From Octopus vulgaris (taxonomy: Eukaryota): 64,000 nt of DNA. The notes under the pieces are model-generated. The model worked only from the letters and a program-made list of their open reading frames with translations, did no database searches and had not been told where the DNA came from. This document shows, piece after piece, positions 1 through 64,000 of this stretch. Position 1 is the first letter of the stretch. The number at the start of each line of letters is the position of its first letter. The position numbers and the translations under genes are program-made. Location: NCBI GenBank assembly GCA_951406725.2, contig OX597819.1:46128001-46192000 (forward strand), written 5' to 3'.

Positions 1-900
1 AATATGCTTGTTGCCTCTGGTGATGCTGTTTTCTACATATTATGCTTCATGAATTCGTCATGTAGTTCCATTTCTTTCCATTTGTTTATGCTGCTGCTCT
101 TCCTCTTCTGTTTGAAGTTTCGTACTGTTTCAAGCAATTTTAGAGTGTTTCTGACTGCCGACACTATTTTGTTTTTTATTCTGCACAATATGTCTTTTCA
201 GACCCAGTAACGCAGTATTAACACTGTCTTCTGTGGTTCGTAATCCTTTGCCGCCTTCTTTTCTTGGCAGATGGAGCCGGTCGGTATTAATTTTAGAGTG
301 CAGTATGTTGTGCATTGTATACAGCATTGTAGTTCCACTACTCCCAAGTTTTGTAGCTCGACCTTTGTCCATTTCAGAAAAGGAACAGAATATCTCAATA
401 TTGGCACAGCCCATATGTTTATGGTTTTAATAATGTTCGCATCATTTAATTTTATGTTACGTACTTTTCTAATTCTCCTGTACTCTTTAGTGTACTCTTT
501 AGAGACTTGCCCCTTTCATTTCTTGTTCCATTATCCTCTCGTCTTGCAGCACTTCTAGATAATTGTATCCCTCTATTCTACAGCGATTTAATGATGTTGT
601 CTTCTGGTAATATTCAACCACCAGAGTTTACCTTCCTGCCTCCATAATTAGTACGGGGCAATTATTTACTCCAAACTACATTCCAATATCATTGCTGAAT
701 ATTCTCACTGTTTGGATGAAAGAATCTTGGTCTATCGCATTGTTTTTTGTATATAGCTTGAGGTCATACATATAAAGTAGGTGGTTTATTCTCATCTTGG
801 ATTTGGTTAATCTTTATACTTTAATCAAGTATACTCAGAAATTTTGGGGTATCCGATTCAGATTCTCCTCTCTCGTTCAGTAACACAATTCATGAATCTT
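1..900 (-). mobile_element. Decayed non-LTR retrotransposon RT fragment, R4/Dong-like (restriction-like endonuclease group)
   Basis: Minus-strand translation gives INHLLYMYDLKLYTKN (YMDD catalytic motif, mutated), DIGM*FG and LHSKINTDRLHLPRKEGGKGL, matching the HPKxDxDRLYLPRKEGGRGL motif of R4-type RTs. Stops and frameshifts present. Confidence 0.8.
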
Positions 901-912
901 ACTTACATATGT

Positions 913-2865
<1,953 letters not shown>

Positions 2866-3084
2866 GTTGCTTTTGATTTCGGTTTATTTCGCCCGAGCCA
2901 ACAAAACTGCTTTTGAAAGTAACAATTTTTACTGTATATAATTTGCTACCTGTAAACAAGACTCTTTAAAGAAATGTAAAACCTTTAATTTCAAGATATA
3001 TTGTGATAAAAGTTTCAAAGATAAATTTCGAAATTAAGTGTTTAGAGAAGGTTTGGAAAAACAAATACGAGATTACTTATAAAC

Positions 3085-3155
3085 ACATATATACGTATAT
3101 ACATGCATACATACACAGATATATATATATATATATATATATATAACTTTATATG

Positions 3156-3196
<41 letters not shown>

Positions 3197-3279
3197 CTAT
3201 ATATGTATGTACATATATGTGTGTATGTATGTATGTATGTATACATACATATCTGAGCATGTGTTTGCATACACACACA

Positions 3280-3320
<41 letters not shown>

Positions 3321-3344
3321 ATACATAAATGTATATATATAAAT

Positions 3345-3380
<36 letters not shown>

Positions 3381-3505
3381 GTGTGTGTGTGTGTGTGTGT
3401 AAGCATGTCCATATATATACACATATATGAGTATACACATGTATATATGTGTCTACATATACACAGACGCACGCACAAACATAAACACACACGCACGCAC
3501 ACACG

Positions 3506-3536
<31 letters not shown>

Positions 3537-3898
3537 GAATAAAGATTGATCGTCGTCATCATCACAGTGATGATGATAACGATGTTGGTCATAACGAAGA
3601 TGATGATCATGGTGTTCAAGGTGCTCATCGTGGCCGTGATAGTCATGATGATAAGGCGGTGAAAAAGGATTCTAAAAAAAACATGATAATAAAAAGAATA
3701 ACAATAAGCACGACAATAATAATTATAATGAAGATAATACCTTGGGATAAAAAAAAAAATTGTTTCGGTGTAGGGATAGCATAAATATGTTTTATTATTG
3801 ATTGCAAGAAGATTGTGGCAGAGCAAACTGGATATATGCGTGCGCGCATACGGATCCGTGTTTGCACGCGCAAAACGATATATATATACATACATGTA

Positions 3899-3947
<49 letters not shown>

Positions 3948-3998
3948 GTATATAAATATATAGATATATACATAAACACACACACGTATATATACATG

Positions 3999-4064
<66 letters not shown>

Positions 4065-4194
4065 CATGAATATACATAGGGAAAGTGGAAGGGATGGATT
4101 GACAGGAAAAATGTAGAAGACACACAGAGGTAGAGAGAATCAATGGGGCACAGAGATGGAAACGCTAAAAGAAAATATAATGGTCCATAATTAC

Positions 4195-4272
<78 letters not shown>

Positions 4273-4686
4273 ATATATATATATATATATACATGCATAC
4301 ACACATTCATACATATCTACATAAATGTAGACACTTATATATTATATGTATGCACACACACACAATTACACGTACTTATATGCATAGTCAGTCAAGTATG
4401 TTGGAATATGCATTGAAAGTGTCTGTAAAAGTACATAAGTAGAACCTTACTCACCAGCATTTCAACATTGTCACGAGGACGTGTGTGTGTGATTATGTGT
4501 AAGCTTGAGCATAAACACACACACACGTATATATATACATATATATATGCATATATAGCGTTTTATATACGGGTATATATAGCATATATGTATATATATA
4601 TATATATACATATATGCGCATACGTATTTATGAATATGCATACATATATGTACGTCCATATGTACATAACTATAGGCAGTATATTC

Positions 4687-4718
<32 letters not shown>

Positions 4719-4759
4719 ATGTATACATATATTTGCATGTGTGTGTGTGTACATGTATG

Positions 4760-4807
<48 letters not shown>

Positions 4808-4890
4808 CACATATATATATATATATACATATATACATACATATATATTATATATATTTATATATATATATACATATATATACATATATA

Positions 4891-4963
<73 letters not shown>
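3085..4963. repeat. Cluster of (TA)n/(CA)n/(TACA)n microsatellites
   Basis: Read directly; source of the YIYIYI ORFs. Similar clusters recur at about 14330-16120, 19150-19470, 21560-21730, 39170-39740, 46860-47355, 49140-49580, 53785-54105 and 55000-55930. Confidence 0.95.
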
Positions 4964-4965
<2 letters not shown>

Positions 4966-5337
4966 ATAGAAAATAATACTACAGTAATCGAGGTGAAAGA
5001 AGGAAAAAAATAATATAGTGTTAATATACCAAAGTATTTCACTGTTGTTGCGGAGTGCAAAATTGTCGATTTGAATTTTTTTACCCTTCCATATTTGTTT
5101 ACTTATTTTGAGAGGTGAGGGCTTTTTTTTTATTTATTCTTCAAGTATTTTTTTTTTAATTTTCGTTCTCTTTACAGTTTTTTTTTTTCCATTTCGTTTA
5201 TTTATTATTTATTTTTTTCTTAATATTTACTTCGCAAACATTGCCACATAAGAAAACAATATGAGAGGTTAAGTTGTGTTAATTGTGTAGTTACTATAGT
5301 GCAGCAACATCATCAACACTATCAACAACAGCAACGG

Positions 5338-5515
5338 TGGAGGCGCAAAGGCCCAGTGGTTAGGGCAGCAGACTCGCGGTCGTAAGAACGCGGTTTCCAT
5401 TCCCAGACCAGGCATTGTGAGTGTTTATTGAGCAAAAGCACCTAAGCTTCACGAGGCTCCGGCTATTGAACCCCGCTGTACTCTTCCACCACAACTTTCT
5501 CTCACTCTTTCTTCG
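5338..5515 (+). mobile_element. SINE family 3 (tRNA-derived head), 3' truncated
   Basis: ggaggcgca..ggcccagtggttagggcagc.gactcgcggtcgta..cggtttc.attccc; same head at 24889, 31810 and 61392(-). Confidence 0.85.
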
Positions 5516-5924
5516 TACTTCTGCCACAAAGCAGAGGAACCATAGTGTAACCCACCATGGTGTGGTAAACTTTCAGACCCTAGTCTAGGTTGCGAATCCT
5601 TTGTACCCCCAGGATGGTGCAGCTGCCCACCAGTTAAGAGCCACCGTTTACGGAAGGAGGATAACAGCGTAGCTTTTGCGCCCGTGCAAACTCCAGTCTA
5701 TCGCGTGTGGTTGGTGGATCTTCAAGTTGCCACACGCATTCTCAGTAGCTTAGAGTGGGCTCGAATTAGAGATTATTCTTTGTGGCTGATGGCGTGAGTC
5801 CTGATTGGAAGAAGAAGAAGATGAAGAAGAAGACAACAGCAACGTCATCAGCCCTATCAACAACAGCAATATCATCATTATCATCATAATCAGTACCAGC
5901 AATTACAATAATAACAATGTTATG

Positions 5925-6441
5925 CGTTCTACTACTGGCACAAGGCCTGATATTTTAGGGAGATTGTGTAAGTCGATTACATCGACCCCAATATACAACT
6001 GGTATTTATGTTATTGACCCTGAAAAATATAAAAGATAAAGTCGACTCGACGGCATTTGGAATCAGAACGTAAATTTGGAGAAAATGGTGGTCAGCATTT
6101 TGTGCAGTGTGCTAACGATTCTGTCAGATCGTAGCCTTAATAATGGTTTCAAATTCAAGTACAGGAATTTTGTGCGAAGTTTAAGTCGATTACATCGACC
6201 TCTGTGCTCAATCAGTAATTATTTTATCGTCTTGAAAGGAATCAATGATAAAGTCGACTCGGCGGGATTTCAGCTCGAAATGTAAAGCTGTAAAAGATGC
6301 CGCTTAACATTTTGTTCGCTGCGCTAAATATTCTGCAAGTGCACAACCTTGATAATAATAATAATAGTAATAATAATGATAATAATAATAATAATACCAA
6401 CAACAAAAACAACAACAACAACAATAACAATAATAATAATA

Positions 6442-6501
<60 letters not shown>

Positions 6502-6585
6502 TTAGGGGGATTGTGTAAGTCGATTACGTCGAGCCCAATATGCAACTGGTATTTATGTTACTGAGCCTGAAAAGATAAAAGGTAA
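5925..6585 (-). mobile_element. Three diverged head-to-tail SINE family 1 copies with (AAT)n/(ATT)n between them
   Basis: Repeated taagtcgattac(a/g)tcga..aaagtcgactc..ctaacgattctg segments. Confidence 0.75.
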
Positions 6586-6587
6586 AG

Positions 6588-7890
6588 TAATCCCTTCCAA
6601 GCGATTGCTTGGAAAAAGTATGGCGAATTGGAGGACGGACCTGACTGCAAACGAAAGAAGTAGCAATCAGGAGACGCCTCTTCCAAGGGGACTGCCTGTC
6701 CCCACTTGTCTTTGTACCGTGCTTAATACCGCTAACACTGATTCTGAGGAAAGCAAGGGCTGGGTATTTATTCAAAAGCCGCCAACAATAATTCAACCAA
6801 TTGTTATTCATGAATGACCTCAACCTTTATGGTAAAGATGAATCCCAAGTCAGTTCCCTCGTTGATACGGTGTATACTTTCAGTGCTGATATCAGAATGG
6901 AGTTCGGACTGAGAAAGTGAGGCGTGTTAGTCTTGAAGAGAGGCAAAATCAAATGTATGAACGGGCTATCGATACCGTCGGGAGGAGGTTATGAAGCAGA
7001 TAGAAGAGACGGGCTATAAGTACTTGGGGATACTGGAAATTGATGAATTGATGGAGAAAGAAATGACAGAAAAATTTAAGGTGGAGTACTTACGCAGACT
7101 GAGACTGATCCTTAAATCGAAATGAAACGGACGGTATGATTGAAGCTATCAAGACCTGGGCGGTATCACTCCTTATATATGGATCAGGGGTAATCGCATG
7201 GAGAGTAGACGAACTAAACAGCTTAGACAGAGAGGCAAAGAAGTTGCTAACTAGGTATGGTCAACCAGAACGTGACATAGACTATATGTACCAAGAAAAA
7301 GAGAGGAAGACTTATTAGATGCGAACACAGCATTAGAGCAGAAGAAAACAACATAGCATTGTATGTAAAAAAATGTCACAGAACCGCTACTATTAGAAGA
7401 TGGTCAGGCTTGTGTAGGATGAAAGATTGCAAATCACTGTACAAGCAATTGAAATCGAATGAAACTGAAAATAGATGCTGTAAAGAAAAGAATGCATGGA
7501 CAATTTCATAGTAATTTTGAAGATAAAACAGTCAGAGAAAAAAGATGGCTGTGGATGACTAAAAGTGATTTAAAACCGGAAACGGGGGCTCTAATATGTG
7601 CTTTCGGGATCGATAAATTAAGTACCAGTCGAGTACTGGGGTCGATGTGATCAACTTATCCCACTGCACAAACTTCAGGCCTCGTGCCTATAGTAGAAAG
7701 GATTATTATGAAGGAGACAAACTAGTGAAACCGTATGGTATATTACCAGCTAATGTACGCCACTAGCCCAGAAGGAATATAAGAGACGCCACGACAATAT
7801 AGCAAGGCTTGACCATTGGATGCTTTGTAACAAGTATGATCTTGACAGCGAAAATAATTGGTACGACCAGAATCCCAAAGTCATCATCGA
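6588..7890 (+). mobile_element. Decayed R4/Dong-like LINE: RT to CCHC knuckle, interrupted by SINE pieces
   Basis: LFQGDCLSPL, LLFMNDLNLYGK, DIRMEFGL, YKYLGILE, IEAIKTWAVSLLIYGSG, MHGQF, DLKPETGALICA and AQKEYKRRHDNIARL. SINE 1 fragments at 7604-7708 and 7890-7965. Confidence 0.85.
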
Positions 7891-8905
7891 AATTGTTAGC
7901 GGAATCGTTAGCACGCCGGACAAAATGTTTAGCAACATTTCGTCCGTCTTTACGTTCTGAGGATTTAAAAAAAATGAAATACGACAGTAGTGATGCTTTC
8001 CAGTCAAAAATTGTAGACGTCTCGCTAAAATGTAAGTGGCCAGATAGGCTGGAAGATATAGTGGCACCAATCAAAATGGTCAGCACAGCACCATCTTGAA
8101 TGGATACAGAAAGAATATACCTTGTAATATTTGAAATTTGGCATCTTTGTGGTAGAAATTTATGCCGTCCGGCATTTTTTCACCACTAGAACGACAGGTA
8201 AATTAAATTACCAACGGAGCTACTACGGACCAGACTTCCAAATTACGTAGGTACTGGGACGATGTTATGAGCTGAGTTCAGTTTCAGGAAGCTATTCCTG
8301 AAATGTCGTGAAAAGCTGGTATGGTTTCAAGCCGTTTCTATTACTTATGAACGCCGGACTGTTTTGCCTTGAGCCTCCTTTCTTGTGAGTGGATTTTCCG
8401 CTCCGTTTCTTCTTACAGACCCATCTGCAATCAACGCTCTCTTCATGGACGACTTGGTATGCCATCGCAAATGACTTGTAAGCGTACTTGCCGTTTGTCA
8501 AGAAATATTTTTTCCCAAAGCTTGTGTAACTGCTAGAGCTGCAATGCTAGGTCAAGCGAAGACCAGGGCTGTGTACCTAACATCTGGAATATTGCCAGAC
8601 GTTCAGTTTCCTAACCCTTAGGCTTTGTGGATTGTAATAGTCAAACCTTGGCTTTCTTCATAAGAATAAGGATTCTCTCTCTCTCTTTCTCTCTCCCTCT
8701 CTCTCTCTTTCTATTCCAAAATTTGCTAAATTGGAGGGTTGATTTCATCTTTTCTGAGGCAACTTACCCATTCAAATGCAAGAATCACCACCATTGTCAA
8801 TATTCAATAATTAACATTAGTGGTGGTATCTTCTGCCTTTTTACTCTATCGTGGGAAGAAAAAAATCGTCACCCATGTCTGTTTTGATGACATCGAGATT
8901 TCCTA

Positions 8906-9021
8906 GAAAGAAAGAAAGAAAGAAAAAAAGAAAGAAAGAAAGAAAGAAAGAACGAACGAAAGAAAGAAAGAAAGAAAGAAAGAAAGAAAAAAAAAAAGAA
9001 CGAAGGAAAGAAAGAAAGAAA
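8906..9021. repeat. (GAAA)n microsatellite
   Basis: Read directly. Confidence 0.95.
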
Positions 9022-10283
9022 CTTCAGCTCTGGCTCAAATACTTGCAACAGAGTAGACTCCATTAAAGTTACTCTTGTTGCTAAATGGCGATATTAAACC
9101 GGGCGACGAATTTTGGCAACCATCTTTGATAAAAGTTATTCGAATTGTTGATGATTGTTGTTGTTGTAGTTGTATATTCATAAGCTAATTAATATTATCT
9201 TGCAGAACTCTGATCAAAGGCTTTCCTAGCGTGGTCATCCAGTTTTTTTTCAACATCATTAGGTAGTGTAGATGGCGGTAAAATATACCTGAAAAGATTG
9301 GATGGTCACGGCTAGAATGCCTTTGATCGGGGATCTGTAAACCACTGGCTAGCCCTGGGTTTAAAATGCCACAAAAATAATCAACAAGGAGTTCTAATAA
9401 GCATTCAATAATCACTAACCACGAAAATTTTACCCTCTCTTGTTGTTCAATAATTTAAACAGGATTTTCAAGATTGTGACAATATACCTTTTTCTATAGC
9501 TTCAATGGATTTTCAAAAAGCACAATATTCTTCAGAGTCTATTATTCTTCTTGACAAACTGAAGATGAAAACGATGTGTAAACAAAGACCAATATAAGCT
9601 TCGAACGAGAGTAATATATAATCGATGTAAGAAGACCTACAAATGGTTGTGTTGTGTATATTCTCACAGAGGTAAAACTTCAAAACGAATAATATAAAAG
9701 CACACAGATAAAATATGACGAAATATCATTAGCACAAAACGTAATGAATGGTATTGAAGAATGTATTTATATGGCGACGTTATTAAGAGTTCTGCAGTTA
9801 TTATTAGGACGAGAGACTTAGATATAGGTGCTGGTTATTCTTTGTATGAATTACTAGATATCTGTAGCTCGTATCGAAGGGAATGAGGCAAACGAAAAAG
9901 AAGAAAATATGAAGGAAAGACATATATTAAAGAAAGTAAATTGTGAAAAATGACAAACACAAAACAGACGACAAGAATGACAAGGTATAAATAGTTACGT
10001 ACGCGAAAAGATTACGAACGGGTAAATGATGGCAAACACGACAAGAATGATGAAGGTAGAGATATATACAGAGCGAGAGAGAGATTATGGAATTGGAAAT
10101 AATTACGCGCGCGCGAGGCTGTGTGTGCATGTGTCTGCGTGCTTATAACGATTTTATCATCCTTATCATTAAATTACTGTATACCCATGCATCCATGTAT
10201 CTCTCTCCACATTTTATCCTTTCTTTCTTTCTCTTTGTAAATGTAAATATAAATATAAAAACGTGTGTGTGCGTATGTGTGAG

Positions 10284-10316
<33 letters not shown>

Positions 10317-10484
10317 TACAGATATAGGGTGAAAGATAATTAATTTAATAAAATCAACAAATTTCCCGTAGTAGTATTTCGGAATGGAAAAGGACCATAT
10401 TCGGTAAAAACTCATACAGAAAGTTTTTTTTTATATATAATTATAACAATAAGGCTCTTGCAACTTGTTGCAAAACCCTTATTG

Positions 10485-10553
<69 letters not shown>

Positions 10554-10635
10554 GTATATGTGTGTGCATATCCTAACTTACCACCGCATATTCATCCTTG
10601 TCATCCTTATCGCTAACTTCCTATATATCTACGTA

Positions 10636-10697
<62 letters not shown>

Positions 10698-10904
10698 CAA
10701 ATCTTTAATAATTCGTTAAAATTGTTTCTGTACCGACTCTGCTTGCAACGCCATTCTAAGTATTATCCGAAGTAAAGCATTACGTAATATTTGCGATTTT
10801 AGACATTAGAGTGGCACCGCTTCAAACTTGCATCAAAGGTGCCCTGGTACATTGTGCGTCCACCCACGCCACGGTTTTACCGTCGTGAAACAGAATTCTC
10901 TAAA

Positions 10905-11700
10905 TTAAAGAATGTAATCGACTGGAGGCTAGTCGATTACATCTACTTGTTTTAATCGAACCTGGAATGATGAAAACCAAATTCGTCCTAGACGTAATTT
11001 GAACTCAAAACGTAAAGAAGGAAGAAATGCCGCTGAGCATTTCGCCCGGCTGGCTAACGTTTCTGCCAGCTCATTGTCTTAAATTATAGGCACAAGGTCT
11101 TCAATTCTGGGAGAGAGGGTTAGTCGAATACATCGACCCCAGTGCTTGACTAGTACTCCGAAAGGATGAAAGGGAAAGTCAATCACGGCGGTGTTTTGAA
11201 CACAGAACGTAAGGACGGGCGAAATGCCACCAGGCGTACTAACCATTTTGCAAGCTCGCCGTGTTAAGAATAATAAGCATCCTGAGATTTGAGGTGAGGG
11301 GACTAGTTTGTTACATCAACCCCAGTGTTTCATTGGTACTATTTCATTGACCTCCAAAGGATGAAAGACAAAGTCGAGCTCGGCGGAATTTGAACTCAGA
11401 ATTTAAAGACGGACGAAATGCTGCTAAGCATTTCGCCCGGCGTGCTAACGATTCTGCAAGCTTACCACCTTAAGAATAATTATAACAGTAGTTTCAAATT
11501 TTAGCACAAAGCCAGCAATTGTATGAGATGGTACAAATCGATTACATCGACGCCAATGTCCAACTGGTATTTATTTTATAGACACCGAGAGGATGAAAAG
11601 CAATTGAGACCCTGGTGGTTTTTGATTTCAGAACGTATAATCGGAAGAAATGTCGCTCAGCATCTTTTCCGCGAGGCAACGATTCTGCCAACTCGCTGCC
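10905..11700 (-). mobile_element. Array of four head-to-tail SINE family 1 copies
   Basis: About 190-bp unit gtcgattacatc..aggatgaa..gaactcagaacgtaa..ttctgccagctc repeated; aagaataat recurs between units. Confidence 0.85.
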
Positions 11701-11764
11701 TGAAGAATAATAATATATCCGATATCATTATTATTATTATTTTTTTTTAATATTATGATTATTA

Positions 11765-11829
<65 letters not shown>

Positions 11830-12337
11830 TACGAAGAATTGTTACAATTATTTCATTTTCGTTTTCATTGTATTTCATATAGTTTTTAAAGCAAATTTAA
11901 AGGCATTTAAATTATCTCAGTATTAAATACAGTTTAATTGTCTAGTAAATACACTATAAAAATACAATATGATTACTATATACAATAAAGTAAAAATACT
12001 ATTATAGATCATAACAATTATACAACACTTCGTAAAAATGTAATTATATTCAAAAGAAAGAGAAATGGAAAAGGAAGCCTACAATGTGTAAAAAATAATA
12101 ATAATAATGTATTTATGTTCTTTTTATAACTTCAATGATCATTATTTAACTACAGTGGTAAAATTAAATATATCTCCGAACTGTAAGAAATTAAAGTGGA
12201 TTATAAGTAATTGCCAATGTGTACGTAAGTCTGGGTGTATGCGTATGTGTATATATGTGTGAGCATATTTGTGTACACGGTGCGTTTGTGTGTATACATA
12301 CATATATATATGTGTGTGTATGTGTGTGTGGGTATGT

Positions 12338-12374
<37 letters not shown>

Positions 12375-12722
12375 TACTGTTAACAAAAGTCAGGATACGT
12401 AGTGTTCCGTTACCCAATAAATGAAAAATGCATTAAATACAACAAAAATGTTTTCCTTGCATACACTGTGTGTCAGAAAATAATCTAATTACTGGCACAA
12501 ATAATTTCATTTAACAGATATAGCACCCAATATATAGCATTGACGTGGTTGAAAAATCACACAGTGCGGCATGTCGGCTAAGTGACACCAACTCTCTGCC
12601 CGTTCTACAGCGTGGATCTTCCAATATAAGAACTATGATAAAATGAAAAACAATTACGTACTCTAAACTGAACAACCGAAGCCTGGATACACTCTCTATC
12701 CCTCTTTCTCTCTGTCTGTCTG

Positions 12723-12760
<38 letters not shown>

Positions 12761-12829
12761 TGTCTGTTTCTTCCTCTCTTTCCTTGCTCTCTCATTTTCA
12801 CTCTCGTTCTCTCTGTCTGTATTTGTGTA

Positions 12830-13112
12830 ACATTGCCCGTTTTTTTTCCGTCATTGTTTTTGTATACATTCGCTGCTTTCTTCCAAGGAATCTAATGCTC
12901 TTAACTTAGTTTTTCTTTGTGGCTGGCCAGATTGGAGCAATCTCAAGTATAATCAGCCGAAATTGCGAGGATAATCTAGTGCTTGACTGGGGAAAGAAAA
13001 CTTCGATTGACCCGTCATTGTTTTCTTTGTATCGTCTATCTGGATGTTTTGATGTCCCATTTTTGCAACACCTAACTCTCCAGATGTTTTGCGTTCTTAT
13101 CCCATTTTGTAT
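12830..13112 (+). repeat. Interspersed repeat related to 50585-50712 (-)
   Basis: cgaaattgc.a.gat.atct.gt.cttgactg..cttcga.tg.cccgtc is shared by both loci; both abut (TA)n. Confidence 0.6.
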
Positions 13113-13129
13113 TATATATATATATACAT

Positions 13130-13349
13130 AAAGTTAATCCAAACATGAAAACACAAAGAGAAAACACAACAACGCGTGGATATGGAACAAGTATAGTGTT
13201 ATTGGACGCTCAGGAAAGGAAAGAACGAGGAAAGGAGGATTTAACGTTTCGAGCGGAGCTCTTCGTCAGAAACATGGGAAAGGGAAAGATTCAAGGAAGG
13301 GAAGACAGAGGAAAGAAATGGCCAACGATACACACGCGGTCACATTTTA
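13130..13349 (-). mobile_element. Short non-coding PLE pseudo-LTR-like element (family C) in (TA)n
   Basis: Second copy at 60429-60640; carries a hammerhead motif. Confidence 0.7.
13239..13273 (-). ncRNA. Minimal type I hammerhead ribozyme, canonical core
   Basis: Minus strand gttt-CTGACGA-a-GAGC-tcc-GCTC-GAAAC-GTT-aaat: stem I gttt/aaat, stem II 4 bp, palindromic AC/GT stem III, NUH = GUU. Confidence 0.85.
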
Positions 13350-13408
13350 TATATATATATACACACATAAATAATATATGTAATTATGCATTTTTATACG
13401 TATGTATT

Positions 13409-13452
<44 letters not shown>

Positions 13453-13512
13453 ATATTGTAATATAAATGTGTGTGTGTATTCCTACGTACGTACATATAT
13501 ATATACATGCGT

Positions 13513-13581
<69 letters not shown>

Positions 13582-13833
13582 CATACCATATTGCACATAC
13601 TTATGTACATTTATATGTGTAACGGTATATAAATATTAAGGGCGAATATTGAATATTACCACCACAATGCCTTCCAGTTATTCACGGAAAGAGACATCAG
13701 CTCTTCAATCAGTAAAGATTTTATTGACCAAATATGCTTTTGATTAATGTATTTTGTAGAACATTGCGAGATTAGGAGGCAGAATGGGATAATGGTGAGA
13801 CAGCAACAACAACAACTACAACTAATACTACTA

Positions 13834-13918
<85 letters not shown>

Positions 13919-14352
13919 TGATATTAATGATGATGATGACGATGACAACGATATTATCGTGATTAATAATAAAGGTAAAATAATATTATTAATAATGATA
14001 TATGTAGCATTAAAAAGAAAACGTGATACTGAAACAGAAGCAAAATGGATACCGAAAAAAAAGGATAAGGGAGAAAACAAGGGAGGAAAAGAAACGGTTG
14101 GTGACATACAAAAGTCGAAAATATTCTTTGTGAGTTGTAGTAGAGTTACTGTATTGAGTCTGAGAGTTGCGGTAGGGATAAGGCGCAGGATAAAAGATGA
14201 TAAGGTAGAAGAGTATGAGGTGTATGAGAAGGAAGGGAAAAGAAACTGGTGGTGCTAGGACCTCCATCTTATATGCTTGAATTGGCATACAGTGTGTATT
14301 CGCCAGGCGCTACGCAAGACCACATTTATATCAACACATATATATACATATG

Positions 14353-14383
<31 letters not shown>

Positions 14384-14427
14384 GTGTGTGTGTGTGTGTA
14401 TGTGTGTATGTGTGCGTATATACACAC

Positions 14428-14465
<38 letters not shown>

Positions 14466-14507
14466 GTCTGTATATATATATATATATATATATATACAAA
14501 CACACAC

Positions 14508-14639
<132 letters not shown>

Positions 14640-14704
14640 GAAAATATGTATTAAATGAACTGCAAAAGAAAATGATGATGGTAACAACAACTACTACAAG
14701 TACG

Positions 14705-14801
<97 letters not shown>

Positions 14802-15449
14802 CAACAACAATAATAATAATAATAAAATATATTAATAATAATAATAATAATAATAATAGTGATGATGATCTAGAGTTTATGAAACTATGGCCATTAGACT
14901 TCGAGCTAGGATTTATTGCTTGGATCAATAACTGCAATCGAACAGCATATGTGAGTGTGTGTGTGTGTGTGACCGTGCGTGTGTATGTGTTCGTGCGGGT
15001 GTATATATGCATATATATACACGCGTGCGCGCATGCACACACACACACACACACACACACGCACGCACACATACACATATATATGTGAATTATTGATTAG
15101 AAGGTACACGTATGTAACGTAAAAAAAAATCTAAGAAAGAAATATAAAATACATCGTAATAAAATACGATAAATAAAATGTATATTTCCGCTGATGTTTA
15201 AGAGTTCGAACTGGTTAATGCTTCGAGAATTGATATAGGCGACGGTCTAATACAGAAAATATTGATTAGGAGAATTGGCAGTGAGGTCGAAGCAGAAAAA
15301 ATATCCTCTTATACCTTCGTGGTTTATTACAAGAGTACACAAATAGAACTGCATGCATTTATGATTATATTATATATACATATATATACATATACATATA
15401 TATATATACTTCTAGCATATGGCTATCCACATAGTGGCTTTTAGCACTT

Positions 15450-15530
<81 letters not shown>

Positions 15531-15912
15531 TCATAGACATTTACACACACGTATACACAGTTTTACACATGTATGTAGGTATAAATGTGTGTGCATGTAT
15601 GTATGTATGCATATATATATATATCTATATATTTATATATTTTTATATATATGTATATATATGGAGAGTGACAAAAAGGGAGAAATACATATAGAGAGAG
15701 AGAAAGGGAAAGGGAGAGAGAGAGATGGACAGAGGGAAGGTGGGAGAAAGAGGGGGGAAATATGCGTGGAGGTGCATAAGTTACAATTCAGTCTAGAGAA
15801 TGTGTTATAACTCTAAGTTTCATATATAATTAATTCGTTAACTTGGCCTCAGAAAATTGAAAGTGGCTGGCAACATTTGTTTGAACCTATGTGCGTGTCA
15901 AAGTATGTGACA

Positions 15913-15990
<78 letters not shown>

Positions 15991-16600
15991 GTATATATAC
16001 ATATACATATATATATACATACATATATATATATACATATATACATATATGTACATGTATGTACGCGTACATATATACATAGACATACACATATCTGTAC
16101 ACGTACATATATATATACAAGAAATATTTCTGTATTCCTTGACTGCATATATGACATAAGCAAAATTATGTACACACGCATAGCAATAAAATGAGCGAAG
16201 CAAACACAAACATGGCGTAAACGAGGTCTTATCTGTTTTGTTCAGGGAAAGCCTCGTTTCTGTTTCCCAATTCTAATATCTTACACATCAAGAGGACACG
16301 ACTAATTTATGGCTCTTGTGTTGGAAGTGAATCCCAAACAAATGAAAGCGGGAAAGAAAATACAAAGAATGATAGGAAGGAAGAATCTGCTCGTGAGTGT
16401 GGTCTGAGGTTAAATAATAAAAGGGAATAAGATGAGAGAATCAAAAGTGAGACTTATTTGACGAAGCGTTGCATAATCGAAGAAATCCGCTCTTTTTTCA
16501 ACAACCTCTAGTTTTAGCAGAGCAGCTTTTCAACTTCCTTCGATCACTAAAGTCAGGCAAACTGTATTTCATTGCCTATCATCCCATTTCCCTCTCACTT

Positions 16601-16646
<46 letters not shown>

Positions 16647-16692
16647 TACATATATATAAACATACATATACAGACATACATACGTACATGTT

Positions 16693-16751
<59 letters not shown>

Positions 16752-16758
<7 letters not shown>

Positions 16759-16950
16759 TCGCCATGATAGATCGCTAGCCACTAAGCCTTTTCTATTTTC
16801 TCTCCCTGTTTATTTCTGTGTTCCTTTCTGTCGAAGAGCGTAGGCTCGAAACGTAAAAGACTTTCTCAATTCCCGAGCGTTGAACTAATACATATGTTTG
16901 TTGTTTACATACCCGTCTTCGTCTTTTGTTTTTTTTGTAACTTCTCACTA
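16752..16950 (+). mobile_element. Short PLE pseudo-LTR-like element (family B) between (TA)n and (TATC)n
   Basis: Related copies at 24697-24836(+), 25228-25380(-) and 57940-58143(-). Confidence 0.7.
16824..16859 (+). ncRNA. Hammerhead ribozyme-like motif with A6U core
   Basis: cttt-CTGTCGA-a-GAGC-gtag-GCTC-GAAAC-GTA-aaag. Confidence 0.7.
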
Positions 16951-16952
16951 GA

Positions 16953-17014
<62 letters not shown>

Positions 17015-17015
17015 G

Positions 17016-17056
<41 letters not shown>

Positions 17057-17071
17057 CATATATATATATTG

Positions 17072-17840
17072 TATTGGCATCCTTTCTGTCTCGGGAGACA
17101 ATGGAGTTGCGCATGTTTTTTTTTGTTTTTTTTTTTTTTGTTTTTTGTAGTCTAGTCCGGATTTTATATTTCATGTCCTGATACATTTCCTGCTGTGGCT
17201 GTGTAGTCCTATCCTGGACAAACACTCCCTCTGGCAGGTACCGCAAATGTAGCGAAGACTGTTCCTGGCTGGTTGTAGTGCCATAGTCTCTTGTTTACGT
17301 CTCTTCCTTTCTTTCCATTTCTCCTCTCTCTCTCTGTCACTCTTTTGTATTCCCTCTTTTACTGTACGTCGCCATTCTCCACGGTTGCCGGCAACTGCCT
17401 CCCAACCGCTAATATTGATGTTGCAGGCCTTCATATCCCTTTTGCAAACATCCCTGTAACGTAAGATCGGTCTACCCACAGACCTAGTACCCCTAGCAAG
17501 CTCTCCGTAGAGTATGTCCTTGGGAATTCTGCCATCTTTCATACGGCTAACATGCCCAAGCCATCTCATACGTCTTTGTGTGAGGAGTGAAAACATGCTT
17601 GGTATTCCTGCTTGCCTGAGGACATCTTTGTTGGGGATATGATTCTGCCATTTGATGCGGAGGATTTTTCGGAGGCAGCGCAGGTGAAAGATGTTTAGGC
17701 GACGCTCTTGGCGTGTGTATAGCGTCCAGGTCTCGCTTCCATACAGTAGAGTGCTGAGTACACATGGTTGGTAGATTTTCATTTTCGTGGTCTTGGTCAG
17801 CTTATTGTTGTCCCAAGCCCGTTTGGAGAGCTGGGCCCAT
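17072..17840 (-). mobile_element. RTE-clade LINE 3' end, 5'-truncated, reading frame still open (17171-17840)
   Basis: KIYQPCVLSTLLYGSETW, FHLRCLRKIL, RMRWLGHVSRM, RIPKDILYGEL, GRPILRYRDVCKRDM, terminal CxxC..HxxxC finger; 3' UTR stem-loop tgtctc-cc-gagaca. Confidence 0.92.
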
Positions 17841-17896
17841 ACGAAAACCATACGAAAACCAACAATTTGACTTCTTCGAAAGTCCAATAGATCTGC

Positions 17897-18240
17897 CGGC
17901 TGTGTGGTAAGTAGCTTGCTTACCAACTACACGGTTTTGGGTTCTGTCCCATTGCGTGGCACCTTGGGCGAGTGTCTTCTACTGTAGCCTCGGCCCGACC
18001 AAAGCCTTGTGAGTGGATTTGGTAGACGGAAACCATATGTTTCTGTGTCTGTAATTGCCCCCCCCCCCAACATTGCGTGACAATGCTGGTGTGTTTGCGT
18101 TCACGTAACTTAGCGGTTCGCAAAAGAGAACGGATAGAATAAGTACTACGCTTACAAAGAGAAAGTCCTGGGGTCCATTTGCTCGACTAAAGACGGTGCT
18201 CCAGCATGGCCACAGTCAATTGACTGAAACAAGTAGAAGA
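17897..18240 (+). mobile_element. SINE family 2 copy
   Basis: ggctgtgtggtaagtagcttgcttaccaa..ccaaagccttgtgagtggatttggtagacggaaac..ggtgctccagcatggcc..gactgaaacaagta. Confidence 0.9.
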
Positions 18241-18781
18241 ATATATAGATTTATGTAACATATACTTTATGAAATGGGTATTAATCTATAAAAAGGATAT
18301 CAATCTATGAGTTATTTTTCTCTCTTTTCTCTTTTTTCGTTACGTGATTCACGAATAGGTCTTCGGTACCCCTTAGAAATGATTACTGATGAAATCGGTG
18401 CCAGAACTTCTTTTATAATTAAAACGCAATCTATCAGACTGTTTTGCCAAACCGCTAACTGAGCTGGACAAAAAAAAAAGAAAGAGGGGAGAAAAACGAA
18501 ATCAGAGAAGTAGGTGACATGCACAATGATATGTGACCCCATATACATGCGTGTGTGCGTATATGTGTGCGTGTGTGTGTGTGTGTGTATCTAGCTATCT
18601 CTCTTTATACACACAAGTCCCTCCACACATACACACACATACAAAGTTTCCATCTCCTAAATTTACTCACAACTCATTGGTTGGCCCAATGTGCAGCGCA
18701 GTAATATTGAACCCGAAAACACGCGGTTGTGAAGTGAACGCCTTAACACACAGAGTCATGGCATCGCTTACACACACACAA

Positions 18782-18818
<37 letters not shown>

Positions 18819-18866
18819 AATACACACATGTACGTACGTATATACAAGCATATGCACATGTATATT

Positions 18867-19077
18867 CTTGTACTATAGGCACAAGGGCCGAATTGTTGGG
18901 GTGGGAGATAGTCGTTCACTTCGACCCCAGTGCATGACAAGCACTTACGTTATTGACTCCAAAATGAGGAAAGGCAAAGTCGACCTCGACAAATTTTGTA
19001 CATAAAACCATAATGCCGGAAGAAATGCTGTTAAGCATTTTGTCCGGTTTACTAACGATTCTGCCAGCACACCGCCT
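18867..19077 (-). mobile_element. SINE family 1 copy
   Basis: tactataggcacaagg..aaggcaaagtcgacctc..ctaacgattctgccagc. Confidence 0.8.
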
Positions 19078-19160
19078 TCATATACATATATACATACACT
19101 TATTTCTAGCAATGCTGTGTTCTATGTCGTACCCTGATTATAAATTTTTTATAGTTATAC

Positions 19161-19275
<115 letters not shown>

Positions 19276-19358
19276 GTATGTATGCATGTATGTATGTATT
19301 TATGTATGTATGTATGTATGTATGTATAGGTATGATGTATGTATATATATGTAATATG

Positions 19359-19395
<37 letters not shown>

Positions 19396-19396
19396 T

Positions 19397-19427
<31 letters not shown>

Positions 19428-20009
19428 ATGTATATTTATATATTTACACACTATATGTATGCAAGTATGTATTGATTGATCGATTGATTGATTAACTGAT
19501 TATATTGATTAATAGTTGATCATATTTTTATCTCCTCGTCTATCTTCTAACGTATTTAGATATTTAGCGTCCGTATCTCAATTATCTCACCGTCGAAATG
19601 CTTGAATATCGATTTAACTATCTGAATATTTCTAAATCTCTCCATATATCTACATATCTATATAAGTAAATTGATACAGAGTGAGGGAGAGAGATGCACA
19701 CATGTAAACACACGAACATATGCACATGCACGCATATACTCAGGTGTTTGTCTGTCTGCCTGTCTGTCTGTCTGTATGTATGTATGTATGTATGTATGTA
19801 TGTGTGTATGTATGTATGTATGTATATATGTATGTATGTATGTATGTGTGTATGTATGTAAGCTAACAGTGCAAATTTACATCTCTTTGCGTCCTATATT
19901 CCAATCACTTTTCCTTCGTTAACATTTCGTGATGGTTCTCCGCTGCCTTTATTTTTACCCCCGAATATAGTAATTTAATTTATTAATACTTATCATTGCT
20001 AGGGTGCTT

Positions 20010-20270
20010 GTTTTAGAGGTTAGAGTGTTCGGCTCGCGATCGTATGGTCATGACTTCGATTCCTGGCGGCGTGTTGTATCCTTGAGCGAAAAAGTTTACT
20101 TCACGTTGCTGCAGTCCACCCGGTGTTGCAAAAAATGAGTCGAACATGTGATTCAAATTGCCAGCCTTGTCACTTTCTGTGTCACAATGAGAACCAGTTT
20201 AAGGGTTCGTGTACTTGTGGAGCAGGCTCAGTCCCTTGCATGTTAATTTCCGTTGAATGGATCAACTGAA
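20010..20270 (+). mobile_element. Old SINE related to family 3
   Basis: ggttagagtgttcggctcgcgatcgt..ttcgattcc head; tail resembles 61030-61200 (-). Confidence 0.6.
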
Positions 20271-21611
20271 CCAGCTATAGTTAGTTAATATCATTAAGAG
20301 TGAGGACACGTAGCCGGGTGGCTAGAGCACTGGGGTTGTTGAGCACAACACACCATTTCACACACGCGCGCACATACACACACATGTATCTATATGCTTG
20401 CACGCACACGCACTCATAAATACAGAGAGTGAATGTGAGATAGAGAAAGAGAGAAGGAAGGGAAGTAGAACGAGATTTAGAAAATAAATTCATTTATGCA
20501 TACATTCACAAATACATCATAAATGCTTATTTGTATATCTGTATACATCCATCGTCCAATTTCGTATGCGTCCTATCTATCTAGCACTTCAATTACGTAT
20601 ATATCTATCTTCAAATTATATATTTTACTATATCTATGTGTGTATATTCGGAGAGCGACAGAGATAGAAAGAGTCAGAGATGGAGATAGAAACAGAGAGA
20701 GTGAGAGAAATAGCTAGAGAATCTTTTTCTCTTCTTTTTCTCTCTCCGTATTTAGTGCAGCTACATTCCAAAGAAACATAGTATAGGAAAACTGAAACGA
20801 AAAGGTCATGCGGCCAAAATTTGGTTATCATCTTAACTTAACCCGGTATTGTTTAAGCTTTGGCTTAACAACGAGAATTCTAAAAGTGTTACATTCAGTT
20901 AGATTAATCACTCTCATACTTCGTTGAACACAACATCTCATTCTCGTGTTCTTGCCCTCCTGTTAAAATATAAAGACTGACAAGGGGAGGTGTTTGACGG
21001 AAGATGGTTAGAAATCATTCGCTTGAATAAATATTCAACAGGATTCGTTTCCGATGACATCCAAAAGGTTACGGACAGCGTACTGGCGTAACTGATAGCG
21101 TAGAACGGACGCGTGGAAATTTTCGAATACGAGGAAGCAAGTCACAAAAGCGAATGAATGCCTCTAAGGTGTTACTGTTTGCCAGTTTAATCTTTCAAAG
21201 TAAATCACAATTATTTCTAAATAGATGTTAATTTCTCCTTTTTGTGATCAATTTTGTAGCACTATATACATTTGCTTTCCGATTTGATCAAGTATCAGGT
21301 GAAAGAGCAGTTCTGTTTTCTTTGTTTAAATGATATCAAAAGCGTACGTAGGCACACACACACACACACATATACACATGCGCAGACGTTCTCACTTTGA
21401 CCAAAAGACAAACGCATACAGACATCTTCAGATATATACTCGTATATTCTTATTGAAACATCTAAATGTTCACCATACAAATTTCTACATACACACACGC
21501 ATATATATTATTTGATATGCATATTTCTACATAAAAGTATGTCTTTGTGAGGATGTGCAGATATATATATATATACATGTATACGTAATTACATTATATA
21601 TATGTATGTAC

Positions 21612-21685
<74 letters not shown>

Positions 21686-22020
21686 TATGAATATATATAT
21701 ATATATATGTATGTATGTGTGTATATATACACATATATCATGTGTGTATGCATATCTATATGCATGTTTACATAATGGTGATGATGATGATGAGGAGGAG
21801 GAGGATGATGGTGGTGGTGGTGGTGATGGTGGTGGGGATGATGATGATGATATAAGCTTACGCACACACAAACAGGCAAACACACACACATACACAAAAA
21901 CACACACGCATACACACACACGCACATATATACACACTTTTATATATTTTCATCCATACATGTATATATTTTCATGCATACAATCATACACGTACATGCA
22001 TGTGTATGTCTGTGTATGTC

Positions 22021-22077
<57 letters not shown>

Positions 22078-22904
22078 GAGAGAGAATGAGTGTGTGTATA
22101 CAAACGGATATGTCTTCTAACAAAAGCCGTGTGAAGAGTGTGATTACGCTGTTTAATCAATCATACGTTATTATACTCGATAGATCAGGTTTGTTACATG
22201 CCATATTCAATCGAAGAATGTAAAGAAATGGTTGTATCCTCCGAACAGTTCTCCTTCACTGATTATCACAATTCTAAATAAAGATGAAAGTGCCATTGTT
22301 AGCAATATTCTATATATGCTATTGTATATGGACTGGAGATAAAACGGATATGGGATTTAATTTGGATATGGTCTTGTTGTTTTGGCTCATTTGAAAAGAT
22401 TTTGACCTGATAACTGAGTCGATCAAAGAAACTTTTCATCATACCTTCCATCTATCTATTTGTGGTTTCGTATTATAGAATCCTTTGCTGTTCAGCCAAA
22501 TATACTGAGGCATGGTACACTCTGTACCTTGTTGAATGATACAGATAAAGAGAGGATAGTGTAGTAGAAAGGTCTTTTTCATTCTCTTTATTTTGCCCTA
22601 GCAGGTAATTACCAGACTTTATATGTGTTCATAAATATCTTAAATGTATATTACGTGAGTAATTTTATGTTAACTTATATTTAATGCGAGGAGCATTAAA
22701 GAAACTGACTAGAAACAATTATGCGTTGAGGAAAAATGATATTAGTAAATTATTTTGAATATTACTTGGAGTATGTCCTTCTCGGGGTCTATAAAATAGG
22801 ATGCGAGTCAAATACCGGAGTCGACTAAATCTACCATACCCCCACACAGAAATGTGTGGGCTTGTACCAATCTTAGGAATTGATATGAGAAATGGTATAA
22901 TTTT

Positions 22905-23741
22905 CAAATATTGCTATAGGGCCATCAGTTTTTGAGATGGTCAAGTCAATTACACAGACTCCAATACTTGATTGCTACTTCTTTTATCGACCTCGAAAGG
23001 ATAAAAGGGAGAATTGATCGTAGCAGAATTTGAGCTCAGAACGTAATGATAGTGAAATACCACTAAGAGATTTGTCTGGCGTGCTAAGGATTCGGCCAGC
23101 TCGCAAACTTATGAATTTATATAATAACGATTTCAATTTTTGGCACGAGGCCATTAATTTCGGGGGTAGGAGTAAATTGATTACACTAACTCCAGTACTT
23201 GACTGGTATTTACTTTATCGACCCCGAATGAATGAAAGCAGAGTCGACCTCAGCGGAATTTGAACTCAAAACAAAAAGACGGATGAAATGCCGCTAAACA
23301 TTAACCCGGAGTGCTCATCGCCTAAGGAATTTACATAATAATCCTTTCCACTTCAGACACAAGGTCTGGAAATTGTGGAGAGGGCGATAGTCGATCACAT
23401 CGGCCCCAGCATTTGACTGCTACTTAATTTAACAACCCCGAAAGGATGAAAGAAAAAAGTCAACCTCGGCAGAATTTGAACTCAGAACGTAAAGACGGAC
23501 GAAATACCTATTTGTTTACTACCCACAACGGGCTAAACACGGAAGGGACAAACAAGGACAAACAAATGGATTAAGTCGATTATATCGACCCAAGTGCGTA
23601 ACTGGTACTTATTTAATCGACCCCGAAAGGATGAAAGGCAAAGTCGACCTCGGCGGAATTTGAACTCAGAACGTAGCAACAGAGGAAATACTGCTGAGCA
23701 TTTCGCCCGGCGTGCTAACGTTTCTGCCAGCTCGCCGCCTT
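22905..23741 (-). mobile_element. Head-to-tail SINE family 1 array including a composite unit (23343-23741) with an 18-bp TSD
   Basis: aggaatttacataataat at 23325-23342 and 23743-23760. Confidence 0.85.
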
Positions 23742-24709
23742 GAGGAATTTACATAATAATAACAATGGAATTCTCATGGCACTGCTAATGTTAATTATTA
23801 CGAAAAGTACGAATTGCAACGTCATTCATGTTTCGCTCTCATCAGAGAAGCAAAGACTTTCATTATCGTACTTCGTGAAGTAGCAGTGACAAAAGAATTA
23901 GTAACAAAAGAATCGGGAAACATAAAAATGTACATTCCTGACAGAGAGAAATTGTTTCATGAATAACTGTCATAGAGACGCTATCTTGCGAAATATTTCG
24001 CTCTTCATGCACGAAATACCATGCAAGTCAACTTCAAATCACATCCCACCGAATTACCAAGTAAGGAAATTTTAGTTGGTGACGACCACAATACCATTAA
24101 TTAGAGATCTTTCGAAAAAAAACTAAAGTGAAAACTAAATAACAAGAACAGCGACAAATATTTTAGTCTCCCGCCACCAATTATTTTTTTTTATGTTGAT
24201 GGGATTTTGAATCGATTTACTTTAATGATAAATTCATATCTCAATCGAACCTCTGTAAATATTATTTTCAGCTAATCCTATTTTCGTTGTTGTCATGTGC
24301 CGTACACTTACAGCGCTTTGATGACATTACAAAAAAAACCTTCCCGATAAAAACGCGGATCTTCCCATCGGACGCATCGATCTGACATTCTCACAATGTT
24401 TTCATGACAGAGATATTGAGGTGGTTTGGCATTTCCTTCCGCAAACGTGATACTTCAGAATATGTAATCTTAAAATACAACCTGACAAACAACTGGTAAC
24501 TGCTTATATTGGAAGATTTGCTCAATAAAGCTCTTCACATATAGGCGCTCTGCAACCACATGTTCCAGCTTTCATTCCAACTGTGTGCCACGTTGCGCAA
24601 GTGTCTTCTGATACAACCCTCGACCTGGACAATATCTTCTAAGTGAAATTAGTAGACGGAAACACTCTGGAAGCCCGTCGTATTTATGTATGTATATTTT
24701 CTCTTATTC

Positions 24710-24745
24710 CTTTCTGTTGAAGAGCGTAGGCTCGAAACGTAAAAG
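24710..24745 (+). ncRNA. Hammerhead-like motif, family B (A6U), in element 24697-24836
   Basis: cttt-CTGTTGA-a-GAGC-gtag-GCTC-GAAAC-GTA-aaag. Confidence 0.7.
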
Positions 24746-24836
24746 ACATTCTCACCTTCTCCAGCGTAAAACTAATACACCTGCTTGTTGTTCATACACC
24801 TGTCTTCGTCTTTTGTTTTTCTGTAAATTTCAGCTA

Positions 24837-24888
<52 letters not shown>

Positions 24889-24889
<1 letters not shown>

Positions 24890-25191
24890 GTGCAATCGCC
24901 CAGTGGTTAGGGCAGCGGACTCGCGGTCGTAGGATCGCAGTTTCGATTCCCAGACCAGGCGTTGTGAGTGTTTATTAAGCGAAAACACCTAAAGCTCTAC
25001 GACGCTCCGGCTCGGGGTGGTGGTGATCCCTGCTGTACTCTGTCACCACAACTTTTTCTCACTCTTTCTTCTGTTGGCCTGCTCGCTTAGCCTGCGGGGT
25101 GGCGTCATTTGAAAGCTAAAACAATGCGAAGCGCATTGTGACCAGCGATGTGTAGCAACATCTGATAGCCTGGTCGGTCATGGTGATCACG

Positions 25192-25196
<5 letters not shown>
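24889..25196 (+). mobile_element. SINE family 3, near full length
   Basis: tRNA-like head plus tail ..catctgatagcctggtcggtca.ggtgatcacggtga; the tail also occurs at 45315-45436 (-). Confidence 0.9.
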
Positions 25197-25231
<35 letters not shown>

Positions 25232-25316
25232 GAATTTACACAAAAAAACAAAAGACGAAGACGGGTGTGTAACAGCAAACAGATGTATTAGTTTAACGCT
25301 CGGGAAGTGTGAAATT

Positions 25317-25352
25317 CTTTTATGTTTCAAGCCTACGCTCTTCTACAGAAAG
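25317..25352 (-). ncRNA. Degenerate hammerhead-like motif, family B, in element 25228-25380
   Basis: Minus strand cttt-CTGTAGA-a-GAGC-gtag-GCTT-GAAAC-ATA-aaag. Confidence 0.55.
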
Positions 25353-25395
25353 GAACACAGAAATAAACAGGGAGAGAATATATATATATATATAT

Positions 25396-25660
25396 ATATA
25401 CTTTATTTAAAGCAGCAGAAAATTCAACAAAATCTGTTACTCTGAGCTTCTCGTTGCCGTTCATCAGACAGTTTTTGCTAGAATGGAACCGATATATCAT
25501 CGATTCCATTCTAGCAAAAACTGTCTGATGAACGGCAACGAGAAACTCAGAGTAACAGATTTTGTTGAATTTTCTGCTGCTTTAAATAAAGTATATTACT
25601 CTACCACTGGTATTTGAGTACTCTTTTTTCCACCTTGTTTCACATTTATGTGTTTACTCC

Positions 25661-25662
<2 letters not shown>
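25396..25662 (+). mobile_element. Fold-back (palindromic) hammerhead element, family A, copy 1
   Basis: 25396-25596 is an inverted repeat with about 98-bp arms, 2 mismatches and a 5-nt loop, followed by a 66-bp unpaired tail; flanked by (TA)n on both sides. Confidence 0.9.
25521..25558 (+). ncRNA. Minimal type I hammerhead ribozyme (family A); mirror copy on - strand at 25434-25471 has GAAGC instead of GAAAC
   Basis: ctgt-CTGATGA-a-cg-gcaa-cg-a-GAAAC-tcaga-GTA-acag: stem I ctgt/acag, short stem II with GNRA loop, palindromic stem III ACTC-a-GAGT, AATAAA about 27 nt downstream. Confidence 0.78.
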
Positions 25663-25696
<34 letters not shown>

Positions 25697-25731
25697 ATGT
25701 ATTATGAAGAGAGAACGGGGGAGAGAAAGAG

Positions 25732-25802
<71 letters not shown>

Positions 25803-26466
25803 TAGATGTGTGCATGTATATGTATATATATGCGTCTCTTTTATGTATGTGCTTGACAACCGGTGTTCCGGTGTTTGTTTGTTTACGTCCTGGTCACTTA
25901 CTGACTGGGTGTTGTGGCCGATAGAAATACAAAACTCAAGTACTGAAGTAGATTTTTCTCACTAAAATTTTCGAGACAGTAGCCTTCCATGGCCGTAATC
26001 TTATAACTAATACATTTAAACGATAAAAGATATGTTTCCAAGAGCTTTTCCAATCCAATTCTCTCATGTCTCCTTTTTGACGTTAGATACTCCACTAGAT
26101 GTCTGTCTGTTTGTCATTTTGTGTTTGTTTTTTACTAATCACTAAGTGATGCATTGCTCTGTCAGAGGATGATTTTCTTGCTAGTTCTTCAAATAATGTG
26201 GGGGAAATGTATGAGGAAAAACCATGCCTGATGAAAGTAGGGGGTATTGCATCAAGCGGATGCAAGCATCACTGAGAAGGTTAAGAATTCATTATTCAGC
26301 CATGAGGTCTCGGTTTCAATTCCTCGAACGATCGAAGTCATGTGCGTGAATTTGAAAAGAAGATAAGTTCGTCAGTTAGGCTGTACCTGTCATATAAAGG
26401 TCTAGACTTGGAACATTTGTGTCACTCTAACTGAGAATTATATTAATGGTACATATATGTATGGAA

Positions 26467-26670
26467 GGCGGCGGCAGGCAGAATCGTTAGCACGCCGGGC
26501 GAAATGCTTAGCTGTATTTCGCCTGCCGTTACGTTCTGAGTTCAAATTCCGCCGAGGTCGACTTTGCCTTTCATCCTTTCGGGGTCAATTAAATAAGTAC
26601 CAGTTACGGTGATTCGTCTGTCCTTCTTTGTCCTCTCTGTGTTAAGCCCCTTGTGGATAGTAAAGAAATA
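26467..26670 (+). mobile_element. SINE family 1 (tail B) with 19-bp TSD, inserted in an older SINE
   Basis: ggtacatatatgtatggaa at 26448-26466 and 26671-26689. Confidence 0.92.
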
Positions 26671-27030
26671 GGTACATATATGTATGGAATACTACCCACT
26701 TGTCACGGTAATTCAATAAGCAGTTTGCTCAGTTGATCGAACAACTGGAAACTCATTTGACAAAATCAACGTGGGAGATCATCATCAGAGCATCAAATTA
26801 CAGGTACAAGAGAAAGTTTTCGTGCACTGATGTTCCACAACTCTTACAATCTGTAGTAATTTCGTGCAGGAAATTCAAATTCCTATGGTCACTAATCTAG
26901 TTTAATAGATGGCCCTGTTTTATACAACTCTACACAGTACTATATTAATAAACTTGTGTCATTTATATTGATGCATGGGTACTTCTATTTCCTTTAAATA
27001 TTTAAATGAATTTAATATTTATTTAATTTA

Positions 27031-27186
27031 GGCGTAGGAGTGGCTGTGTGGTAAGTAGCTTGCTTACGAAACACAAGGTTCAGTCCCACTGCGTGGCACC
27101 TTGAGAAAGTGTCTTCCACTATAGCCTCGGGCCGACCAAAGCCTTGTGAGTGGATTTGGTAGACAGAAACTGAAAGAAGCCTGTCG

Positions 27187-27219
<33 letters not shown>

Positions 27220-27465
27220 ATATATGTGTGTGTGTGTATGTGTATATGCTTGTGTGTCTGTGTTTGTCTCCAACATCGCTTGACAACCGATGTTGGTGTG
27301 TTTACATCCCCGTAACTTTGCGGTTCGGCAAAAGTGACCGATAGAATAAGTACTAGGCTTACAAAGAATAAGTCCTGGGATAGATTTACTCGACTAAAAG
27401 GCGGTGCTCCAGCATGGCCACAGTCAAATGACTGAAACAAGTAAACGAGTAAACGAGTAAGAGAG
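27031..27465 (+). mobile_element. SINE family 2, full length, with internal (TA)n(TG)n
   Basis: ggcgtaggagtggctgtgtggtaag head, internal microsatellite, (gagtaaac)n-type tail. Confidence 0.92.
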
Positions 27466-28599
27466 AGATCAACCAAGGTTCGAAAAAGGCAGAAAGTTGG
27501 AAAGCATTTAAAAAACTAGGTTTTGCTTGTGTCAAGTTATTGCTAGACCAGTAAGAACAGTCTGAATGTTTGAAGCATAGTGGACTCCATTAAAGGCAAC
27601 AACTAGCAGCAATCTTATCAGCAGTTACTTGATTTTCAGGAAAATATACTTGTCATTAATCTTGCTATTATACAAGCGAGTTGAAGATAAAGAAAATTAC
27701 AGCAACTGACAGTGAGTTGGAAACGATCATATGATATGTAACGATTGGTGAAAGATATGAAAACGACTGAATGGATTCTGAGATAACACAAAACAAACAA
27801 AATATGACAGTGAACAAAATGTTGGTTGGAATAGATAAAATAAATATCAAGATATGAAGCTCAAAAAAGAAATACAATAAAAGCCTTTTCGCCCAGCAGT
27901 GAGAAATCATCATCGGCTTTGAGTGAGTAGTATAGAGGTGACTTTTTAAAGAGTTAATAGCCAAAATTTATATATAGGTACATATAAGTCGTACATATAT
28001 ATGTAGGTACATATAAGTCTAAACAAGTTTTTAAAAAATATATAGATTAGACATAGAACTTTGAATAGGAAGAATTCATAAAGAAATTCTATATCACATG
28101 AAACGCTGAGATAGTGACCAGACGTGAGGAAACCAAAAACGAAGCAACATAAAGAAAAAGACAAAGCGATATACACATATTGTAAAGTTTCATAAACCAA
28201 AATGAATTAATAATTTAGTAAACTATAATATAATAAGGAATTTGAATTTTAAAAATGTAAACAAGATATTTTCACTATAGCTGAAATAATTTCCTCTGTG
28301 TTGCAAAAAGGCAATAGAAGAAGAAACGTTAATAAAAGAAGGAACATTTACATAAATATTAATTTTGAGTATATTTTAATTAGGGAAACGACATGCGAAT
28401 AGAAAAGTATTGAAGCGAAACGATATCACCGTATTAAGGAAACAGGACAATGAAAAACCCGTCTATATGTTCAAAATTAAGCTAATTGATATTCAAACAG
28501 TTTTTAAAATATAACTAAATATAATGTTGCGTGTACATACATATATGTATAAACACATCATCTCTCTCTCTCTTCTCTCGCTCTCTCTCTCTCTCTCTC

Positions 28600-28630
<31 letters not shown>

Positions 28631-29957
28631 CTATATATATGTATATTACCGTACATCGGAACGTAATTTAATTGATGTCTCCATTCAGTGAGAATGTTTG
28701 CAACTGTAAACTATGAATGCTCGATTTTCAATCTACAGTCAGCATTACTGCTTATATAACAAGAACATTGCATCTGAAATTTCTCAAGTTGAAGAATGAT
28801 ATCTGAATATTCTAATTTACAAACTAACACATTACATATACAAAGAAAGCATTCAACTCTGCACGTTCAAACAATGAGTGGTGAAAGAGCAGATACAACC
28901 TATTTTATTTATAAAATCATACATCACTTGTATAGTGAAAATTAGATGCAAAGTTTCAGATTTTAAGGGATAACCTAGTAAGCAAGGAGAGAAGTGACTT
29001 GCTCATGCAGAAGACAAAGAAACCTGTTTTATGAGTAGGATTATTTTATACACACACACATCTAAAATCGATGTTCGTTCCCTAAGAATGGTTGAAAAGA
29101 AGTCGCTTAGAACGTACCAGTGTCTCCCCATAGGTGTATTTCTTCTATGTCTTTTCTACATTTGCTGCAGTGATCTTTATATCTCACATCTGATTAGTTT
29201 CGTAACATACTCACTGTAGTATTTCATGTTATTTACCCACTTCTAAAGAAGGCAAATAACAACATGACCACATCAACTCAAGATCTTTAGCGACACATCA
29301 TTTTATGCATGGATGTACCTTATGTGACCACAGACTGCAAAATTGAGGATACACAATATGATGCACAGCATCCAACCCATAAAGGACAGTCGCAGGATGG
29401 GTCAAAATGATCGTCGTAGGAAATAAGTGTTATACCAATTCCATCATCTGTTTAATTAATCGATCCTGATATATGTGTGTGTGTGTGTGAGTGTGTGCGC
29501 GCGCGTATGTGTGTGCGTGTGTTTGAATACATATATGTATGTATATGAGTAGGTATGTGCATATGTACATATATTTGTGTGTGTTTATGTACGTATGCGC
29601 ATACGTGGTGTATATTTATATATGTGTGTGTGTGTGTACGAGCATGAGTATGTATATAGATGTATGTGTGTGAATGTGTGTGCGTACATGAATTTGCATA
29701 TGTAACCGTACATGAGTGTATATAAGTAAAATCGTAGGGGACGTATATTCAGATGCGAATGCGTATATGTATAGATGAGAGCATGTACGTGTATATATGG
29801 CAGTGTACATATGTAGATCCATATAGAACGATGTATATGTACGTAAGTTCATCAACAAAATGACCAGTGAACTCTTGAAGGTCAGCCAATAGCAATTGCA
29901 AGGGTAACCGACCATGAAGAATAAATTAGCAGTACAAATAAATAGACTGACACCCCC

Positions 29958-30372
29958 TCTCTTTTGCTCTTTTACTTGTTTCAGTCATGTGATTGTAGCC
30001 ATGCTGGAGCACCGCCTTTAGTCGAGCAAATCGACCCCAGGACTTATTTTTTTTTGTAAGCGTAGTACTTACTCTATCGGTCTCTTTTGCCGAACCGCTA
30101 AGTTACGGGGACGTAAACACACCAGCATCGGTTGTCAAGCGATGTTGGGGGTACAAACACAGACACACAAATATATACACACACATACATATATATGCAT
30201 ATATACATATATCCAACGGGCTTCTTTCACTTTCCGTCTACCAAATCCACTGACAAGGCTTTGGTCGGCCCGAGGCTATAGTAGAAGACACTTTCCCAAG
30301 GTGCCACGCAGTGGGATTGAACCTGGAACCATGTGGTTCGTAAGCAAGCTACTTACCACTCAGCGACTCATG
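29958..30372 (-). mobile_element. SINE family 2 copy
   Basis: Reverse complement of the 27031-27465 type. Confidence 0.9.
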
Positions 30373-30789
30373 TGCCTCTAATAAGAGCCTCAATACTTAC
30401 CATATCCAATACTTACCATATCCAGCCTCCAACTCCAATAATTTTTTCTAAATAGATGAAAATAAAATAAAAAATTTCACAAGAAAAAGGAAATGAGATC
30501 TACAACACTTCTTTTTTCTCTCACTCTTTTATCAGGATTTTCTTTCTCTCTGAAATCAAACAATTCTTTCTTGTAATTCTGCCATTTCTGTATTTTAAAC
30601 TCTTGCCTCTTCCATATGCTTTCTGTTCCTTTCTCGTAGAGAGAACTAGATACATAGTCTCTGGATTGTGAAATGAAAAAGTGATGTTTCCTGCAAGATC
30701 AAATTATTATGAATTTGAATACACGTATGAATGTGTGTTTATGTGTGTATCTGATTATTTTAACAACAACAACAATGGACATGAAAAAT

Positions 30790-31232
30790 ATATATCAAGT
30801 AACGTAAAAGCGGTGTTATTGTTTGGGGCTGAGACATGGCGAACAACTGTTAAGTCAAATAAGTAAATACAATCATTCATCAACAGATGCTTGCGTAGTA
30901 TAGTCAAAATTAGATGGCACGAACACATAAGCAATATGGAGCTATGGCAAAGAACAAATGAAGTTTCGATTAGGGAGCAAATATTTAAGAAAAAGTGGAA
31001 GTGGATAGGTAGCACAATTAGAAAAGACACCAAATGTAGCGAAAAGTGCTTTACAGTGGAATCCGAATGGATATAGAAAGAAAGGTAGGCCTAAGAACTC
31101 ATGTCGTAGATCAACACAAAAGGAAAAGAGAAAGGGGGACATTCATGGCAGAGTATAAGTGCAGAAGCGAAAAATTATGCGACATGGAATTCAATTATAA
31201 GTGGCCTATACTTCACGTTGGAGGGTTAAAGG
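30790..31232 (+). mobile_element. Decayed RTE-clade LINE 3' fragment (second family)
   Basis: SNVKAVLLFGAETW, FINRCLRSIVKIRW, ISNMELWQRT, KWKWIG and LQWNPNGYRKKGRPKNS, with stops and a frameshift. Confidence 0.85.
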
Positions 31233-31809
31233 CAGAAAAAAAAAGGTCAGAAAAGTTGGTTTTTGTTTATAAATTTAAAAGAAATAATAGACACATTGGT
31301 AAATTCCTACTGTTTTTAGATTTATGGTACAATACATTTAAAGCGGATTCATCAGCAGACTTTCGACCACTACACACATTTTGATATACTACGTGGTTAT
31401 TTCGACCACGTATAGCCACGACAAGCAGAAAGGGCGCTGTCAAAGTCGAAAGTGTGAGTTTACTGAACACAGAGACAATATTTAAATATCAGCTGATGAG
31501 ACACAAGATCTCATAATTCAGGAACATAGTTACATAACCAAATACCCGCGAACCTGGAGAACTATGTTGCGTAGAAACAACTGTAGCAATTACAAATAAA
31601 TGTTCCTCTGTACTGCTTCTTGTTGACTTATTCAATTATAAATTTACACTCTACAGAAGCTCCAACGCAAATCTGGCAGTAGTTATAATGCTACTGTTGG
31701 ATAGCACTGGGTGAAATCTAAAGGTGAACAAGTTTTATATTATACTCTATTACGTTTTCAACAGAATATCACCTAACTACATATAAATTTATGTATACAC
31801 ATATATATG

Positions 31810-32005
31810 TGGAGGCGCAATGGCCCAGTGGTTAGGGTAGCGGACTCGCAGTCGCAGGATCGCGGTTTCGATTCTCAGACCGGGCGAAAACACCTAAAGT
31901 TCCAGGAGGTTCCGGCAGCGGGTGGTGGCGACGCCTGCTGTACTCTTTCACCCCAACATCTCTCACCCTCTCTCTTCCTGTTTCTTTAGTAACGCTGCGA
32001 TGGAC
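31810..32005 (+). mobile_element. SINE family 3 copy, truncated by an inverted duplication
   Basis: ggaggcgcaatggcccagtggttaggg head. Confidence 0.85.
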
Positions 32006-32023
32006 GTCAAATAATACTAAATA

Positions 32024-32290
32024 ATACTACGCAAGCATCTGTTGATAAATGATTGTATTTACTTATTTGACTTAACAGTTATTCGCCATGTCTCAGCCCC
32101 AAACAATAACACCGCTTTTACGTTACTTGATATATATTTTTCATTTCCATTGTTGTTGTTGTTAAAATAATCAGATACACACATAAACACACATTCATAC
32201 GTGTATTCAAATTCATAATAATTTGATCTTGCAGGAAACATCACTTTTTCATATCACAATCCAGAGACTATGTATCTAGTTCTCTCTACG
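32024..32290 (-). repeat. 267-bp inverted duplicate of 30635-30901
   Basis: Reverse-complement match with about 4 substitutions; also seen as twin ORFs 30681(+) and 32059(-). Confidence 0.95.
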
Positions 32291-32400
32291 TTGGGGGGAA
32301 CACATACGCCACAGAAACCGCGAAGCCGGGCCCATGAGCCCGTTTCGGCTTGAAAAGGGCGCATAAAAATACATATATATACATACACACAAACATATTA

Positions 32401-32511
<111 letters not shown>

Positions 32512-32787
32512 GTGTATTGAGGAACAATAAAATAAACACAAATATATATTATTAGTTTTCGCACTCATACAGTAGTAATCGTGTAGTTTCTCGCATCCAT
32601 ATTTTCTACAAGAGTGCATACGTGGAAATATTAGAGAAGGAATAAGAATTGTGAAAATATTGTGAAAAATGTAAAACACGGTAAATCTATGTGGCTTCCA
32701 CTAACAATCATTCAAGATCGAAATGAATTGCGTGTCATAAGGAAGTTTATATGTGCGAGATCGTTGAGCATGTAGAAGATTGGTGCC

Positions 32788-32929
32788 CAATAATAATAAT
32801 AAGAAGAAGAAGAACAAGAAGAAGAAGAAGAAGAAGAAGAAGAAGAAGAAGAAGAACAAGAAGAACAAGAATAATAATAATGATAATAATAATGACGATG
32901 ATAATAATAATACTAATAATAATAATAAC

Positions 32930-32970
<41 letters not shown>

Positions 32971-32992
32971 CAACAACAATAACAATGATAAC

Positions 32993-33065
<73 letters not shown>

Positions 33066-33101
33066 GCAGCAACAACAACAGCAACAATAACCACAACAGC
33101 A

Positions 33102-33181
<80 letters not shown>
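32788..33181. repeat. Compound (AAG)n/(AAT)n/(AAC)n microsatellite
   Basis: Read directly. Confidence 0.96.
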
Positions 33182-33183
<2 letters not shown>

Positions 33184-34153
33184 GCACATGGCCTTGGCAA
33201 TGCATATATATCTCAAGTTAACTACACGGAAATCGATCTCGTTCGATACATGATCAAAGAGAGTCATAGTTGGAGATAAATCCTTTCTGGAGCTTTACCA
33301 TTTAAAATCGATACGGCACAAAACTACAAAGATGTATGTATCGACCCCACTAAGTTGATACATAATGTATGGTGGTCTTGTTACGTTTGTTGTTGCTATT
33401 TTATTTTTATTTTTTCCTCGCGGGTCATTAATCTAGTTTTAGCCGCAAAAATGAAGAATTTTTACACGAAATAGAATTGACAAATAAGTTGTGTGTCCTT
33501 ATATATGAAACTATAAATTATAAGCATTTTTGAGAGAATTCGGTCAATCAGTACGTCTAATTAAATATCAAGGTGAATTAGATTGACCGTAGAATAATAC
33601 TAGAATTATGTTGTTTTTTTATAGGAAAGCTATGTAATATTACAACAAATAAAAAGTCTCAGCGATGCAATATTCCTGAGTCTACAGGAGCGTATGCCAG
33701 GAGAGAAAGATAAAGAGAATGAAGGGAGAGAAAGAGAGAAAGAAAAAGAAATTCAGATAGAGACACAGAAAAGATAAATTAACATACACACATACACACA
33801 TAGGCCTACCCGCACTCACAAAAACACACACGCACACTCAGGCCTACTCGCACGCACAAACACACAAACATGCACACACGCACAGACATATACATCTGAA
33901 ACTAGATAAATCACTCAAGATTTTCGTGGAAAGGAAAGAGCCAAAGTACTAATCAAAGAATTTTACGCTTGATTTGGAACGAAACGGTCTCTTAAGCTAG
34001 ATTTGCTTTCTGCACAATTTCCATTTACCAAATCCCTCTCAATATATTGCACAACAACGATTTTACCAGTGAAAACCTTACCAAACCATGCAATGGGGCG
34101 AAAATCTGTGGCCTATGTCATAACTACTGTATATTTCTGCAATTTTCAAACAC

Positions 34154-34225
<72 letters not shown>

Positions 34226-34248
34226 TGCGCTTCCTCTTCATTTTTTCA

Positions 34249-34282
34249 TTCTGAAGAAGGACCAATGATGGAAACGTCAAAG
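34249..34282 (+). ncRNA. Degenerate hammerhead-like motif
   Basis: CTGAAGA-aggaccaatgatg-GAAAC-GTC: core and GUC triplet intact, stems I and II weak. Confidence 0.4.
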
Positions 34283-34434
34283 CATTCCGTCCCCTTGTGG
34301 ACCCATCAAACATTATTATGTACACGTGCTTCTTTATTGTTTTAGTTATTTTAAGATCTTTTCTTCATTTTACTTCTTGCATATATAAACACATACATAC
34401 ATACGTATGTTCATAAATATGTGTGTACAAGTGT

Positions 34435-34499
<65 letters not shown>

Positions 34500-35521
34500 A
34501 TAATAAATATTAGGGAATAAATCCAAATTTACAGGGAAAAAATCAGATTTAGGATTAAATCCAATTTTATAGTAAATATTATATAACATTAATATTGTTT
34601 TGCAAAATAGTGGTTTTGTCTCTAATTAATATTATATGTATATATATATATATATATGTATATGTATGTATGTATATTACTCTAAGAAATTCCAACTTTG
34701 ATTTTCACGTTTTATTTACAATCTCATAATAATATAACATATAATAAAATATAATATAATATAATATAATATAATATAATATAATATAATACAATATAAC
34801 ATATAATATAATGAAATGATAGAATATTAAATGTCTATTTTGACTGAACTAGTACTTTAATGCATTAAACTATGCAATCTTCATGTTCATGTAGTAGTAG
34901 TGACAGTTATGTTTTACAATTTACAACTGTCTATATATATGTACATATACGCATTCATATATACACAAGCACACACACACACATATATATATACACACAC
35001 AAACACTCATACACACACATATATATATACACATACATGCATAGATACATAGATACATACATACATACATACATACATACATACAAAATTTAAAGGACTG
35101 ACCACTAAAAGTGGACAGTCAATATGCTAGATATAGACGTCAAAATCGCTATTTTCCGCGAAGAATGTGTTCTCAAGAAAAAACTCAGCAAAAAACCAAA
35201 GTGTAAAAAAATAAGCAAGACAAAGGAAAATATACGAAACAAAAAACGATTACCTATGTACTAATCAGTTTAACTTGTTAATATTCACGTATGCAAGATC
35301 ATCAGCATAGTCTGTCGTTTACTAGATACAGAACGCTTGACCGAAATCCCACATGCATAGAGTTCAACAAATTATATTTATGTGTATCTTTCAAATGCCT
35401 TCACTTGTGATGATGTAAACTTAATATATCCAAAGATAGTAAGGAATTGGTAAAATAAAGAATACTGTGAACATAACGGTAAAAGATAAAGGCACCCTTC
35501 GGTGATGAACGACAATGAGAC

Positions 35522-35815
35522 TGCACCCCTGAAAGTTCCCCTCTGAGGCACAAGTCCGGTCAAAGTTGTTTATAGAAGACCAGCAGTCACCCATGCATAC
35601 CAGTCTCCTCTCTTAGAGCCACATATGTTATCCAAGAGAAAGGCAGAGGACGATACAGCTTGGCACCAGTGACATCGCAACTCATTTCTACCGCAGAGTG
35701 AACTGGAGCAACGTGAAATAAAGTGTCTTGCTCAAGAACACAACGCACAGCTCGGTCCGGGAATCGAAGTCACTACCTCATTATTGAGACCGATGCACTA
35801 ACCACTGAGCCAAGC
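35522..35815 (-). mobile_element. tRNA-derived SINE; sister copy at 37279-37626
   Basis: Minus head ggctcagtggttag..cttcgattcccgg, then gttcttgagcaagacactttatttca. Confidence 0.85.
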
Positions 35816-35959
35816 GAGAATCAATGAATCAATTTGGTCTGAGGAGATCCAAACACCAAAATCGAATATTATTCTTGAAACTAAAAGTGACAAGAATAAT
35901 ACACATCGTAATTTTTAGTCCAGTATCAAATTTGTGTGTGTCTATATTTATGTTTATCT

Positions 35960-37270
35960 CTCAATCTCCAATACAACATCTGGGTCATCTATTATATCTA
36001 CTTCCCAAACCGTTATGCTTATTGAACCCCGCTTTCATACACGATGAGATGGATTTCTTTAAACATGTCCGATCAACCATCCCAGAAGGAATTATTCTAA
36101 CAAGCTTCAACCTAAGTAATCCTCTTATATTAGTATGATATACTCATTAAGCATAGAAGTAGCGGGATTCTTAGTAGAAAATTATGTAGAAATATTAAAT
36201 CTAAATAAAGATTCAAAACTAACTTCGTCATCAAAGCTATACGTTTAGTACAAGAAGAGAACACGTTTAGCTTTGATGAAAAAATTGTAAGGTGATGAAA
36301 GAACAACTACGAGAACAAGTATATCTCATAATGAGTTACTTAGAAAAAATTTATTCCAAGAAGTAAAAGGAATATTTAGTCAAAATCTTAAGAATTACAT
36401 TATTGAGAAGTAGAAATGCTTCCTCGACAACTAGCTTATTCTGGAGAAACAAGTGAAGTGACTAACTTCAAATATTTTGTTATATTCTAAACGCCCTTCA
36501 TCCATCCATTAAATTCCCAACAGAAACCTGTTAAAGTGACCTACTTATTTTAGACATCCATATAAAATTATTTTATATATATATATAAAACTTCAAATTA
36601 ACGAGTGATATATTTTACACAAGAAAACAAAACAGACACACGCACCAGTTTTGAACTTGTGCTTTTATCACACATCAAGCGAAACATTCTGTATAGTATA
36701 GCGAGAAGTATTTGCGCAAGAGGTGTTGAACTCTGGCGTAAATAAGACTTCCTATAGTATATTTCGATAATTCGACTTGATAAACTTAGAGACTTTTTAC
36801 GGCTTCAAAACCACCCCTTGAAATTAATAGACAACGGGATTTAAAAAGCAAAGAGAGTAAATATACTATAAGTGAAGTCGCCTAGAAAATGTTGACGGGA
36901 AAATTATTCCGATTATCAATACGCATGATCCAGGAGTGACAAAATTATTCAACATCATAAAAGCAAATCTATCAATCATATTTCAAAGCTCTAACATGAA
37001 AGATCTAGTCAAAGAAAATTGTATATTGAACAGCAAACATCACTGAAAACATTTCAAAAAAACACCGCACAATGGCAGAATTCATGTCAGAACATAATTC
37101 TGAATTTACTGTGCAAAGTTTTAAAGAGGGTAGTTATGGAATATGCGTAAGAATCTAAAATATATGGAAACTGATTCCAATATGAAATTGAAAAGAAGAG
37201 TTTCTTTCCAATTAAATGCCAACATGAACTGCAGAACATGAAAACTACTATATAACATATGTGTACAAAT
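35960..37270 (+). mobile_element. Decayed Penelope-like element ORF (RT and start of GIY-YIG domain)
   Basis: QSPIQHLGHLLYLLPKPLC, FIHDEMDF, IILTSFNLSN (cf. ILVSFDVxxLY), KCFLDN (cf. RYLDD), LHPSIKF, HIKRNILYSIARSIC, KLIDNGI and FQLNANMNCRT*KLLYNIC; many stops and frameshifts. Confidence 0.82.
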
Positions 37271-37278
37271 ATATTCTG

Positions 37279-37626
37279 AAACCCCCCTATCGGTCACGAC
37301 ACTTACCATGGGATTGCACCTAGAAAGTTACCCTCCCAGGCACAGGTCCGGGCAAGGTTGTTTATGGAAGACCAGCAGTTGCCCATGTATACATACCGGC
37401 CTCCTCTCTCCACGTCACCAGTGTTATCCAAGGGAAAGCCAACGGCCGATACAGCTTATTCATCAGTGATGCCGCAATGATGTCATTTCTACAGCTGAGT
37501 GCACTGGAGCAAAATGAAATAAAGTGTCTTGCTCAAGAACACAACACGCAGCACAACACGGGATTCGAGCTCACAACCTCACGATCGTAAGCTTGACGCT
37601 CTAACCACTGAGCCATGCGCCTTCAC
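37279..37626 (-). mobile_element. tRNA-derived SINE
   Basis: Minus head gaaggcgcatggctcagtggttagagcgtcaagcttacgatcgtgaggttgtgagctcgaatccc. Confidence 0.88.
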
Positions 37627-37656
37627 CTTTTAATATATATAGGTATGTTTGTGTGT

Positions 37657-37948
37657 ATGTCATTTTGATAGGCTACAGTGATTACTGATTTAGTTTCTGT
37701 TGTTCCTTATATTGGTAAAGTTTTAGTTTATTGCATTTGAGGGGGGTTTTCTCTAGATAATGCTACTTTAGGTCGATATTTTTGTTTTCATTTTTTTTCT
37801 TCTTTCCATTTATTATTGCCGGTGTAGTGATTTTACATATATTTTTTTTACATGAAAGAGGTTCAAGTAATCCGTTAGGATTAAATAGAGATTTAGATAA
37901 AATTCCTTTTTCTCATTATCATGGTTATAAGGATATGTTAGGGTTTCT
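37657..37948 (+). pseudogene. cytb: NUMT: mitochondrial cytochrome b fragment
   Basis: Invertebrate mt code gives [73 protein letters not shown] (TGA=W, AGA=S); one in-frame TAG and a frameshift. Confidence 0.93.
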
Positions 37949-39174
37949 TGTGCATGTGCCCTTTTAGAAGGGTCAGAGGGGATAAAAACTCGTACATCAA
38001 CACTATACGATCGAAGGTGAAACTACCCTCGTCCTGATAAACATTCAGAAACTCAGGCATTATTGCAATAAGGACAAAACTGTGCATATGCATAACTTAA
38101 AGCTTCCTTTTCCTTGTTTATTTCTGTTTAGTAGTAGTATTAGTAGTTCGTGGTAGTTTTAGTATTAGTAGTGGTAAGAGTTAGTAATAGAAACTATTAA
38201 TTATTTCTACTAAATTTTCTCTATTAACAGAATATATATACAAATATATGTGCATGTGTGTGTGTATTGATAGGGAGGATAGACAAACAGACATATACAT
38301 AAATATATGTACAAGTATAATCACTCTCTCTCTCACCCTCTCTCTCCCTTTCTCTCTCTCCCTTTCTCTCTCTCCCTATCTCTCTCTATATATATACATA
38401 TATATATACATACATAATAACATCTGATTGAGACAACGAAATATTAAGCCTTGTGGTAGAGTGATAGTTAATAATGTTCCTGATAAAGACTCTGTGGTTA
38501 TTAAGTCACGTGACAGAAGACGTTCATTAACCAGAGACATCATTAACAACCAATGAAGTCATAGCAGAGAGAAGGTGGATATGTCAATGGGTCTCTCACA
38601 TATAACACAATGATATGTTTGGTTTTGTTTTGTTTTGCTACTGTTCTGTAGTATTTTTTCTTTTTTGTTTTTTCTTTTTTTTTTTTTTTGCTTTTCACTA
38701 TTTCAACTATTGTGTATAGTCATTATTTATACATCAATCAGACTTTTGAATTGGCGGCTGATTACACCATATAGAACACTCCCACTTTCGACATACATGC
38801 ACACAGCTCTCTCTTTCAAATGAAGTAAGATATACCCAGGATCCAACTTTATACATTATTTCATTAACACTTCCCCCTACACATAGGTTTCTGTCTCCTC
38901 TTTTCTCTTATATATGTTTGCTCGTGTCTATATATTTACTTATATCTGCTACTACCTACCGAACCTTCACAAAAGTAAAAGAGGGAGACAGAAAAAAGGA
39001 AAACCTCCTACCTGTTTGAAGATTATCGAAATATTTTGAAAAAACATTTCACTTATTTTTTCCACAGTTTTTCTTGCTTTATTCTAAGTTAAGAAACATT
39101 GAGTATACTCGACAACACATTTGCCGGCTAAGTATATATTGTATATTTGTGGATTATCGATGCATATATATGTG

Positions 39175-39274
<100 letters not shown>

Positions 39275-39383
39275 TGTGTGTGTGTGTATATATACATATA
39301 TATATGTGTGTATGTATAAATATATATCGTTTCACAAATACACACGCGTGTGCACGCACACACACACACACACACACACACGC

Positions 39384-39414
<31 letters not shown>

Positions 39415-39534
39415 TATAGATATAGATATCTATACCTACATATGTGTGCATATATATATGTATATATATATGTATATGTATATATATTTACGTATACATA
39501 TGTATGTATGTACAGATATATATGTATATAAATA

Positions 39535-39568
<34 letters not shown>

Positions 39569-40096
39569 CGTATATATACATACAAAGTTGTGTACATACG
39601 CATATATGTATACACTGGCCTACATAATGTTCTACGTATACACACACGCACACTCACATCCCCCACACATTCATACACACACATACACACACATACACAC
39701 ACATGCACACACACACATACACACACACACACACACACTCAACACAACACAAGGTCCAAAGAATATTTGATACTTATAATTCTTTCTCTTTTTCTTTCGG
39801 ACTTGTTCTTAAATGCCGTTTGGTACTGTTTGACATTCTCAGAAGCGAAGATGACTTCAAGAAATCAAGAAATTATATAGCATAGTATTTTATATTCATA
39901 CACACGCATACGGATAAATACACACTCGCACATACTCATGAGTGTACATACGTATACACACACACACATATAACTATTTGCATATTTATATACATAAACG
40001 TCAACGTACACATACACTTGCATACAACTGTATATATATCAGCGTGTGCATGTGTATAAATGTGTGTATGTTGGTATGTGTATGTTCGTGTTTGTC

Positions 40097-40130
<34 letters not shown>

Positions 40131-40351
40131 GCTACACACGGCCAGGTAAAAACAAGGATAGATATTTGTTTCCGATATTTGGGTAAGTAGTAATTCAAAT
40201 ATATTTTTTTTACACAGAAGAGAATATGCGATGATTTGTGTATATATGTGTATATGTATCATGTTATGTGTAGTGATGCAAAAATATATTTCAACAAATG
40301 CGTATATATATATATATATATATATATACAATTATGTCTTCCCTTAGTCTT

Positions 40352-40749
40352 TTATTCTTTCATTCTTTTACTTGTTACAGTCATTTGACTGCGGCCATGC
40401 TGGAGCATCGCCTCTGCTTGAACAGACCGACCCCAGGAATTATTCTTTGTAAGCCTGGTACTTATTCTATCGGGTGCTTTTACCGAACAGCTAACTTACG
40501 GGTATGTAAATACACCAATATCGGTTGTCAAACGATGGCAGAGGGACAAACACAGACACACAAACACAAATATATATACATATATATATATATATATATG
40601 GGACGGGCTTCTTTCAGTTTCCGTCTACCAAATCCACTCGCAGCGCTTAGGTCGGCCCGAGGCTACTGTAGAAGTCACTTGCCCAAGGTACCATGCAATG
40701 AGACTGAACCTGGAACCATGTGCTTGAGAAGCACACACCCACTCTTCCG

Positions 40750-40750
<1 letters not shown>
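40352..40750 (-). mobile_element. SINE family 2 copy
   Basis: Same modules as 27031-27465, reverse complemented. Confidence 0.88.
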
Positions 40751-40807
<57 letters not shown>

Positions 40808-40823
40808 TTTATATATATATATA

Positions 40824-41057
40824 TATTTCTTTACTACCCACAAGGGGCTAAACACAGAGGGGACAAACAAGGACAGACAAAGGGGTTAAGTCGATTTCAT
40901 CGGCCCCCAGTGCGTAACTGGTACTTAATTTATCGCCCCCGAAAGGAAGAAGGGCAAAGTCAACCTCGGCAGAATTTGAACTCAGAACTTAACGACAGAC
41001 GAAATACGGCTACGCATTTCACCCGGCGTGCTAACGTTTCTGCCAGCTCGCCGCCTT
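40824..41057 (-). mobile_element. SINE family 1 (tail B), full length, in (TA)n
   Basis: tatttctttactacccacaaggggctaaacac..ttctgccagctcgccgcc. Confidence 0.9.
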
Positions 41058-41077
41058 GTATATATATATATATATAC

Positions 41078-41185
<108 letters not shown>

Positions 41186-41287
41186 GGAGTAAACACATAA
41201 ATGTGAAACAAGGTGGAAAAAAGAGTACTCAAATACCAGTGGTAGAGTAATATGCTTTATTTTAAGCAGCAGAAAATTCAACAAAAT

Positions 41288-41325
41288 CTGTTACTCTGAG
41301 TTTCTCGTTGCCGTTCATCAGACAG
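41288..41325 (-). ncRNA. Minimal type I hammerhead ribozyme (family A), intact core
   Basis: Reverse complement of ctgtCTGATGAacggcaacgaGAAACtcagaGTAacag. Confidence 0.78.
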
Positions 41326-41341
41326 TTTTTTCTAGCAAAAA

Positions 41342-41379
41342 CTGTCTGATGAACGGCAACGAGAAACTCAGAGTAACAG
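41342..41379 (+). ncRNA. Minimal type I hammerhead ribozyme (family A), intact core
   Basis: ctgtCTGATGAacggcaacgaGAAACtcagaGTAacag. Confidence 0.78.
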
Positions 41380-41411
41380 ATTTTGTTGAATTTTCTGCTG
41401 CTTAAAATAAA

Positions 41412-41463
<52 letters not shown>

Positions 41464-41911
41464 ACACATATATATATATATACATACATACATATTCATA
41501 TATATGCATGCATAACAGCACAGACGTAGGAGTGCGTTCCTTTGTATATTCAGTCACACACACACACACACACTCACACACACACACACATACACACACA
41601 TACATATTAAATGTGTTTAGTATCATAGAAGCCTCTTGCAGACAAACCCTTTTTCCTATATAACCAGCCTGCTAGACTTTTGCAGCAACTCTAACCAGCT
41701 AACCAGCTTTGTCAACTTCCAATTATCTACCGAACACACCCAAAACAACCAGCCTTCAAACTAACCCAGAAAAACACATCCACTACACCCTCCATCTACA
41801 TTCCTCCACTACCTACATCTTCTAATTCTTTTGTTGTTATTGTACTTGTGCTTCGCTTTTTGTTTTTGATCCGGTTGTTTTTACGGTTGTTTTTGTTGTT
41901 TGTTTCATTTA

Positions 41912-42152
41912 TCAAATCGTGGTAGAAATGCAATCATAATCAGCGGCGTTTTCTGATGTCTCTTCTAACGAAGCTTCATTACCTGACATCATTGCAAAGC
42001 TACGAAATAATGACGACTTCTTATATCTTACGCTTTTTCGTTTTGCGCTAGATTTCTTTGATTTTTCGATGGCGTTGGGTTTTGGGCTGTGATGATAGTA
42101 GTAGTGGTGGAAGCGAAATTGGTGGTGGTGGATGCTGCTACTTGTAATGCTC
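41912..42152 (-). CDS. Possible host coding exon (unassigned)
   Basis: Open frame SITSSSIHHHQFRFHHYYYHHSPKPNAIEKSKKSSAKRKSVRYKKSSLFRSFAMMSGNEASLEETSENAADYDCISTTI** after a cag; alternative donor CAG|gtaatg at 41983. No homology recognised. Confidence 0.25.
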
Positions 42153-42649
42153 CTGTCCTTGATGACGATGGTGGTGGTGGTGGTGATGGAAGTGGTGGTG
42201 GTAGAGGTGGTAGTGGTCGTAGTAGGTGGCGATTAGAATTAAGTAAGGTAGGATAAAACAGAAATGAGTATTGGAGATATATAGCTAAGCTAACCGAGAG
42301 CAGAGACGACGCAGGAAATATCCAGCAGAAGGAAGAGTTTTTACTTCTATACATAGAGGTCACTGTTTATATTCATCGAGGATTGATGCCCCATTTTGAC
42401 TAGGGATAGGCGAGTGATAACGTGGATTGGTGTTCTTAAAAATACGACAAATATCTATACACATGCAAACACATATTGCAGAGTCGATAGCAACGACGGG
42501 TAAAATGCTCGGCGACATTTCGTCCATCTTTATGTCATCAAGTTCAAATTTTTCCAAAATCGATTTTTGCCGTTCGTCTCTCGGAATCGATAACATAAGT
42601 GCCTCGAATTACTGGTCTTGTGCCAAAATATGGAACATATAATTACACA

Positions 42650-42690
<41 letters not shown>

Positions 42691-42692
<2 letters not shown>

Positions 42693-43003
42693 CTTAGAAT
42701 AACTTAGAAAGGTTTTGGCCAGTATTGGCCCAGGCCATGTCTAACTTAATACCACCACCTGGCGAAGTCTTTCAGTTCAGGATTTGGGCACCAAGGCCCA
42801 TTCGAGCAGAGAGTTATTGTTTGCGGAGACATATCCGGGTGTGGGTGGTTTGTCCGGTACTGTTTGAAGGAATTTGTCCAAAGACTTCTTGAATTTTGTG
42901 TGGTCAGTTTCTTTTTTTGACGTGTCCTGGTGTAATGTTGAAGAGAGCGGGTCCAATTGAGGTGAAATAGTTGTGCCATATTGTCGTTATGTGATGCGAT
43001 TTA
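42691..43003 (-). mobile_element. CR1-group LINE 3' end in (TA)n
   Basis: HNYFTSIGPALFN..FKKSLDKFLQTVPDKPPTPGYVSANNNSLLEW; 3' short tandem (ttctaagtta)x2. Confidence 0.7.
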
Positions 43004-43783
43004 GATTTAGATATATATATATATTTAAAATTAAGGATAAAATCTTTATAAGAAATTATCAGTAGTTAGCGTGAAAAACCTCGTAAGAGAAAAAATCTGT
43101 AAATTTTTCCACTTTGAAAATATTTATTTATATTATATAGAGGGTACTGCGAAATCACAGGTGATATGTAACTAAATTCTATTTTTAAATGACTTGCTTT
43201 GAATTTTTGCATTCGGTAAAATTTGTTTATTTTAGTAGTTTTGACTGCAAGAGTCCCTCCTAGCGTGCGGTACCTATGAATAATAGTACCCTCTATATAA
43301 TATATATATATATATATGAGTTGCCCCAAAAGAACACATATCTAAATATTTCAGCTTCATTTTCACGCTCCTAGTAGCTTTCGATCCTTTTGACATCCAT
43401 GTCACCAACTACGCTCTCTGCTTCCTTAACTCCTTTACTTTCTTCTCCTGCCCCCCCCCCCCAGCTTCTATTTAACTTTGGTGTAGAATCTCTCGAGAAA
43501 TGACGACCTGCAGGCTCTCTAACATCACCTCGCCCGCCGAACTACTCTTCAGGAGTGTAGACAACATTCTTAGGGAAATACTGTGTGATTGATTATTAAT
43601 TTCTTTGGTAGATATGCCCATATTATCTCGTCGTTTCGCCAAGCAAGACTTTCGTAAACAGAAGTTTGCGATTAAAGAAATCGTGAGTTTTCTGTTCTCT
43701 CACTCTTTTGACTTGAACTTTCTTCATGCACACAAACTGACATAGCCTAAACAATATATTCAGAGGATTTTATATAGACATAT

Positions 43784-43905
<122 letters not shown>

Positions 43906-43973
43906 CATATTTATATATATATGGATATATATATGTATATATATGGATATATATATGGATATATATATGTATG

Positions 43974-44025
<52 letters not shown>

Positions 44026-44134
44026 AATAATCATAAAGGGTAAAATTAATTAATTAATTAGTAATTAATAGAGTCGATTAAATTTCCGCATATAACCGAT
44101 GAAATCGACCACCATTCATCCCGAATAGCTTCTT

Positions 44135-45255
44135 TCAACTGTGTTACATTGCAGGGTTTTTCTCCTCAATCTTCCTTTTCAAAATACTCCCACAGATGTT
44201 CTATTGGATTTAGATCACGTGACATGGTAGGCCAAGGCAATACTTTTACCTTTTCATCTCATAAAAGCTTAGTCAGCATCTTAGTATATTCAGGGTCATT
44301 ATCTTGTTGGAACATGGAATGTCTTCCTAGTTCCTTGATGGTTTTCAACATTGTTTTCTACAATGTTCTATTGTGACCCAATCAAGTTGATTTTTAGTCT
44401 AGTCAGAAAAAAGAATTTTATTCAAAAAACTCTTTCCTCTAACATAGGTTTCGGCGAATGAAAGACGACTTGATTTATGACTGGTAATGGAAAGAGGCTT
44501 CCTACAAGGAATGCGTCCATGAAGACCACACTGGTTCAAACTTCGGCTAACTGTTTGGCGGATACACTTTTTCCTCTAATAGAAAACGCTTCTTGGGCCA
44601 AAGACGAAGCGGGACGACGCCTGTCATCCATCACGCAACGTTGGATGTGACAAATATCACGGGCAGTTGAAATAGAAGAACGACCTACCCGATGTTTATT
44701 GCTTCGCCGTCCAGTAGCTTTGTACTTCTGAATTACTTTGGCAACTGTGTTTACACTAATATGTATTCGTTTGCTAATTAACTTGTATCCTAAACCATTC
44801 TTGTGCAAATTAAAAATAATTTTCGTCAAATTATCAGACAATTCTTTTCCTTTTTGTGCCATTTTAATCACAATGAAAAATATTTTCACCACAGTACACA
44901 AATCAGAATTCCTGCAGATGCAGGAATTCCTGCAGACCGGTACAAAATGCCCGGAGAAATAACTTATCAGAATTGAAATTATCAGCAATTACCTGAAATT
45001 AGTAAAAAAAAAGTGGATAAAATAGTGAATATAGCAAATTTCCTTTACGGTGTACATATTTTTGAACCGATTGAAAATTAATATTTGTTCATATCTTTGA
45101 AAATGTTTGTTGTTTTGTGTTCCAAATTTGTATAATGTTCCCATGTATAATATATTTTATTCAATATAGATTTCGCTTGATTTCCTTCGATATTATCAGA
45201 GTAATGGCAACTTTACTGAAACTTTTTAGGGTGTACATACTTCTGTGAGATACTA
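44135..45255 (-). mobile_element. Decayed, internally deleted Tc1-like transposon (IR/DR type end)
   Basis: MAQKGKELS..LHKNGLGYKLISK..ISVNTVAKVIQKYK (paired-like HTH), GLHGRIPCRKP, FQQDNDP and WPTMSRDLNPIEHLW; end agtatctcacagaagtatgtacaccc abutting TA at 45255, inner repeat ggtgtacata at about 45049. Confidence 0.9.
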
Positions 45256-45268
45256 TATATATACATAC

Positions 45269-45317
<49 letters not shown>

Positions 45318-45464
45318 CACCGTGACCGACCTGGCTATCAGATGTTGCTACACATTGCTGGTCACAATGCGCTTCGCAGTGTTGTAGCCTTCAAATGACC
45401 AAATGACGCCATCCCGGTGGCTAAGCGAGCAGGCCATATATATATATATATATATATACATATG

Positions 45465-45548
<84 letters not shown>

Positions 45549-46163
45549 TGTATGTATGTGTGTATGTATGTATGGGAGTGTGTGTGAATGTGTATGCATT
45601 CGTCCATGTAGTGCTAAATTCCTTTACGTAAAAGGATCAAATTGACAGGTTACGTCATACAGTTAACAGCATATATACACACACGCGCACGCAGACACAC
45701 ACTCATTCACACACACACAAACACAGATTTTACCGTTCTCTTTTCAGCAAGAAACTTCTTTGACAAGGCATTTCTCTATCTGGAGTTTTAGTAGAAGACA
45801 TTTACCCAAGTTTACACAGAATGGAATGGAAGCCGCCACAACATGCTTCTCGTAGAAAATTCTCAACCACTTGCCCTACGCCAGCATACTGTATCATATT
45901 TTCAGTGAAACATTTTCACACATATCCTATGAATATTTGCTTCAGAAAAGTCTTCAGACTTTAAAGAAACTTGACACGATCATAGAACAATAGAAATAAT
46001 CGCTAACATTGCGACAATGCTAACAACAACAACTACTACTTCTACAACTAGTAGTAGTAGTGGTAGTAGTAGTTGTAGTAGTAGCAGCAGCAGCAACATT
46101 ATCCGGCCTAATTATGTTAGAAGTCATTAAAATCATTATCATCATTACTATGATTATCACTAA

Positions 46164-46194
<31 letters not shown>

Positions 46195-46236
46195 GACATC
46201 ATCATTATCATCATCATCATCACATCATCATCATCA

Positions 46237-46282
<46 letters not shown>

Positions 46283-46948
46283 CATCATCATTCCAAGTTG
46301 TAACAGGAACATGGTGCAAAAACAAACAAACGCCAACCAACCGAAAGTTACGGTATTTTGCGACAGCCGACATTTTCTTGTTCCCGATTTCTCTTACTCC
46401 CTCTCTTTCTTCCACGCCCCCCCTCTCTCCCTCTCTCTCTCTTTCTCTTTGCTTCACCTCCTCTAACTTTCTTAGTTTCTCCATATGTCTGCACGCGTCT
46501 CTATGCGTATACGTATGTGTGTGCCTATCATTTAATCTTTCCTACACTTCCAAAACTGTATTTACTATTGATAAATTGATAAGCTATCTAATATCAGACT
46601 GTCTAGTTGAGACCAAGTGAAATGAATGAGCAGTACACGTTACGTGATGAATCTGATAAAGAGCACGGATAATATAGCTATATAAACAGATTCTTATCGG
46701 CTCTTTAGATATATATTTAATATATGGTAGGCTCTAAGGACATAAAATAATTGCTTCGTGCACAGGCATGACATCTCAGATTTGTGGAGGTGGCCAAATG
46801 GAATAATGCGATGTTCGTGCGTTTCGTTAAGAAATTAAGCGTCTAGCAACGAAGTATGCGTGTATGCGTGTGTGAGTGTGTGTGTGTTTGTGTGTGTGTG
46901 TGTGCATGTGTCTATGTTGTGTACGCGTGCATGTATACATATATATAA

Positions 46949-46999
<51 letters not shown>

Positions 47000-47215
47000 C
47001 ACACATGTGTATATACATATATGATATACACATATGTACATGGATGGATGGATGTATATATATATGTGTGTGTGTATGTATGTTTCTGCGCTTACGTATA
47101 TATGTTTATGAATACACACATATATATGTATATATATATAAATATATATATGTCTATACATATATATATATACATATATATACAATTATGTATATATACA
47201 TATATACATATATAA

Positions 47216-47253
<38 letters not shown>

Positions 47254-47270
47254 CCTACACACACAGACAG

Positions 47271-47355
<85 letters not shown>

Positions 47356-47812
47356 CTCTCACAAGTACGAAAGACTGCCGCAGATTAAAGAACATATGGA
47401 TATCTACGCATTACGACAAGAAAACAAAGAACTGATTTATTTTATTTATCTATTTATGTATTTATTTGTTTATTTATTTGTTTCTTACGGCACAATTATG
47501 GTTGTGCGAGCGTAGAGCAACACGCTTCGCTCATTAGGCAACTATTTACTAGGAACCAACCACTTGTCAACGGACGTGCGTCTATTTTCTTCTATATCTC
47601 TCTTTTACTGCTATTAAAAAGGCCTCTGCTTTGAGAAACTATGAGAGATACAGCCATTCCTTTCCTGATATATTCATTAAATAATATAAAGCAAAATAAA
47701 ATTTATAAAATCCTAGGGAGTCAAGAATTATAGATGTGGCAGCAGCGAAAGTTTTCTACGATGCGACCTGTTATCTTTTGATTCGATAAACTTAGCCTCG
47801 TAATGTCTACCA

Positions 47813-48280
47813 CTGTGGTTCTCAGCCGGGATGTATACGACTCTTAGGGGTCCATATGACTCTTAGGAATCCATATAAATTTTATGGATCCATATGACTC
47901 TTAGGGTTCCATATGACTCTTAGGAGTCCTTAAGACTCTTGGAGGTTCATATGACTCTTGGGGGTCCATATGCCTCTTAGTAGTCCATATAACTTTTATG
48001 GATCCATATGACTCTTAGTGATCTATATGATTCTTAGGAGTCCATATGACTCTTGTGGGTCCTTATAAAATTTTGTTGTTAAAATTTATGTGTAATTAAT
48101 TGATCATACTTCTACAACACAAAAAATATTTTAACATTTTTTAAAAGTAGAATTTATAATGATATTTAATTATAATAAAATAATAGTGTCTTTTAAAACA
48201 TTGAACGGCTATAAGGAGCTAACGGAGTAAAATAAGGATCAAAGAAGGGTCTATACATAAAATATGTTTGAGAGACACGG
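47813..48280. mobile_element. Non-autonomous hAT (Charlie-like) element with internal minisatellite
   Basis: Ends ctgtggttctca../..ttgagagacacgg resemble CAGTGGTTCTCAA TIRs; 8-bp TSD gtctacca (47805-47812) / gtctaaca (48281-48288). Confidence 0.7.
47830..48070. repeat. About 19-20 bp minisatellite (ccatatgactcttaggggt)n, roughly 12 units
   Basis: Read directly; the variant unit ccatataaattttatggat recurs. Confidence 0.92.
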
Positions 48281-48897
48281 GTCTAACATAGAAATGATTA
48301 AGAAATTCCAAATATTGTAAAAGAAGAATTCCAGCGATTGTCCTTAGATTGACACCACTTGTGAAGTAAATGAGTAGTATTCGGTGACAAAAGATTTGGA
48401 TAATGATGGGGGTTGGGATATTGCTAAAGCCATGAACTGGAAATCAGAGAGAAAAAAATCTCAAGTATTTTGAGATGTGCCTCCACATAACATACAAGAA
48501 GTCCTCAGTGTGTGTATGTGAGAGAGAGAGGGTGAGGGAGGGAGAAATTGAGGCAAAAAATATAAGTTTCGATTGACAAAGGCGACGATGTGGAGGCTGG
48601 TTAATTGATTCATCAAGAACTTACTTCGTATGTCCAAGAAGCACGTTCTCAGGAAATATGTCTTTTACAGATTGTATATAATATTGTCAACCACCCAACC
48701 TCCACTGGGAGGTAGATATGTCAACAACTGTTCAAATCTTCATAATTAATTCCCTGGCCATTTGAGTTTGTACTGAGTGTAGTGGAACTGGATAAGACCA
48801 TACTTGCTAGCATGGTTATTGCGAGTGGAACACTGACACGACCTTCTCTTTTTCTTTACTTTTCATTGTCTACCTCTTTCGCACTTTCTCTCTTTCC

Positions 48898-48937
<40 letters not shown>

Positions 48938-49212
48938 CTCTCCCTCTCTCTCTCTCTCTCTCTGTCTCACATACACGCCCTCTCTCACTGTATACATTTA
49001 TAACACAAACACCCACACACACACACACATACAAGAAACACACATGGCTATGTGTGTAAGTAATTATACATACAGTTATAATGATACAAATATATACACA
49101 TGCATATAGACATGAGAATACGTGTATACATATATACATGTATGTGTATGTATATATACATATTTGTCTGTGTGTGAATTTATATATCTATATATCTATA
49201 TATATGTATATG

Positions 49213-49276
<64 letters not shown>

Positions 49277-49302
49277 TGTGTATATATAACACACACATAT
49301 AC

Positions 49303-49349
<47 letters not shown>

Positions 49350-49352
<3 letters not shown>

Positions 49353-49501
49353 CATAAATATACAAAATCTGTTATATATCAGACAGTTTTTGTGAAATTT
49401 CTAGCAAAAACTGTCTGATGGGCAAGGAAACTCAGGTAACACACATGATACGTAAAATATATATTACTCTACCACTGGTATTTGAGTATACCTTGTTTCA
49501 C

Positions 49502-49506
<5 letters not shown>
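49350..49506 (+). mobile_element. Fold-back hammerhead element, family A, copy 3 (deleted/decayed)
   Basis: caaaatctgtta..atcagacagtttttg..ctagcaaaaactgtctgatg..gaaactcag.gtaac..attactctaccactggtatttgagta. Confidence 0.75.
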
Positions 49507-49538
<32 letters not shown>

Positions 49539-50258
49539 TATATGTGTGTATATGTATATGTATATATATGTATATGTATATATGTCTTATACATATACAT
49601 ATTAATCTGCCAGTTTGTGCGTGTGTTCACCGTTTTTCAATTTTCCTTTTCACCCTTCCCTGCCAATGTTTGTCTCTTTCTTTCTCTCTTTCCTCCCTCT
49701 CTCTCTCTCTCTCTCTTTCTCTTTCCCTTCCTCTTTCTCTCCCTCTCTCTCACTCACTCTCTCTCACTCACTCTCCCTTTCTCTCTCCACCATGAAGATA
49801 AACGGCTAGATACAAACAGAACAGAGAGGTTTAGAGCAAACTGCAAAAAAAAAAAATAATAAAAACACTCGTTAGATACGATCTTGCCTTTATAAATTCA
49901 AATTTATCTGCGATCTTTTTATTTACTTTCATCGCTCCTTGATGGATACAACATTATCAGTTGTACCAGCTACATACATATATATATATATATATATACA
50001 GCATATTACAGTATTATTAGTTATATACCGTTGTCAATTTAATTGACTTTACGCCACTCACTGTACACGAAACGACCTTCTGAATGAAACAATTACCATT
50101 GCTGTCATCAGAGCCATTCAGCCCCAACTCTTTCTCCTTTTGTTTTCTTTGACTCTTTTCTTTCTCCTTCTTCTTCTTCTTCCATTCACCTTCACTGTAC
50201 TGTTCATCTTCCTCGTTATGCTGAACCTCATCTAATTACACACATACACACACACACA

Positions 50259-50295
<37 letters not shown>

Positions 50296-50386
50296 GTATA
50301 TGTACAACTATATTTATCATATATATATACATATATATATACACACACATCTATATACATATAATGTATATATATGCGTATATATG

Positions 50387-50432
<46 letters not shown>

Positions 50433-50788
50433 CATGTATGTAGGTTTGTACTCGGACGCTCACGTTTATAAACGGATGCAAGTACATATCGTTATACACC
50501 TACATGAACCTAAAAGGAAACACACAGCTTAGGTATAACACAAACACATACGCACCCATATATATATATATATATACATATAGGTAAACAGTAAAAATAA
50601 TTACAGACATGGACAAGAACATGAAACGCCACAGAGACGACACAAGAACCACAGGACGGGACATTCGAAGCCCTCAGTCATCAGTCAAGAACCAGATCAT
50701 CTTAGCAATTTCGATATACATATATATATATACGCATATGTATATACATCCATCCATTCAGAGATACATACATATATACATACAAACA

Positions 50789-50822
<34 letters not shown>

Positions 50823-51679
50823 CATATACATACATACATACATACATACATACATACATACATACATACATACATACATACATACATACATACATAGCTG
50901 CATACATACATACATACGTACATACTTACATTCATACATACATACAATTTTGTGTGCGCGTGTATATATACGTATCAACACATTTATATATATATATATT
51001 TTAATTTTATCTTGTTTCAGCTCGATCTGTGGCCATGCTAGAGCAGTTATATATTCACACGTCAACATGCATACCTTCACATAATCGAATGTATAACTAT
51101 TTCCCATACACACTCACGTATACATACACGCACACGCGCGCACATACACACATACACATACACACATACACACACACAAGTAATTGCAACCAAACATATT
51201 CAATCTCTTGAACGTGCCTTACACACACTCTTACAAACACCGAAACACAATTTTTAATCAAATACTTACACACATTCACACTCGCCTCGTCCTTCGTATT
51301 CCCTTAGATTCGAAGTAATATGATTTATGGGCTGCTGTTGGGGTCAAAGTTATAGATGAAGGAAAAGGGTTTGTATCAGTGAACTCTTTCTATTGTGAAG
51401 CTAGCAAAGTATGTTTTAATTTCCTTAGTAGTTTTGACGAACGGAAGTTCCAATCTTTACAATCGAAGAGGAGACGATCTTGGGTGGAGGTTCGCAGTGT
51501 GAAGGAACACAGTATTAGCGGGAAGTGTAGGGAGATAGGAGGGAACTAAGTGAAAAGCCAGGTAGCAAGGAGTGTGTGAAGTATTTGGGACAAAGTAAGG
51601 TGGTAGAATTGAGGAAAGTCTCGGTTTTTTTTTATGAGGGATTTTGTGAGTGTAAGCGTACGTAAATGAAAGAGCAAGT

Positions 51680-52210
51680 TAGTGAGTGAGTGAATGAGTG
51701 AGTGAGTGAGTGAGTGAGTGAGTGAGTGAGTGAGTGAGTGAGTGAGTGGGCGAGTGAGTGAGTGAGTGAGTGATTGAATGAGTGGGTGAATGGGCAAGTG
51801 AGTGTGCGAATGAGTGAGTAAGTGAGTGGGCGAGTAAGTGACTTAGTGAGTGGGTGAGTTAGTGAGTGAGCGAGTGAGTGAGCGAGCGAGTGAGCGAGCG
51901 AGTGAGCGAGTGAGCATGTGACTGAGTGAGGGAGTGAGTGTATGGGCGAGTAAGCGACACGGTGAGTGAGTTAGTGAGTGCGCAGGTGAGGGAGCAAGTG
52001 AGTGAGTGAGCGAGTGAGTGAATGAGTGAGTGAGTGAGTGAGTGAGTGCGTGAGTGAGTGAGTGAGTGAGTGAGTGAGTGAGTGTATATGAATAATTTAG
52101 CGCGTGAGTGCCTGAAAGTATGAACGTTAGACTGCGTGAGAGAAGACATATGAGAGTGAATGAGTATGTGAGAGAGAGAATGTGTGTGTGAGTGTGTGAG
52201 TGAGAGTATA
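51680..52210. repeat. Long degenerate (GAGT)n tract
   Basis: Read directly; source of the THSLTHSL ORFs. Confidence 0.93.
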
Positions 52211-52874
52211 AATGTGCGTACTACGTGTATGCGCGCACGTGAGTGTGTTCGTCAATACATAGACGAGTGAGTATTTATTGAGGGTATGTAATTAATAAAA
52301 AATATCAGGGTGACTGAGTGTGGAAGTTCTTAATTTAGTGTGTAATAGTAAGCTAGTATGTGCATAGTTATGGGTAGGCGTGAGTGAATGTTTGCGTGTG
52401 TGAATGAGTGTGAATGAGTGTGCGAATTTATGTGTTAGTACGAAGACGTGTGCGTGTGAGCCTGTGACGTGCGTAAGAGTGTGAATGAATGTGTGAGCGT
52501 ATGGCTGACTGAGTGTGACTGGGTGAGTGAACCAATAAGAATATGAATTATTAAAGAAGGGAGAGAATGATTGAATGGGTGAATATTTGATGAAAGGCGT
52601 GAATGAATAACTGGGCTCGTTCGCACACGGAAGTATTACTGAGAGAGTGTCTACGAAAAAATGAAATGTGAGTGAACGATTAAGGGAAAATTGAAGAGAA
52701 AGAAATACAAAGATTGAGAGTAACAGAGAGGCTGACAGGGAAAGAGGGAGAGAAAAGAGAGAGAAGGAGAGAAAGAGAGAAAAAGAGAGTGGACATTTTG
52801 AACACTTCCTAAACGTGTAATATTGTATGATGGAGTACTATTTATAATATTCCACAAAAGAAATTATATATATA

Positions 52875-53732
52875 TACGAGGGTAATCCCCAAAAGTCAGG
52901 ATTCAAAAAATATTTAGAAGTCACAGAAACGTTTATTGTCAATGATGTTTACATAATTTAAAGTTTGAACATTTATCTATATTTCGACATAATTGCCACT
53001 TCGGTCGATACATTTTTTTGTAGGTGCTGGGAGAGTTTTTGCATGCCCGTGTCATACCAGCTCACTGCCATGTCGTTGAGGAAGCGTTGAACCTCATCGT
53101 TCACCTCGTTGTCATTGGTGAAGCACGTTCCGGCCAAATGTTCTTTCGTTGTGTGCCAAGTCCGGACAATAAGGTGGGTGGCCGTTTATAGTCTTCTGTG
53201 AGCTTTCGTGGGACCCAGCTTGCGCACACCTTCCGATATTGCAACTTTTCACTCAAAACCCTATGAATGATGCTCCAGGAAAACTCAGTAATCAAAATGC
53301 GGAGATTATCCAGAGTGATCTACCGATTTTCACGCAGGATTTGCTCAGCTTTCGCAACTGTCTCGTCGGAAATTGACCGCTTCTTTCTTCGTCATGAATT
53401 TCAGTACGACCAGCTGCAAATTCCCTACAACACTTGCGGACGTTTTTGATATCCATGCACGACGCGTCATACACTTTCGCTAATTGGCGACGAATTTCAA
53501 TCGGTTTAATGGTTTTTGCGTTCAAAACCCGAATAACTGTGCGAACTTCACACTTGGCGGTAGGTCAATCGAGTGCTTCATCAGATACGACTGCCAAACC
53601 AAAAGTGAGTGTTGCAGAGAGGCGCGCAGGTGCAGGCGCGCAGGTGCAGGCGCGCAGGTGCAGGCGCATGCACAACAAACACAACAGTTTGCCAATAGCC
53701 GCACACCCAGTTTCCCTGGGACTACACTCGTA
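52875..53732 (-). mobile_element. Internally deleted mariner-like element with both TIRs
   Basis: TA-flanked ends tacgagggtaatccc / gggactacactcgta; remnants [34 protein letters not shown] (WVPxxL) and C-terminal WYDTGMQKL..KCIDRSGNYVE; catalytic DD34D region missing. Confidence 0.9.
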
Positions 53733-53765
53733 TCTAACTATCTATCTCTCTCTCTATCTATCAAC

Positions 53766-53810
<45 letters not shown>

Positions 53811-53970
53811 CAAACATTTATATATCCATACGTATACATATATATATATATATATACACATACATATATATATATGCATATATATACATTTATATATACA
53901 TACATGCATATATATATATATATATATATATAAGTTTATACACACACATATATATAGATGCATCTATCCA

Positions 53971-54031
<61 letters not shown>

Positions 54032-54561
54032 ATTTATATATACATACATATGTATATATGCATATACATACATTTATATATATGTTTATGCATATATATA
54101 TATATTTCGTTTTGGGATTTGGTTTGCAAGATTCTTTATATGAGATCGTGTGTTGAAGCATATTCTGTTGTTGTCTGGGGAGAGTCATTTTCTTTTTGTG
54201 CCTTATTATTTAACACACTCACCGGTAAAATTTCCACTTTTTTCTTATTTCTATTGTCCTAAAATGTTCGTTGCGTCTTACAACCTTTTCAATAGTTTTA
54301 ACTCTATCCCTTATTTACACTGCGTTCCCTTTGGTTTGTTCGTGCGCATGTGTCTGGGTCAGTGTGTGTGTGTGTGTACGTATGTATGTGTGTGTGTTTG
54401 CATGTGTATGTATATATATATGTATGTAAGCATATTATATATGTATGTATGTGTGTGCATCTGTATGTACGTATCCTCCATATTTATGTGCTTGCCTGTC
54501 CGTGTTTGTGTATTTTCTATGTATGTGTGTGTGAGCACCTCTGTCTCCTTCTGTGTGCATA

Positions 54562-54597
<36 letters not shown>

Positions 54598-55134
54598 GCA
54601 ACTATGTACCATGTTTGTATGTATGGTTGTGCATCTTTATATGTGAGGATCCGTGTCTTCATATGTGTCTGTTCATATAGTCTATATACCTATCCGTCTG
54701 TATATTGATCTGTTTATTTACATATCTATATGCTTACATACAGAAAAAAAGTGTATACACACACACACTCACACCCACATACATACATTTATCTACCTAA
54801 CAGTCCACTAACTATTCTACTCTACCTGTGTAAACTGTGGGTATGGAGGTATGGTATTTATTGTGTATATTTCCTATTTAGTGTTGGGCCAAGCACCCAA
54901 AAGACCCAACACTCAAACAAATACGGGATTACGTCCTTATAAATGAAACCTCCCCAATAGATAGATAAATAGATAGATATAGATATATCTATCTATCTAT
55001 CTATTTATATACATATATGTATTACATATATATATATACATATATATATATATACATACATATATATATACGTACATATATATATATACGTACATACACA
55101 CACACACACACACACACACATACACACATATATA

Positions 55135-55167
<33 letters not shown>

Positions 55168-55168
55168 A

Positions 55169-55614
55169 TACAGGGTCTGTCAAAAAGAATGCATACATAT
55201 TTCAGGAAGGGAAAACTCTCTATAAATGTTTTAATTCAGTATTATTGCAATTTATTCAGCGTTGCCGCACTTTGATAAAACATCAAGTGAGGTATCTATA
55301 TTTACAGCGGTGCTTATACAAGACAAATATTTATACAGATTTTTTCCTTTCCACGCAAATGCCCAAAATATGAGAACAAACTATTTTTAATTTCTAATTT
55401 TTTTTTTTTATTATTCCCAAGTTTTTGTCGTTTAATTCTTAATATTTTATTAGATGGATATACACATAGTAACCGGGCAATATTTTATAAAAAAGTCACT
55501 CAACGTAACTTGTAACGGATATAAAACAATCTTTAAACGTACTTTTGTGCTATTTCGACCTTTACTTTCTAACAATAACTTTCGATTTGTATGGATTCTT
55601 AACACCCATTTCAA

Positions 55615-55619
<5 letters not shown>
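55169..55619. mobile_element. Putative Tc1/mariner-type MITE; its left end is locally duplicated at about 55900-55997
   Basis: TA-CAG...CTG-TA ends with subterminal aagaat(g/c)catac in inverted orientation; about 55142-55243 repeated at about 55900-55997. Confidence 0.5.
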
Positions 55620-55699
<80 letters not shown>

Positions 55700-55781
55700 T
55701 GTATATATATAACTGTATATATGTATATATATAACTGTATATATGTATATATATAACTGTATATATGTATATATATGTATA

Positions 55782-55841
<60 letters not shown>

Positions 55842-57179
55842 GAAGTGAGAAAAACACAAGCAAACGGACCCTAAAGCAAAGGAAAAGTGCAAAGAGAGAT
55901 GTATGTATGTATGTATGTATGTATATACAGGGTCTGTCAAAAAGAATGCATACATATTTCAGGAAGAAAACTCTCTATAAATGTTTTAATTCAGTATTCT
56001 AAATACGTGTCAACGATGGATGAATGTTCTAACAATCAGAAAGAACACGATAGTGACAAGGACTGCCATGAACTTGCAGTATTGACTTTAGCTCCTCAAG
56101 TGGGTATAAGTTGACGAAGTGGATGGATCATTTCTATACCCAATATGAAGGCGTACTTCCATCGATAGTGCGAGCTAGCGATGGAATCTCTGTGCAAATC
56201 ACTCGATCTACAAGACATAGCAACCAATTCTTCCTCAAAATACACACTACTTTGTTCAAAAAGTAAACATTAAGTAGCGTAGAATACGGAATTCTGTCGT
56301 TTACTATTGACTTCCTTTCTGCACGTATCTCTCTCTTCCTTTCTCTCTCTCTCTCTCTTTCTTTCTCTCTCTGTACGTATGTATGTATGTATGTTTGTAT
56401 ATATGTATGTTCGTATATGTGTATATATCAAGGAATAAAGGGAAATCTATTTGTATGCATATAAAGGAATAACGAAATACGTGTATGTATGTATATATGT
56501 ACGTATGAATGTATGTATGAATGTGTGTTTATGTGTGTGTATGTGTGTATGTCTATAGGTACATACTCAATTACTCAATATTTACTGTGTAGTAACAATA
56601 CTAAAACTACGAATAGTAACAGAACGACAACAACTACAACAGACATCATAACGTCCCCCAGTTAATGTGTATTTTATGACTCAGACTACTTTGATCACAA
56701 AGTAAAATATTGAATTGTTTATGATTTCGCATATTTGTTTACGCTCGATATTTCGTAGAGATCTTTGATGTTTAGTAAAGTCTTCAATCTATCAATTAAA
56801 ATTACCTTTTAATTATTCTTTAATCACATATTCACTTTATGAGATAATATCCAACGCTGGTTATTATCTTTATGAGTGGGAACTTGTAGCGATGTAAATA
56901 ATCTTAATTATCTTTATTCACATTCTACTGTAAGCATGCGTCTTAGAACGACTAACAGACTGGCAAACAGACAGACAGACAGTCAGACAGTCAGACAGTC
57001 AGACAGTCAGACAGTCAGACAGACATGTAAGCAAGCAAGCGAGACGTCAATGCAGCAGAACGTTCCGTAGCAATTATTTTGAAACTCGGTTGGATTTTAC
57101 TTCATATACGACGGGAGGTATACGGTTGAGAAAATCATGAACGTCACAAAATCCGAATCGAACATGTGCTTAAGAAAGC

Positions 57180-57224
<45 letters not shown>

Positions 57225-57235
57225 TAGATAGATAT

Positions 57236-57411
57236 GTTTCTTTATTAGCCACACAGGGCTGCACACAGATAGAACAAATTACAAGGTAGAGCTTTTCTTT
57301 TGAATGTTAAAAAAAAAAAAAAAAAAAAAAGTAAGGGGGAGTTTCGATCAAAAGGGATCGTAAAAGGAGAGAAGGAGGACAAAAAAAGGGGGTTAAAAAA
57401 AGGGGGAGAGG

Positions 57412-57444
<33 letters not shown>

Positions 57445-57857
57445 CAATAGGGATCGTTATCACAGAAATGTCAATATGAAGTGTAAAGGGGAGGACAGGT
57501 GAGGTTTACCCGTGGAAAGAAAAGCCTACGGAAAAGACCACGGTAACCTCGGTCAATGAAGTCACATTTTATATTTCTTTTTTTTTTTTTTTTTTTTTTG
57601 CAAATAAGCAACTCTCTGTTTTCGATTTCTGGGTTCATAGGACTATGCTCAAGGTGGCTTCGTCATTCATACGTGCCATTCTTGCTACATTCACCCATCT
57701 TTTTTTAAAACATTCGCTAGACAAAACTTGCCTCTCTACTCTCACTTTCCTTTTCAAGTGGTACTTGAAGAAGTTGATGAGAGATTGACCAGAGAGGAAA
57801 GTGTTTGTCTCCAATCCTTTCAGACGCGTCCACCAGATACATTCTTTCGCCATAGCC

Positions 57858-57858
<1 letters not shown>
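57236..57858 (-). mobile_element. L1/Tx1-like LINE 3' end inserted in (GATA)n
   Basis: Open frame KECIWWTR..FFKYHLKRKVRVER..FKKRW..* (stop at 57635), T-rich 3' UTR, terminal aataaagaaac; GATA repeats on both sides. Confidence 0.7.
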
Positions 57859-57939
<81 letters not shown>

Positions 57940-58029
57940 GGGAAAGTTTACGAAAATAAACAAAAGACGAAGGCAGGTGGAGTACAAACAAACAAATGTA
58001 TTAGTATAGCGCTCAGGAATAGAAAAAAA

Positions 58030-58065
58030 TTTTTACGTTTCGAGCGTACGCTCTTCGACAGAAAG
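58030..58065 (-). ncRNA. Hammerhead-like motif, family B (A6U), in element 57940-58143 within (GATA)n
   Basis: Minus strand cttt-CTGTCGA-a-GAGC-gtac-GCTC-GAAAC-GTA-aaaa. Confidence 0.68.
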
Positions 58066-58143
58066 ATACACAGAAAAAAAAAACAAGGAGAGAAACAAGG
58101 AGAGAAAAAATGCGTGTAGGAGCTAACGATCTATCATGGCGTG

Positions 58144-58235
<92 letters not shown>

Positions 58236-58242
58236 CCTATAT

Positions 58243-59201
58243 TCTTTTATTCTTTTATTCTTTTACTTATTTCAGTCATTTGGCTGCTGCCATGCTAGAG
58301 CACTACCTTTTAGTCGAGCAAATCGACCCCAGGACTTAATTCTTTGTAAGCCTAGTACTTATTCTACCGGTCCCTTTGGCCGAACCGCTAAGTTATGGGG
58401 ACGTAAAGACACCAGCATCGGTTGTCAAGCGATGTTGGGGGTCAAACACAGACACACAAACACACACACACACACACACACATACATATACATATACATA
58501 CATACATACATACATACATACATACATACATACATACATACATACAGTCTGGATGCAAAGAGAACGGAGATAGTGATAAAACTACAAGTAGAGAAGGCTT
58601 TCAGACCCATCTGGTAGGATATCACTTGCATTGCCAGAAGAAGGAAATGCGCAACTGTAGAGGTGCGATTTGAAAGCGAGGAGAAGGCCAGGCAACATTC
58701 GGTAGCCGCCCTGAAAACGGATGAGGTAATACTTCTACCTACTTTTCTTAGAAGACGTGCTTCCTGAGTAAGAGTGGAAGAGATAGCCCGGAGGTAGATG
58801 TCGCCTCGCTGGTGGCTGCAATACTGCTGGATGTAGAAGAGAAGATAGAGGTCCTCCAAGTAACGAGAACATCACCGAAGAATTGACAAGAGTAGACCCT
58901 GGAGATAATCATCCACGCTGCTTCGGAGGACCTTGAAAGAATGGTCGGCACCATAAGAGCGAGCGAGAAGGTGGAATTGAGAGTTATAGAGGAGGGCTGG
59001 AAGACCCAATGTTATAGATGTGGACAGAAAGGCCACATAAGAGCGGAGTGTTGTCCGCCGATTTCAAAGACACCAGCAGTACTACAGGCCCGAAGGAAAA
59101 TCGCACCTCCACTTCCTGAACTGACAAGTGGCAGAGGAAGTACAGTAAGGTGACAAACACAGACACACTCACATAAATATATGTATCTATGAATGTAAAT
59201 G

Positions 59202-59269
<68 letters not shown>

Positions 59270-59376
59270 ACGGGCTTCTTTGAATTTATGTCTATCAAAT
59301 CCATTCACAAGGCTTTGGTCGGTCCGAGGCATGATAGTAGAAGACACTCGCCCATGGTGCCACGCAGTGGAACTGA
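58243..59376 (-). mobile_element. SINE family 2 split by a 600-bp insertion
   Basis: 3' module 58243-58460, 5' module 59268-59376. Confidence 0.8.
58547..59152 (+). mobile_element. Decayed gag-like ORF1 fragment with CCHC zinc knuckle (probably L1/Tx1-type)
   Basis: EGWKTQCYRCGQKGHIRAEC = CX2CX4HX4C; the upstream frame has stops. Confidence 0.75.
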
Positions 59377-59866
59377 AATGGCAAAATGCTTAAAGCGGCA
59401 TTTCGTCCGTCTTTAAGTTCAGAGTTCAAATGCCGCCTAGGTCGACTTTGCTTTACATCATTTTCGAATTCGATGAAATATATACCAGCTCAATACTGGG
59501 ATAAATGTAATAGACTAGTTCCCTACCACAAAATTTCAGGGCTTCTGCCAATAATAGAAAGGAGATAAGGAGATTTCTTATATAAAACGCTAGTTGCGTG
59601 TATTTGAAGGAGTAGCTATACGGAAGAAGTTAGATTCTGTTTCATTTGACGTTTGACTTTGAGAAGATCTTGTATTGTCCTATAGATAGTACTAGAGATA
59701 ATAAAGCCATAAAACTCTAAAATGGCAACAGGTTCGCAAAACACAGACCCCCTTCACTGGGCCTGTTGCATATTTTCTGTATGATTTCTCTCATTATGAT
59801 ATTTGATATATTTTGTTTACGTGATAAGAATTTAGAAACTTCGATAAGAATGAAATAACTCGTTTT

Positions 59867-60145
59867 TAACGGTGAAACTCGAAGTAGATAAAGCTATAAG
59901 TAATCTTTTCTACTATAGGCACAAGGCCTGAAAATTTTGGTGCGAGAGAATTAGTCGGTTAGATCGGCGTTAATGCGCAGCTAATATCTATTTCATCGAC
60001 CAGAAAAAGATGAGAAGCGAAGTCGGCCTCCGCGGAATTTGAACGCAGAACGTAAAGATGGACGAATCGCTACTAGGCATGTTTTTTAACCCAGTGTTTT
60101 ACACGGTATTATTTAAAGCTTTATCTACTTCGAGTTTCACCGTTA
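59867..60145. repeat. 29-bp perfect inverted repeat enclosing a SINE family 1 copy (59903-60080, -)
   Basis: taacggtgaaactcgaagtagataaagct (59867-59895) / agctttatctacttcgagtttcaccgtta (60117-60145). Confidence 0.9.
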
Positions 60146-60230
60146 TCAACGAATTGCCTCATTTATATTTAGTGTCCTATATCTTCGGCATTTTATTGCG
60201 TAGTCGTTATGTCTTAATTATATTCATATA

Positions 60231-60930
60231 GGCGCAGGAGTGGATGTGTGGTAAGTAGCTTGCTTACCAACCACATGGTTCTGGGTTCAGTCCCACTGCG
60301 TGGCACCTTGGGCAAGTGTCTTCTACTATAGCCTCGAGTCGACCAAAGCCTTATGGGTGGATTTGGTAGACGGAAACTGAAAGAAGCCCGTCGTATGTAT
60401 GTATAAATATATATATATATATATATATAGTTAATCCAAACATGAAAACACAAAGAGAAAACACAACAACGCGAGGACGTGGAACAAATACAGTATTATT
60501 GGATGCTTAGGAAGGAAGGGAAGAAGAAGGGTTTTACGTTTCGAGCGGAGCTCTTTGTTAGAAACATAGGAAAAGGAAAGATCCAGAGAAGGGAAGACGG
60601 AGAGAAAAAAATCGCCACGGTACACACGCGGTCACATTTTATATATATATGTGTATGTGTGTGTCTGTGTATGCGTGTGTGTGTGTGTATGTGTGTGTGT
60701 ATGTGTGTGTGTGTGTATGTTTGTGTGTCTGTGTTTGTCCCCCTATTATCGCTTGACAACCGATGCCGGTGTGTTTACGGCCCCGTAACTCAGCAGTTCG
60801 GGAAAAGAGACCGATAGAATAAGTACTAGGCTTACAAAGAATAAGCCCTAGGGTCGATTTGCTCGACTAAAGGCGGTGCTCCAGCATGGCCGCAGTCAAA
60901 TAACTGAAACAAGTAAAAGAGTAAAAGAGT
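60231..60930 (+). mobile_element. SINE family 2, full length, with a family C element (60429-60640, -) nested in its internal (TA)n
   Basis: Head at 60231, tail gagtaaaagag at 60930; nested hammerhead 60531-60565 has mutated core CTAACAA. Confidence 0.9.
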
Positions 60931-61029
60931 ATATATAAGACTGATATTAGGTAAAGGACTGGTATAAAGACTATCATAAGTGCAACACCAAGGTTCTATA
61001 TTCCTTAACAGGTACTGAATGGTCCCTTA

Positions 61030-61392
61030 CTGGGGGAAGCACTCCGTCGGTTACGACGAGGGTTCCGGTTGATCCGATCAACGGAACAGCCTGCTCGTGA
61101 AATTAACGTGTAAGTGGCTGAGCACTCCACAGACATGTGTACCCTTAACGTAGTTCTAGGGGATATTCAGCGTGACACAGAGAGTGACAAGGCCGGCCCT
61201 TTGAAATACAGGCACAACAGAAACAGGAAGTAAGAGTGAGAAAAAGTTGTGGTGAAAGAGTACAGCAGGGATCACCACCATCCCTGCCGAAGCCTCGTGG
61301 AGCTTTAGGTGTTTTCGCTCAATAAACACTCACAACGCCCGGTCTGGGAATCGAAACCGCGATCCTACGACCGCGAATCTGCTGCCCTAACC
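61030..61392 (-). mobile_element. SINE family 3, full length, alternative tail
   Basis: Same head and body as 24889 but a different 3' ~190 bp. Confidence 0.9.
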
Positions 61393-61651
61393 ACTGGGCC
61401 ATTGTGCCTCCACGGTCCCTTACTAAGCCTTAATAAACGGCCTTATTCAGTACTAAGTGAGATTCTCCACTTGAATAGAAAACCTTGCGTGACATTGATC
61501 AATAGTCTACAACTGAATTGAAACGCACTTAGTTCTGATCAATAGCTTTCATAACAATCAATAATAAAGTTTGTGAATCCCTTTTCCAAAGAACTTTACA
61601 TTTGCTTGTTAGCACAAGATTCCATTATGGTTCGGCTAGTAGTAGTAGTAT

Positions 61652-61719
<68 letters not shown>

Positions 61720-62304
61720 CTGATGGTAGTGATGATAGTGATAGTTTGAGGAGAAAAATCCGGACAAAGGTTATCTGTTTGATGTGGGCCGATTTTCCTT
61801 GTTTCGTCCATCATAAGACAATGCCGCTTTCTTTGAACAATCGGAACCGCAGTAATAAACAGGAGACTCCCATATATAACATTTGGGAATCGGTTATTAT
61901 AAGTTTCTGGGCTTCTTTGACATTAGAGGGAATTATCAAAGCAACTATTCTCTAAAAATAGTAACCTCTATGGCGTTAATTTCATTTTGCTTGACAGAAA
62001 TAAATGATTGTATGACGGCATTTCAGAAACGACCGCTATAAATACCTTTTTAAAATCTGATTTTAGCAAAGAATTCAGCGAAGCGAATGCACAACTGTTT
62101 TCCTTTTCTCTTGACCTTGTTTGTACTAATTTTTTTAAAAAAACGTAGTGACACTGTCGAGCCCAGTTTACATGTCTGTTTCGAATCCTAAATGGGAAGG
62201 AAAATATTATTTAGTATATTTGAGACAATTTGAAAGAAATAAACCAAGTAATATTTAACTATTTTTTCTTCTGTTTTGCTATTTGGATTTAAAGTAACGC
62301 CACC

Positions 62305-63385
62305 AAGCATTTCGCCCGACGTGCTAACGATTCTTTTCTACTCTAGGCACAAGGCCCGAAATTTTGGGGGAGGGTGCCCAGTCGATTAGATCGACCCCAG
62401 TACGCCACTGGTACTTAATTTATCGACTCCGAAAGGATGAAAGGCAAAGTCGACCTCGGTGGAATTTGAACTCAGAAAGGAAAGACAGACGAAATACCTA
62501 TTTCTTTACTACCCACAAGGGGCTAAACACAGAGGGGACAAACAAGGACGGACAAACGGATTAAGTCGATTACATCGACCCCAGTGCGTAACTGATACTT
62601 AATTTATCGACCCCGAAAGGATGAAAGGCAAAGTCGACCGCGGCGGAATTTGAACTCAGAACGTAACGGCAGACGAAATACCGCTAAGCATTTCGCTCGG
62701 CGTGCAACGATTCTGCCAGCTCGCTGGCTTCATCAATACTAACAATTCTTCCTACTATAGGCACAAGGCATGAAATCTTGGGTGAGGGAGCTAGTCGATT
62801 ATATTGACCCCAGTGTTTCATTGGTACTTATTTTATCGACCCGGAAAGGATGAAAGGCAAAGTCGACCTCGGCAGCAATTGAACTAAGACCGTAAAGCTA
62901 GTAAAAAAATACAGCTAAATATTTTGTCCGGCATGGTAACGATTCTGCCAACTCACCACTTTATCAATATTGGTTTCTATTTTTGGCACAAGGCCAGCAA
63001 GGTTGTGGGAGGCCGTAAGTCGATTACACTGACCCCAGTGCTCAACTGATACTTATTTTATCGACACCGAAATGATGAAGGGCAAAATCGACCTCGACGT
63101 AATTTGAACTCAGGACGTAAACGCCGTTTAACATTTTGTTAGGTGCGCTAACATTCTGTCTGCTACCTTCATCTATATTGCTTTCAAGCTTTGGCACAAG
63201 ACCAGCTATTTCGGAGGAGGTCGATAAGATCGATCGCAGTGCTCAACCGGTACGTATTTTATCAACCTCCAAAGAATGAAAAGCAAAGTTGAACTCGGCA
63301 GAATTTTAGCTCAGAACGTAAAGACGAACGAAATGCCTCTAAGTATTCTGCCCGGCGTACTAACGATTCTGCCAGCTCACCGCCT
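62305..63385 (-). mobile_element. Head-to-tail array of about five SINE family 1 units
   Basis: Unit repeated with (c)atcaatat-like spacers at about 62731, 62963, 63170 and 63393. Confidence 0.9.
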
Positions 63386-63502
63386 TTGCCTACATCAATA
63401 TTAATAATAACATTTGTACGATATAGACCAATGAAATGTATTGATCAACAAATTATGGTTAAAGAAATAGCTTTATATTAGTCAATATATTTTTCTTTGT
63501 AC

Positions 63503-63636
63503 TTAATTGGATATTCCCCTATCCTTGTAACGGCATTCTTTTAATGAATCCCAACTCATCAACGACTTCAAACAGCACTCTTCACGAGTTAACGCGTTAC
63601 TTTTTATATAGTCATCCAGCGTGCTTCCACATGTAT
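63503..63636 (-). CDS. Candidate terminal coding exon of a Cys-containing host protein
   Basis: Acceptor gttttcag| at 63637; only one of three frames is open: (D)TCGSTLDDYIKSNALTREECCLKSLMSWDSLKECRYKDRGISN*. Confidence 0.35.
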
Positions 63637-63663
63637 CTGAAAACATGTGCACTATAAAAACAG

Positions 63664-63760
<97 letters not shown>

Positions 63761-63770
63761 TGCTGCTACT

Positions 63771-63815
<45 letters not shown>
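63664..63815. repeat. (CTA)n(CTG)n(CTA)n compound microsatellite
   Basis: Read directly. Confidence 0.97.
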
Positions 63816-64000
63816 GTGTAGCACACCATACTGTCTTACAAAAGCAGGACGCATTGCCGCTAATTTATCATTATGTCTGAAGAACAGAGTGCTCACAGAT
63901 GGAATGTCTCTGATAGCATGTTAACTTTTTCAAGATCGATCTGAGCTAATCGACAAAAAAAAAAAGAAAAAACAGTAGCAGCACTAACAGCAGTAGTATT

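Follow-up and report, generated by a model that had tools for sequence, protein, structure and literature searches.

The palindromic sequence at 25396-25662 of the window, by which we mean the entire stretch of 64,000 nucleotides analyzed here, is one of three related copies that, judged by their layout, probably belong to a high-copy insertion family of the Penelope-like element (PLE) type. The features recovered are an inverted, 5'-truncated copy placed head to head, a tail at one end only, an AT-rich or (TA)n target and a minimal hammerhead motif in the terminal repeat. This layout is that of PLE insertions, and in this respect the link to PLEs made in a preliminary description of the sequence is borne out. 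We consider the balance to be slightly in favor of an origin by double priming, whereby a PLE dimer primes both target strands from two start sites and the two cDNAs join head to head. The PLE-type insertion family itself is real and ordinary in kind, and its inverted arm is less likely to have arisen by simple fold-back.

Palindromic copies and neighboring elements in the window

A BLAST search with 25396-25662 against its own window recovered c1 (25396-25662, forward strand), c2 (41184-41417, reverse strand) and c3 (about 49345-49512, forward strand), all of which have (TA)n runs on both sides, within which a target-site duplication would be unreadable. The window is microsatellite-rich animal DNA, whose SINEs we take to resemble those of octopus. 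In c1 and c2 alike a hammerhead-bearing unit is paired head to head with a second copy of itself, the arms being respectively 97% and 98.7% self-complementary, and none of the three copies shows a direct tandem arrangement, i.e. the head-to-tail monomers by which non-LTR retrozymes are recognized. In c1, which lies between (TA)n target sequences at 25378-25395 and 25663-25692, the short, tail-less arm (25396-25494, reverse strand) meets the long arm (25496-25596, forward strand, up to the inner 3' end) at a center (25490-25503) that folds on a self-complementary ATAT, with a small asymmetry and an arm mismatch at 25503. Only the long arm continues into a 66-bp tail (25597-25662, forward strand), which ends in (TA)n. 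The real outer end of the short arm may be 25401, its remaining terminal bases coming from the (TA)n target. In c2 the tail (41184-41249) and the long arm (to about 41330) are followed by the short arm (about 41330-41417), and the center, 33 bp shorter than that of c1, is situated at CTAG with the surplus bases on the short arm; the copy differs from c1 by a single deletion of 33 bp between CTAG words and by 4 substitutions. In both copies the tail-less arm ends by the position equivalent to 25596, the partner arm is 66 bp longer and the tails are identical. The third copy is heavily deleted with respect to c1 (17 deletion blocks covering 95 bases, and 9 mismatches), as a result of either old decay or consensus error, and its center, uninterpretable as a fold, fits that of c1 by deletions alone (score 172, versus 170 against c2). 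Thus, of the three different fold points described earlier, those of c1 and c2 stand, and the third is unreadable among the deletion blocks of c3.

The hammerhead predicted at 25521-25558 on the forward strand, in the long arm of c1, is of the minimal type I and comprises stem I, the core, a short stem II with a tetraloop and a palindromic helix III, with a predicted cut after 25554. Our descriptor matched at 25525, 41346 and 41321 and in none of 5000 dinucleotide shuffles of the arm. The mirror motif in the short arm of c1 (25434-25471, reverse strand) has a core change of A15.1 to G at 25447 and is unmatched by this strict descriptor, which likewise misses families B and D and one copy of family C described below. 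A search of 24000-26000 against Rfam gave 43 matches up to an E-value of 10, none at the gathering score and none to a hammerhead, the best being generic hairpin (miRNA) models. In public contigs the hammerhead varies at more than 5% at N7, in loop II, at the base before GAAA and at the edge of stem I, and nowhere in the core. An ATG within the motif was considered as an ORF start and rejected, since the frame that it opens runs for 29 codons before a stop, and the ATG itself varies in 4-20% of the depth. No ORF for a PLE-type reverse transcriptase (RT) or GIY-YIG endonuclease was detected by Pfam in 150 of the 239 complexity-filtered frames of at least 50 amino acids in the window, and motif scans of two metagenome, two viral and two prokaryote collections returned 0 loci.

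Several other elements in the window bear hammerhead-like motifs. Family B consists of short elements embedded in TA/TAGA repeats, at 24697-24836 and 16752-16948 on the forward strand and 25228-25378 and 57940-58150 on the reverse strand, which have a common 3' end and lack an inverted arm; one of them adjoins c1 across an 18-bp TA run. Family C comprises two solo hammerhead-bearing copies on the reverse strand (13127-13347 and 60429-60639; 82% alike), whose 5' ends match and whose 3' ends, located in (TA)n, nearly do; fixed ends of this kind suggest that the template was short and defined. A lone motif at 34221-34390 on the forward strand (family D) has no relative in the window. None of these seven copies carries an inverted arm. 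The window also contains an inverted duplication of 267 bp (30635-30901 and 32024-32290; 98.5% identical, 1122 bp apart). Its left arm continues into frames that we take to resemble the 3' end of an RTE-type LINE, with no Pfam match. There are further a fragment of a Tc1/mariner-type transposase HTH domain (44539-44988, reverse strand; PF25787, E-value 1.1e-12) and a zinc knuckle match (58896-59150, forward strand; PF00098, E-value 7.7e-05) that is probably a retroelement fragment.

Ends, fold points and alleles in public contigs

Public contigs were aligned to 25478-25663 at 85% likeness in 4 of 24 listed runs, the 20 runs left out including a wastewater run that contains the stretch. The runs used, which bear three organism labels, contributed 12,513, 6,070, 4,661 and 3,637 aligned contigs, which are short and come from other individuals. 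Among the rows listed, loose ends running into (AT)n behind 25596 occur in all four runs (at least 101, 41, 45 and 37 contigs), and those behind 25659 in at least three (at least 31, 23 and 30 contigs). The family as a whole therefore has two fixed 3' ends, separated by about 65 bp, which correspond to the outer end of the tail-less arm and the end of the tail. The preliminary description had one arm always longer by about 66 bp; this holds for c1 and c2 and for both ends across the family, with "always" standing for the two readable copies of the window. Loose ends within 25581-25624 in all four runs suggest at least one diverged sister subfamily with a common tail region.

Centers of the c1 type were found in all four runs at single-locus depth (15-210, less than 0.01% of plateau depth), with small indel variants around ATAT, and perfect CTAG folds, recognized by loose ends before 25511, were present in 10 contigs of run X15 and 9 of run X16. 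Three opposite-strand joints (25517|25626, 25518|25584 and 25519|25590) were found among the 10 rows listed, a biased handful of which the other seven are skips and not folds; rows of no given kind (25565-25515, 25585-25537, 25563-25520 and 25540-25499) were not counted as folds. We read the three joints as head-to-head because too little depth lies upstream of 25498, or what lies there is taken up by other contigs, for the alternative piece to fit. In all three the tailed arm begins 66-109 bases downstream of the end of the other arm, so that the tailed arm is the more truncated one in these joints, as it is in c2. The program reported 0 bases of microhomology at all three, a separate count 3, 3 and 0 bases, and both readable folds lie on self-complementary 4-mers (CTAG and ATAT).

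These observations bear on two explanations which we consider far less probable than those taken up in the next section. A non-autonomous DNA transposon (MITE) with long inverted repeats would be short, palindromic, high-copy and TA-flanked, as is the family described here, and palindromic DNA-transposon families do exist, such as the frog Harbinger elements (PMC5625713). The contigs largely refute it, since the termini are not mutual inverted copies, the 66-bp tail having no mirror, and since no one internal structure is fixed, at least two fold classes and three more joints being seen; with the conserved hammerhead motif also against it, we regard it as very improbable. In this respect the earlier argument against a classical MITE with one fixed center is upheld. 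That the palindromes are fold-back chimeras of sequencing or assembly is barely credible. The numerous deletions of c3 do resemble consensus error in a hairpin, but folded contigs and both ends recur in independent public runs that carry three organism labels, and several sites distinguish the arms.

Contigs of runs X1 and X16 extend upstream of 25504, which implies that the unit is a truncation of a longer sequence; the depth at 25499-25505 is 0.7-4.2% of the plateau. The typical 5' edge, roughly estimated by mirroring the 3' depth ramp, is at about 25512-25531 and is sharp in runs X15 and X3. The 5' ends thus seem clustered more narrowly than random truncation would give, a pattern that subfamilies diverging in that zone could mimic.

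The four arms of c1 and c2 differ at five sites of the shared arm and center edge (25503, 25515, 25545, 25583 and 25592 in the numbering of the c1 long arm), of which 25583 is the only one to pair arms by locus, with T in both arms of c1 (25583 and 25409) and A in both arms of c2 (41263 and 41404). At the other four the arms of one locus disagree (25503 and 25545 in c1; the equivalents of 25515 and 25592 in c2), apart from the asymmetry within the c1 center. The change of T to A at 25583 is below 1% in all four public runs, since it does not appear in the 20 rows that reach 1%, at a bin depth of 0.75-2.7 million, and the chance of both c2 arms having the rare A by independent draws is less than 0.01. 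As the long arm of c3 also has four A's at the equivalent site, within a degraded stretch, the allele may be a sub-lineage marker and not private to c2. The preliminary proposals of copy-private variants in both arms and of arms pairing by locus are thus sustained at this site for two copies, by an allele that is rare family-wide, and are tempered by c3 and by the four sites that split arms of the same locus. At 25592 both short arms have T, the c2 long arm has C, and C makes up 73-79% of the family depth; T in the short arms is expected if the base derives from the target primer. The c1 long arm has the minority T, possibly a trace of arm-to-arm conversion or else a plain C-to-T change, and such conversion, offered earlier as an alternative source of arm likeness, may have taken place.

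Origin of the inverted arm

Under double priming each palindrome would be one insertion made of two 5'-truncated, hammerhead-bearing terminal repeats placed head to head. The protein of the element, acting as a dimer as predicted for one PLE studied in vitro, would cut both strands of a (TA)n tract, and each freed 3' end would prime reverse transcription, one at a start site at the tail end and the other at an inner start site. The two antisense cDNAs would extend inward and halt mostly just 5' of the hammerhead, whereupon their 3' ends would either anneal at self-complementary words (CTAG, ATAT) or be united by end-joining, and fill-in would complete the palindrome. Rare alleles common to the arms would mean that both cDNAs were copied from the same RNA or source copy, and the center would later be eroded by deletions and point changes. 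Double priming with head-to-head joining would account for the two 3' ends and the polarity, and, given one source RNA, for the shared allele. It is favored by the two 3' ends running into (AT)n and by the in vitro behavior of the PLE protein PAc, which extends both strands from two start sites, as well as by the T of both short arms at 25592, the rare A in both c2 arms, the differing centers, the siting of both readable folds on self-complementary 4-mers, the greater truncation of the tailed arm and the L1 parallel described below. It is weakened by the lack of a linked RT/GIY-YIG ORF, by a tail of 63-71 bp as against the 30-40 bp published, by the lack of program-detected microhomology at the joints, by the derivability of c2 from c1, and because lopsided joints may be later one-sided deletions and clustered 5' ends are also expected of a fixed master. 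As a general rule for PLEs it is further weakened by the contrast between the 3 of 3 copies with an inverted arm here and 0 of 7 among the other hammerhead-like copies of the window. A stricter form, in which a single dimer on one RNA always primes once per start site and the cDNAs run off near the RNA 5' end upstream of the hammerhead in a strong-stop-like manner, is tentatively put forward as a possibility; if true, a single reaction would yield the inverted pLTR, the tail on one side and the stump size.

The alternative that one or a few palindromic masters were amplified as units by a PLE acting in trans, with centers diverging by direct-repeat deletion at the hairpin base and arms partly converted, appears to us somewhat doubtful. 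Deletion is known to occur at palindrome centers. It is not stated in the accessible portion of PMC7999016. Such a master would fit the derivation of c2 from c1 by one deletion and of c3 by deletions, the CTAG fold recurring in 19 contigs of two runs, the sharp 5' depth edge in X15 and X3 and the fixed ends of the solo families B and C. The self-complementary words double as direct repeats across the palindrome, the lopsided joints are possibly later deletions, and the c1 long arm shows, as a possible conversion trace, the T at 25592 that is seemingly target-derived on short arms. A master of the CTAG type nevertheless cannot yield c1, which holds more element sequence, nor the contigs extending upstream of 25504, and a longer master would be rare, to judge from the low depth at 25499-25505. 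Moreover, the palindrome is bounded on either side by a 3' end of the element itself, and the four arm mismatches mean that conversion was incomplete. The recurrence of the CTAG fold, the single deletion separating c2 from c1 and the unreadable state of c3 also leave the earlier claim that each palindrome was built independently weakly supported.

The preliminary description favored copying of the second arm from the first by fold-back. In the corresponding model (Arkhipova 2013), the nascent strand primes itself or folds back, and resolution by the endonuclease determines where the short end lies. This would explain shared rare alleles directly; in the part of PMC3846280 available self-priming is inferred from palindromes at inverted junctions, and in the accessible text of bioRxiv 2021.04.23.441226 the tail is put down to resolution by the endonuclease. 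The polarity argues against it, because c2 and all three joints have their surplus central bases on the tail-less arm, when fold-back of the tailed arm predicts the opposite and fold-back from the tail-less arm is unable to supply the tail. Furthermore, the CTAG folds, with a spacer of zero, provide no loop from which priming could proceed within the molecule, and the short arms have T at 25592 where the c2 long arm has C. The copy c2 is alternatively a CTAG fold with one change. We hence find fold-back poorly supported and unlikely, while a self-priming variant on an antisense template may be a source of the arm.

Relationship to known elements

Palindromic PLE architecture is already in print, and the mechanism that we infer for it here is testable. 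In the accessible parts of the respective papers, the typical PLE layout has an adjacent inverted pLTR with an optional tail (PMC3846280), and PLE insertions have an inverted 5'-truncated copy, a usually one-ended tail of 30-40 bp and (TA)n targets (bioRxiv 10.1101/2021.04.23.441226). As far as these accounts go, the present family is like endonuclease-bearing (EN+) PLE insertions in its head-to-head inverted copy, one-ended tail, hammerhead in the repeat, AT-rich or (TA)n target and palindromic junction, and unlike them in being only about 230-270 bp long, in having no ORF and in its tail of 63-71 bp. The (TA)n target and the hammerhead hint at the Neptune clade. Hammerheads mark PLE terminal repeats, and truncated PLEs of Schistosoma have dual minimal hammerheads on opposite strands, 100-700 bp apart, for which the available portion of PMC4209133 offers no junction analysis; the opposed minimal hammerheads here are spaced at about 50 bp (c1) and 25 bp (c2). 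The accessible text of bioRxiv 10.64898/2026.07.22.740005 treats truncated PLE ends and retrozymes and not palindromes.

The candidate origins of PLE inverted repeats are self-priming, endonuclease resolution and double priming. In the literature outside subscription papers (e.g. the 2005-2006 PLE reviews) we found neither a description of the family in the window nor an explicit double-priming model for these repeats. A high-copy, short-armed family offers many junctions, whose polarity separates the models. If the host is a cephalopod, such hairpins might also contribute to the dsRNA load, which is reported to be high in octopus (PMC5625713).

The closest biochemical parallel to double priming is PAc, a protein of a Poseidon-clade PLE from Anolis, which in vitro cuts and extends both strands of AT-rich DNA, uses two RT start sites bounding the tail and is a predicted dimer (PMC11167929, accessible part). 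The main text of that paper does not discuss inverted or palindromic insertions, and three of its supplementary text files gave no match. The PAc reaction, although from a different family, resembles the elements of the window in its two start sites bounding the tail and its AT-rich target. In L1, pieces in opposite orientation have been attributed to two ends that were extended independently and then annealed or ligated (PMC11702581). Such twin priming is like the scheme proposed here in that both target ends are primed and the pieces joined oppositely; in L1 the second primer starts internally beside the end of the first cDNA, so that the arms barely overlap (PMC11702581), whereas the two arms of the palindromes in the window run from different fixed 3' ends over a common sequence, and poly(A) is absent.
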